Shown: in pieces, positions 1-51,330 of the stretch
Numbering within the stretch: position 1 is the stretch's first letter
How the letters are laid out: each line of letters begins with the position of its first letter
Source: Candidatus Troglogloeales bacterium
GTDB lineage: Bacteria > Nitrospirota > Nitrospiria > SBBL01 > SBBT01
Length of the DNA stretch: 51,330 nucleotides
Reading direction: 5' to 3'
Assembly: GCA_005239595.1 (NCBI GenBank)
Contig: SBBT01000043.1
Span: forward strand, 1 to 51,330
Notes under the pieces: generated by a model
Seen by the model: only the letters and a program-made list of their open reading frames with translations
Told to the model about the DNA's origin: nothing
The model's database searches: none
Made by a program: the position numbers and the translations under genes

Positions 1-102
1 CGGTTTAAATCTTTGGTTGGTTGCCGATAACCTTCGAAAAGGGGCCGCCCTCAGTTCAGTTGGACCTGTAGCGATTAACCCAACCTGCGGCAATTTTCTT
101 TA

Positions 103-1659
103 TTATTCGATCAGCTTGATTTTCGTTCCGGTCTTTCTCTGCTGATCTGTTCGGGAGGTAAGTTTATTTAATGCATTAAGATACGCCCGTACAGAGGCGA
201 TAATAATATCGGTGTCCGCTCCATGTCCTGTCACGGTCTTATCCTCTTCCTGGATCGTTACCGTTACTTCTCCAAGTGCATCTGTTCCACCCGTAATGGC
301 CTTAACAACATATGATGACAATCGGCTTTTTGTCTTGGTCATCGATGCAATCGTTCGATAAGCGGCATCGACCGGCCCGTCTCCCCGCCCCATTGCTTTA
401 GCAGAAGCCCCGTTCATCAAGAGCTCAACCGTAGCAGTAGGAATGATCGAAGTTCCGCTTTCGACATGGATTGAGATAAGTTGGTATTTCTCTATCGCGC
501 GATCTATTTCTTCCGAGATGACCGCCTCCAGATCCTCCTTGAATATTTCTTTTTTCTGATCGGCCAGATGTTTCATGCGCTCAAATGCCTTATTAAGACT
601 CTCATCGCTTAATTGATATCCCATCTCTTCCAGCTTTTCTTTAAAAGCATGCCGACCCGAATGTTTTCCAAGAACAATATGGGTCTTTCCCGCCCCAACC
701 GATTCGGGCCTCATAATTTCGTACGTCATCTTCTCTTTCAGCAATCCGTCCTGGTGGATGCCGGATTCATGAGAGAAGGCATTAGCGCCCACAACCGCCT
801 TATTCGGCTGCACCACCATTCCGGTGATATTGCTCACCAACCGGCTTGTCTTCATGATCTCTTCGCTTATAATTCTTGTGTCAGCGCAAAATACATCTTT
901 TCGCGTCCGCAATGTCATCACGATTTCTTCAAGGGCGGCATTGCCAGCCCGCTCCCCGATTCCATTGATCGTGCACTCTACCTGGCTCGCACCCGCAAGC
1001 ACGGCGCTAAGGGAATTTGCCACGGCCAAGCCAAGATCATTGTGGCAATGCATCGAAATCGCCGCCTGACGTATATTCGGAACCCGCTTTCTTATCGTCC
1101 GAATCAACTGTCCAAATTTTTCAGGAGTGCTATAGCCAACGGTATCAGGAATATTCACCGTAGAAGCCCCCGCCGTAATCACCGCCTCTAGGACCTCACA
1201 GAGATAGGTTTCATCTGATCGGGTCGCATCCATGGGCGAGAACTCAACATCATCCACATATCCCCTGGCATGTTGCACCATGTCCACCGCACGTTTTAAG
1301 GCCTCATCGCGTGTTAAGCGAAACTGGTGTTTCAAATGGATATCCGACGTGGATATAAATGTGTGAATCCGAATCTTTGGCCCCCCCTGCAGGGCCTCCC
1401 AAGCGCGGTCGATATCGGAAGGTTTCGCCCGTGCAAGACTGCAGATAATCGGCCCCTCTACCTCTTGCGCAATAGTTCGAATGGCATTAAAATCCCCGGG
1501 AGAGCTGAACGCAAAACCGGCCTCGATAATGTCAACCCCCATTCGGGATAATTGCCTTGCAATAGAAAGCTTTTCCTCTCCATTCATGGTCGCACCGGGA
1601 GATTGTTCTCCATCACGAAGCGTCGTATCAAAGATTTTTATCATCCTGGTTTTCATCAT
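103..1659 (-). CDS. leuA: 2-isopropylmalate synthase
   Basis: 518-aa ORF. It has [16 protein letters not shown] and [14 protein letters not shown] motifs of the LeuA/HMGL-like family plus a long C-terminal regulatory region. The exact Met start among the first 6 codons is uncertain. Confidence 0.92.
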
Positions 1660-1752
1660 CTTTTATCTTTAATTAAGGAGTAAGAACGAAACCTATAAAT
1701 GTTCCCTTACGTTAGTGGGAAAATAACGCTTATACTTATTCTATGGAAATAA

Positions 1753-2577
1753 CTACTCTTGTTTGACAGTAATCTCTTTGTCTTGAATATCTTCAACATC
1801 GTCAACTTCATGGACCATCTCGCTCGGTTTTTTGTTAAACCGTTGATGGAGCATTTTTACCGGTCGTTCAACAAGACCGGAGACGACATAAAGGGCAAAG
1901 AGGGTAAAGAGCATCACTTGAGGTGAATTAATGAAGACCAATGAAAGGAGAACCAGACAGACTAAAACGCCAAACGGTTTTCTATTCCTTAGATTAAAAC
2001 TCTTTAAACTGCGGTATCGGATGGTGCTGACCATTAAAAAGGCCAGCACGTACGTTATCGCCAGAATGAGGGAGGGAAGGATTTCTCTTCCAAAGTGGAG
2101 GATATAACTGTCCAACATCACCAACGTGGCAATAAAACTTGCTGCCGCGGGGATAGGAAGTCCGACAAAATCCCTGCTTTCCACGTCTGATATTTGGACA
2201 TTGTATCGTGCAAGACGTAACGCCCCACAAACAATATAGAGGAAGACTGCCACCCAACCCAGACGACCATAGGGACCCAGAGCCCATGAATAGGCAAGCA
2301 GACCAGGGGCCACCCCAAATGAAACCAAATCTGCCAGGGAATCATACTCGACACCAAATTTGCTGGTTGTCCTTGTCAAGCGGGCAAGTTTCCCGTCAAG
2401 CGTGTCAAATATAGAGGCGAATAAAATAGCAACGGCCGCCTTAGAAAACTCGGCATTAAAAACTGCAATCACTGCAAAAACACCACAGAAGAGATTCCCG
2501 CTTGTAAACAAATTCGGGATAATATAAACCCCTTTCCTGCGAAATTCCCTTATGCGATACTCTCTCTTCTTATTCAT
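1753..2577 (-). CDS. pssA: CDP-diacylglycerol--serine O-phosphatidyltransferase
   Basis: 274-aa multi-TM ORF with the CDP-alcohol phosphotransferase motif (DTLDGKLARL...GVEYDSLADLVSFG). It overlaps the psd stop by 4 nt. Confidence 0.85.
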   Translation of the reverse strand: MNKKREYRIREFRRKGVYIIPNLFTSGNLFCGVFAVIAVFNAEFSKAAVAILFASIFDTLDGKLARLTRTTSKFGVEYDSLADLVSFGVAPGLLAYSWALGPYGRLGWVAVFLYIVCGALRLARYNVQISDVESRDFVGLPIPAAASFIATLVMLDSYILHFGREILPSLILAITYVLAFLMVSTIRYRSLKSFNLRNRKPFGVLVCLVLLSLVFINSPQVMLFTLFALYVVSGLVERPVKMLHQRFNKKPSEMVHEVDDVEDIQDKEITVKQE

Positions 2578-3218
2578 TTTAAAAATCCGACGATCGTTTT
2601 TCCCCCAACCACCTTATCTCCCTTTGAAATTCGGATTTCAGACTCCAGCGGTAGGAAAAGGTCCACACGCGATCCGAAACGGATCAGGCCAAATCGCTCT
2701 CCATGGCAAAGGGACTCCCCCTCTTTTATCCAACAGACGATACGCCTCGCAATAAACCCGGCGATTTGGATACAGACAATGCGCTTCCCGGCGCCTGTCT
2801 CCAAAACCACCGCATTTTGTTCATTCTCCAATGAAGCCTTTGGCACATTGGCGACAAAGAAACGGCCGGAGTTATAAAAAATACCGGCAACCTTTCCAGC
2901 GACGGGAATGCGATTAATATGCACATTAAAAACATTCAAGAATATGCTGATCTTGACCGCAGAACTTTTAAGAAATCGATCTTCGTAGACCCTGGAAATG
3001 TCCACAACGGTCCCATCTCCTGGTGAGACCAAGAGTCCCTCTCCTTCCGGAGGAGTTCGCCTTGGATCTCTGAAAAAATACACACAAAAAAGTGTCAGAA
3101 GGCCTAAAAAGATGCCAAGGTTTAAGCTGAGGATTCCTCCAACTAGGGTGAGGATCATGCCGATCCCGATAAAAATAAAACCCTCTTTTGCGATCAGAAA
3201 CTGTGTTTCCTGTTTCAT
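2574..3218 (-). CDS. psd: Phosphatidylserine decarboxylase (short, Asd-like type)
   Basis: 214-aa ORF with two N-terminal TM helices, FLNVFNVHINRIPVAGKV, and FGSRVD, a Gly-Ser self-cleavage site typical of pyruvoyl Psd proenzymes. Confidence 0.85.
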   Translation of the reverse strand: MKQETQFLIAKEGFIFIGIGMILTLVGGILSLNLGIFLGLLTLFCVYFFRDPRRTPPEGEGLLVSPGDGTVVDISRVYEDRFLKSSAVKISIFLNVFNVHINRIPVAGKVAGIFYNSGRFFVANVPKASLENEQNAVVLETGAGKRIVCIQIAGFIARRIVCWIKEGESLCHGERFGLIRFGSRVDLFLPLESEIRISKGDKVVGGKTIVGFLK

Positions 3219-3311
3219 AATACGCAGTCCTTATCTAGTCTCATATTCCAGCGTCTACCATCATTAAACATCATATACGGATCAAGTCCTAAGTTAGTCA
3301 TGACTCATTCG

Positions 3312-3683
3312 CTATTCTAAAGCCAGATCGCCATCTTCTATATTATAACCCTCTATTACATAGATTTCCGAATTATGGTCCACATCTTCTCGATCGTCCA
3401 GCTCGTATAGATCGTAGTAGTCGACTATCGAATCGTGAGCGATATTTCTATTCCTTGCACTTTGTTTGGCGTACCAGGTTTCAAAATCCTTTTCAACCTG
3501 TTCATAGAGGTTTGCGGGGTCGCTCAGTTCTATTTTTTCTTTTTCTATCTTTTTTAGGTCATGGTCTAGCAAGTAATCGCCTTTAAAGTTTCCCTCATCG
3601 GCAACCGCCCCCCCCCACCATAAAAATGTCACTATCATGACCACTGTTCTTATCATACCCATTTTACATCCCTCATCACCCAC
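3312..3683 (-). CDS. Hypothetical secreted acidic protein
   Basis: 123-aa ORF with a hydrophobic signal-like N-terminus (MIRTVVMIVTFLWWGGAVA) and an Asp/Glu-rich remainder. It matches no family I recognise. The start may be Met8 or Met10. Confidence 0.5.
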   Translation of the reverse strand: MGDEGCKMGMIRTVVMIVTFLWWGGAVADEGNFKGDYLLDHDLKKIEKEKIELSDPANLYEQVEKDFETWYAKQSARNRNIAHDSIVDYYDLYELDDREDVDHNSEIYVIEGYNIEDGDLALE

Positions 3684-3733
3684 CTAGAGCTGCCGCAAAA
3701 CAGCGCCTGACATGCTCTCCATGCTGGAAAAGA

Positions 3734-4759
<1,026 letters not shown>

Positions 4760-4779
4760 TCATATAAGTTTGATAAACC

Positions 4780-5301
4780 CTACGTCGATATCACCTTTCT
4801 TTCTTCTCTGGCCACGTCTGTTTTGATCTCTTCGCAGGAAATCGCAATCGGCCCGGTCCGAATTAAATCCTTAATTCCCAAGGGCCGTAACAGATTGATA
4901 ACTGCATCAATTTTCTTAACGTCACCCGTTATTTCAATAGTATAGGTGTTGGCCGTTGAGTGAATAATTTTGGCCCGAAAAATATCAACCACTCGCAACG
5001 CCTCTGCCCGATCCTTTGCGCGTGCATTTACCCGGATTAAAGCCGTCTCCCGTTCCACATACTCGTTTTCTGTCAAATCAATCACCTTAATGACATCCAC
5101 CAGTTTGTTTAGTTGTTTTGTGATCTGCTCAATAATACGGTCGTCTCCCACCGTTACAATGGTCATCATCGACACTGTCGGATCAAGTGTGGGCCCCACG
5201 CAGAGGCTCTCAATATTAAATCCCCTACCGGAAAAAAGGCCTGATATACGGGACAGGACGCCCGATTTATTTTCAACAAGAACTGATATGATATGTTGCA
5301 T
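4780..5301 (-). CDS. ilvN: Acetolactate synthase small (regulatory) subunit
   Basis: 173-aa ORF with an ACT-domain N-terminus (ISVLVENKSGVLSRISGLFSGRGFNIESL), lying directly downstream of ilvB. Confidence 0.92.
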   Translation of the reverse strand: MQHIISVLVENKSGVLSRISGLFSGRGFNIESLCVGPTLDPTVSMMTIVTVGDDRIIEQITKQLNKLVDVIKVIDLTENEYVERETALIRVNARAKDRAEALRVVDIFRAKIIHSTANTYTIEITGDVKKIDAVINLLRPLGIKDLIRTGPIAISCEEIKTDVAREERKVIST

Positions 5302-5328
5302 CTGGAGAATGGTACGATGAAGAGAACC

Positions 5329-7077
5329 CTAGGCTGTCAATACGGTGTCTACCTTCTCTTCTGCGTTATCTTTAGACGATTTCTCAGGGTCGGCGAACAC
5401 CATCTCATTATGGGCCGCGCCGGCCGGAATCATGGGATAGCAGTTTTCTTCCTCATCCACCTGAAAATCGATGAGAACCGGTTTGTCAACCGACAACGCT
5501 TCTCGAATCACGTCAGGCACTTCCTGAATTTCGGTTGCCCGAAGGCCTACTGCTCCAAAAGCCTCGGCCAGTTTCACAAAATCTGGAGAATCCCCCATAT
5601 AGCTGGAAGAATACCGACCGTTATAAAAAAGCTGTTGCCATTGGCGAACCATCCCTAAATACTTATTGTTGAGAATTGCTACCTTGACCGGCAGGCGATA
5701 TTGAACCGCAGTCGCCAATTCTTGAATGTTCATGATGATGCTTCCATCTCCAGAAATGCAGACAACCAACTCATTGGGGTAGGCCTTTTGCACGCCAATT
5801 GCAGCAGGGAAGCCATATCCCATCGTCCCAAGTCCACCTGAATTTATAAACGTCCGCGGGCGGACAAACTTATAAAATTGAGCTGCCCACATCTGATGTT
5901 GTCCTACGTCGGTGGTAACGATTGCATTTCCACGGGTTATCTCATATATTTTCTCAATAACATATTGAGGCTTGATAATTCTTTCTCCCTGCTTGTAAGC
6001 CAACGGATGCTCCATTTTCCATGATTCGATTTGCGTCCACCATTCTTGGCAAGACGCAAAATTTCCGTTGCCGGACGACTTTAGAATTTGATTTAGATCT
6101 TTGAGGATCAATTTCGCATCTCCGACAATGGGGATATGGACAGAGATATTTTTATGAATCGAGGTCGGATCGATGTCAATGTGGATAATCTTCGCGTGCG
6201 GGGCGAAGGCATCCAGTTTTCCCGTAACACGGTCATCAAACCGGGCGCCAATGGCCACAATCAGATCGGCCCTATTCATGCCCATGTTGGCCCAGTACGT
6301 GCCGTGCATGCCCAGCATTCCCAAACAAAGGGGATGGGTGCCTGGAAAAGCACCCAGACCCATTACCGTTAACGTCACGGGAGATTTTGTCATCTCTGCT
6401 AATTCCAGAAGTTCCGGAGAAGCATCCGATGCCAAGACCCCTCCTCCTGCATAAATGATCGGCCGGGTCGCCTTCATGATTTCCTGGGCTGCCTGTTTGA
6501 TCTGCCACTTGTTCCCTTTATAAACGGGAGAATAACTTCGTATATAAACATGCTCGGGATAGGTAAACTCGGTTTTAGCTAGTGCCACATCCTTTGGGAG
6601 ATCAATCAAAACCGGCCCAGGCCTACCAGACGAGGCGATATAAAAGGCTTCCTTTATCACCTGGGCAAGGTCATTAACATCCTTAACTAAAGTATTGTAC
6701 TTGGTGCAGGGACGGGTAATTCCTACCACATCCGCCTCTTGGAAGGCGTCATTGCCAATCAGTTTTGTCGGGACTTGACCGGTGATCACCACCAACGGTG
6801 TCGAATCCATATAGGCGTTCACAATAGCCGTCACCGTGTTTGTTGCACCCGGACCCGATGTAACCAGAACAACACCCGGTTTTCCGGTTGCCCTGGCATA
6901 TCCCTCGGCCATGTGGGTACCCCCTTGTTCATGCCGACAAAAAACAAAGTCGATCTCTTTTTCATCATAGAGTACATCAAAGACAGGAAGATTCACTCCA
7001 CCGGGATAACCAAAAATAACCTTAACCCCTTCCCGTTTAAGAGACTCAATTAGAATCTGTGATCCGGATAACTTAAT
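5329..7077 (-). CDS. ilvB: Acetolactate synthase large subunit; start inferred at a non-canonical ATT
   Basis: ThDP-enzyme motifs are present (GYARATGKPGVVLVTSGPGATN; GGLGTMGYGFPAAIG; SGDGS). The conserved N-terminus ILIESLKREGVKVIFGYPGG lies upstream of the GTG at 6996 used by the ORF track. No ATG, GTG or TTG occurs before the in-frame stop at 7090-7092. The ATT at 7077-7075 sits 6 nt after GGAGGG. Confidence 0.88.
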   Translation of the reverse strand: MKLSGSQILIESLKREGVKVIFGYPGGVNLPVFDVLYDEKEIDFVFCRHEQGGTHMAEGYARATGKPGVVLVTSGPGATNTVTAIVNAYMDSTPLVVITGQVPTKLIGNDAFQEADVVGITRPCTKYNTLVKDVNDLAQVIKEAFYIASSGRPGPVLIDLPKDVALAKTEFTYPEHVYIRSYSPVYKGNKWQIKQAAQEIMKATRPIIYAGGGVLASDASPELLELAEMTKSPVTLTVMGLGAFPGTHPLCLGMLGMHGTYWANMGMNRADLIVAIGARFDDRVTGKLDAFAPHAKIIHIDIDPTSIHKNISVHIPIVGDAKLILKDLNQILKSSGNGNFASCQEWWTQIESWKMEHPLAYKQGERIIKPQYVIEKIYEITRGNAIVTTDVGQHQMWAAQFYKFVRPRTFINSGGLGTMGYGFPAAIGVQKAYPNELVVCISGDGSIIMNIQELATAVQYRLPVKVAILNNKYLGMVRQWQQLFYNGRYSSSYMGDSPDFVKLAEAFGAVGLRATEIQEVPDVIREALSVDKPVLIDFQVDEEENCYPMIPAGAAHNEMVFADPEKSSKDNAEEKVDTVLTA

Positions 7078-7089
7078 TTTAATCCCTCC

Positions 7090-7485
7090 TTACCCTTCGT
7101 ATTCTTGGCCACGGGCCTCCAGGCACCAAAGCAGGCCTAAAAGCGTGATGGCCCCCACAATTTTATTCCCCTCGACGATAACAACAACACGGCATCCCCG
7201 AATCTTCATAAGGGAATTGGCATCTTCCATCGACTGATTACTCTCAATGGTCGGCGCAGGAGTACTCATGAATGCCCGCGTTTTTGTGGCGTTCAAATCA
7301 ACCTTTTCAGGAATCGCACGTCGGACAATATCTTCTTCCGTTAGAACCCCAACAGGCTTTCCCTGATCTTCAATCACAAGATAACTGCTCCGATGCTGGC
7401 GCATCAATTGGCAAGCCTCGGACAACGTTGCATCCAAACGCGCCACACCTACATTAGGGGTCATAAATTTCGTTAATTCCGACAT
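7090..7485 (-). CDS. CBS-domain pair protein
   Basis: 131-aa ORF with two CBS-like repeats (MTPNVGVARLDATLSEACQLM...YLVIEDQGKPVGVLTEEDIVRR; FMSTPAPTIES...VVVIVEGNKIVGAIT). It lies immediately upstream of ilvB. Confidence 0.8.
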   Translation of the reverse strand: MSELTKFMTPNVGVARLDATLSEACQLMRQHRSSYLVIEDQGKPVGVLTEEDIVRRAIPEKVDLNATKTRAFMSTPAPTIESNQSMEDANSLMKIRGCRVVVIVEGNKIVGAITLLGLLWCLEARGQEYEG

Positions 7486-7721
7486 AGATTTCCTCTTATC
7501 CTACAAGTCTATATAAAGCTACCTATCTTTCTAATTTTTAGCACAACCCTCCCACTAGAGTCAAATACCACCCTAAACCAGAGGGTGAGGTGTAAAAAAG
7601 TGTGAACGCCCTCTTGAAGAATGGGTTTCGAGTAAAGAAAATACTCACTTACAAAGTGAAACTTTATTAAACAGGAGGGCCAATAAGGATGGTACGACAG
7701 GATAAAATAGGGGTTTGTTGA

Positions 7722-8786
7722 TCAGCAGGTTTCTACATTTTCTAAGGGGGCCATTTTACTACTGAGCTGGCCGCAGGCGGCCAGGATATCGCGCCCCTTG
7801 CTTTTCCGGATCGTCGCGGTAAGGCCCCCTTCGTGAAGGATTTTTTGAAAATGGAGCACCTGTTCTTCCGACGGGGCGTGGTAGGATGCAGATGGAAACT
7901 CATTGAATCTAATCAGGTTGATTTTGCATCGGATTCCCCTTGTCAGCCTGATCAAACGGCCGGCATCAGCGGCAGAGTCGTTCAGACCGGAAAGAAGGAC
8001 ATACTCAAATGTAATTCGGCGGCGCGATGTGGGGGAGAACTCCCTGCATGCGGTCAGTAAGGTTTCCAACGGGTAGAGCCGGTTGACTGCCGGCATAATC
8101 CTGTCTCGAACCTCGTTGGTGGTTGCATTCAGCGAGACGGAGAGATTCACCGGAATCGCCATCTCCCAAAACTTTTTCATCTGGGGAACAAGCCCTGCGG
8201 TTGAAAGCGTAATTCTTCTCGGCGAGATTCCCAATCCGGTCGGACTGGTTATTCTCCCTAGCGCCTCTGCGACATGGGACAGGTTTGCCATCGGCTCTCC
8301 CATGCCCATTATAACCACGTTGGTAATGCGCTCTCCCTCTGGAAGCATTCTTTTGAGTACGAGAATCTGGTCAACGATTTCATAGGGCTTTAGGTTCCGT
8401 TTGAATTTCTCCTGCGCAGTGAGACAGAAACCGCAGTCGAGGGTACATCCGGCTTGCGAAGAAAGACAAATGGTACGTCTATCTCCATCGGGTATTAAGA
8501 CGGTCTCGATTCGGTTTTCATCTTCCGCTTCCAGCAGAAACTTTTTTGTCCCGTCGACCGATTCTTGGGCGTGGGCGATCTGAAGATGGCGCAGCGTCGC
8601 CACCTCGGCCAACCGAATGCGGTCTGGTTTGGAGAGGTCGGTCATCTCGCCGACATCGTCGACCTGGCGTTGGTATATCCAGGCCAAAATTTGCCGAACC
8701 CGGTATGGCTTCCAGCCAAGTGCCGCAACAAAGGTCTCCATCTCCTGGAAGGAAAGTGCGATCAGGTTTTTCTTCAGGGAAGCCAC
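7722..8786 (-). CDS. rlmN: 23S rRNA/tRNA (adenine-C2)-methyltransferase, radical SAM
   Basis: 354-aa ORF with the radical-SAM cluster motif CTLDCGFC, GMGEPMAN and a C-terminal AACGQL. GTG start preceded by AAGGTGA. Confidence 0.92.
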   Translation of the reverse strand: MASLKKNLIALSFQEMETFVAALGWKPYRVRQILAWIYQRQVDDVGEMTDLSKPDRIRLAEVATLRHLQIAHAQESVDGTKKFLLEAEDENRIETVLIPDGDRRTICLSSQAGCTLDCGFCLTAQEKFKRNLKPYEIVDQILVLKRMLPEGERITNVVIMGMGEPMANLSHVAEALGRITSPTGLGISPRRITLSTAGLVPQMKKFWEMAIPVNLSVSLNATTNEVRDRIMPAVNRLYPLETLLTACREFSPTSRRRITFEYVLLSGLNDSAADAGRLIRLTRGIRCKINLIRFNEFPSASYHAPSEEQVLHFQKILHEGGLTATIRKSKGRDILAACGQLSSKMAPLENVETC

Positions 8787-8993
8787 CTTGCATCACCTTA
8801 ATACAATTATGTCAATCTTTAATAAACCTGCTCTCGATGACATTCTGTGAAGTAGAGCGGGCCTCCTGCATCTAAAGCAAGCATCGGATAGCGTATGCCC
8901 CTGCCGGGCCCAACCGTATTCATCCCATCCAAGAGGGAGTATCGGCTGCGAAGGTGCAGGTGGACAAAGCAGAACACGACAAGATTGTAATGT

Positions 8994-9351
8994 TTAGGGG
9001 GGATTCGGGTCAAGCCGACGCATTGTCCTGCACCTTTGAGGGGTATGAGACCTTTCTTTGTGTGTGCCGATGGCAAGCATCGCTTTGTCGTCTGTTACAA
9101 TGACATCGGACGTACCCGAAAGCGCACACTCCAAAACCCGGTTGCATGGATCGTCTTTCAATATCGTTAACTTTTTTCCCGATTTCACCCTCCAACACAA
9201 TCGCAGGAGCGGTCCGCCCTCCTTTGAGTTGTTCGTCCACCTCTCTGAAATGATCAAAAGCCAATCGGATTTCTTTGCCCTTCCAAAGGCGCAGTTTTTT
9301 AAAAATAGCGTGACACGGGAAGGAGGCATCGAAAGCTTCTTTTCCGATCAC
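8994..9351 (-). pseudogene. Frameshifted remnant of a PIN-family toxin gene (TIGR00305-like)
   Basis: Similarity is spread over three overlapping minus-strand frames (9010..9351, 8994..9329, 8819..9076). The clearest segment, KDDPCNRVLECALSGTSDVIVTDDKAMLAIG, resembles the C-terminal acidic PIN motif (D-DD-FLE-A----AD-IVTGD-DLL). No intact N-terminal Asp strand was seen. Confidence 0.5.
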
Positions 9352-9531
9352 CTATTGGAAGAATAGCCATCAGCGGGAACGATGGGTCGCCACGGTCTTG
9401 CTTGAGATTGAACCCACTCTCAGGAAAATACAGCGCTATCGGTTTCTACCGGCTTTACGAATCAATATGGAAAACTTCAACATAGAAAACAGAGAAGCAA
9501 ACGCAGCGTAGGTCCTATGCAAAGTTCAACT

Positions 9532-9559
9532 AAAAAAAGGATTGACTTCGTAAAGTCAA
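9532..9559 (-). terminator. Candidate rho-independent terminator (AT-rich stem)
   Basis: On the minus strand, TTGACTT-TACG-AAGTCAA (9559..9542) is followed by TCC and T7 (9538..9532). The stem is weak, with 7 mostly A/T base pairs. Confidence 0.35.
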
Positions 9560-9685
9560 ACAAATGAAATTAAACTTCCGAGTCTAAATAGGCCAGTAAA
9601 AACATTTAAAACCAAAGAGTTATTACAAAAAACCCCTCTCAATAGCGCTTCATTTTTTGAAAGAAGTCCAATACGATGGGTCTGC

Positions 9686-9742
9686 TAAAAACAAGAACGC
9701 ATCCGAGAGTATCTCACCTCTCCCAGATGCGTTCTCTGTTTT
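9686..9742. terminator. Bidirectional terminator-like hairpin downstream of the TPR gene
   Basis: GAACGCATC (9695-9703) pairs with GATGCGTTC (9726-9734), with an inner GAGAG/CTCTC pairing. It is flanked by TCTGTTTT on the plus strand and TTGTTTTT on the minus strand, about 50 nt past the stop at 9788. Confidence 0.45.
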
Positions 9743-9787
9743 AAGCAAGGGTTATATCTGTTTACAAACGATACATGCCGCCACAAA

Positions 9788-10273
9788 TTATGTAGGTGAT
9801 TGCCTTCCCTTGGCGGCCATGTATGCGGCCATCGCAAGGGGAAACAGCGATCCAATTAACGCCGCCATTCCAAATTCGGCAAACCCCCCTTTTTCAGCAT
9901 CGAGAATACCGGCATAATAACTTGCCTTGAGTTCAGATAGAATTTGCTCTCCTTCTCGATGTCCCGGCATACGGGTCAAAAACTGTTCAATGTAAGAGAG
10001 GGCTTCCTTTTTCTGACCCATTTCTGACGCTACAATGCCAGCATTAAAATAGGCGACCGACAGCGATGGGTCAATTTCAACAGCCATTTCAAAGCTTTTT
10101 AGGGCTGCACCCATATCATTCTCGTTATACAGGCTGATCCCTTGATCAACAAGCATCACCGCCATAGGCTCTCCACCTTCTTTGGCGGCCGTCATCATCG
10201 GTCCCGCCCCGTAGACATTTGGGACAACCAGAACAAACACCATCAGCCATATTCCACCCCAAGATTGTCTCAT
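9788..10273 (-). CDS. TPR-repeat protein with signal peptide and C-terminal hydrophobic segment
   Basis: The start is set at MRQSWGGIWLMVFVLVV, preceded by AAGGAGGGGAGG. TPR-like repeats are present (GISLYNENDMGAALKSFEMAVEIDP; AYFNAGIVASEMGQKKEALSYIEQ). Confidence 0.65.
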   Translation of the reverse strand: MRQSWGGIWLMVFVLVVPNVYGAGPMMTAAKEGGEPMAVMLVDQGISLYNENDMGAALKSFEMAVEIDPSLSVAYFNAGIVASEMGQKKEALSYIEQFLTRMPGHREGEQILSELKASYYAGILDAEKGGFAEFGMAALIGSLFPLAMAAYMAAKGRQSPT

Positions 10274-10551
10274 CCTCCCCTCCTTATTATTCCGTCGACC
10301 ACACACTCATCGATCAGCAAATCGAAGCACTGACGCCCTTTCTCTCCCCACACTTCCCCGCTACGGCAAAACTATCGCACACAAATCCCCTCACGAATCT
10401 CTTCCCCCTCCAATATTTCAGCAAAGTTAATGCCAGAATACAGATCACTACTTTGACGTATTATTTCAAACGGTTAGCAGAGAGTTAGATGAAGCAGGAC
10501 GTGGCATTTTGCCACAGTATGTAGAAAAAACAGGAAAGGGCTATACGAGTT

Positions 10552-11463
10552 TTATCGAACCTCATAATTAAAGGTCTCTTTCTGGTTGTTTCGGATCAGA
10601 TCAACAACCAGATACGTCTCATTTTTTAACTGTTCGAACACCCTGACGAAGTTTTGAGGCTCTTTTACTTCAATACCGTTTATCCGGTGAAGGATATCCC
10701 CGTTTTGGAGACCAATTTTTGAATAAAGACTGTCTTCGCTAATTGCGAAGATGCGGAAACCATCGGGTTTTCCATCACTGAAATTCGGGATGATCCTCGC
10801 CTTTGTAAAAAGCTTCGGAAGATTCTCGACAGCGCTATCAATCTCACGACGATCTAATATCCACCTGTTTTTTGAAATCTGGCGGACTCCCGAGAGAGGA
10901 GATGGAATCACAACCGGCTGGGGAATCAATCCCATTGTATTTTCCTCAAACGGCAGTAGCACCTCGAGTACTTCTTCTCTTTCTCCGGTCCGAACAAGCA
11001 CCCTGTTTCGGCCGATTTTTATAATTTGGACACCCTCCGATAAAAAACCGCCCTCTTTATAAAGAAGTTGCTCTTTGGTCTTTGTATCTTCAAACACCGC
11101 ATAGGAACCAGATTCACTGGCAACCATCGTTCCCAGAAGAGAAAAATGAGACAAGACAGACAAAGGTTCCGTGGGCGGGTATATCAGCGACTCCTCCTGA
11201 ATCGTTCTTCCCCGCATCTTTGAGTTAAAAATATTGCCATCAATAATGATCTGATAATCTGAACCCATTTTAACCAAGGTATCTGAGGAAACACCTGACT
11301 TCTCTACCCTATTAGATATTTTTGAAACAAGGGGAATCCGTTTTGGAATATCGGTTGCGGTCGAAAGGCGCGCGCCCAAGACCAGATTAAGCATGTCGGC
11401 TAAAAAATACATGGAAACTGCGATTGTTAAAAGATACAACACCCAGAAACGCGATCGAGACAT
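10552..11463 (-). CDS. Type II secretion protein C (GspC/PulC)-like protein with PDZ domain
   Basis: 303-aa ORF with an N-terminal TM helix, a central HR-like segment (LLGTMVASESGSYAVFEDTKTKEQLLYKEGG...IIKIGRNRVLV) and a C-terminal PDZ domain (YSKIGLQNGDILHRINGIEV). Confidence 0.6.
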   Translation of the reverse strand: MSRSRFWVLYLLTIAVSMYFLADMLNLVLGARLSTATDIPKRIPLVSKISNRVEKSGVSSDTLVKMGSDYQIIIDGNIFNSKMRGRTIQEESLIYPPTEPLSVLSHFSLLGTMVASESGSYAVFEDTKTKEQLLYKEGGFLSEGVQIIKIGRNRVLVRTGEREEVLEVLLPFEENTMGLIPQPVVIPSPLSGVRQISKNRWILDRREIDSAVENLPKLFTKARIIPNFSDGKPDGFRIFAISEDSLYSKIGLQNGDILHRINGIEVKEPQNFVRVFEQLKNETYLVVDLIRNNQKETFNYEVR

Positions 11464-11591
11464 CTCTCCCTCACCGAGGAAAATCTCTATCTAAGATTAT
11501 AAAAGCTTTACATTGAGAGGTCAAACGAGAAGAGGATCAGGGATCAGGGCAGTGTCGCCCGTGGAAGGAACCTCTATCGATAAGCGCAACA

Positions 11592-12239
11592 TCATCGCCT
11601 CTTTTTGAATAAATAAATTAAGGACATACCTGCCAAAAATCCCCCGATATGGGCAAACCAGGCAACCCCTCCGACCTGGTGCAAACTAAACAAACCGTTA
11701 AAGAATTGCACAATAAACCAGAAGCCTAGAACGACAAGGGCAGGCACCCGTACAATCTGAATAAAAAATCCGACAGGGAGCAACGTCAGCACCCGGGCTT
11801 TAGGGAACAGCAGAAGATAGGCCCCCAACACACCGGAAACCGCTCCGCTCGCCCCAATCATCGGGACATGAGATGTGGAATCAGTAAGGGCGTGGGCATA
11901 GGCAGCTACCATACCGCAGAGCAAATAGAAAAAGAGAAAACGCCGATGGCCCATGGCATCTTCGATATTGTTTCCGAATATCCAGAGGTAGAGCATGTTT
12001 CCCGCCAAATGGAAAACGCCTCCATGGAGAAACATAGATGTAAAGATATTGGCAACCGCGAACGGTCTTCCCGAACCATGAAACAGTTCGAAGGGAATAG
12101 CCCCGTAGGAAGAGACGAATTCCCCCGATTGAGGGCCCAAGGAAATTTCATAGAAAAAAACAACAACGTTGGTAATGGCCAAACCGATCGTCATCCAGGG
12201 AAAGGACCGCGTCGGATTGTCATCTTTAAGCGGAATCAT
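11592..12239 (-). CDS. Rhomboid-family intramembrane serine protease
   Basis: 215-aa ORF with 6 TM helices, the catalytic GASGAVSGVLGAY (GxSG), the catalytic His in AHIGGFLAGM, and the HGG-FHL--NM motif. Confidence 0.88.
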   Translation of the reverse strand: MIPLKDDNPTRSFPWMTIGLAITNVVVFFYEISLGPQSGEFVSSYGAIPFELFHGSGRPFAVANIFTSMFLHGGVFHLAGNMLYLWIFGNNIEDAMGHRRFLFFYLLCGMVAAYAHALTDSTSHVPMIGASGAVSGVLGAYLLLFPKARVLTLLPVGFFIQIVRVPALVVLGFWFIVQFFNGLFSLHQVGGVAWFAHIGGFLAGMSLIYLFKKRR

Positions 12240-12322
12240 GGCTTATCCACACCGACAGTCTGGCTAAAAAGCCGTCGGATAAGACCTGGCAGCGTATGCC
12301 ACTTGATTCTGAGTGGATACCT

Positions 12323-13936
12323 TTACTGCAGTGAAGGACTCTTTTTATTCGATCTCTTCGCAAGCGCGAGATGCGTCTCCGGTCCAAAGAGACCCGTTTC
12401 TTCTAATCCGGATTTCTGTTGAAAGAAACTGATGGCCCGCACAACTGGAGGCCCCCAAATTCCATCCACTGGACTTAGAAAAAGCCCTTCTTTCCGGAGA
12501 GCTTCCTGAATGGAATTAACAGACGGATCAACCCCTGTCATTGACAACGGCAGGCGTACCCCTTCCATCTCTTTCCAGAGAATAATGCCAGACCCTTTCC
12601 ATTTTTGCGTCAATTCAGAAAGCGGTACATTCTTTCTCCCCTCTAAGGGGTCAAGGATCACCGCCTCATCTGCACGAATCTTCGCTAAGACCTGATAATG
12701 TAAGCCGGCCGCTTCCTGTACAGAAAAAAGGAGCGGATAATCCAAAGACAGGACTTTTTTGAGCTCTAACGGGACTGAATACGATTGGATCCTTTTCTCT
12801 TCTATCCACTTAAACACCTCTCCCATCCCTTCTTGCTGCCAACGCAGTTCATCCGGGATAGGATCCCAGAGGTTCAAGAGGGTCAAATACGCCCCCTTCC
12901 CTGTTTCAGCGACAGATTCAACACGAAAAACCCTTTCTAAATCAAAACTCAGACCGGAAGGGGCCATCGCCGTGGGTGTCGGCGTTTCTCGTTCAGATGT
13001 GCGGAAGAACAAGACAGATACCAACAGTAATAAGGAAAGGGCCAAGAGCCCTCCAAGAAGAACCTTCCTATGCCTGATGAACCAATCTAGTTCTATCCGT
13101 TTGATCAGCGGAATAGCCGTTGGCGCCGCCTCTATTCCTTCAAGCTCGCTGATAGCTTGCCTGACGTGTGCCTCGGAGACGGATCGCTTGTTGGCAACGT
13201 AGGCCGCCAAGAGGGCGCGATCGGCGGCCGTATTGATGAGTCGCGGCAGACCGTTGCTAAAACGATAAATATGGTCAATTCCATCTGGATTGAAGAGAAC
13301 CGTCTCCTCTTCAGAGGCCACCCTAATTCGAGACTGGATATATGCCCCCACTTCTTTTCTATCGAGCGGTTTTATCTCGCAAAGGAGTGAAATGCGCTGC
13401 TTGAGCTGGCGGAGCTGGCTCATGGCAAGTTTCTCGCCTAACTCCGGCTGTCCGATGAGAAGGATTTGAATCAATTTATTCTTTTCCGTCTCTAGGTTCG
13501 AGAGGAGCCGAATCTCTTCTAAACATTCCACAGAAAGAAGCTGGGCCTCGTCGATGATCAAAAGTGTCTGCCCGCCTTTTGTTGCAACATCGACAACGAA
13601 ACGATGGAGTTCTTCAAGGAGGACTTTCTTAGACCTGCTCCGCCACTTCAATCCAAACGCTTGATTGATTCCTTGAAGCAATTCGAGGGTGCTCAGCTGG
13701 GTATTAAACAAAAGAGCGGTCCGGATAGACGGCTCGAGCTTGGACAGAAGCAAGTGGCAGAGGGTTGTTTTTCCGGTGCCAACCTCACCTGTAATGACGA
13801 TAAACCCATTTCCCTCCTTTACACCGTAGAGGATATGGGAAAACGCCTCTTCGTGTTTTTCGCTAAAAAAGAAAAACTTCGGATCGGGAGATAACCGGAA
13901 AGGAGGTTCCTTAAATCCAAAGAAATCAAGATACAT
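12323..13936 (-). CDS. ExeA/GspA-like AAA ATPase with C-terminal peptidoglycan-binding domain
   Basis: The N-terminus MYLDFFGFKEPPFRLSPDPKFFF and Walker A GEVGTGKTT are typical of ExeA. There is a mid-protein TM helix and a C-terminal PG_binding_1-like repeat (VDGIWGPPVVRAISFFQQKSGLEETGLFGPET). I preferred the ATG at 13936 over the TTG at 13951. Confidence 0.78.
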   Translation of the reverse strand: MYLDFFGFKEPPFRLSPDPKFFFFSEKHEEAFSHILYGVKEGNGFIVITGEVGTGKTTLCHLLLSKLEPSIRTALLFNTQLSTLELLQGINQAFGLKWRSRSKKVLLEELHRFVVDVATKGGQTLLIIDEAQLLSVECLEEIRLLSNLETEKNKLIQILLIGQPELGEKLAMSQLRQLKQRISLLCEIKPLDRKEVGAYIQSRIRVASEEETVLFNPDGIDHIYRFSNGLPRLINTAADRALLAAYVANKRSVSEAHVRQAISELEGIEAAPTAIPLIKRIELDWFIRHRKVLLGGLLALSLLLLVSVLFFRTSERETPTPTAMAPSGLSFDLERVFRVESVAETGKGAYLTLLNLWDPIPDELRWQQEGMGEVFKWIEEKRIQSYSVPLELKKVLSLDYPLLFSVQEAAGLHYQVLAKIRADEAVILDPLEGRKNVPLSELTQKWKGSGIILWKEMEGVRLPLSMTGVDPSVNSIQEALRKEGLFLSPVDGIWGPPVVRAISFFQQKSGLEETGLFGPETHLALAKRSNKKSPSLQ

Positions 13937-13960
13937 TAGGATAATCTCCAAAAAGAGATG

Positions 13961-15982
13961 TCACGGATAGCCATTCCCATTAAAATCCTGATAATGGACC
14001 TCTGTCTGCTTTTGGACCATCGCCCCCGCTCGAAGCCCGCTTTGAATCTGAAAGCGGACAGAAAATGTGGTCTTCTGCTTGGGACCTAATTCAGGCACCT
14101 TCCATATCCATTTTTTCCCTCCCCCTTCGATCGGGTCAGGGTTCCCCCGCACAAAAACAAGCTCAGTCGGAAGATATTCGGTCATGATGACGTTCTTCGC
14201 CAAACCAGAACCGGCGTTCGTCACCGTTACCTGATATGCAAATACCCCGGAAGGAAGGTTGTCTCGAGGTTGCATTTCCGTGTTGACCACAAGCATCGGT
14301 CGACTCAGCAAGAGGGTTCTTGACGCGGATACTACCACCTTGCCATCCCGCTTCGACTGGACCTCCATGCCAACCTCAAGCTTCTCACCATCATGACCTG
14401 CTGGAACCTTCAATCCCATCAAGATTGGAAAATCTTGACCTGGACCCAAAAGGGGTGTTTCTGTCACAACCGGCTCGCCCGTCTGGTAAGAACGGTCACG
14501 ATTTCGATCATAATAAAAGGTGAGGGGATACCTCCCACTCTTTAACATAAAAACATCGCCCCCATTTCCCATGTTTATTAGCGTAACTGGAAGAAAATAT
14601 AGGCTCTTGGCGGTTACATTCAGGACATCTTTCGGTCCATCCACACGAGCAGACGATATCTGAGATACGGCGACAGGGGGTGAAAGCTGCGTCAACTCTT
14701 GCCAAGAGGCATCTGCTGGAGAGAAAGAGCCTCGGTTGAGTATTTGAAGATTTGCGTCTACCCTTTCCCCTACCTGAAACGCAATTTCAATCTTTTGGGT
14801 GTTTTTTGCCTCAATTCTGGATAGACGCCACGAAATGGAATGATTTCCAGGATCGACTCTTTCTGCCAATGGAGAAGCCGAGAGAAAAACCAAGGCAGGA
14901 TGGTAGACATAACTGACTTTCCCCCCCACCACATCAGAAGAAAGGTTCTTCAGAAGGAACGTGTACCGCACCTCTTCTCCAGGTCGCACATTGCCTTTAT
15001 TCACCAGGTGTTCTCCCTGAAGAATCGGCCCGGCCGCCACGACCGTAACAGATTGAGCTCGGGTTCGATCAAAACGAGAGGCCACTTTAACCTCAAAGGT
15101 TCTCCGTCCGCCAATACCAGGCGGATACCGCACCCGCAATTTAACCCGAAAGGACTGATTGGGTTGAAGAGCTGGTGTAGCCCGTATCTCCTCACTCAAC
15201 TTTCCTCCCTCGTCTGGGAAAAAAGCAGGCGCAAACTCGCCTGGGAATGTCGACTCCAGTGTAAACGCATCCTCCGCGTTCCCTGTATTGGTAACCATCA
15301 TCTTAAACACAACTTCCTCTCCCGGGGCCCCCCTTTTTTCAAGAAGAGAAGGCTCAACTTGAAGTTCCGCGATCTGTGGAATAGCCAGGAAAAATCCCTC
15401 TGCAACAGCGGGTTGCTCCAAAGGAATTTTTTCAATCGGCTGAATCTTCGCAGGGACAGCGGGGACAGGAGCAGAAACCATTGGCGGAGAGGGGGCTTTC
15501 GGCGGTAGCGGCATATCCAGCTGTGGCACCCCTTTGATAGGAGGAGAGGAAACTAGGGGTATCGGCATATCGGACTGTAGCGCTTTTTTGATAGGCTTTA
15601 GCTCAAGTTCCGATTTAGCTGCGGGCGGCCCTTTAGAATCGAGAGTCTCAGCCTTTTGTGTGAGGGGACTCTTGGGAAACTCCTGTTTCATCCGCGAGAT
15701 TATTTCTTTGTGTTTGTCCGCCTGATTGGTCTCTAAATAAGCGCGCCCCAGCCAAAAATAGGCCAAATCACGTACATTGCTTTTTGGGAACTTCTCAAGG
15801 ATCTCCTTAAAAAGGGGAATTGCTTTCGCGGGATCCTTCTTCTCCATCCATCCATGCCCCTCATAAAAGAGGGCACCATCATCTTTGTCCACAGCCAAAA
15901 TCGTAGCTGGAGAGAAAAAGACTGGAAATACCAAGGGAAAAACAAGAACAAGAAATTTTGTTACCATCAAGACAGGCCTCAA
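13961..15982 (-). CDS. Secreted TPR plus Pro-rich linker plus DUF11/CARDB-like repeat protein
   Basis: 673-aa ORF with a signal peptide, a YbgF-like TPR segment and a Pro-rich linker (PPIKGVPQLDMPLPPKAPSPP). Several beta-sandwich-like repeats follow (VVFKMMVTNTGNAEDAF; VRYTFLLKNLS; YQVTVTNAGSGLAKNVIMTEYLP). Confidence 0.6.
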   Translation of the reverse strand: MRPVLMVTKFLVLVFPLVFPVFFSPATILAVDKDDGALFYEGHGWMEKKDPAKAIPLFKEILEKFPKSNVRDLAYFWLGRAYLETNQADKHKEIISRMKQEFPKSPLTQKAETLDSKGPPAAKSELELKPIKKALQSDMPIPLVSSPPIKGVPQLDMPLPPKAPSPPMVSAPVPAVPAKIQPIEKIPLEQPAVAEGFFLAIPQIAELQVEPSLLEKRGAPGEEVVFKMMVTNTGNAEDAFTLESTFPGEFAPAFFPDEGGKLSEEIRATPALQPNQSFRVKLRVRYPPGIGGRRTFEVKVASRFDRTRAQSVTVVAAGPILQGEHLVNKGNVRPGEEVRYTFLLKNLSSDVVGGKVSYVYHPALVFLSASPLAERVDPGNHSISWRLSRIEAKNTQKIEIAFQVGERVDANLQILNRGSFSPADASWQELTQLSPPVAVSQISSARVDGPKDVLNVTAKSLYFLPVTLINMGNGGDVFMLKSGRYPLTFYYDRNRDRSYQTGEPVVTETPLLGPGQDFPILMGLKVPAGHDGEKLEVGMEVQSKRDGKVVVSASRTLLLSRPMLVVNTEMQPRDNLPSGVFAYQVTVTNAGSGLAKNVIMTEYLPTELVFVRGNPDPIEGGGKKWIWKVPELGPKQKTTFSVRFQIQSGLRAGAMVQKQTEVHYQDFNGNGYP

Positions 15983-16265
15983 CCCTCAAAAACCCCACGT
16001 AATGAACATAATTATTAGGACTAACCGTACTAAGGTATACTTCGTAAATTATTTGAATGTCGCATATTTTATTTTTTTTGTCAACAAAACGTATCGCCTA
16101 AAATGCCTTCGCTTTAATGAAAATGGCAGCATAACAACCACGTAAAAATGTCATAAAAGCTGTCTGTAGAAAAGCGGCACGAACCAGCCACCCGCTTAAC
16201 AAAACAGCCCTCTTTTATTTTCAAAGCCCCCCGATTTGGCACCGAGTATAAAGGGAAATTAGAGG

Positions 16266-16287
16266 CCGGCTCTTTTGCCCCAGCCGG
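16266..16287 (-). terminator. Possible terminator hairpin downstream of tRNA-Pro
   Basis: CCGGCT pairs with AGCCGG (6 bp, 10-nt loop). On the minus strand it is followed by CCTCTAATTTCCCTTT, a modest T tract. Confidence 0.3.
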
Positions 16288-16321
16288 TGGCGCCCCCCTC
16301 CAACTTCTCCCAAGTTTCATT

Positions 16322-16398
16322 TGGTCGGGGCGACTGGATTTGAACCAGCGACCACTCGCACCCCAAGCGAGTGCGCTACCGGGCTGCGCTACGCCCCG
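16322..16398 (-). tRNA. tRNA-Pro (anticodon GGG), CCA encoded
   Basis: The reverse complement folds as a 77-nt cloverleaf: acceptor CGGGGCG/CGCCCCG, D stem GCGC/GCGC, anticodon stem CTCGC/GCGAG with loop TTGGGGT, T arm GCTGG-TTCAAAT-CCAGT, then ACCA. Confidence 0.9.
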
Positions 16399-16723
16399 AA
16401 CCACTTAAAATTTGAAGGATATCTTCTAACTCTTTTCTTACGCTATGGATGGCTTTTCGCCGGACATCTCCCGAACCCCGGGGACGCAGATGCAAAGCCA
16501 GTTTCTTCCTCGCCCCGGCAATGGTTAGCCCCTCATGGTATAGCAATTCTTTTATCTGTAAGATAAGGTCGATTTCTTTTTTTAAATAAATACGTTGATT
16601 CCCTCTGCTTTTCCTGGGATGAAGCGATGAGAACTGGCTTTCCCAAAACCGAAGGACATAGGGCTCAAGCCCTGTTATCCGACTAACCTCGCTGATCTTA
16701 TAAAAGAGTTTCTCCTGCATCAC
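16376..16723 (-). CDS. MerR-family transcriptional regulator
   Basis: 115-aa ORF with an N-terminal MerR HTH ([24 protein letters not shown]...[15 protein letters not shown]). It overlaps the ihfA stop by 4 nt, and its last 23 nt including the TAG lie inside tRNA-Pro. Confidence 0.8.
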
Positions 16724-16995
16724 GGATTTACAAATTTCTTAAAAACCTTACTGGGTCTAAACGTAACAACCCGGCGAGGAGCAATCGCAATCCCTTCGCC
16801 TGTTTTTGGATTTCTCCCTTTCCTCTCATTTTTTTGGCGCACAACAAAATTTCCAAATCCGGCAATTTTTACGGTCTCTCCCTTCTTCAAAACTCCCTTA
16901 ATGACATTCAAAACGGTCTCCAGAAAATCTGCCGCCTCTTTTTTTGACATACCCACCTTCTCAAAGAGATTATTCGCAATATCAATTTTTCTCAC
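16720..16995 (-). CDS. ihfA: Integration host factor alpha subunit (HU/IHF family)
   Basis: 91-aa ORF. GFGNFVVRQKNERKGRNPKTGEGIAIAPRRVVTFRPSK closely parallels the IHF-alpha arm region. Confidence 0.88.
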   Translation of the reverse strand: MRKIDIANNLFEKVGMSKKEAADFLETVLNVIKGVLKKGETVKIAGFGNFVVRQKNERKGRNPKTGEGIAIAPRRVVTFRPSKVFKKFVNP

Positions 16996-17118
16996 GGTTA
17001 CACCTTCGCTTCCATCGTCATCAGATAAAACTCCCCGAAGAAACTACTCTATGATCTGTCGTAGGCACCATAATTCTCTTATAAATACAATAGGTTGCCA
17101 ACGAAGTCAAGCCACGAA

Positions 17119-17148
17119 TTGACTCACAAACAATGCGTTTGTTATTCT
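17119..17148 (+). promoter_or_regulatory. Candidate sigma70-type promoter with a dyad in the spacer, possibly giving a leaderless mRNA
   Basis: TTGACT (17119-17124), 18-nt spacer, TATTCT (17143-17148). The spacer contains the dyad ACAAAC-AATGC-GTTTGT. The ATG at 17155 lies 7 nt after the -10 box and has no SD. Confidence 0.35.
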
Positions 17149-17154
17149 GCCGAC

Positions 17155-17436
17155 ATGAGAATATCCAAAGAACGCGTCTTGGCCATATCGAGATCATTGG
17201 TAGAAAACCTGCTTAAAGAGGGCCTGATCACGTATCAGGCCAAAAAAGAGTTACTGGTTTCAAAAATAGAATCGACCGCGATTGACGAGCTTCAAGTTGA
17301 AGACCGCCTTAACGCAGAGGTCAAGGAGATTATGAAACGCTACGAAAAAGAGATGGAAGCCAAAGGGACCGATTATCAAAAAATGTTCCAGATGGTCAAA
17401 AAACAGCTTATCAAAGAGCGCGATCTGATCGTATAA
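17155..17436 (+). CDS. DUF507-like small protein (paralogue 1)
   Basis: The 93-aa product starts MRISKERVLAISRSLVENLLKEG and is a Lys/Glu-rich helical protein. It parallels the next ORF. The family assignment is from memory only. Confidence 0.55.
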   Translation: MRISKERVLAISRSLVENLLKEGLITYQAKKELLVSKIESTAIDELQVEDRLNAEVKEIMKRYEKEMEAKGTDYQKMFQMVKKQLIKERDLIV

Positions 17437-17440
17437 ACAT

Positions 17441-17719
17441 ATGGTGTTAAGCGAGGACAAAATCAACCATCTTTCCCATCGGATATTACAAGCCCTGGAG
17501 AAAGATCCCGCCGTAGAACAAAAAGCAGAACGGTCTGCAATCCTCCGGTCGATTAAGCGGGTCATTTTAGCATCTCTGTCTCAAGATGATGTCATTGACG
17601 CTCTCATTCGAAAGAAGCTCGGCTCCTACACACGCGCGATCGTAGAGGGAAGCTCTGAATGGGATATCCTCTATCACAAGATGTTTCAGGAAGAGATGAA
17701 AAAGAAGGGGATATCGTGA
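17441..17719 (+). CDS. DUF507-like small protein (paralogue 2)
   Basis: 92-aa ORF starting MVLSEDKINHLSHRILQALEKDP, 4 nt after the previous stop. Its pattern and length match the upstream ORF. Confidence 0.55.
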   Translation: MVLSEDKINHLSHRILQALEKDPAVEQKAERSAILRSIKRVILASLSQDDVIDALIRKKLGSYTRAIVEGSSEWDILYHKMFQEEMKKKGIS

Positions 17720-17796
17720 AACAGCCGCGCTGGTACTGCCATTCGCAGGTTGCTGAAAAAGCCATTTAAGGGATTGTAGAACTCTGACAGAACGAT

Positions 17797-18243
17797 ATGG
17801 TTAAGCTCCCCCGTAAAATCTATGACGAGATGATCTCTCATGCCAAAGAAGCGTCTCCCAACGAATGTTGTGGGCTACTGGCAGGAGTGGGCATAACTGT
17901 TTCAGATATCTATCGAATCCAAAATCTCCCGCCAGACGATCCAACAATACTCGCCTTAGCTGTTCCCGCGGACCGAAGGTTCCGCTATGTGATGGATCCA
18001 AAAGAACAATTGTTGGCATTCAAAAGGATGCGGGAGAAAGGAACCGTGATGCTGGGAATCTACCACTCGCATCCTCACTCACCCGCCTATCCCTCTGAAA
18101 CCGATGTGCGCCTTGCCTATTATCCCGATGCGCACTATCTGATTGTCTCCCTTAAAAAGAGTGACGCTCCCGTGGTTCGAGCGTTTTGCATTGTTGAGCA
18201 AAAGGTGATAGACGACACGCTTGAGGTATTTCCCTCAACGTAA
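17797..18243 (+). CDS. JAMM/MPN+ (Mov34) family metallopeptidase
   Basis: 148-aa ORF with a complete JAMM motif: the Glu in NECCGLL and HSHPHSPAYPSETD (HxH-x7-S-xx-D). Confidence 0.85.
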   Translation: MVKLPRKIYDEMISHAKEASPNECCGLLAGVGITVSDIYRIQNLPPDDPTILALAVPADRRFRYVMDPKEQLLAFKRMREKGTVMLGIYHSHPHSPAYPSETDVRLAYYPDAHYLIVSLKKSDAPVVRAFCIVEQKVIDDTLEVFPST

Positions 18244-20148
18244 ATTTAAGAATCGTTTAAGATTTCCCCGTTTTGGGGTTCTGTCAACTCCGAGCAACAC
18301 CCCTTCCTCTTCTGTCGCCAACCAGACAAGGCCGTCTGCCATTGGCAGCACATCGTTCACCTGACGCTCGTAGACCCCACCCCCATGAAGGTGCGCGTGA
18401 TGCCAGCTTTCTCCCCCATTCGCGCTAACGTAAAGCCCGCTGGTCGATCCGATGTAGAGCACGTCGCGATCATCAGGATGGACCACGAACGATATCATAC
18501 GCCCTTCACGAGGGGGCGTTCCGGTCTTCATCCAGCCGGACTGATCACCCTTCCATATCCCATCATTCGTTGCGGCAAAAAGTCGACCCCTGTCCCGCCA
18601 GGCCAAGAATTGAAAAGGGGATGGGGCTGTCACCTTTTCCCATTGGCCAGCCGACTTTATCCAGACAGCATCTGAAACAACGGCCAGGACTTCTGCCCCA
18701 TCGAGGGCCAAGGCGGTCACAGGGCCGGGGTCAACCGGCTCAACCCTCGTCCAGCTCTTTCCGTGATTAGAAGAGACAAAGAGCCCCGCTTCCGTGCCGG
18801 CATAGACGTGGCCTGCCTTATCAATGCCGATGGAGGCCACCTTCCATGGAAGAACCCATTCCACCGGATCCCATCGATGACGGCCAAGCTGTCTTTTATA
18901 GACCCCGCCATCAGTCACAATGTAAATAAAGGTGGCGCCCCGCGCCATGGTGCGCACCGAAAGATTCACCAACCCAACATTATCGGCGATCCAGAGATTA
19001 TTCCGACTCCTGAACATCCCTTTTCCATCGGTTCCAACCGTAATCCCTTCTTTATCGTAACCAATAGTCTTCACGGGAGAAATCAGCAATCCCTTATGAA
19101 GCGAACGCCACGGGGCGCCCCACCTTCCAAAAAAAAGTCCGCCGCCGGTGCCGGCGTAGAGATTCCCCGACTCATTAACCGCCAAAGTGTGGATCTGCAG
19201 ATCGGTCATCCCTTCATGCCAGGGAGACCAGAGTTCCCCATGATTTTCACTATAAAAAACTCCTTCTCCTGTTCCGGCATAGAGGAAACCCCGCTGATCC
19301 GCTACAAGGGCCCGTATAGAAAGATTATTGAGCCCCCTATTGACACGATTCCACTGCGTCCCGCCATCCTCATTTCGAAAAACGCCGGCGCTCAATGTCC
19401 CCGCAAAAAGCGTTCCATTTTTTCCGATGACTAATGTCCGAACAGTCCGCTCTTCCATTCCCTGATCATAAAATCCTCGGCCCCACTCCCGCCATTGATC
19501 CTCTCCAGGTTTCCTTTTAAAAATTCCCCTCCCTTGTGTAGCGGCATAAAGAACGCCGTCTTTGTCCGCCACGATACTGCGCACCAGAACACTTCCCATT
19601 CCTTCATTGAAAGGGACCCAATGTCCTCCCTGATCATGGCTGGTATAGACCCCCTGGCCTGTTCCCGCAAAAAGTTGTTTCGTGGGGAGTGCGGCCACGA
19701 CATGGACCTCTGTATTTTCCAGGCCCAGATTGGCCGACGACCACTGGCGTCCGTCATCATGGCTTATGAAAAGTCCCGCGCGGATCGTTCCCGCAAAAAG
19801 AAGCCCCTCTTTCACCCGCGTTATATTCAATATGAACTTATCATTTAAACCGATATTCGCCGGCACCCAATGTGCTCCTCCATCCTCGCTTCGGAAAACG
19901 CCCTCTCCATACGTTCCAACAAATAATGCTTGATCCCTACCGGCGGCAACGGCCTGAACCACGCCGACTCCAAACGGCCCCCCGGTATGATAGAGGGTGA
20001 TTCCTGCGCCAGGAGGATGGTAATCGGGACGCTGCTGGATTATTTTGACAAACGGGATGGGAGCAGGATTCGGTTTCCTCGAGAAGACGAAGAAACCACC
20101 CACCACCATTGCAGCAAGAAAAATCGCGCCTATCTTACCTCTTGTCAT
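18235..20148 (-). CDS. Membrane-anchored BNR/Asp-box repeat beta-propeller protein (Ycf48/sialidase-like fold)
   Basis: 637-aa ORF with an N-terminal TM anchor and at least 7 Asp-box-like repeats (SEDGGAHW, SHDDGRQW, SHDQGGHW, NEDGGTQW, SENHGELW, SSNHGKSW, SANGGESW). It overlaps the tatC stop by 14 nt. Confidence 0.7.
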   Translation of the reverse strand: MTRGKIGAIFLAAMVVGGFFVFSRKPNPAPIPFVKIIQQRPDYHPPGAGITLYHTGGPFGVGVVQAVAAGRDQALFVGTYGEGVFRSEDGGAHWVPANIGLNDKFILNITRVKEGLLFAGTIRAGLFISHDDGRQWSSANLGLENTEVHVVAALPTKQLFAGTGQGVYTSHDQGGHWVPFNEGMGSVLVRSIVADKDGVLYAATQGRGIFKRKPGEDQWREWGRGFYDQGMEERTVRTLVIGKNGTLFAGTLSAGVFRNEDGGTQWNRVNRGLNNLSIRALVADQRGFLYAGTGEGVFYSENHGELWSPWHEGMTDLQIHTLAVNESGNLYAGTGGGLFFGRWGAPWRSLHKGLLISPVKTIGYDKEGITVGTDGKGMFRSRNNLWIADNVGLVNLSVRTMARGATFIYIVTDGGVYKRQLGRHRWDPVEWVLPWKVASIGIDKAGHVYAGTEAGLFVSSNHGKSWTRVEPVDPGPVTALALDGAEVLAVVSDAVWIKSAGQWEKVTAPSPFQFLAWRDRGRLFAATNDGIWKGDQSGWMKTGTPPREGRMISFVVHPDDRDVLYIGSTSGLYVSANGGESWHHAHLHGGGVYERQVNDVLPMADGLVWLATEEEGVLLGVDRTPKRGNLKRFLNLR

Positions 20149-20896
20149 CCCCCGCAGTCTCCTGCCTCTTCATATCCCCCGTTCCCAAAATGCGAACCGC
20201 CACAATGCCAATCTCATAAAGACAAATCATCGGAACGGCCATCATACATTGGTTAAAGATGTCCGGTGTCGGCGTAAGAATGGCTGCGATGAAAAACACG
20301 GCCAAGATAGCATATTTTCGATGCCCCGTCAGATTCTCTACGGTCAGCAACCCTATTTTTGACAACAAGATCATGACAACCGGAAGCTCAAAAATCAGGC
20401 CGAAGGCGATCAGAAACTTCAACACGAAATCCACATACATTGAAATGGAAATTTGAGGCGTAAGCCCGCTCTGCCGTCCATAATCGATCAGAAAACGCAA
20501 GGCAAAGGGGAGGGCAACGCTATAACAAAATGCAATTCCAAGGAAAAAAAAGAAGACGGCAAAAATCAGGAACGGACGATATTGTCTGCGTTCTTCTACA
20601 AGCAAGCCGGGAGATACGAATCCCCAAACCTCATAGACGATAAAAGGGAGTGAGCAGAGGAAACCGATGAAAAGGGCAATCTTTAAATCGGTCCAAAAGG
20701 CCTCCGCCGGTGAAAGGAAAACCAGGGGGGCATCCAGGAGGCTGTGAAACCACGATACCACCTCGGCAGACAAATAAAAGGCACTACAGAAGAAAAAGAA
20801 GAGGACAAAAAGGGATTTTATGAGGCGGCGCCGAAGCTCTCGGAGGTGTCCGCTGATCGGCATCGCTACCGCATCTTTACCTCCGATCTCTTTCAC
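20135..20896 (-). CDS. tatC: Twin-arginine translocase subunit TatC
   Basis: The HLRELRRRLIKS start motif, 6 TM helices and the conserved FYLSAEV...SPAEAF region are present. The start is either the GTG at 20896 or the ATG at 20863 (MPISGHL). Confidence 0.9.
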   Translation of the reverse strand: MKEIGGKDAVAMPISGHLRELRRRLIKSLFVLFFFFCSAFYLSAEVVSWFHSLLDAPLVFLSPAEAFWTDLKIALFIGFLCSLPFIVYEVWGFVSPGLLVEERRQYRPFLIFAVFFFFLGIAFCYSVALPFALRFLIDYGRQSGLTPQISISMYVDFVLKFLIAFGLIFELPVVMILLSKIGLLTVENLTGHRKYAILAVFFIAAILTPTPDIFNQCMMAVPMICLYEIGIVAVRILGTGDMKRQETAGDDKR

Positions 20897-21104
20897 CCTC
20901 GTCGAACCCTTCCTGAACTTTTAGCCCTTTTTGTATTGGATCGATCTCCTTTTCAAAACCGGTGCGGAACTCTTCGCTCGCCCGTCGAATGACATAAACC
21001 CCTTTTCCCAATATCCTGGCAATGGCAGGGAGTTTATCGGGCCCGAGTATGACAAGGGCCAGTGCCAACAAAAATATAAGCTCCGGAACGCCGATGCCGA
21101 ACAA
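20877..21104 (-). CDS. Sec-independent translocase TatA/TatB-family subunit (TatB-like)
   Basis: 75-aa ORF. MFGIGVPELIFLLALALVILGPDKLP is the TM helix plus hinge of the TatA/B family, followed by an amphipathic helix. Confidence 0.85.
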   Translation of the reverse strand: MFGIGVPELIFLLALALVILGPDKLPAIARILGKGVYVIRRASEEFRTGFEKEIDPIQKGLKVQEGFDEGERDRR

Positions 21105-21130
21105 TGTCTCCCCCTGAAGTTGATCTCTCT

Positions 21131-21391
21131 TTACGCAGAGGGAAGGTCGGTTGGAATTTTCCCTGTTTTCTCTGCACCGATATAGAGACGGACCATCTCC
21201 ATCATATCGTCTTTGGCCGCCAGTTTCTTTTTCTGGAAGATTTTCTTCTGAACTTCCTCTTGCGGTGTTAAAATTTTCTTTCGATTCATTTCTTGCAGTA
21301 TCTGATCAAATTCAGCATGTTTTTTCTCAACACTCCGAAAATGTCGATTTTGTTCACGCAAAACATCAATAACCCCTTTTATCTCTTCCAT
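21131..21391 (-). CDS. DUF465 (YdcH-like) small coiled-coil protein
   Basis: I chose the start at MEEIKG (ATG 21391), preceded by AAGGAGGT. The KKHAEFDQILQEMNRKKILTPQEE...KKKLAAKDDM pattern is typical of DUF465. Confidence 0.6.
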   Translation of the reverse strand: MEEIKGVIDVLREQNRHFRSVEKKHAEFDQILQEMNRKKILTPQEEVQKKIFQKKKLAAKDDMMEMVRLYIGAEKTGKIPTDLPSA

Positions 21392-21481
21392 AGGTCCTAC
21401 CTCCTTAAAATCCCTGACATGGTTCATTAACGAACGGTATCGCCTCCTTGTCTCGCCTGAAAACCTGTCTTCTCTGGTGAT

Positions 21482-21958
21482 TTAAAGAACACAATCAACA
21501 CCATATTCGAACACCAGGGCATGCTCTGTCGGTCTATCGTAATAGTTCGGGCGGCATCCGACTTCCCTGAACCCAAATTTTCTATAAAGGTTCTGGGCCA
21601 CCAGATTTGTGGCGCGAACTTCCAGCGTGGCCTTTCGAGCCCCGCTTGCCTGACCGATGCGCATCGCAAAACGAATCAATTCCCCCCCGATACCCTGCTT
21701 ACGATATGCGGGATCAACCGCCAAGTTCATCACGCTAAGGTCATCGAAAACGATTCTGAAGATAATGTACCCGACAATGCGGCAAGACTGCCTCTCCCTT
21801 GCGACGTACGATAATGAAAAGGGGGCATCTGCCAGCTCGGACAGAAACATTTTTTTCGACCAGGGAGCAGAAAAAGACGCCAGCTCTATTTCCATGACAC
21901 GTTGAATATCGGCCTTCGTCATTTTTTCAACAGATGTTAAAAAATATCGGGTCTTCAT
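21482..21958 (-). CDS. rimI: Ribosomal-protein-alanine N-acetyltransferase
   Basis: 158-aa GNAT ORF with NLAVDPAYRKQGIGGELI (acetyl-CoA site). It lies directly downstream of tsaB, the canonical pairing. Confidence 0.85.
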   Translation of the reverse strand: MKTRYFLTSVEKMTKADIQRVMEIELASFSAPWSKKMFLSELADAPFSLSYVARERQSCRIVGYIIFRIVFDDLSVMNLAVDPAYRKQGIGGELIRFAMRIGQASGARKATLEVRATNLVAQNLYRKFGFREVGCRPNYYDRPTEHALVFEYGVDCVL

Positions 21959-21979
21959 AAATCTTTATCCTGTGAGGCG

Positions 21980-22669
21980 CTACCTCGGCACAAACTCCGC
22001 TGAAGCAACCGTCATGTCGTCTGGAAGTGCCTCATGGGGTAGCACCGCTTCCCCTTTTAAGAACCGTGTAAACCCCATCTCGGCAACGAGCGATGCCATG
22101 GGAGGCTGTAAGGCCGAAGGAGGAAAGAGGGCTTTCCCGCCACACGCCTCTAAAACGGTCTCCTTATATTTTAAAACTTCCCCCCCTACAAATAATACCT
22201 CTTGTTTAAAAGATCCAATTTGACACAGCGCCTCTTCCAGAGACGAGGTCGTATCGGGACGAAGACGAAGCGGGCTCCCCTCGCGAGGATCGAACAAGGC
22301 CCAATAAACTTCTTTCCGTCTGGCATAAAGAAAGGATGCGATCAGGGCCCGGCAATAAGGAAATGCCGCCGCCATCGCCTCGAGTGTGGGGACCATGACC
22401 AGCGGTTTTTGGGAACCCATCGCAAGCCCCTTGGCGGTTGCAAGACCCACACGCAAGCCGGTGTAAGAACCCGGACCACACGACACGGCAATGGCCGCAA
22501 GATCGGTCAATGCGGTCTGGCCTACCTCTAAGAGGTGATCAATAGTACAGAGAAGCCGCTCGGAATGACGAAGCTGGATATCAAACCGACACTCCGCAAT
22601 AAGCCGCCCCTTCTCCATTAAGGCCGCTCCCCCGGCCATGGTAGCCGTTTCAATCGCTAATATCTTCAT
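21980..22669 (-). CDS. tsaB: tRNA threonylcarbamoyladenosine (t6A) biosynthesis protein TsaB
   Basis: The 229-aa product starts MKILAIETATMAGGAAL and contains GPGSYTGLRVGLATAKGLA (YeaZ family). Confidence 0.88.
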   Translation of the reverse strand: MKILAIETATMAGGAALMEKGRLIAECRFDIQLRHSERLLCTIDHLLEVGQTALTDLAAIAVSCGPGSYTGLRVGLATAKGLAMGSQKPLVMVPTLEAMAAAFPYCRALIASFLYARRKEVYWALFDPREGSPLRLRPDTTSSLEEALCQIGSFKQEVLFVGGEVLKYKETVLEACGGKALFPPSALQPPMASLVAEMGFTRFLKGEAVLPHEALPDDMTVASAEFVPR

Positions 22670-22696
22670 TCACCCTACTTTCCTCAGACAACTCTC

Positions 22697-23443
22697 TTAT
22701 AACGCTCCATCCTGGGGGATCAGGGCGACCTCCGTAAACTGTATGGCCACCCGCTCCTGTTGGGTTTCCCACTCAACAACAAATGGAATATCCTGCTGCC
22801 CGATCCTGCGATAACGATCCATCGTGACGACGGCACGCAACGCACCGGCCGGATCAAATGTCTCCACCTTTTTGACCCAGAGCGCACTTCGCTCAATCCA
22901 GACCTTTTTCTGAAGAGACGCCTTCTCCTGAGGAAACGCTACGAGTGAAAGAACAAGAAAGTCGTCCGTTTTCTCCAAAACTGGAACATACGGGGTTATT
23001 TCTGGAATACCGGCTCGCTTTATCCAATCCAGAAACTCGATTGACCCAAACGGCGCCTCTTTCTGCACAAGCTTTTCGAAGGCGTCACGGCTTAAATGAA
23101 TTGCCTTGCGTTTTAGCGGAATTGTCAAGGAAGCGGTTGACGGGGTTATTGTAAAATCAAAAAGCGTTCCGCCCAACAGATCAAATCCCTCAACTCGAAT
23201 CTGGCTATGCCCGGAGAAGAACGCAGCTTTAAATTTCTGATAACCCGATCGCGGGGAGGCGACCGTTACATTGGCGAGACCCTTAAACCCTTTTATTCCG
23301 TCCAGGCGATTCTGGTAAAGATGAAGCAGATCCTGAAGCGAGACCTCTTTTTTAATGGCCTCCTGCGGCAGATGGAAGGCGCACCCCGTTAAAACAACCA
23401 AAATCACCCACCCTGCCGTATGGGCCAGTTGAGGCATTCTCAT
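22697..23443 (-). CDS. Putative outer-membrane lipoprotein (LolB/DUF4292-like)
   Basis: 248-aa ORF with a signal peptide and lipobox VLTGC. It overlaps the radA stop by 4 nt. The fold assignment is tentative. Confidence 0.5.
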   Translation of the reverse strand: MRMPQLAHTAGWVILVVLTGCAFHLPQEAIKKEVSLQDLLHLYQNRLDGIKGFKGLANVTVASPRSGYQKFKAAFFSGHSQIRVEGFDLLGGTLFDFTITPSTASLTIPLKRKAIHLSRDAFEKLVQKEAPFGSIEFLDWIKRAGIPEITPYVPVLEKTDDFLVLSLVAFPQEKASLQKKVWIERSALWVKKVETFDPAGALRAVVTMDRYRRIGQQDIPFVVEWETQQERVAIQFTEVALIPQDGAL

Positions 23444-24828
23444 ATCACCTCCAGCGCCTCTGCCACATGGGATACACCCACCATCTTCATGCCGCCTTGA
23501 AACACCGCTTCCTCTCTTAATGCCTGCTCATTGCGCCTTGGAAGAATACACCGTTTAAAACCGAGTTTTTCCGCCTCCCGTACCCGTTGGCCTATCTGTT
23601 GGATCCCGCGAACTTCACCGGCCAGTCCCACCTCTCCAACGACAACGGTATCTGGATCAATCGGCCTTTCCCTAAAACTTGAGGCAATAGCGGTCAAGAC
23701 GCCAAGGTCTATTGCCGGTTCGTCAATTTGTATACCGCTGACCACATTCACAAAAACGTCAAAAGAAGAGAGTTGCAGACCTGCCCGCTTCTCTAAAATA
23801 GCGAGAAGGAGCGAGACCCTGCTTGGATCAACGCCTAACGCCATTCGCCGTGCCGTGCCGAAATAGGAGGGAGAAACCAGCGCCTGAAGTTCAACCAGGA
23901 TAGGACGGGTCCCCTCCTGCGCCGCAACAACGACGGAACCAGCCGCATCCCTGGGCCGTTCCGCCAAAAAAAGGCCGGAGGGGTTATCCACTTCCAGCAG
24001 GCCCGAACCCTTCATTTCAAAAACACCGACCTCATGGGTGGAACCAAACCGGTTTTTCACAGCCCGAAGAAGGCGATAAGAATGGCCTTTGTCGCCCTCA
24101 AAGTAGAGCACCGTATCGACAATGTGCTCCAGGACGCGGGGGCCGGCAATCGCCCCCTCCTTGGTCACATGCCCAATCATAAAAACAGCGACATTGGATC
24201 GCTTGGCATAGTACATGAGTTGCGCGGCCACTTCCCGAATTTGGGTAACGCTTCCAGGTGCGGAGGTCAGCTGCGACGTGTAGACCGTTTGGATGGAATC
24301 GACCACAATCGCCAAAGGTTTTATCTCTTCCGCCTGGCGAATGATGGCCTCGAAGGACGTCTCCGTCAAAACATAGAGATAGTCTGAGACGATACCAAGA
24401 CGGTCGGCCCGCATTTTAATCTGGGCAGGCGATTCTTCCCCGGACACATAGAGAATCTTCCCACGGCCACAACCAAGGGCATTAACCGACTGGAGAATCA
24501 GGGTTGACTTGCCTATGCCAGGGTCGCCGCCAATCAGCACCACCGACCCGGAAACCACCCCACCGCCTAAAACCCGATCCAGTTCTCTTAAACCGGTCTT
24601 AAAACGGGCCTCTTCTGCCAGGTTTATTTGAGAAATCGGCCTGGGTTGGGAGCCTTCTCCATTTCCCGAAACCTGCGCCACCCATCGTTCATGATCTTCG
24701 GAAGGCTGGCACTCTTCAACCAGCGAGTTCCATGTTCCACAATCAGGGCATCTTCCGAGCCATTTCTGGGACTTAAAACCACACCCCTGGCAATAAAAAA
24801 CAGTCCTTACCTTGGCCATGATGCCCAC
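23440..24828 (-). CDS. radA: DNA repair protein RadA/Sms
   Basis: 462-aa ORF with an N-terminal zinc ribbon (CQGCGFKS...CPDCGTWN), Walker A GDPGIGKST, the KNRFG motif and a Lon-like C-terminal domain. Confidence 0.95.
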   Translation of the reverse strand: MGIMAKVRTVFYCQGCGFKSQKWLGRCPDCGTWNSLVEECQPSEDHERWVAQVSGNGEGSQPRPISQINLAEEARFKTGLRELDRVLGGGVVSGSVVLIGGDPGIGKSTLILQSVNALGCGRGKILYVSGEESPAQIKMRADRLGIVSDYLYVLTETSFEAIIRQAEEIKPLAIVVDSIQTVYTSQLTSAPGSVTQIREVAAQLMYYAKRSNVAVFMIGHVTKEGAIAGPRVLEHIVDTVLYFEGDKGHSYRLLRAVKNRFGSTHEVGVFEMKGSGLLEVDNPSGLFLAERPRDAAGSVVVAAQEGTRPILVELQALVSPSYFGTARRMALGVDPSRVSLLLAILEKRAGLQLSSFDVFVNVVSGIQIDEPAIDLGVLTAIASSFRERPIDPDTVVVGEVGLAGEVRGIQQIGQRVREAEKLGFKRCILPRRNEQALREEAVFQGGMKMVGVSHVAEALEVI

Positions 24829-24907
24829 CTGAATTTAATTTTAATCGTCAGGTACAAAGAAAGCAAACTTTAGATGGACAGGAGCTGCTTACCAACAGGT
24901 CAAACAC

Positions 24908-25273
24908 CTATTGCGATGATGGAAAGGGGAAGAAAAGCCCCATGACACGGACGATAGTGTGATTACGTTCATGGGGCATAATTTGGTAGGTTTGGTTTCC
25001 AAAAAATGCAACTGCCATGGCCTGAACTTCATCAAGCCCAGGCGGGCCTAAGCGCCGGGATACGTGGAGCTGATACTGTCCGCATTCTTCGCTTCTGTCG
25101 ATACCCTTGAAAAAAACGACATCAATCCCACACAGTGTCGCCCGATGACAATCTCGCGGCACCTCGCCATCCCAACAGATTTCGACTTCCGCGGTCTCTT
25201 TCAGTAAGAGAATTTTCTGGCACTCCCCATCTGTAAAATGGAGCGTTCCCTGCCGCGCCGATGAATTTTTCAC
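24908..25273 (-). CDS. Hypothetical protein
   Basis: 121-aa ORF, 6 nt downstream of the TPR lipoprotein gene. It contains several Cys residues and matches no family I recognise. Confidence 0.4.
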   Translation of the reverse strand: MKNSSARQGTLHFTDGECQKILLLKETAEVEICWDGEVPRDCHRATLCGIDVVFFKGIDRSEECGQYQLHVSRRLGPPGLDEVQAMAVAFFGNQTYQIMPHERNHTIVRVMGLFFPFPSSQ

Positions 25274-25279
25274 AATGGC

Positions 25280-25651
25280 TTACATACCGAGATGTTTTTT
25301 TAGAATTTCCGCCTCGGCAATTTTGGGATTGGAGGCCCCTAACTCCTTGGCTTTTTTAAACGCCTCGGTCGCCTCCTGGTGTTTCCCCTGGCCATCGAGG
25401 GAGACTCCCAGGTTAAACTGGGCCTCCGCAAAATTTGGGGCCGCGGCAACCGCCTCCTGAAACATCGGAGTTGAAACATCATAATGCCCCTGCACAAGAT
25501 GGTCTACCCCTTCATTGTTTTTTGCCGCCGCGGTTTGATTGCCCATATCCGAAGGGGACATCAAGGCCGGAATTTGACTTCCTGATCCCCCGCCTCCGGA
25601 ACAGGCAGCCATCAGAAGCACCACCACTATAAACAATCCCATATTCTTCAT
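25280..25651 (-). CDS. TPR-repeat lipoprotein
   Basis: 123-aa ORF with a signal peptide and lipobox LLMAAC. TPR-like segments are present (HYDVSTPMFQEAVAAAPNFAEAQFNLGVSLDGQGKHQEATEAFKKA). Confidence 0.65.
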   Translation of the reverse strand: MKNMGLFIVVVLLMAACSGGGGSGSQIPALMSPSDMGNQTAAAKNNEGVDHLVQGHYDVSTPMFQEAVAAAPNFAEAQFNLGVSLDGQGKHQEATEAFKKAKELGASNPKIAEAEILKKHLGM

Positions 25652-25772
25652 ACCGTTCTCCTTTCATCACAAACAACATCAGTCAGTTCAAAGACGTCTG
25701 AGTATAGGCAAGTAGTTCCCGGAATGCAAGAGGACGTATGGAAAGTGTAGCAGATAGGTATAGGGACAATAC

Positions 25773-25796
25773 GTGCGAGGTAGTGTGCGAGGTATT
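25773..25796. repeat. 12-bp tandem direct repeat x2 in a divergent intergenic region
   Basis: GTGCGAGGTAGT followed by GTGCGAGGTATT, read directly from the sequence. Confidence 0.8.
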
Positions 25797-25894
25797 CCTT
25801 ACTTGCCGTATTACAGGTAAGGCTTGCTTCTCTTAAAATGTCTTCGTCGAGAGCGGGAGATTTCGTTCGGACAGTGCATTGGTACCGTTGCCGT

Positions 25895-25924
25895 GGCCAT
25901 AGAGTAAGAGGCCATAGAGCAAGA
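25895..25924. repeat. 15-bp tandem direct repeat x2 overlapping the -35 position of a candidate promoter
   Basis: GGCCATAGAGTAAGA followed by GGCCATAGAGCAAGA. A TACAAT box at 25941-25946 lies 16 nt downstream. Confidence 0.8.
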
Positions 25925-25978
25925 TGTCTTCCTTTCATGATACAATTAAACCTGCTCTGATAAAGCAGGGGCGTTTGC

Positions 25979-26575
25979 ATGGAACAGCTATTCCCAGACA
26001 TTTATACCTGGTCGTGGTATTCAGAAGAAAAAGGAATTCATTTTAATGGACACCTGTTAGTAAGCGGAGACGAACGCCTTTTAATTGATCCCCCCCCGAT
26101 CTCTTTTGAAGATCAACAAGACCTCTCTGTAACCGGCATTGATAGGATCATCCTGACCAACAGGGACCATGTCAGAAGTTCCATTGAATATCGCACCCTA
26201 TTTTGCTGTAAAATCTGGGTACCTTCGGCAGACGCCGATGAAATGGACACCATAGACCACACATTTAACGATGGGGATACCTTTCCGGGGGGGCTAAAAG
26301 TGGTCTCTATTCCCGACGGCAAATCTAAAGGAGAATCTGCCCTCTATCTTAATCGGCATGGCGGCATTTTCATACTGGGAGACGCACTGATTGGGAGACC
26401 AGATGGGGAACTTAGCCTCCTGCCGGATAAGATGTTCACCGATGTCAAAAAGGCGAGAAAAGGACTGTTTAAACTCCTGGATTATTCTTTTGATGCCGTT
26501 TTAGTCGGGGATGGGAAATCGATTTTTTCTGACGGAAAGAAGGCGGTCGAACGATGCCTTCAGGCGATAAAATAG
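25979..26575 (+). CDS. MBL-fold protein with a degenerate metal motif
   Basis: 198-aa ORF whose layout resembles small metallo-beta-lactamase-fold proteins (LLIDPP...RIILTNRDHVRS...ILGDAL). The canonical HxHxDH motif is not intact. Confidence 0.55.
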   Translation: MEQLFPDIYTWSWYSEEKGIHFNGHLLVSGDERLLIDPPPISFEDQQDLSVTGIDRIILTNRDHVRSSIEYRTLFCCKIWVPSADADEMDTIDHTFNDGDTFPGGLKVVSIPDGKSKGESALYLNRHGGIFILGDALIGRPDGELSLLPDKMFTDVKKARKGLFKLLDYSFDAVLVGDGKSIFSDGKKAVERCLQAIK

Positions 26576-27981
26576 CCGCCGTGACAGCCTCCTCGAAGAC
26601 AACCGATGAAGTTGGACATAAACGTCCGCCGGATAAGAACCTAACCGAATCCCAAAAATCAAAAAGCCTTCGTTTTGCCATTGGTGATGGCGTTTTCTCC
26701 GCCCTGATGACCGGATTTGGGGAAAACTATATCGGGGCCTATGCCGTCTACTTATCTGCAACCGATCCCCAGATTGCCCTGATCGCTTCACTGCCACAGT
26801 TCCTGGGCGCCCTGTTTCAATTTCTTTCCGTATCGATTCTCAATATCCTCAACAGGCGAAAAACAATTATTCTTTTGGGAGTAACAGGCCAGGCAGCAAC
26901 ATGGCTCATGATCTTTGCAATCCCTCTATTTTCTTCTAAAGAATACGGCTTTCTATGGCTGATCGGATCGGTCATCGCCTACCACGTGCTGGGCGGCCTC
27001 GCCACTCCCTCATGGAACAGCTTAATGGGGGACTTGGTTGATCCCAATCAACGGGGCACCTATTTCGGAACACGAAATCGCTGGATCAGCGTTGCGAACT
27101 TTAGCGCGATCTGCGTGGCCGGCATGATTCTGCACGAAACTGCAAGGACGAATGACGCCGCGCTTGGATTTGGCAGCATTTTTTTAACAGCCGTTCTAGT
27201 CCGACTCATATCGGCATCTTATATCGCGCGGATGACAGAACCCCAATATACGCCCCGTCCGGAAGATGATTTTTCCTTATGGCAATTTATCTGTCATGGG
27301 AGGGAAACCAATTTCGGAAAGTTTGTAACGTACACCGCCCTGATGCACTTTTCGGTGATGATCTCCGGACCGTTTATCACACCCTACCTGCTTCGTGACT
27401 TGAAGTTTAGCTATCTTCAATTCATGTTTGCTACAGCGGCGGTTGTCCTGGCCCAGTTTCTGACACTGCAACTCTGGGGACGTTTTGGCGACCGATTTGG
27501 AAATAAGAAGATTCTGACCATCACAGGCCTGTTTTTATGCATGATTCCGATCCTCTGGTTTTTTGCAAAAGATCTCTATGCCGCCATTACTATTCAGTTT
27601 TTCGCCGGCATTGTGTGGGCTGGGTTTACCCTCTCCATGGGGAATTTTATATTCGACACCGTCTCTCCTCCCAAACGGGCGCAATGTGTTGCGATTTACA
27701 ATTCGGCAAACGCGATTGGTATCCTTCTCGGGGCAACGCTTGGAGGCTTCCTAAGTCGATACCTCCCTGCTGAAATTTCTCTGGCGGGTATTTCTGTTCA
27801 GCTGATTTCCAATCTCCAGCTTTTATTTTTGATCTCAGCGGGCTTTCGGTTGCTTGTCTCGATGAAGTTTCTGCCAGCGCTCCGAGAGGTGCGTGATGTC
27901 CGGCCATTGATCGCAAAAGAGCTCTCTACATTCATTGTCCAGATAAATCCCCTTTTTGGCAGAAAGGCAGACGAGGAATAA
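26554..27981 (+). CDS. MFS transporter
   Basis: 475-aa ORF with about 12 hydrophobic helices and a polar N-terminal tail. It overlaps the MBL-fold gene by 22 nt. Confidence 0.8.
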   Translation: MPSGDKIAAVTASSKTTDEVGHKRPPDKNLTESQKSKSLRFAIGDGVFSALMTGFGENYIGAYAVYLSATDPQIALIASLPQFLGALFQFLSVSILNILNRRKTIILLGVTGQAATWLMIFAIPLFSSKEYGFLWLIGSVIAYHVLGGLATPSWNSLMGDLVDPNQRGTYFGTRNRWISVANFSAICVAGMILHETARTNDAALGFGSIFLTAVLVRLISASYIARMTEPQYTPRPEDDFSLWQFICHGRETNFGKFVTYTALMHFSVMISGPFITPYLLRDLKFSYLQFMFATAAVVLAQFLTLQLWGRFGDRFGNKKILTITGLFLCMIPILWFFAKDLYAAITIQFFAGIVWAGFTLSMGNFIFDTVSPPKRAQCVAIYNSANAIGILLGATLGGFLSRYLPAEISLAGISVQLISNLQLLFLISAGFRLLVSMKFLPALREVRDVRPLIAKELSTFIVQINPLFGRKADEE

Positions 27982-28034
27982 ATGTGCCCAACCCCACGAC
28001 ACAATCGTTGTAGATACAAGCACGGCCAGGACGC

Positions 28035-28063
28035 TTTACATGGTTTTTGTCTGCCCGTATAAT
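28035..28063 (+). promoter_or_regulatory. Candidate sigma70-type promoter
   Basis: TTTACA (28035-28040), 17-nt spacer, TATAAT (28058-28063). GGAGG at 28071-28075 and ATG at 28081 follow. Confidence 0.45.
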
Positions 28064-28080
28064 GAAAATTGGAGGTTGCC

Positions 28081-28683
28081 ATGCTTCCCATCTATGAGGA
28101 TCCGGTCATTCGCTGTTTGGTTGACTCCTATTTTAAGGAGAATGAGGCGGCCCGGATGTACGATAAAGAATGCGGGCGGCAAGGGCGGCCGTTCATTATC
28201 GATCACATCACCATACGTTGCCTTAATATTGATCATCGCGCTGAGGAGTTTTTAAAAAAAGGCTATCTCTATCAAAATGAAATCATAGAATATCCTGAAC
28301 AAGGATGGTGGGCAAAAGTCTTTAGAAGGGACGGGTATCCTGCCCTATTTATCGATCAGGCCTATGACGATGAAAGAGGCAAAATGAGCATTATTCCACA
28401 ATGGGTCGGAAAATTTGGTGACCGGGTGCTGCACCATGCCGCCATTTTGGTGGAAGATATCGAGCGGTCGGTCAAGATTCTGCAACAGGTCGGCGTTGAG
28501 TTTTCCGGAGCGATTGTCGGAAATCGCGGCACGCGTCTTCGACAGATATTTACAGCCTCCGAGGTGCGCGACGGAGTTGCCTTTAGCGTTTTGGAACTGA
28601 CCGAACGAAACGGCTACGACGGTTTCTATCCGGAACAGGCCGACAGCCTGATGCAGGCGTCCATTAAGCTTAAATCAAAATAA
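28081..28683 (+). CDS. VOC-superfamily-like protein of unknown function
   Basis: The start is set at the ATG at 28081 (MLPIYED), after GGAGG. His-containing strands (IIDHITIRCLNID; LHHAAILVEDIE) resemble glyoxalase/dioxygenase-fold metal sites. The assignment is tentative. Confidence 0.45.
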   Translation: MLPIYEDPVIRCLVDSYFKENEAARMYDKECGRQGRPFIIDHITIRCLNIDHRAEEFLKKGYLYQNEIIEYPEQGWWAKVFRRDGYPALFIDQAYDDERGKMSIIPQWVGKFGDRVLHHAAILVEDIERSVKILQQVGVEFSGAIVGNRGTRLRQIFTASEVRDGVAFSVLELTERNGYDGFYPEQADSLMQASIKLKSK

Positions 28684-29073
28684 ATGATTAAGTGCCTGCT
28701 CCATACCCGCTTTCGTGTTTCAAACCTTGAGGAGACGCTCCATTTTTATACAGAGATACTGGGGCTGAAAGTCATCAGGTGCCATGCCTCCCCAAGGGGC
28801 TCGAAGTTGGCCTTTTTGTCGGTTCCGGGAAGCTCGGAGCAGATTGAACTGTGTGAATACCCTGCCAGCGGTCCGGTGGCGGTACAGGAAGACCTTGTCC
28901 ACATCGCCTTTGAAGTGGATGATCTTGACGCAACCCTGGTCTATTTAAAATCGATCGGCATCCCCATCACCGACGGCCCCACCAGTTCTTCTTCTGGAAA
29001 TCGGTTTGCCTTTATTGAAGCCCCCGACCGTTACGAGATAGAGTTAATCGAGCGGAGTCCGCTACCAGACTGA
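28684..29073 (+). CDS. VOC-family protein (glyoxalase I-like)
   Basis: 129-aa ORF. LLHTRFRVSNLEETLHFYTEILGLK and VHIAFEVDDLDAT plus YEIELIE match the paired beta-alpha-beta-beta-beta pattern of lactoylglutathione lyase-like proteins. Confidence 0.78.
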   Translation: MIKCLLHTRFRVSNLEETLHFYTEILGLKVIRCHASPRGSKLAFLSVPGSSEQIELCEYPASGPVAVQEDLVHIAFEVDDLDATLVYLKSIGIPITDGPTSSSSGNRFAFIEAPDRYEIELIERSPLPD

Positions 29074-29128
29074 CAACAAACATATCCCGACTTCATCATC
29101 CAACAACCGATAGATTAAATCCAGGCTT

Positions 29129-30697
29129 TTACGATTGTCGCCCCAGCAGCTTATATTCAATGCTGTCAACGAGTGCCTGCCAACTCGCTTCGATGATATT
29201 TTCGGAAACACCGACTGTCCCCCATGTCGTCTCGCCATCTCCCGATTCGATTAAGACACGGACCTTTGATTCCGTCCCGGCGCCGGCCGATAAAACACGC
29301 ACCTTATAATCGAGCAGCTTTACATCGGACAAAACGGGATAAAATTTTTCCAACGCCTTTCTCAAAGCATTGTCGAGGGCATTGACCGGCCCGCTTCCAA
29401 TGGCCGCTGTATGTTCCACCTGACCGTTGACCTCAACCATAATGGTCGCCTCGGCCAAGGAATCTTCGCTCTCTTGCCTCTTCTCTACAATCACGCGAAA
29501 ACCGACTAGCTTAAAGAACCGCTTGTGTCTCCCGAGCGCCTTTTTCATCACCAGTTCAAATGATCCCTCCGCCCCCTCAAACTGGAATCCGCGATGCTCT
29601 AAATCCTTTAAGTTGGCCAAAATTTCGTCCAGCCTCGGATGATCCGCAGTCAGGTTGATCTTATATTCCCTGGCCTTCTCTAACAGATTGCTGCGACCAC
29701 CATAATCAGAGATCAGGACGCGTTGGCGGTTGCCTACCTTCCCGGGCACGATATGCTCATACGTCTCTGCCTTTTTTCTGACGGCATGGACATGGATGCC
29801 CCCCTTGTGCGCAAAAGCCGCCTCTCCTACATAGGCCTGATGTTTATTGTGAGGAAGATTTGCAATCTCGCTGACAAAGCGGGAAACGTCAAAGAGATGC
29901 TTTAATTGTTCATCAGATATGCAGTTAATATTCATTTTTAGCTTTAGGTTTGGCAAAATAGAACAGAGATTGGCGTTGCCGCATCTCTCCCCGAATCCGT
30001 TCACCGTTCCCTGCACCTGCTCGATTCCACACTCCACGGCTGTCAGGGCATTGGCCACCGCCATTTCAGAATCATTATGGGTATGGATGCCTAACGGTCC
30101 ACGAAACGTCTTTCGAATGACTGTCAGGATTTCCCGGACCTGCCAAGGCATCATGCCGCCGTTGGTATCACAAAGGACCAAACACTCTGCCCCGGCCGCT
30201 TGTGCCGTCTCCAACGTCTTTACGGCATACTCGGGTCTCGCAAGATAACCGTCAAAAAAATGTTCCGCATCGTAGAAAACCCGAATCCCTTTTTCCTTAA
30301 GATATGAAACAGAGTCGGAAATGATATCCAGATTCTTTTTTAAGGTAATGCCTAACGCATCAAAAACATGCAGATCCCAGGTTTTTCCGAATAGCGTGAC
30401 GATTTCGGTACCGGCATGAAGCAACGCTTGGATATTGGGATCGTCCGAAACCTTGTTGCGCGATTTTCGTGTGGACCCGAAGGCCACCAACCGCGCCGAT
30501 TTCAGCGACACCTTTCGCATCTCTTGGAAGAAGAGGACATCCTTTGGATTGGCGCCGGGCCACCCCCCTTCAATAAAATGGACGCCGAGATCGTCAAGTT
30601 TCTTTGTAATCAGCAATTTATCTTCGACTGAAAAGGAGACGTCTTCCGACTGGGCTCCATCACGCAAGGTTGTATCGTATATTTCAATTCGGCGCAT
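29129..30697 (-). CDS. cimA: (R)-citramalate synthase (LeuA-related, long form)
   Basis: The start is [23 protein letters not shown] (ATG 30697, preceded by AAGGAG). The [10 protein letters not shown] and [12 protein letters not shown] motifs and a C-terminal LeuA-dimer domain are present. This is the CimA-type architecture, distinct from the leuA at 103..1659. Confidence 0.82.
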
Positions 30698-31958
30698 TAC
30701 TTCTCCTTGTCTTACCTTTTCCCTTTGCTGGAGGCAGGAGACCGACTTTTGCGACCTGGAACGCATCATGAAGCGTTCGAACGGCCAGTTCAGTATATTT
30801 GGAATCGATCACACACGAAATCTTGATCTCCGACGTGGAAATCATCATAATATTGATCCCCTCTGAAGCAAGGCTGGCGAACATGCGGGCCGCCACGCCC
30901 GAGTGGGAACGCATCCCCACACCTACAATGGAGACCTTTGTGATGTTCTCCATCAGGAGGATATCCGCCACCCCCATCTCTTCCGCCAGCTTGGATAAAA
31001 CCTCTTTTGCCCGACGGGCATCCCCCCGAGGCACGGTAAAAGAGATATCGGTCAACGCCCCCTGTCCCACATTTTGGATAATCACATCTACCGATATATT
31101 TTCTTTGGCAATGGCGCCGAATATCTTTGATGCAACGCCAGGACGATCAGGCACACCAACCAGCGTGACTTTTGCCTGATTCTTGTCATAGGCCACACCC
31201 GAAACGACTTCCTGCTCCATCTCTGGATCCTCCTTCGTTACCAATGTCCCTTCACTGTCATTAAAACTTGACCGCACACGAACGGGAACCTGATATTTCA
31301 TCGCAAATTCAACCGACCGGGCATTCAGCACCTTGGCCCCCAGACTTGCCATCTCCAACATCGCTTCGTACGAGATTCTGGAGAGTTTTCTGGCGGAGGG
31401 GACAATATTGGGATCGGCCGTATAAACACCATCCACATCCGTAAAGATATCGCAGAGATCGGCGGACAAGGCCGATGCCAGGGCAACCGCCGTTGTGTCC
31501 GAACCGCCGCGTCCCAATGTGGTCACATCCGATTTTTCGTTCACCCCCTGGAAACCGGCCACCACAGGAATCACCCCTTCAGCAAGGGCCGCCTTAATCC
31601 GTTCGGCCGTCACCGCCTTAATCCGCGCATTGGTATGCACATCATCGGTTAAAATCCCAATCTGCCTTCCGGTCAGCGACCTGGCATAAACACCCCGCTC
31701 GTGCAGGGCCATCGCAAGGAGCGCAATGGTGACCCGTTCACCTGTGGAGATCAGCATATCCATTTCACGTTCATCGGGATAGGGGGTTACCTCGTGCGCA
31801 AGCCGAATCAGACGATCGGTCTCCCCGCTCATCGCCGAAACGACCACCACCAGATCAGATCCTTGTGCACGCGTCCGAATAATTCGATCGGCAACCTTTT
31901 TTATCCGATCAATACTCCCAACCGATGTCCCTCCATACTTTTGTACAATCAAACCCAT
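30684..31958 (-). CDS. lysC: Aspartate kinase (monofunctional, two ACT domains)
   Basis: The 424-aa product starts [14 protein letters not shown] and has [13 protein letters not shown] and a C-terminal ACT pair. An internal SD plus Met247 is consistent with a nested beta subunit. Confidence 0.95.
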
Positions 31959-32010
31959 GGCGTTGTAAATCTCATCCCAAAGTTCGACACTTATACCCTG
32001 CTGCCGTCCC

Positions 32011-33066
32011 TTAAAATCCCAAAACCTTCAACACGTCAGACAAATTCGCCTTGACCGTCACCGGTTTCTGCGAAACCTTCAATGAAGAATCGGGATCCTT
32101 TAACCCATGTCCCGTCAACGTGCAAACGACCGTACTCCCTTTCTCCAATAGACCCGCTTTATTCAGTTTAATTACACCGGCCACCCCTGCTGCCGAAGAG
32201 GGCTCGCAAAATATCCCCTCCAATCCGGCAATCATCCGGTAGGCCTCCACAATTTCATCATCAGTCACCAGATTGATCTCGCCCTTAGACGCCGCAGCCG
32301 CTTCCACAGCCGCTTTCCAGCTTGACGGATTGCCGATTCTAATTGCCGTCGCCACGGTTTCTGGCTCCTCAACAACATGTCCCAGAACGATCGGGGCCGC
32401 CCCCGCCGCCTCGAATCCCATCATCTTCGGCAATGAGGCCGTTTTGCCTTTTTGATGATACTCCCGATATCCCATCCAATACGCGGTAATGTTCCCGGCA
32501 TTGCCGACCGGAAGAAAGTGATAATCAGGGACTGATCCCAGCTGGTCGCAAACCTCGAAGGCCGCGGTCTTCTGACCCTCCAGACGATAAGGATTCACAG
32601 AGTTGACCAGCGTGACCGGATATTTCTCGGCCACCTGTCTCACCAAGGCCAGCGCCTCATCAAAGTTTCCTGCCACCTGAATAACCTTGGCCTGATGGAT
32701 CATCGCCTGCGCCAGTTTTCCCAGCGCAATCTTCCCTTCCGGGATAAGGACATACGCCTTTATTTTCCCTCGGGCGCTAAACGCCGCTGCCGAGGCCGAG
32801 GTGTTCCCCGTGGATGCGCAGATGACCGCTTCGGCCCCCTCCTCTTTCGCCTTCGATATGGCCAGCGTCATGCCGCGATCTTTAAACGATCCGGTCGGGT
32901 TTCCCCCCTCACACTTCAAATAAAGGTTGATTTCGGCATGGATCGCCGAGGCAAGCCGCTCTGCCGAAATCAATGGGGTATTCCCTTCAAGAAGGGTCAC
33001 AACCGGTGTCTGATCCGTCACCGGAAGAAATTCCCGATAGGCGTTGATAATTCCGCCCCATGCCAT
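32011..33066 (-). CDS. thrC: Threonine synthase
   Basis: 351-aa ORF with the PLP-lysine motif [10 protein letters not shown] and the SSGNAG-like TGNTSAS segment. Confidence 0.95.
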
Positions 33067-34401
33067 CTATGGGGCCTCTCCTGCCTCGGGCCCTTCCACA
33101 CGGATGAGCACGGTTGGTTCCGAAACATAGTTCACCTGATTCACCTGGCGGAGGGCCTCCTGTACATCCCGCTCCCTCGCCCGATGGGTCATCATCACCA
33201 GGGGAACGGCCCCCCCCGCCTTCCTTCCCTGCTGTATCACGGATGAAATACTTATTTGGTATTGTCCCAACACGCCCGATATCTTCGATAAAACGCCGGG
33301 CCTGTCTTCCGCCGTGAACCGAAGATAGTAAAGACTCTCGATCTCTTCTACCCGCTTGACCGTCAGCGGCGTTCGCGACATTTGGAGAAACGATGCGGGC
33401 GGAACCCTCCCTCCCATTGCGTCCCCCTTGATTATATTTCTTGCGATGTCGATCAGATCGCTCACCACGGCGGCGCCCGTTGGAATGGCCCCTGCGCCGG
33501 GACCATAAAAAAGGGTTTCGCCCACCGACGTGCCGGCAATATAAATCGCATTGTAAACGCCGTCCACTTTTGAGAGAAGATACTCTTTTGGGATCATGGT
33601 CGGATGGACGCGGGCCTCAATCTCCCCATCAGCCAGCTTGGCAATCGCCAGCAGCTTGATCTTGTATCCAAACTCCTCGGCAAAGAAGATGTCGAGCGCG
33701 GTCACCTTGTCGACCCCCTCCGTGTAGATATCCTTTATGGAAACAGGGGTCCCAAAGGCAAGATTGGCCAGGATGGCCAACTTATGAGCCGAGTCGGCCC
33801 CGCCAATATCGAGGGTCGGGTCGGCCTCGGCATATCCCAATCGCTGCGCATCAGAGAGGGCCTCGGAAAACTGTTTTCCCTCGTCGGTCATTCTGGTAAG
33901 AATATAATTGCATGTCCCGTTGACGATCCCATAAATGGCCGTAATGTTCTCCGCTGAAAGTCCCTCCTTCATCGCCCTGATAATCGGGATCCCTCCGCCG
34001 ACACTCCCCTCAAAACCGATATCGACTCCTGCGGCATCGGCGGCGCTGAAAATCTCCTCGCCATACGCGGCCAGGAGGGCCTTGTTCGCGGTCACCACAT
34101 GCTTACGGTCACCGATGGCATCCAGGAGATATCTGCGGGCGGGATCATACCCACCCATCAGCTCAACCACAATGTCAATTTCCGGATCTTTGATGATTCT
34201 ATTCGCATCGGTCGTTAAAATGGCCTTCGATATGGCAACACCGCGGTCCCGCTTCAGATCGAGGTCGGCAATCCCGGCAATCTCAATGGGACAGCCGAGC
34301 CGGCGGCGGATTAACTCCTGCCGTTCGACCAGGATTTTGACCACACCGCTTCCCACCGTACCAAAACCGATGATACCGACCCTTACAGCAGACCGCATCA
34401 C
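33067..34401 (-). CDS. hom: Homoserine dehydrogenase with C-terminal ACT domain
   Basis: 444-aa ORF with the [12 protein letters not shown] Rossmann motif, a catalytic-domain segment ([12 protein letters not shown]) and an ACT-like tail. Its stop abuts the thrC ATG (TAGATG). Confidence 0.93.
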
Positions 34402-35579
34402 CCGCCACCCTTTTTTAAGATCTTTCGAATTCCCTGAATCGCCTGTCTCGTCCGATGCGCATTCTCAACCAACGCAAAACGGACATAGTCATCGCCATAT
34501 TCTCCAAAACCAATTCCGGGAGAAACGGCCACCTTGGCTTCAACCAAAAGGTGTTTGGAGAATTCCAGCGATCCCATTCTTCGAAAAGCTTCCGGGATTT
34601 GCGCCCAGACAAACATGGTTGCCTTCGGCTTTTCGATCTTCCATCCCACCCGGTTCAATCCGTTCACCAGGACATCCCGGCGATGGCGATAGAGGTCCAC
34701 CATCTCTTTGACGCAATCCTGTGGTCCATTCAGGGCCACAATCGCGGCAATTTGAACCGGCTGAAAAATGCCGTAATCCAGGTAGCTCTTTAACTTGGTT
34801 AAGGCGCCAATGATCTCCCTGTTTCCAACGCAAAAACCAACCCGCCAGCCTGGCATATTATAACTTTTTGAAAGGGTAAAAAATTCAACGCCGACCTCTT
34901 TTGCACCCGGCACCTGAAGGAAACTCGGGGCGCGATAGCCGTCAAATGCCAGGTCGGCATAGGCCAAATCATGGACCACAATCAAATTATTCTCTCTCGC
35001 AAAATCAACAACTTTCTTAAAAAAGTCGAGCCCAACCACCTGTGTGGTCGGATTGTGCGGAAAGTTGATGATCAGCATTTTCGGACGCGGCCACGCCTGT
35101 CGGGTGGCAGTCATCATATCCTCAAAAAAGTCCCGCTCCGGGCGAAGCGGTATGGAGCGGACCTCCCCTCCCGCAATGATCACGCTATACGGATGAATCG
35201 GATAGGTCGGGCTGGGTGCCATTACCACATCGCCCGGGCCGATCGTCGCAAGGGCCAGATGCGCAATCCCTTCCTTGGAACCGATGGTGACAATCGCTTC
35301 CTGATCAGGATCAAGCTCAACCGAAAAATTTCTCTTATACCAATCGGTGATCGCCAAGCGCAAACGGGTAATTCCACGCGAGGCGGAATACCGATGATTT
35401 TTGGGGTTCTCCAAGGCCTTGATCGCCTTACTGACAATATGGGATGGGGTCGGCTGATCGGGATTCCCCATTCCAAAATCAATAATATCTTCGCCTTGAT
35501 GCCGCGCCTCCATCTTCATCGTGTTGACGATATTAAATACGTAAGGGGGAAGCCGTTTTATTCGCGAAAAATCGTACAC
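34398..35579 (-). CDS. Class I/II PLP-dependent aminotransferase (alanine/aspartate aminotransferase family)
   Basis: [17 protein letters not shown] and the PLP-lysine region [14 protein letters not shown] are present. I chose the GTG at 35579 (GGGAG 5 nt upstream) over the TTG at 35591. Confidence 0.85.
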
Positions 35580-35618
35580 AATTACTCCCAACTAATTAAA
35601 AAACTTGAAATTTTTAAC

Positions 35619-35647
35619 ATTCTATTTTAAACTGGCAGCCATGTCAA
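35619..35647 (-). promoter_or_regulatory. Candidate sigma70-type promoter of the aminotransferase-hom-thrC-lysC-cimA operon
   Basis: On the minus strand: TTGACA (35647-35642), 17-nt spacer, TAGAAT (35624-35619), about 40 nt upstream of the start codon. Confidence 0.55.
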
Positions 35648-35798
35648 ATGCGCCAATCACAGCGCACAAATATAAGCATGTCTGTCATGAACAGACGCCA
35701 AACGGTACAAAGCCACGATCATCGTCCGTTGTTTCTCACATGCGCCATTTCGGATTTTCTGTCATCGTTTTCCATCTTTAAGCAAATTGGCATGCGAA

Positions 35799-35828
35799 TT
35801 GACAAATTAAAATCATGCTAATTAGAGT
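35799..35828 (+). promoter_or_regulatory. Candidate sigma70-type promoter of the htrA-lig-yjbQ unit
   Basis: TTGACA (35799-35804), 18-nt spacer, TAGAGT (35823-35828), 41 nt upstream of the ATG at 35869. Confidence 0.4.
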
Positions 35829-35868
35829 GTCTCTACCGTCTCGCATATCAATTTCCGGTTAAAGAAAC

Positions 35869-36945
35869 ATGTCCTCTTTCATCCGTTTCCTTTCACGCAT
35901 GATATTTTTCCTTATCCTGCTTCCAGTCGCCCTGCCGGTCCCTTCTGATGCGGCCTCTGAAGACGAAGAGAATACCATCGCCATTTACGAACGGGTGAAC
36001 GCAAGCGTCGTCAACATCACAAACATCGCCGTCACCTACGATTTTTTCCTAAACCCGGTTCCTTCTGAAACAACGGGATCCGGTTCAATTATAGATAAAA
36101 AAGGATACATCCTCACGAATCATCATGTGATCCGCCACTCGGATCGTCTGGAAGTCACCCTCTCTGATGGGAGTAAATGGCCCGCAAAACGGATCGGCGC
36201 CGACCCACAGAGCGACCTGGCCATTATCCAAATCGGCGCCCCTCCAGAGAGGCTCACTGTAATGCCGTTCGGGAGTTCAGATCACCTTCGTCCCGGACAG
36301 AAGGTTTTGGCCATCGGGAACCCGTTCGGCCTGGAGCGGACATTGACATTAGGCATCATCAGCTCTCTGCGCAAATCGGTTAAGTCAGGGGAATTCGAGA
36401 TGGATGAGGTTATTCAGACCGATGCGGCCATTAATCCTGGAAATTCCGGCGGCCCGCTCTTAAACTCCGACGGGAAGATGATCGGGGTGAACACGGCTAT
36501 CTTCACCCCGTCAGGAGGAAGCGTGGGAATCGGCTTCGCCATTCCGATGAACAATGCCAGAAAAATCATTATGGAACTGATCACAAAGGGCTATGTCTCC
36601 TATCCCTGGTTGGGGATCGATTTCCAGGTCCTCATCCCGGAATACGCCGAAGCACTCTCCCTCCCCGTCTCACGGGGCCTCCTGATTGCCAGGGTATTTC
36701 GGGGAGGGCCGGGGCATCTTGCCGGAATACGCGGGGGGAAACACAGGATCGAGGTTGGAAATGCCATTCTGATTGTCGGCGGCGACATTCTGGTTGGAAT
36801 GGATGGGAGTAAAATCGAATCGGCCGATGATTTCCATCGCCTGATGAAACAGAGAAAACAGGGTGAACGGACCACCTTGACCGTTTGGCGGGGCAAGACA
36901 AAAAAAGAACTCGCGGTCACACTCGGAGAACGTCCCCGATCGTAA
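35869..36945 (+). CDS. HtrA/DegP-family (S1C) serine protease with one PDZ domain
   Basis: 358-aa ORF with a signal peptide, the catalytic triad contexts TNHHVI, DLAIIQ and GNSGGPL, and a C-terminal PDZ domain. Confidence 0.88.
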   Translation: MSSFIRFLSRMIFFLILLPVALPVPSDAASEDEENTIAIYERVNASVVNITNIAVTYDFFLNPVPSETTGSGSIIDKKGYILTNHHVIRHSDRLEVTLSDGSKWPAKRIGADPQSDLAIIQIGAPPERLTVMPFGSSDHLRPGQKVLAIGNPFGLERTLTLGIISSLRKSVKSGEFEMDEVIQTDAAINPGNSGGPLLNSDGKMIGVNTAIFTPSGGSVGIGFAIPMNNARKIIMELITKGYVSYPWLGIDFQVLIPEYAEALSLPVSRGLLIARVFRGGPGHLAGIRGGKHRIEVGNAILIVGGDILVGMDGSKIESADDFHRLMKQRKQGERTTLTVWRGKTKKELAVTLGERPRS

Positions 36946-36946
36946 C

Positions 36947-38689
36947 ATGGAATTCTCACGCCTTGTCCACTACTTCCATCGGATTGAAGAGACAACCAAG
37001 CGGCTATCCATGTTCGATCTCCTGGCAGAGCTTTTTCGCGAGGCCGATGTCGCCGAAACTGACAAAATTATCTATCTGGTGCAGGGCGAACTCCTTCCCC
37101 CTTTTCACGGAATCAACATTGGGATGTCTGAGAAATATCTTCTTCGGGCCATTGCAAAGGCAAGCGGAATAACCTTAGACGAGGCTTCAGACCAATACCG
37201 ACGCATGGGCGATATGGGGGCGCTTGCGGAAAAATATACCTCCGGCGAGGGGAGAGGCCTGTCGGTCTGCGAGATCTACCTTGCAATCGATCGGATTGCG
37301 GCGATGGCGGGAAAAGGGAGTGTCGACCGTAAGATTGACGCGGTCTGCGAACTTCTGGCCTCCGTTTCGGCGATGGAATCCCGGTATCTCATCCGATTTC
37401 TGTCGGGAAGGCTAAGACTCGGCGCGGGCGATGCCACCATCCTGGAGGCATTGGCTCTTGCAAAAGGAGACCGCGCCTATCGGCCGCTGCTGGATCGGGC
37501 TTACAACCTTACCTCCGACCTGGGGTACGTGGCAAAAACCTTTTTCCAATCAGGCGAAGCGGGAATTGGAAATATTTCGGTACAATTGGGATATCCGATT
37601 CGCCCCGCCCTCTGTGAGCGTGCCCAATCGCCGGAAGAGATGATCGAGAGGATGCAACGATGTGTCATTGAAGTTAAATATGACGGCTTCCGCTGTCAGG
37701 TCCATAAGGATCGAAACGGGGTAGCCATCTTTTCAAGAAACCAGGAGCGCACCACGCCGATGTTCCCGGAGATCGTCGAAGAGATCACCCGGCGACTTCC
37801 AAACGAGGAGATCATTTTAGAAGGAGAGGCACTCGCCTACAACGAACAAACGGGCGACCTTCTTCCGTTCCAGACCAGCATCCAGCGTAAACGTAAACAT
37901 GGCGTTGAGGCAATGGCCAGACAATATCCCTTGAAATTCTATCTGTTCGACCTCCTCTATTTCAACGGAAGCGATTATACCAAGTATAGATATACAGACC
38001 GGCGCGAAAAACTGGCGGAAATCCTTCAGAGGCACCCCGTGCAAAATCCCGTCATGATGCTTTCCGAAGCGATCGAAACGGACGACCCTAAAGTCATCCG
38101 GAATTTTTTCGACGCCGCTGTCGAGCGGGGACTCGAGGGAATCATCGCCAAGCGGCCCGATTCCCCATACACTGCCGGTTCGCGCAATTTCAACTGGATT
38201 AAACTGAAGCGAAGCTACAAGGGAGAGCTTGCCGATTCGGTCGACCTTTGCATCATCGGTTATTACGCGGGAAAAGGCCATCGCGCCCAATTCGGAATCG
38301 GGACCATTTTGTGCGCCGCTTATGATCCTGTCTCGGATTCCTTTAAAAGCCTTACCAAAATCGGCACCGGATTTTCAGAAGAGGAGTTGGGGCAGATGAA
38401 GGGACTCCTCGATGAAACCGCGTCTTCCACCTGTCCCTTAAACGTCGATTCAGCGGTTCTGCCCGATGTCTGGATCTATCCCAAACATGTCGTGACGGTA
38501 ATGGCCGATGAAATTACCCGCTCTCCCAACCACACCGCCGGAAAAGACGCCGAGGGAATCGGCTACGCGCTTCGGTTCCCCCGTGTAATCGGCTTCATCC
38601 GCGCCGACAAACGGGCCGAAGACGCCACCACCGTCCCGGAAATCATTCGGATGTTTGAAAGACAAAAGCACGTCAAGACTGCGTCTTAA
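36947..38689 (+). CDS. lig: ATP-dependent DNA ligase, three-domain (DBD-NTase-OB) Lig1/archaeal-like type
   Basis: 580-aa ORF. An N-terminal domain of about 220 aa precedes motif I EVKYDGFRC (Lys243). Also present are LEGEALAY, FYLFDLLY, EGIIAK, WIKLK and motif VI LRFPRVIGFIRADK. Confidence 0.9.
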   Translation: MEFSRLVHYFHRIEETTKRLSMFDLLAELFREADVAETDKIIYLVQGELLPPFHGINIGMSEKYLLRAIAKASGITLDEASDQYRRMGDMGALAEKYTSGEGRGLSVCEIYLAIDRIAAMAGKGSVDRKIDAVCELLASVSAMESRYLIRFLSGRLRLGAGDATILEALALAKGDRAYRPLLDRAYNLTSDLGYVAKTFFQSGEAGIGNISVQLGYPIRPALCERAQSPEEMIERMQRCVIEVKYDGFRCQVHKDRNGVAIFSRNQERTTPMFPEIVEEITRRLPNEEIILEGEALAYNEQTGDLLPFQTSIQRKRKHGVEAMARQYPLKFYLFDLLYFNGSDYTKYRYTDRREKLAEILQRHPVQNPVMMLSEAIETDDPKVIRNFFDAAVERGLEGIIAKRPDSPYTAGSRNFNWIKLKRSYKGELADSVDLCIIGYYAGKGHRAQFGIGTILCAAYDPVSDSFKSLTKIGTGFSEEELGQMKGLLDETASSTCPLNVDSAVLPDVWIYPKHVVTVMADEITRSPNHTAGKDAEGIGYALRFPRVIGFIRADKRAEDATTVPEIIRMFERQKHVKTAS

Positions 38690-38695
38690 CCAACC

Positions 38696-39115
38696 ATGAT
38701 CCAGCAATCCGACGAAATCGTCTTCAAGACATCCGGGCGGGCGCTCTACGACATCACAAAAGAGGTCGCAAGCTGGGTAAAAAAGCAGAACATCCAAACG
38801 GGTCTTCTGACCCTCTATATCCCACACACCTCGGCCTCTCTGCTGATTCAGGAAAACTATGATCCTGAAGTGTTGCGCGACCTGGAGCGATTTTTCAATC
38901 GACTGATCCCACAGGGAGATCCCCTCTTCCGCCACACAACCGAGGGATCGGACGACATGCCAGCCCATGTCCGTTCCGCCCTAACCGCCACCACCCTTTC
39001 GATTCCGGTGAGACGCGGCCAGGTTTCTCTCGGAACCTGGCAGGGGATATTCATCTACGAGCACCGCACCGCAGGACACGTCAGAAAGATACTGTTCCAT
39101 CTGATGGGTGAGTGA
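38696..39115 (+). CDS. yjbQ: YjbQ/UPF0047-family protein (secondary thiamine-phosphate synthase)
   Basis: 139-aa ORF. LLTLYIPHTSASLLIQENYDPEV...GSDDMPAHVRSAL...GTWQGIFIYEHR is the characteristic UPF0047 pattern. Confidence 0.85.
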   Translation: MIQQSDEIVFKTSGRALYDITKEVASWVKKQNIQTGLLTLYIPHTSASLLIQENYDPEVLRDLERFFNRLIPQGDPLFRHTTEGSDDMPAHVRSALTATTLSIPVRRGQVSLGTWQGIFIYEHRTAGHVRKILFHLMGE

Positions 39116-39196
39116 AACAACCCAAAAAAATGTTTTTGTGGCTTCCGGGTTTAAATGGATCTTTGTTTGAGTTAGGATGGTCGCCACAGAAGGAAG

Positions 39197-39900
39197 GTGG
39201 CAGCCATGGAAGACCGGGTAGGTATGCGTAGGACCGAAATAGGCGGATTAAGAGCGGTAGCAGTGTTATCGATTGCAATTACTCATATCGACAAGACACT
39301 TCTGCCGAATGGTTACCTTGGCGTCGATATCTTTTATGTGATATCTGGATTTGTTATCACTCAATCCCTGCTCTCGCGTCAGTACAGTTCCTTTAGGCAT
39401 TATATCCTCGGTTTTTACCAGAGACGAATAAAGCGGTTAGTCCTGCCCTTTTCCTTTGCATTGCAATGACAACCCTATTTGTATGGCTGGTTGTTTCACC
39501 AAAATCACCCCTCTCCTGGGTTTCCCCCCGGACTGGAGTGGCAGCCCTTTTTGGCCTTTCCAACCTTTATCTCGGAAGACAGGCTGTCGATTACTTTGGC
39601 CCTTCAGAAAAATTAAATCTTTTTACCCATACATAGTCTTTGGGCGTTGGAAAACAATTTTATTTGTTGTTTCCTCTTCTCCGCTGGTTTAGTGGTCTGC
39701 CGCAAAAAAGAACAGGGGCCTTCAGAAGGTTTTCTTTAATCATTAGTGTAACCGGAATCGCTTCGCTTATATCCTATATCTGGTTGAGCAAGACAAATCC
39801 AGTCATGGCATTCATCATGCCGACGCGTTTTTGGAAACTTGCACCTAGGTGCCGGTGCGTACATGGCACTGATGCGGTCATAACAAACAACGTATACATG
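39197..39900 (+). pseudogene. Decayed acyltransferase-3 (OafA/YrhL-like) gene
   Basis: The N-terminal part is intact (GLRAVAVLSIAITH...GYLGVDIFYVISGFVIT...FYQRRIKR). A frameshift near 39435 follows. An in-frame TAG at 39634-39636 replaces the Trp of the conserved HTWSLGVE-QFYLLFP motif (reads HT*SLGVGKQFYLLFP). A further frame break follows, and the 3' part runs into the convergent gene. Confidence 0.7.
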
Positions 39901-39967
39901 CCACAAGTCAGTATCGTATATCATACTGCTCTGTATTTGTTAAAACGCCATCTGGAAAGTGGATCGC

Positions 39968-42394
39968 TCATTGTAAGAGAGGCAGCAGCGCCTCCGGAGA
40001 TGCTGGTTCGCCCAATAATCGGCCGGAAACCACATCACACTGGACGGCCCGCAAGAACTCCAGCTGCGCTTCTGTCTCAACCCCTTCGGCAAGGACCTTT
40101 ATCTTGAGGCTATGGGCCAATCCGATCATGGCTGAAATCTCTCTACTCGAACAGTCGTCCGTCATCTTCCTCACAGAAGAAGGTGTCAACTTTAAGATAT
40201 CGATCGGGAAAGGTTTTATAAAATACACCGGAGGAGAGAGGGCCCCAAAATCATCGACGGCCAGTTGCACCTCCAACCGTTTCAGTTCTTGCAGGGTCGC
40301 GACCGCCACATCAGGATGCTGCATGATTCCGCAGGGAAGTTCTAGCACCAAACTGCGTTGAGGGATACCCGTTTCTTTTAATACCCTGAAGATAATCTCG
40401 GCGATATTTTTTTGTTTGAACTGATGCCCCGAGAGATTCACCATCACATAGAGCGGGGCCTGCAGTCCGATGGAACGCCACGATTGACCTTGGGCACATG
40501 CGACACGGAGCGCCCATTCTCCAATCGACGCCATCAATCCCGTTTCGTCTGCCACGCGGACAAATTCGTCGGAAAGGGGCAAACCGAGATTCGGACGCTG
40601 CCAACATAAACAGGCCTTCACGCCAACGACTTGACCTGTCGCAAGATCGATCTGCGGCCGATAGCGCATTGCAAACCCCTCCCTTTCTAACGCATGCCGC
40701 AGCGCATTTTCCATCTCGAGTCGGCAAGAAGCGGCCACGTTCATTTCCGCCGTGTAGAACTGATAGTTATTTCTCCCGCGTTCCTTGGCAAGATACATGG
40801 CCGCATCCGCATTTTTGATGAGGGTTTCGACGTTGTCTCCATCCGTCGGATACAGCGCGATTCCGACGCTGGCTGTTATAAAACGCTCACGGCCGGAAAG
40901 AGAAAATGGACGGGCGATGGCATCAAGGATCTTCTGCGCCACCCTGGCGGTGCTTCCGATTTGTGTCATGTTGGCGAGCATGACTGTAAATTCATCGCCT
41001 CCCAGACGGGAAACGGTGTTACTCTTGCGAACGCAACCCAATAGCCTTTCGGAAACCGATTTAAGCAACTTATCTCCGATAGCATGTCCCAGGGAATCAT
41101 TGATAATCTTAAATCGGTCCAGATCTATAAACAAAAGGGCCACCTGCCTCTTATTCCGTTGGGCAAAGACCATGGCTTGGCTGAGGCGTTCATAAAGCAA
41201 GGTGCGATTGGGCAGACCGGTCAGGACATCATGCAAGGCCAGGTAATGAAGGCGCTCCTCCGCCCTCTTTCGTTCGGTAATATCTCGAAAACTCGACACC
41301 CTCCCCACCGGCCTTCCATCGAGCATCTGTGGTTGTGAAAATCGCTCAAACACCCGTCCATCTTTAAACTCAATTAAATCAAAACCTTCTGACAACGGCT
41401 GAGCATAGAGCTTCCTCATCTTCGATAGAAACTCCTCCGGCCGTTTGAGCTGATCCAGAATATATGCCACCCATTTTTGGTGCTCCCTTATCTTGAGAAC
41501 TTCCGGTGGAATCCGCCACATTTCGACAAACCGGTTATTGACACTGGTTATTTTTCCGTGAAAATCAACGACAAGAATTCCATCTGCCGTCGATTCAATC
41601 GTTGATAGGAGGAGCGATGCCGTACGTTTTCTCTCCTCCTCGCCACGCTGACGTTCGGTGATGTCCCTTAAAATAACGGTATGAAATAGGTCCCCTCCTA
41701 CTTCCACTTCAGAAACGGACACCTCGATAGGGAATTCCCTCCCATCGGCCCGGATTCCTTTCGTTTCAATCGGTTCTGATGCTGGGCCCTCCTTTTCCTC
41801 CGGGGTCGCAAAAAACCATTTCGACCAAAAGGGGATAAAACGATCGAGCGGTTGGCGGATCGCTTCATCTGCCGGACAACAAAACATTTTTTCAGCCGCC
41901 GTATTAAAAATTGAGACGCGCCCGCTTGCGTCAATAGTGATAATCGCATCCATGGCGGAGGCGATGATGGAAAGCAGCCGTGCTTCAGACTCCGCCAACG
42001 CCTGTTTCGTGCGCACCTGCGTCAGGACACAGTCGACCGCTTCAGGGAGATAATCAAGATACTCCAGGGATTTGGTGACAAAATCACTGACACCGGCACG
42101 CAGCGCATTTATGACCGTTGTCTCATCACCCTTTCCCGTCACCATGATCACCGGAATATCGCAGCCGGTCGCTTTCAATTCTTTATAAAACTCCAGGCCT
42201 GTCACGCCATCGGGCAGACAGTAATCCAAGACAATCAAGTCGATCCCGCCATGCAGGATCCGCTCTAACGCCTCTTTAGGTTCAGCAATCGTCACCACAC
42301 CATATCCGGCCCGTTTAAGACGAATCTGCTCCAGACGGGCGACACCGGGATCGTCCTCAATCACCAGGATCGTCTTCGGCTTTGCATCAGCCAT
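39968..42394 (-). CDS. Response regulator: REC-PAS-PAS-GGDEF-EAL (EAL degenerate)
   Basis: 808-aa ORF. The REC domain has Asp57 (LIVLDYCLPD), Thr (VIMVTG) and Lys (DFVTKS). Two PAS-like segments follow. GGDEF is intact (RLGGDEFTV). The EAL-type domain has KAC in place of EAL and other substitutions. Confidence 0.9.
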   Translation of the reverse strand: MADAKPKTILVIEDDPGVARLEQIRLKRAGYGVVTIAEPKEALERILHGGIDLIVLDYCLPDGVTGLEFYKELKATGCDIPVIMVTGKGDETTVINALRAGVSDFVTKSLEYLDYLPEAVDCVLTQVRTKQALAESEARLLSIIASAMDAIITIDASGRVSIFNTAAEKMFCCPADEAIRQPLDRFIPFWSKWFFATPEEKEGPASEPIETKGIRADGREFPIEVSVSEVEVGGDLFHTVILRDITERQRGEEERKRTASLLLSTIESTADGILVVDFHGKITSVNNRFVEMWRIPPEVLKIREHQKWVAYILDQLKRPEEFLSKMRKLYAQPLSEGFDLIEFKDGRVFERFSQPQMLDGRPVGRVSSFRDITERKRAEERLHYLALHDVLTGLPNRTLLYERLSQAMVFAQRNKRQVALLFIDLDRFKIINDSLGHAIGDKLLKSVSERLLGCVRKSNTVSRLGGDEFTVMLANMTQIGSTARVAQKILDAIARPFSLSGRERFITASVGIALYPTDGDNVETLIKNADAAMYLAKERGRNNYQFYTAEMNVAASCRLEMENALRHALEREGFAMRYRPQIDLATGQVVGVKACLCWQRPNLGLPLSDEFVRVADETGLMASIGEWALRVACAQGQSWRSIGLQAPLYVMVNLSGHQFKQKNIAEIIFRVLKETGIPQRSLVLELPCGIMQHPDVAVATLQELKRLEVQLAVDDFGALSPPVYFIKPFPIDILKLTPSSVRKMTDDCSSREISAMIGLAHSLKIKVLAEGVETEAQLEFLRAVQCDVVSGRLLGEPASPEALLPLLQ

Positions 42395-42614
42395 TACATC
42401 TATCCATTCCTGTAAAGGTTTACTTAAATGGCAAGAGAAGGCTCACAACTCCTCCTTTTCCGATTGGTCAGAACGGTTATCACTTGCAGAAAGAGCCAAA
42501 AACGCCTGATCCCTCGGAGAAATCATCATAGCCCACTTCCGCTGAATGAGAATATCCTTCGTCATCTTTGGCCATCAGGATTGTCACCGATTGTGTCAGC
42601 ATCGCTCGTTAACG

Positions 42615-44816
42615 TCAGGACAGGGGTTGCGCAGGCAATCTCACGAAGAAAGTACTTCCAGCCCCTTCGGTCGATTCCACCCAAATATCCCCTCCATGCC
42701 GATTCACAATACGGCGAACAATCGCAAGCCCAATTCCGTTGCCTTTAGCAATCTCGGGGTGAAACCTCTGAAAGAGATGGAACAGCTTGGGTCTTGCCTT
42801 TTCAGGAATACCGACGCCATTGTCCTTCACATAATACGTATGGAAGCCGTTTTCCCCTGCCTCCGCGCCGGCGGCAGCCTGTAGATGGCCAACCTCGATA
42901 AAAACCGGCCGCTTCGGATCGACATAGGCCATCGCATTTCCGATGAGGTTTGCAAAAACCTGTTCAATCGCGGTGGGGTCTCCCAGGGCGAACGGCAAAT
43001 CGTTCAGCGCCACCTTCGCCCCCCGTTCGGAGATCGTCATCTGCATCGAGGCCAAGATGCGGCCGATCATGCCGTTGAGATCAAGCGGCTCGGATCGATA
43101 TTCCACCCTGCCTTCTCTGGATAAACGTAACAGCCCATCAATAATGTTACTTACCCGTCCCACAGCTGTCTGAATAAAACGGACCATTCCTGTCATCTCA
43201 TCAACGAGGGCCAGACCGCGCGTTTTTTCAGCCGCGGGCAGGTTGCTCTCCGTAAAGATTCCCCGGATATCCTGGCTGACATAGCTTAACTCCTTGCTAA
43301 AACCAACCAGGTTCAAAAGGGGGGAACGAAGATCGTGCGAAACGCCGTAAAAAAACATCTCATTTTCATCGTTCTTGCTTAATAATTCACGATTGGTCTG
43401 GGCCAGCAACAAATTGGCGGCATTCAGCTGGGTCGTCCGATCAGATGCCTCTCTCGTTTTCTCCTGGAGGCTATCCATCAGTTTATTAAATACTCTGGCC
43501 ACAGCCCCCGCTTCGGTCTCCGGTTCAACATAAACCCTCTTCGAGAGGTCATGGGTTTGATGGATACCATTAATATCGTCCGCCAACTTGTGCCAGAAGG
43601 TATGGACACCATGCTCCGAAACGTTCAATCCGCTCTCTTCGCTCTCGGGGCTTACCCGCAGCGGGTAGAAATACCGGTCCATCAGTTTCATGATGAGCCA
43701 TACGATAGCGAAGGTGTAAATAAAACAGACCGTCATCCCAAGCATCTGTACCAGGATCTGCCGGACGCGGCCTCCATCCGTCAAGAACACCTCTTTTGCA
43801 AACAGGGCGACAGAAAGCACGCCCCACATCCCGCAACCCAAGTGCACCGGCACAACCCCGATAGCATCATCGACGCGGAATCGGCTCAGCAGCGCCCCGA
43901 CGCGATTAACGACCACCCCCGCTATAACACCAATTATCAATGCCGACACCGGAGAGACAAAAGGACAAGACGCCGAAATTGCAACCAGCCCGCCCAAAAG
44001 ACCGTTTAGAATCGCCCCCAGATCAAGTTTTTTTTTAGTCTTTTCCGCCCAGGTCAAGGCAAGGGATGAAAGTGCCCCTCCGCAGGCAGCCAGGTTCGTG
44101 TTGATGAGAATAATCCCTATCCTGTTTGTTAAGGAAAGGTTCACGCCGCCCGTCATTCCAAACCATCCGATCCAGATGAGCCCCCCTCCAAAAACGCTTA
44201 ACGGAAGATTACTGCCCCAAATTTTATTGACCGTTCCGTCCAGATTATATCTTCCCATCCTCGGTCCAAGAATGGTGAGGCAGGCAAGTGTGGTGGCGCC
44301 TCCCACCATATGAATTACGCTGGAACCGGCGAAATCTTTATATCCCATCGCCGCAAGCCACCCCTGCGTCAGCCCGGCATCCCCTCCCCACACCCAATGG
44401 CCAAAAACGGGATAAACGAGAGTGGCCGTGACAAGACTCACACAGAGACACCCGCCGAAACGCATCCTTTCTCCCACGCCGCCCGAAATAACCGAAATCG
44501 CCACACCGCAAAGCGCTCCATGGAAAAAGAGGACTCCATAGACCCATCCCTCCTGGTCTACGAAAAAGTATTTACCGAGCAACCAACCATCCGTTCCAAA
44601 CCATCCGGTTTGGCTTGTTCCAAACATTACGGAAAAACCGACAGAAAAGAAGGCAATCGTGGCCACCATGAAATTGACCATGTTTTTCATTGCGACATTG
44701 ATGGTGTTCTTCTGGCGAACGGCCCCGACTTCTAAACAAAGGAAACCCGACTGCATCATCAAGACCAGCAACCCACAGACCAACAACCAGATCATATCCA
44801 TCTGCGTATGAGACAT
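42615..44816 (-). CDS. Ammonium transporter (Amt) domain fused to a histidine kinase
   Basis: 733-aa single ORF. The Amt signatures are MQSGFLCLEVGAVRQKN, DFAGSSVIHMVGG and VPVHLGCGMWG. They are followed by HisKA (SHDLRSPL) and HATPase_c (NLIGNAMAY, DNGVGIP, GNGIGLAIV). Confidence 0.88.
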   Translation of the reverse strand: MSHTQMDMIWLLVCGLLVLMMQSGFLCLEVGAVRQKNTINVAMKNMVNFMVATIAFFSVGFSVMFGTSQTGWFGTDGWLLGKYFFVDQEGWVYGVLFFHGALCGVAISVISGGVGERMRFGGCLCVSLVTATLVYPVFGHWVWGGDAGLTQGWLAAMGYKDFAGSSVIHMVGGATTLACLTILGPRMGRYNLDGTVNKIWGSNLPLSVFGGGLIWIGWFGMTGGVNLSLTNRIGIILINTNLAACGGALSSLALTWAEKTKKKLDLGAILNGLLGGLVAISASCPFVSPVSALIIGVIAGVVVNRVGALLSRFRVDDAIGVVPVHLGCGMWGVLSVALFAKEVFLTDGGRVRQILVQMLGMTVCFIYTFAIVWLIMKLMDRYFYPLRVSPESEESGLNVSEHGVHTFWHKLADDINGIHQTHDLSKRVYVEPETEAGAVARVFNKLMDSLQEKTREASDRTTQLNAANLLLAQTNRELLSKNDENEMFFYGVSHDLRSPLLNLVGFSKELSYVSQDIRGIFTESNLPAAEKTRGLALVDEMTGMVRFIQTAVGRVSNIIDGLLRLSREGRVEYRSEPLDLNGMIGRILASMQMTISERGAKVALNDLPFALGDPTAIEQVFANLIGNAMAYVDPKRPVFIEVGHLQAAAGAEAGENGFHTYYVKDNGVGIPEKARPKLFHLFQRFHPEIAKGNGIGLAIVRRIVNRHGGDIWVESTEGAGSTFFVRLPAQPLS

Positions 44817-44874
44817 AGGAACCCCAGACGGTCGATTTTCCTTCTTGGACCGTCTAACTTTACTTAAATGCCCT

Positions 44875-45708
44875 CTACTCTTTTCGCCACTCCGGACCTA
44901 AGTCCGTAATAATGTAGCTCCCCGATGTTTTATCTTTTTCGAGCACCAGAAACTTGCGTCTCTCGGCCTCTTCCAAGAGGAGGCTAAATGATCGAAAACC
45001 GTAATAGGATTCGTTAAATCCAGGTTTTCGTCTGCGTAGGGTCTGTTTGACCATCGATCCCCAGACCTTCTCCTTCTCTCCCCGTTCATTAAATATTGCC
45101 TCGGAGGTCTCTAACACCATCTGAACCGCCTCCTGTTTTTTGGCCTCCCGTTTTTCATCATCCATTCCGCCGATGACCTTGGCATTCGATGTCCTGGGGC
45201 GGCCTCCCCTCGCTTTTCCCTGATCCGTGCTCTCTCGAACGAGATCGTCATAAAAAACAAATTCATCGCAATTGGCAATCAGGAGGTCGGAGCTTGAGTT
45301 CTTTACGCCAACGACAATCACCATTTTATTGTTTTCACGCAGTTTGCTGACGAGGGGCGAAAAATCAGAATCACCGCTGATCACCACAAAGGTATTGATG
45401 TGCGACTTGGTATAGCAGAGATCCAGGGCATCGACCACCATCCGTATATCGGATGAGTTTTTCCCGGACTGGCGGATATGCGGGATTTCGATCAATTCAA
45501 AGGCCGCTTCGTGCATTCCCTCTTTGAACTCCTTATATCGATCCCAATCGCAATACGCCTTCTTGGAAACAATATTCCCTTTGAGCAAGAGCCGCTCAAG
45601 CACCTTCTTGATATCAAATTTCGCGTAACGCGCATCGCGCACGCCGATGGCGATATTTTCAAGATCGCAAAAAACCGCTATATTAGATGTGTTCTCTCCT
45701 GCCCCCAT
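44875..45708 (-). CDS. NYN-domain (LabA-like) protein with C-terminal OST-HTH/LOTUS domain
   Basis: 277-aa ORF. The NYN pattern is IAVFCDLENI...SGKNSSDIRMVVDALD...VVISGDSDFSPLVSKLREN. The C-terminal segment GSMVKQTLRRRKPGFNESYYGFRSFSLLLEEA resembles OST-HTH. Confidence 0.78.
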   Translation of the reverse strand: MGAGENTSNIAVFCDLENIAIGVRDARYAKFDIKKVLERLLLKGNIVSKKAYCDWDRYKEFKEGMHEAAFELIEIPHIRQSGKNSSDIRMVVDALDLCYTKSHINTFVVISGDSDFSPLVSKLRENNKMVIVVGVKNSSSDLLIANCDEFVFYDDLVRESTDQGKARGGRPRTSNAKVIGGMDDEKREAKKQEAVQMVLETSEAIFNERGEKEKVWGSMVKQTLRRRKPGFNESYYGFRSFSLLLEEAERRKFLVLEKDKTSGSYIITDLGPEWRKE

Positions 45709-45741
45709 TCAAATTCCTTTCGTATTTCCTGTGAAAGAGGA

Positions 45742-45771
45742 TTGCCCCTCCGGTTAAGGGCATGCTACAAT
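45742..45771 (+). promoter_or_regulatory. Candidate sigma70-type promoter of purQLF
   Basis: TTGCCC (45742-45747), 18-nt spacer, TACAAT (45766-45771), 36 nt upstream of the GTG at 45807. Confidence 0.4.
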
Positions 45772-45806
45772 GCGCTGCCTTTAATTAAGACCGCCCCGAG
45801 GATGAA

Positions 45807-46502
45807 GTGCGCTTTGGTATTGTTGTTTTTCCAGGATCGAATTGTGACGCCGATTGCCATAACGTCACCTGCGATATTTTAGGGGCGCCTGCCACCTATA
45901 TCTGGCACAAAGAAAGAGAAATCCCGGACGTGGATGTCCTTATTCTGCCGGGCGGATTCTCGTATGGAGATTATTTGCGCGCCGGGGCCATTGCCCGTTT
46001 TTCCCCTATCATGGAAGCTGTGGCCCGTTTTGCTGGTGCGGGGGGATACGTCGTTGGTATTTGTAACGGCTTTCAGATTCTGGTAGAAGCAGGTATCCTG
46101 CCAGGTGCCTTTTTGAGAAACCGCTCTCTTAAATTTATTTGTAAGGCCTGCTCCGTTCGGGTTGAAAACAACCGGACCGCCTTTACATCTCTTTACCACT
46201 TCGGACAAGTCCTCTCGCTGCCGATTGCCCACGCGGAAGGGAATTATTATATGGATCAAGCCACGCTGTCAAGGGTGGCACAACGGGGCCAAATCCTATT
46301 GCGGTATTGCACCAAAGAGGGAGAAATTTCGGACGAGGCCAACCCCAATGGCGCTATCTTCAATATCGCCGGCATCTGTAACGAAGCGGGCAATGTCCTC
46401 GGCATGATGCCCCATCCCGAACGGGCCGCAGATCCCCTATTGGGCTCCGAAGACGGGATCAAACTGTTTCAATCACTCCTCCTGGCGCAGGTCCATGGCT
46501 AA
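45807..46502 (+). CDS. purQ: Phosphoribosylformylglycinamidine synthase, glutaminase subunit
   Basis: The 231-aa product starts (GTG)[13 protein letters not shown], with the catalytic Cys in GICNGFQIL and MMPHPER near the C-terminus. Confidence 0.93.
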
Positions 46503-48693
46503 CCCACACCCATCTCACACACTCACAGATGATGAATACAAAAAGGTCAACGAACTTCTGGGGCGAGAGCCGAATGCCATTGAGCTTGCCCTCTTCTCCG
46601 TCATGTGGAGCGAACACTGCAGTTACAAAAGCTCCAGGTTTCACTTAAAACGTCTTCCAACCACAGGGGAGCGGGTTATCGAGGGCCCTGGAGAAAACGC
46701 GGGGGTCGTTGATATTGGAGAAGGCTTCGTCGCCGTTTTTAAAATTGAGAGCCACAACCACCCCTCTTTCATCGAGCCGTATCAGGGCGCCGCAACCGGC
46801 GTGGGAGGGATTTTGCGGGATATCTTTACCATGGGGGCAAGACCGGTTGCCCTTCTTAACTCCCTTCGCTTTGGTCCGCTTGACTCTCCTAAAAACAGAT
46901 ACCTTTTCGAGCAGGTCATCTCGGGGATTGCCGGCTACGGCAACTGCATCGGTGTGCCGACGGTGGGCGGCGAAATTTATTTCAATGAGACTTATTCCAA
47001 TAATCCGCTCGTGAATGTCTTCTGTCTGGGAATCGCCAAGAAAGAGGAAATCGTTAAGGGAAGGGCTGCGGGATTTGGGAACCCCGTGATCTATGTTGGA
47101 TCCAAGACGGGGAGGGACGGCATTCATGGCGCTACTATGGCCAGCGCTGAACTCTCCCAATCGGCCGAAAAACGGCATACCGTCCAGGTGGGCGATCCTC
47201 TATGCGAAAAACTCCTTCTTGAGGCATGTCTTGAGCTGATGGGCAAAGGTGGCCTGATTGGAATTCAGGATATGGGGGCCGCCGGTCTTGCCTGCGCCGC
47301 TTCCGAAATGGCCCATCGGGGAGGATGCGGCATCGAGATTGACGTATCCAAGGTGCCCCTGCGGGAAGAAGGGATGACACCCGATGAAATCATGATTTCC
47401 GAATCACAAGAGCGGATGCTCGTTATTGTCCAAAAGGGATCGGAAGCTGCCGTTGAAACCGTTTTTAAAAAGTGGGACCTCGATATCGCGATCGTCGGAA
47501 CCGTCACAGATGATTTACTCCTAACCGTGAAAGATCAAACAAAGATTGTGGCGCAGGTCCCTGTCGCGGCGCTCACGGCAGAAGCGCCTGTTTATGAGCG
47601 GCCGATCGCCACCCCCTCCTTTCATGAAATGTTACAGGGATTGAATCTTTCGGCCATCTCTGAACCGAAGTCCTATTCGGACACCCTCCTTGCGCTGCTC
47701 GGTTCGCCTTCTCTTGCAAGCAAAGAATGGGTCTATCAACAATACGACCATATGGTGCAAACCAACACCCTCATTGGTCCAGGCGCCGATGCGGCGGTTA
47801 TACGAATAAAACACACCAACATCTCTCTCGCGGCAACCGTCGACGGAAACAGCCTCTACTGTCTTTTGAACCCCTACTATGGCGGGGCCATTGCGGTGGC
47901 GGAAGCGGCTCGAAACCTTGCCTGCGTCGGTGCAACGCCGATCGCCCTTAGCGATTGCCTCAATTTTGGCAATCCGGAACGCCCCGAGGTGATGTGGCAC
48001 TTCGCCCTCTGCCTGGAAGGAATCAGCGAGGCGTGCAAGGCATTCGGCCTCCCCATCATCAGCGGCAATGTCAGTTTCTATAACGAAACACGGGGACTCG
48101 GCATTTATCCCACTCCGATCATCGCCATGGTCGGACTCATCAATGGTCCTTATCTCGCCTCTGGATTTAGAGGGGAGGGAGAGAAAATCATTCTTATTGG
48201 AGAGACACTCGAAGAACTGGGCGGAAGTGAATATTTAAAGGCCATTCACACCCAGGAGCGCGGCTTTCCTCCGATTCTGCACTTTGAAAGAGAGCGGGGC
48301 GTTCATCAAGTCGTGCGAAAGGCGATCAAGGAAGGACTACTTACATCGGCACACGACTGTTCAGAGGGAGGTCTTGCGGTTGCGCTTGCTGAATGCTGCA
48401 TCTTGTCGCCTTTCTTGATGGGTGCGGCGATTGCGGTGCCATCCCAATCGATCCGGACAGACGCCTATCTCTTTGGAGAGTCGCAATCGAGGATCGTGGT
48501 TACCGTAAAAGAAGGGCATTTGCAAGCATTAGAGACACACTTGAAAGAAGCGAGCCTCCCCTTTAGCCTGTTGGGAACGACAGGAGGGACATCCTTGACA
48601 ATAACGATGGGGGCACAAGAACTGATTCACCTTTCCGTTCGGGAAATGCGGGAAGTCCATCGAACAGGGTTGACACGACATGTCGGAAGTTAG
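46495..48693 (+). CDS. purL: Phosphoribosylformylglycinamidine synthase subunit PurL
   Basis: 732-aa ORF with [30 protein letters not shown] and duplicated AIR-synthase-like domains. It overlaps purQ by 8 nt. Confidence 0.95.
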
Positions 48694-50122
48694 ACCAATG
48701 CGAGAGCAGAGCGATAAATTTCATGAAGAGTGTGCCATTTTCGGTATTTATGGACACCCCGAGGCCGGGAATCTCACCTACCTCGGCCTTTATGCGCTTC
48801 AACATCGAGGGCAGGAGGCAAGCGGGATTGCCACCCATGACGGCCATGCCTTCTATCAGGAAAAAGGGATGGGTCTCGTGGCCGATATTTTCTCCCAAGA
48901 TCGCTTAAACCGCCTGAAGGGGCATGCCGCGATCGGCCATAATCGTTATTCAACGACCGGCGACAGTGTTTTAAAGAACGTCCAGCCGGTGATGGTCGAG
49001 TATGCCCTCGGGACCCTCGCAATGGTCCATAACGGCAACCTTATCAATACAGACCTCCTGCGGGATGAATTGGAGGCCTATGGCGCCATTTTTCAATCGA
49101 CCATCGACAGTGAGGTCATCATCCACCTGATCGCGCACTCAACCGAGGACCGGCTTCTATTAAGAATCATCGACGCATTAGAGCGGGTCCACGGGGCCTA
49201 TTGTCTCATCTTTCTTTCAGAGGAGGGACTGATCGGGGTTCGCGATCCGTACGGTTTCCGCCCGCTCTGTCTCGGAAAATTGAAGGACGGTTTTGTGCTG
49301 GCATCCGAAAGCTGCGCCTTTGATCTGATCGGAGCGGAACTAATCCGGGAAATCGAGCCGGGCGAGGTGATACAGATTAACGAAAAAGGGGTCTTCTCGT
49401 ATAAGCCGTTTCCAAAAACTCCCACGGCCCAATGTGTTTTCGAATACGTCTACTTTGCAAGACCTGACAGCTATATTTTCACACAACACGTTTATGGTAT
49501 TCGAAAAAGGCTTGGGAAAGAGCTGGCCAAGGAAGGAGCAGTGTCAGCGGATATTGTCATCCCCGTCCCCGACTCCGGCGTCCCCGCCGCGCTGGGATTT
49601 TCAGAGGAGTCCAAAATTCCGTACGAAATCGGGCTTATTCGAAATCACTATGTCGGCCGGACATTTATCGAACCGCAACAATCGATTCGTCATTTTGGCG
49701 TGAAAATAAAATTAAACGCCATGCACGAAGCCCTGGAAGGGAAGCGGGTGGTGGTGGTAGACGATTCTCTGGTGCGCGGCACCACCAGTCAAAAGATTGT
49801 TAAAATGATTCGCGCGGCCGGGGCCAGAGAAGTTCACATGAGGATCAGTTCGCCACCGATTCTCTCACCTTGTTTTTATGGAATCGACACCCCTACCCGA
49901 CAGGAGTTGCTTGCTGCAAACAAGAACGTGGAAGAAATCCGCGAATATATTACCGCGGACAGCCTGACATACCTCTCGATGGAAGGAATGTTTCGGGCGG
50001 TCTATCATTCAGAATCTGGAGAAAATTACCATTTTTGCAATGCCTGCTTTTCGGGAAACTATCCACTTCCCTTAACAGAAAAACAGCTACAGCTGCGCCT
50101 TTTTGAGGAAGGGAAAAGCTAG
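48680..50122 (+). CDS. purF: Amidophosphoribosyltransferase
   Basis: 480-aa ORF with the Ntn nucleophile Cys in [10 protein letters not shown], the PRPP loop [13 protein letters not shown] and Fe-S ligand Cys residues (CVFEY; CNACFSG). The alternative start at 48698 ([11 protein letters not shown]|C) would give an 11-residue propeptide, as in Bacillus PurF. Confidence 0.95.
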
Positions 50123-50145
50123 AGGGCCTTTTTACACAGCCTGCA

Positions 50146-50574
50146 TTAAGGCCGCTCCTCCACCCAGACCACCCCTTCTTCTGTCGTCTCCTTCTTCCAG
50201 ATCGGCACGGTCCGCTTCAACTCATCAATACAAAAGGCACAGGCTGAAAAGGCCTCTTCGCGATGTTCTGCACCCACCACAATCAAAACGATATTATCTC
50301 CAATCGGTATCTCTCCGATCCGGTGAATGATCACCGCTTCAATAATATGAAACTCTTTTATGGCCCGCTCCCGAATGGTCTCAAGCTGTTTTTCGGCCAT
50401 GCCAGGATAGTGTTCGAAGGCAATCGTCTGAATCTCTCTCCCCTTTGAAAAATCACGGCCCACTCCCAGAAAAACAGCAATACCTCCGATCCGACGGGAA
50501 ACCCGCTTTACCTTCTCCACTACCTCCGTAACGCTAAAATCTTCCGTCTGAATCCGAATCGCATCGCTTAACAT
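50146..50574 (-). CDS. moaE: Molybdopterin synthase catalytic subunit
   Basis: 142-aa ORF with the MoaE pattern (GAIAVFLGVGRD...HYPGMAEK...IGDNIVLIVVGAEHREEAF...IWKKE). Its ATG overlaps the moaD 3' end. Confidence 0.88.
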   Translation of the reverse strand: MLSDAIRIQTEDFSVTEVVEKVKRVSRRIGGIAVFLGVGRDFSKGREIQTIAFEHYPGMAEKQLETIRERAIKEFHIIEAVIIHRIGEIPIGDNIVLIVVGAEHREEAFSACAFCIDELKRTVPIWKKETTEEGVVWVEERP

Positions 50575-50834
50575 ATTTCACCGATACAACCACCCGAAAA
50601 AGGAGGAAGCAGGGCAACCTCATCCCCCTGCCGCATGATATACTGACCCGAAACGAATTCCTGGTTGACGGAGGCAAAAAACCTTCCTTGCTTTCGCGCC
50701 TCCAAAAACCGCGGATACCTCTGCCCCAACTGATAAAGCAGTTGCTCCAACGTCGTCCCTTCGTCAACGGGAACCATAATTTCGCCTTCTCCCACGATTT
50801 CTTTTAATATTGCGAAAAACTTGATCTTTACCAT
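50568..50834 (-). CDS. moaD: MoaD/ThiS-family sulfur-carrier protein with a 6-residue extension after Gly-Gly
   Basis: 88-aa beta-grasp-like ORF (MVKIKFFAILKEIVG...DEVALLPPFSGG) that continues CIGEIC before the TAA. It lies directly upstream of moaE. Confidence 0.8.
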   Translation of the reverse strand: MVKIKFFAILKEIVGEGEIMVPVDEGTTLEQLLYQLGQRYPRFLEARKQGRFFASVNQEFVSGQYIMRQGDEVALLPPFSGGCIGEIC

Positions 50835-50843
50835 AAAGTACTA

Positions 50844-50859
50844 ATTATAACTTATTATA
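50844..50859 (-). promoter_or_regulatory. Two TATAAT boxes upstream of moaD (AT-rich promoter region)
   Basis: On the minus strand, TATAAT occurs at 50859-50854 and 50849-50844. The proximal box ends 9 nt before the ATG at 50834, and there is no SD in between. Confidence 0.4.
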
Positions 50860-51093
50860 AATACTATATTTATAAGTATCTGTAAAAACTTACAGTATCA
50901 TGATTCATGTCCGTAGCAAACCAAGGTGCCCCGTTTTCTTGTTTTAATTCTTTAGCATCAAATACTGGCGCAGTGCGGCTCCGTTCCTCCGCCATCCTGT
51001 AAAATCTATCCAGTTGCAGAAAGGCCGACTCAACTTGGACACTCCGGGGATTTTGATAAGGACTTTAAAGGCTTTGGTCCGCCACGTAATAGG

Positions 51094-51168
51094 TGTCCCC
51101 AAGGGGATTCGAACCCCTGTTACCGCCGTGAAAGGGCGATGTCCTGGGCCGGACTAGACGATGGGGAC
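51094..51168 (-). tRNA. tRNA-Glu (anticodon UUC), CCA not fully encoded
   Basis: The reverse complement folds as a 75-nt cloverleaf: acceptor GTCCCCA/TGGGGAC, anticodon stem TCGCC/GGCGG with loop CTTTCAC, T arm AGGGG-TTCGAAT-CCCCT. The 3' flank reads ACCT. Confidence 0.88.
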
Positions 51169-51177
51169 AGAGGGCCG

Positions 51178-51207
51178 ATACTATCCGAGGGGACTTACCC
51201 GTGTCAA
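51178..51207 (-). promoter_or_regulatory. Candidate sigma70-type promoter of tRNA-Glu
   Basis: On the minus strand: TTGACA (51207-51202), 18-nt spacer, TAGTAT (51183-51178). The -10 box ends 9 nt before the mature tRNA 5' end. Confidence 0.5.
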
Positions 51208-51215
51208 GGAGACAT

Positions 51216-51245
51216 GGGCACATCTGGGCACATCTGAGCACATCT
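51216..51245. repeat. 10-bp tandem direct repeat, 3 copies
   Basis: GGGCACATCT GGGCACATCT GAGCACATCT, read directly from the sequence. It lies immediately upstream of the tRNA-Glu -35 box. Confidence 0.85.
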
Positions 51246-51330
51246 GTTTACACAGGCCACAGGTGTAAGGCACGCCATTTATCATATAGGTGATACGGTT
51301 GGGACTTAATTCCGGAAGCCGTATGAAGGA

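Follow-up and report, generated by a model that had tools for sequence, protein, structure and literature searches.

A candidate branched Amt receptor kinase module, cut down to kinase and cyclase, in a Nitrospirota genome

Results and discussion

An Amt-histidine kinase, a receiver gene remnant and a multidomain regulator

The locus described here lies in a 51,330-nucleotide stretch (hereafter the window) of contig SBBT01000043.1 from Candidatus Troglogloeales bacterium, a member of the Nitrospirota. It comprises the gene for a sensor kinase, the remains of a receiver gene and the gene for a multidomain regulator, with the following features:

42615..44816 (-), sensor kinase ORF, 733 aa, one polypeptide
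43605..44792 (-), Amt-like sensor domain, residues 9-404 (PF00909, TIGR00836, matches to Sd-Amt1 and Ks-Amt5, AF2)
43377..43604 (-), conserved helical linker, residues 405-480, modeled as a short helix, a loop and a long helix into the DHp; HAMP-like
42615..43376 (-), histidine kinase transmitter, residues 481-733 plus stop (HATPase_c, weak HisKA, PDB matches, invariant columns)
42443..42602 (-), remnant of a single-domain receiver (CheY/Rcp-like) gene, a pseudogene (blastn, pairwise alignments, tblastn)
39968..42394 (-), regulator ORF, 808 aa, REC-PAS-PAS-GGDEF-EAL
42062..42370 (-), receiver domain, residues 9-111 (PF00072, E 1.6e-21; motif alignment)
41654..41977 (-), PAS1, residues 140-247 (Pfam PAS/PAS_9)
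41255..41596 (-), PAS2 of the PAS_7 type, residues 267-380 (Pfam, blastp)
40766..41239 (-), GGDEF domain, residues 386-543 (PF00990, E 1.2e-50)
40004..40708 (-), degenerate EAL domain, residues 563-797 (PF00563, E 2.5e-53; alignment to MorA 4rnh and relatives)

An earlier note on this DNA had read the 733-aa ORF as an Amt domain joined to a histidine kinase, and all of the motifs it quoted were located in the translation. Pfam searches matched Ammonium_transp (PF00909) at residues 9-404 (E 4.9e-99) and HATPase_c at residues 612-730 (E 1e-22). Of the families proposed for searching, PF00909, PF02518, REC, PAS, GGDEF and EAL were thus found in the two proteins, but HisKA (residues 486-567) stayed under its cut-off, with 21.3 bits against 26.9, probably because the DHp carries an insertion of ~20 aa. 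The H-box His494 (SHDLRSPL) is nonetheless present, as are the N-box (N627), G1 box (D665-G669), F-box (F679/F682) and G2 box (G692-G694) of a HisKA-type sensor histidine kinase, all of them invariant in alignment A1, and the transmitter matched the histidine kinase 8f71 and bacteriophytochrome kinases in the PDB. The fusion cannot be put down to a frameshift or an assembly error, because all relatives carry the same single ORF: the one-ORF architecture recurred in the 13 closest relatives among the matches listed, and all 119 other protein clusters listed had both Amt and HATPase_c matches. Elsewhere in the window we found no second Amt or second kinase gene. A PII gene, stated earlier to be missing beside the Amt domain, was likewise not found anywhere in the window by tblastn with E. 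coli GlnK as an approximate query. Rfam and tRNA scans of the window returned two tRNAs only and nothing in the kinase-regulator locus.

An Amt module of the predicted sensor type

In the Amt domain, TIGR00836 scored 352.4 bits against a cut-off of 343.3, AF2 predicted 11 long transmembrane helices, and the whole 11-TM core of the Amt/Mep/Rh family profile was present. The best PDB matches of the kinase were Sd-Amt1 (8qj3, E 7e-98, 332 bits) and then Ks-Amt5 (6eu6, E 5e-80), the only two Amt-fused sensors studied so far. Sd-Amt1 of Shewanella denitrificans is an Amt-HAMP-GGDEF ammonium receptor (PDB 8QJ3/8QJ4/8QPF) in which c-di-GMP synthesis is stimulated by ammonium and for which the roles of the ammonium receptor (AmR)-type residues have been described (Pfluger et al. 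2024, PMC11152129). Ks-Amt5 of Candidatus Kuenenia stuttgartiensis is an Amt-histidine kinase (PDB 6EU6; Pfluger et al. 2018, PMC5764959) and the one studied representative of the kinase type.

The window protein shares with Sd-Amt1 the residues Q22, F25, E29, K44, N45 and F49, the twin histidines and the equivalent of N269, and S111 is kept as well. E29 aligns with the channel-wall Tyr27 of Af-Amt1, giving the Glu-for-Tyr exchange expected of an AmR, and N271 aligns with Sd-Amt1 N269 and Af-Amt1 Ser251, giving the Asn at the exit constriction. The pore residues H169/H325 (twin-His), D161 and W143 are retained, and a cytoplasmic transducer is fused at the C-terminus, here HisKA/HATPase behind a HAMP-like linker. 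By these residues the domain belongs to the sensor (AmR) type, as does that of Ks-Amt5. Five differences separate it from Sd-Amt1, namely N48 for D48, S108 for T104, C123 for Y119, L102/M221 for the Phe gate F98/F221, and V225 for the vestibule S225. The strict AmR signature, Q-X6-E-X15-N-X2-D-[FT]-X54-60-T-X2-[ST], is therefore matched with correct spacing at five of its seven positions (Q22, E29, N45, F49 and S111), with mismatches at D (N48) and T (S108).

In 11 of the 12 other members of the kinase subfamily, the D, F and T positions tabulated fit the signature and D48, T104, Y119, F98, F221, N222 and S225 are all retained. P0011 deviates from the signature at several positions and has Ala at both D48 and T104; in P0003-P0007 and P0009 the last signature position, [ST], is Ala. 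Only the window protein and its 86% relative combine the N2 and Phe-gate substitutions.

An ammonium sensor had been proposed from the Amt domain. Its Ks-Amt5-like receptor type holds, but ammonium appears a less certain ligand than assumed, because the second ammonium site (N2) and the Phe gate are remodeled in the window lineage. We considered whether the module no longer reports ammonium by the two-site mechanism of Sd-Amt1 and Ks-Amt5 and instead binds a single N1 ammonium with altered affinity, senses another small cation or amine, or acts independently of ligand. D48 is the anionic ligand of N2 in Sd-Amt1, where Y119 pairs with it in the ON state (PMC11152129); the D48N and Y119C exchanges would neutralize this site, L102/M221 and S225V replace the gate, and the two signature positions missed point the same way. 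However, the N1 ligands are preserved (E29, N45, S111 and, with Ser in place of Thr, position 108), as are the K44 switch, N271, the twin-His and D161. Size and polarity change little (D to N, T to S), purifying selection acts on the Amt domain (dN/dS 0.18), and we consider a loss of two-site ammonium reporting unlikely.

The segment between membrane and transmitter also resembles Sd-Amt1. The alignment to Sd-Amt1 reaches residue 464, that is, through the post-membrane linker, and the AF2 model places helices at 399-421 and 435-523 with a loop between them, at moderate confidence (pLDDT 69.7). This linker contains many invariant columns in alignment A1 and has the lowest dN/dS within the kinase (0.066), making it the most constrained segment. 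Pfam gave no HAMP match in it; the term HAMP-like, as predicted for Sd-Amt1, rests on the Sd-Amt1 alignment and the moderate-confidence model. Ks-Amt5 resembles the window kinase in having an Amt sensor fused to a HisKA/HATPase transmitter and an N1/N2-type pocket, but has been described without a HAMP-type transducer, comes from the Planctomycetota and conserves the N2 Asp and Phe gate that are replaced in the window.

A probable cyclase-only regulator

Pfam bore out the domain order given earlier for the 808-aa protein, a receiver with Asp57, two PAS domains, GGDEF and an EAL-type domain. The receiver has its residues D14, D15, D57, T86 and K108 intact. So are the GGDEF motif (G465-F469), the metal-binding Asp and the FIDLDRFKxIND motif that make up the cyclase active site. 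The RxxD I-site is typical of diguanylate cyclases and not obligatory; the window regulator, like its orthologue, reads RKSN at this inhibitory site (residues 456-459), and RxxD is kept in nine of nine other relatives compared.

An EAL domain is present as claimed, but key catalytic residues are missing. EAL itself has become KAC (K593), the following Arg is C597, ELTE is ELP-C (the second Glu being C688), the loop 6 motif TGYSS is ALSPP, KxD is KLT (T737 for Asp) and QG is SG (S790 for Gln). The residue set of an active phosphodiesterase is incomplete, with N653, E685, D714, D715, K735 and E770 retained. Of the segments measured, this domain reached the highest dN/dS (0.22), a value that still indicates purifying selection. 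Because the EAL domain is catalytically degenerate and the GGDEF I-site is lost, c-di-GMP synthesis alone is the more probable activity. The regulator would then be a cyclase without phosphodiesterase activity, and the c-di-GMP turnover proposed earlier is too broad.

LapD and FimX likewise contain degenerate domains, GGDEF included, and their EAL domains bind c-di-GMP as receptors; in LapD, Lys replaces the EAL glutamate. The window regulator is like them a GGDEF-EAL protein whose EAL lacks catalytic residues and is retained under selection, but differs in its intact GGDEF. Its match to the NCBIfam LapD model (E 2.6e-31) was far under the cut-off, and binding of c-di-GMP by its EAL domain is doubtful because the Arg that contacts c-di-GMP is Cys.

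A wrecked receiver gene between kinase and regulator

The regulator had been placed 220 bp downstream of the kinase on the same strand. Distance and strand are correct, but the gap is no empty spacer: it contains a destroyed receiver gene. The start codon and first 16 codons remain, followed by a 5-bp deletion, then by a deletion of ~290 bp in which the regions of the phospho-acceptor Asp and of the Thr and Lys were lost, and finally by a 1-bp deletion in the 3' piece; the tblastn matches fall in different frames. An intact 151-aa orthologue lies in the syntenic locus of an 87%-identical sister genome (L081:8935-9390), where the gene order is kinase, 151-aa REC, REC-PAS-PAS-GGDEF-EAL. No terminator-like hairpin was found between kinase and regulator, and the two genes stand as adjacent as would be expected of a cognate pair.

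A frameshifted acyltransferase-3 fragment (39114-39967) adjoins the regulator and is the second pseudogene flanking it. Error-prone assembly is an unlikely source of these pseudogenes, nine flanking genes being intact; ilvB looks truncated at its 5' end because it begins with a non-canonical start codon.

With two pseudogenes at its borders and an EAL domain that tops all segments in dN/dS, the regulator could be taken, together with the kinase, as turning into a pseudogene, the module decaying and having no current function. Both ORFs are nevertheless intact over 733 and 808 codons, no catalytic motif is broken in the kinase, REC or GGDEF domain, and the two genes evolve under purifying selection (dN/dS ~0.16) inside the range of neighboring housekeeping genes (0.07-0.17, at dS ~0.5). 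We consider decay very improbable.

Gene neighborhoods across the kinase subfamily

The kinase subfamily was found in relatives of Candidatus Manganitrophaceae (Nitrospirota), as placed by their RadA homologues. Ten subfamily loci, the window included, were compared, with contexts for the close subfamily taken from exact-protein look-ups. A genome-collection profile scan with the subfamily alignment gave relatives of at most 44% identity among the matches listed, and a metagenome scan added no member to the window lineage; its matches were relatives of the kinase core joined to other sensors.

A single-domain REC gene, often overlapping the kinase stop codon, lies directly downstream of the kinase in eight of the ten loci (L081, L084-L087, L100, L101 and L102). 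REC-PAS-GGDEF-EAL genes flank the kinase in four, in three gene arrangements: in the window and L081 the regulator gene follows the kinase on its strand, in L102 it precedes the kinase on that strand, and in L099 the two genes diverge. No GGDEF gene was found near the kinase in the remaining six, and outside the subfamily the pairing of an Amt-kinase with a REC-GGDEF gene was seen in none of the ~80 Amt-fusion loci listed. Thus, when the proposed co-occurrence is checked, the pairing of kinase and regulator is plausible, but the widely conserved neighbor is the single-domain receiver, which is also the best-positioned partner of the kinase.

The regulator itself has mixed affinities. Orthologue aside, its PAS1 is closest, by domain-wise blastp in the set compared, to the PAS domains of two other Amt-kinase-flanking regulators (L102, 42.5%; L099, 40%). 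Its REC, PAS2, GGDEF and EAL are closest to a family of orphan regulators without an adjoining Amt-kinase; PAS2 is common to the ~705-aa orphan REC-PAS_7-GGDEF-EAL proteins of this family. The closest relatives of the whole protein (51-55% identity, including one from Ca. Manganitrophus) are orphans. Seven relatives have a canonical EAL, and the three whose gene context was viewed have no Amt-kinase nearby. In all three kinase-adjacent regulator lineages, by contrast, the EAL is degenerate, at different catalytic residues, with the GGDEF intact.

These affinities raise the alternative that the single-domain receiver is the only true partner of the kinase and the regulator an orphan-type neighbor served by another kinase, in which case the window kinase would have no local partner or would use a distant receiver. 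The position of the receiver in eight of the ten loci and the orphan state of the regulator's closest relatives speak for it, as does the identity of only 31-37% between the regulator REC and the single-domain receivers. The alpha-1 specificity residues of REC do not discriminate, because the orphan regulators match those receivers as well as the window regulator does. Set against this, regulator adjacency recurs in three independent arrangements, and the gene immediately after the kinase in L099 encodes a REC-PAS protein whose REC is of the regulator's own family; it shares 68% identity with the N-terminal part of the L099 regulator. All three kinase-adjacent lineages have a degenerate EAL; the seven relatives compared do not. 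The chance of finding three of nine independent loci so flanked is ~2e-3, by a rough estimate in which such regulators make up 1% of genes and hence flank ~3% of loci. We regard an exclusive partnership with the single-domain receiver as fairly unlikely, and the kinase-regulator pairing gains support from its recurrence in three arrangements and from the differently degenerate EAL domains.

A proposed two-receiver module and its relation to known systems

Taken together, our findings make a branched two-component system, cut down in this Nitrospirota genome to kinase and cyclase, the most likely reading of the locus. The subfamily module would consist of the Amt-kinase with a single-domain receiver directly downstream, to which several lineages add a REC-PAS-GGDEF-EAL protein with a catalytically reduced EAL. 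In the window genome the single-domain receiver gene is destroyed, and the locus therefore retains a single receiver protein, REC-PAS-PAS-GGDEF-(dead EAL). That the 733-aa protein is an AmR-class receptor kinase in such a module, with single-domain and cyclase receivers of which the window keeps only the cyclase regulator, seems to us an evenly balanced proposition. A ligand would bind the pore-like Amt module, the HAMP-like helical linker would relay the change to the HisKA/HATPase transmitter, and ligand occupancy would alter autophosphorylation. Transfer of the phosphoryl group to Asp57 of the regulator would then switch a diguanylate cyclase free of product inhibition and phosphodiesterase activity. 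The domain architectures, the residue states, the pseudogene, the synteny, the recurring gene neighborhood and the purifying selection were observed directly; that phosphotransfer reaches the regulator, that its output is synthesis alone, that ammonium is the ligand and which way the response runs are what we infer here.

The earlier note had proposed that external ammonium is read out as c-di-GMP turnover, a link it took to be new. The architectures and the recurrent linkage leave the pairing plausible, but the ligand is less secure, synthesis is likelier than turnover, and a link from ammonium to c-di-GMP has already been published for Sd-Amt1 (PMC11152129). Both systems would end in c-di-GMP synthesis. 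Sd-Amt1 carries its cyclase on the sensor polypeptide; the window sensor carries a histidine kinase instead, and the cyclase belongs to a separate response regulator that has two PAS domains and a dead EAL. One-polypeptide Amt-PAS-(PAS)-GGDEF-EAL fusions are also common, with at least 13 ORFs among the 80 genome loci listed in the scan with the kinase-subfamily alignment, in hosts such as Stutzerimonas stutzeri, Azoarcus, Vreelandella, Thioalkalivibrio and Desulfovibrionaceae. Like the window system they couple an Amt sensor to a PAS-GGDEF-EAL output, but in a single polypeptide with no phosphorelay. We dropped the idea that the window regulator is a split descendant of these fusions because the output parts share just 25-31% identity, a generic similarity.

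The layout of the sister locus, kinase followed by single-domain REC and REC-...-GGDEF, is reminiscent of a system in Caulobacter crescentus, in which the kinases DivJ and PleC serve the single-domain receiver DivK and the receiver-diguanylate cyclase PleD, the two encoded side by side. PleD is a REC-REC-GGDEF protein with an intact I-site and no EAL domain. The likeness is one of analogy: we know of no sequence orthology, the sensor input differs, and in the window, unlike in the DivK/PleD system, the single-domain receiver is a pseudogene. It is possible, if on the doubtful side, that in these Nitrospirota, related to manganese oxidizers, an Amt receptor kinase drives a DivK/PleD-like two-receiver pathway whose cyclase branch repeatedly loses its phosphodiesterase, with the window sensor retuned (N2 neutralized, Phe gate opened) and its single-domain branch deleted.

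Amt-fused sensors are abundant, with >7,000 relatives at E <= 1e-20 in a protein search and both Amt and HATPase_c in all 120 entries listed. The output pathway of Ks-Amt5 was said earlier to be undefined, and our search agrees: in the literature found, no response regulator had been identified for it. The recurrent three-gene module of Amt-kinase, single-domain receiver and receiver-cyclase with dead EAL offers a concrete candidate output pathway, and the pairing would give such a kinase its first candidate partner; the two-receiver pathway, if true, would be the first defined output pathway for any Amt-histidine kinase. The advance is incremental, inside a known framework and with no new principle; the ammonium to c-di-GMP link, published for a one-protein sensor, would be carried over to a phosphorelay. 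The natural variants, namely the D48N/Y119C and Phe-gate lineage and the genome minus the single-domain receiver, are ready material for testing the two-site activation model. If the reading of a retuned sensor and a deleted single-domain branch is true, the window lineage would hard-wire an ammonium-type signal, or a new ligand, to feedback-free c-di-GMP synthesis.

The Amt-histidine kinase

The two genes lie 220 bp apart on the same strand, with the coordinates and lengths of the earlier note confirmed and all of the motifs quoted there present in the translations:

42615..44816, (-), Amt-histidine kinase, 733 aa
39968..42394, (-), REC-PAS-PAS-GGDEF-EAL regulator, 808 aa

Pfam places an Ammonium_transp domain at residues 9-404 of the kinase (PF00909, E 4.9e-99), bearing out the Amt assignment, and HATPase_c at residues 612-730 (E 1e-22), with a sub-threshold HisKA match around the H-box; the TIGR00836 (amt) score is above the curated cut-off. 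Scoring 8,000 candidates in a protein search (7,653 at E <= 1e-20), we found Amt and HATPase_c matches together in 119 of 119 other clusters among those listed. Because these clusters carry both domains, and because one ORF of identical layout encodes the protein in each of the 13 nearest relatives, the fusion is genuine; the single-ORF relatives rule out an assembly or frameshift artefact.

The closest solved structure was the Shewanella denitrificans Amt-HAMP-GGDEF receptor Sd-Amt1 (8QJ3, E 7e-98), with an alignment extending past the membrane part and across the cytoplasmic linker to residue 464, followed by the Amt-histidine kinase Ks-Amt5 of Candidatus Kuenenia stuttgartiensis (6EU6, E 5e-80), whereas the transporters Af-Amt1 and AmtB matched far less well (~1e-37 to 1e-39). 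The residues that separate receptors from transporters (Pfluger et al. 2024, PMC11152129) are largely kept: E29 replaces the channel-wall Tyr, and also present are F25, N45 and S111 as N1 ligands, K44 as the switch residue, N271, which narrows the exit, and the twin-His (H169/H325). In an AF2 model (mean pLDDT 69.7), a short helix and a loop come after the 11 membrane helices and lead to a long helix that enters the DHp. Sd-Amt1 is predicted to have this HAMP-like arrangement too, and the linker is the most constrained segment of the kinase (dN/dS 0.066). Because its best solved relatives are the two characterised ammonium receptors, and given these residues and the HAMP-like linker, the kinase can be assigned on sequence to the ammonium receptor (AmR) class, with a caveat at the N2 site and the Phe gate. 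Among subfamily members, a set of substitutions co-occurs only in this kinase and its 86% relative: D48 (the N2 carboxylate) to Asn, its ON-state partner Y119 to Cys, T104 to Ser (Ala in the relative), Phe-gate F221 to Met, N222 to Thr, and a vestibule Ser to Val (Ala in the relative). A Leu in place of the second gate Phe is confined to this kinase. Due to these lineage substitutions, only 5 of the 7 positions of the published AmR signature are matched. Ammonium is nonetheless most likely the ligand, as purifying selection acts on the N1 site and the pore core, both of which are intact.

The regulator and its predicted output

The domains described in the earlier note were all found by Pfam:

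residues 9-111, REC, phospho-acceptor Asp57
residues 140-247, PAS
residues 267-380, PAS_7
residues 386-543, GGDEF
residues 563-797, EAL

The regulator retains its REC, GGDEF and metal-binding residues, and its I-site RxxD reads RKSN. In the EAL domain, the EAL Glu is replaced by K, the Arg by C, the second Glu of ExTE by C, the Asp of KxD by T and the Gln by S, and loop 6 is scrambled. Structure-function work on EAL enzymes (RocR, TBD1265) has established that losing the EAL Glu is enough to stop hydrolysis. The c-di-GMP turnover proposed earlier is therefore probably too broad; the intact GGDEF, the altered I-site and the catalytic losses make phosphorylation-controlled synthesis without product inhibition the most likely output. 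Still constrained (dN/dS 0.22), the degenerate EAL domain probably serves in structure or regulation. Judged by selection, both genes are functional (dN/dS ~0.16 each).

Genomic setting and a lost receiver gene

The window is a housekeeping stretch of chromosome (ilv/leu, radA, tatC, hom-thrC-lysC, purQLF, two tRNAs); its RadA shares 72-75% identity with proteins annotated as Candidatus Manganitrophus/Manganitrophaceae and Nitrospiria. It contains no second Amt or second kinase, and a search with an approximate E. coli GlnK query found no PII gene, extending window-wide the earlier remark that none accompanies the Amt domain.

The sister locus L081 (GCA_964373895.1) is collinear with the window at ~87% nucleotide identity. 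There, a gene for a 151-aa single-domain receiver (motifs DD, LLDINMP, TTTDD, AKP) sits between kinase and regulator, and the 220-bp gap, given in the earlier note only as a distance, aligns with both of its ends. The remnant keeps the ATG and 16 codons; beyond them, 5 bp and then ~290 bp have been deleted, the larger loss taking with it the acceptor Asp as well as the Thr and Lys, and the 3' piece lacks a further 1 bp. With three separate lesions here and every flanking gene intact, a real pseudogene is favored over misassembly.

Other features were seen in this comparison. L081:9396-9486, between receiver and regulator, carries a GC-rich perfect hairpin (CTCTGCGGGC-TTT-GCCCGCAGAG) without a T-run, absent from the window, where the kinase-regulator distance is shorter. 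Further features of the window were:

39114-39967, ~850-bp insertion relative to L081, with yjbQ on one side and the regulator gene's 3' end on the other, 44.5% GC versus ~51% in its surroundings, containing an Acyl_transf_3 (PF01757) pseudogene that is truncated and has a frameshift
44875-45708, (-), NYN-domain protein with a weak OST-HTH/LOTUS match, encoded 58 bp 5' of the kinase gene in the same orientation, kept in L081; a His_Phos_1 gene takes this place in other subfamily loci
36947-38689, (+), 580-aa ATP-dependent DNA ligase of archaeal/eukaryotic type (DNA_ligase_A_N/M/C), conserved in L081
5329-7070, (-), ilvB (acetolactate synthase large subunit), frame open ~25 codons 5' of the first ATG/GTG/TTG, where a GGAGGG ribosome-binding site followed by ATT suggests a non-canonical start rather than truncation

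Partner genes across the subfamily

We read gene layouts in 10 distinct close-subfamily loci (kinases 46-86% identical).

Genes beside the kinase: single-domain REC downstream; REC-PAS-GGDEF-EAL regulator
Window: pseudogene remnant; downstream, same strand
L081: yes, directly; downstream, same strand, after REC
L102: yes, directly, start only (contig end); upstream, same strand, 42-bp gap
L099: a REC-PAS protein of 240 aa in its place; upstream, divergent
L084, L085, L086: yes, directly; none adjacent
L087, L101: yes, directly, plus a second REC; none adjacent
L100: yes, directly; none adjacent

A single-domain REC lies directly 3' of the kinase in 8 of 10 loci, often overlapping its stop codon, and those of L081 and L084-L086 are orthologous (53-89% identity). 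By position, this receiver is the ancestral kinase partner. The L099 REC-PAS protein (L099:5074-5796) shares 68% identity with the N-terminus of the divergent L099 regulator (L099:512-2686) and is apparently a partial duplicate of it in the usual receiver slot.

The earlier note tied the kinase to the GGDEF regulator, and conservation of this pairing is mixed. In its favor, a regulator adjoins the kinase in 4 of 10 loci in three independent arrangements, which are hard to attribute to chance: in a rough estimate with such regulators making up 1% of genes, a neighbor of this type is expected at ~3% of loci, and the probability of 3 in 9 independent loci is ~2e-3. The kinase-adjacent regulators are further tied together by their PAS1 and EAL domains. 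Orthologue aside, PAS1 of the window regulator is closest to PAS domains of the L102 (42.5%) and L099 (40%) regulators, ranks 2 and 3 of 124; the margin is small, and this hints only weakly at a link. In each of the three lineages GGDEF is intact and the EAL has degenerated, with different catalytic positions affected; the full canonical EAL set is kept in seven relatives. Against pairing, 6 of 10 subfamily loci have no GGDEF neighbor, no REC-GGDEF gene was found beside an Amt-kinase in ~80 more distant loci fetched, and the REC, PAS2, GGDEF and EAL of the window regulator are closest to orphan regulators, with no Amt-kinase near the three examined.

Two soil-metagenome kinases (L092:196-2562 and L093:1-1317) match residues 443-732 of the window kinase at 56-57% identity in their linker and transmitter, and each is directly followed by a REC gene. 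No Amt domain was detected in ~495 residues upstream in L092, and L093 ends at the contig end; this transmitter module seems to have been combined with another sensor.

Relation to known systems

Amt-fusion genes are tandemly duplicated in L017:5839-13744, L059:9148-15793, L057, L058 and L080, examples being a pair of Amt-PAS-PAS-GGDEF-EAL genes in a Desulfovibrionaceae MAG and one of Amt-PAS-HK-REC-REC genes in a Chloroflexota MAG. Pairs in Pelagibacteraceae genomes consist of Amt genes of ~720-745 aa, whose C-terminal domains had no match to the models used.

Ammonium control of c-di-GMP, taken in the earlier note as an undescribed link, has already been published: Sd-Amt1 cyclase activity rises with NH4+ and needs the twin-His (PMC11152129). 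One-polypeptide Amt-PAS-GGDEF-EAL proteins are also common, with at least 13 among the genome loci fetched, in hosts that include Stutzerimonas, Azoarcus, Vreelandella, Thioalkalivibrio and Desulfovibrionaceae. No response regulator of any Amt-histidine kinase was described in the literature found; that of Ks-Amt5, a protein mentioned in just three of the papers found, is "yet to be identified" (PMC5764959), as the earlier note had said of its output pathway. From its sequence, the window module recasts an already known way of sensing as a two-component system, and its predicted wiring resembles that of DivJ/PleC-DivK-PleD. The earlier interpretation is thus supported in part, its novelty reduced to a wiring variant that gives an Amt-histidine kinase a candidate partner regulator.
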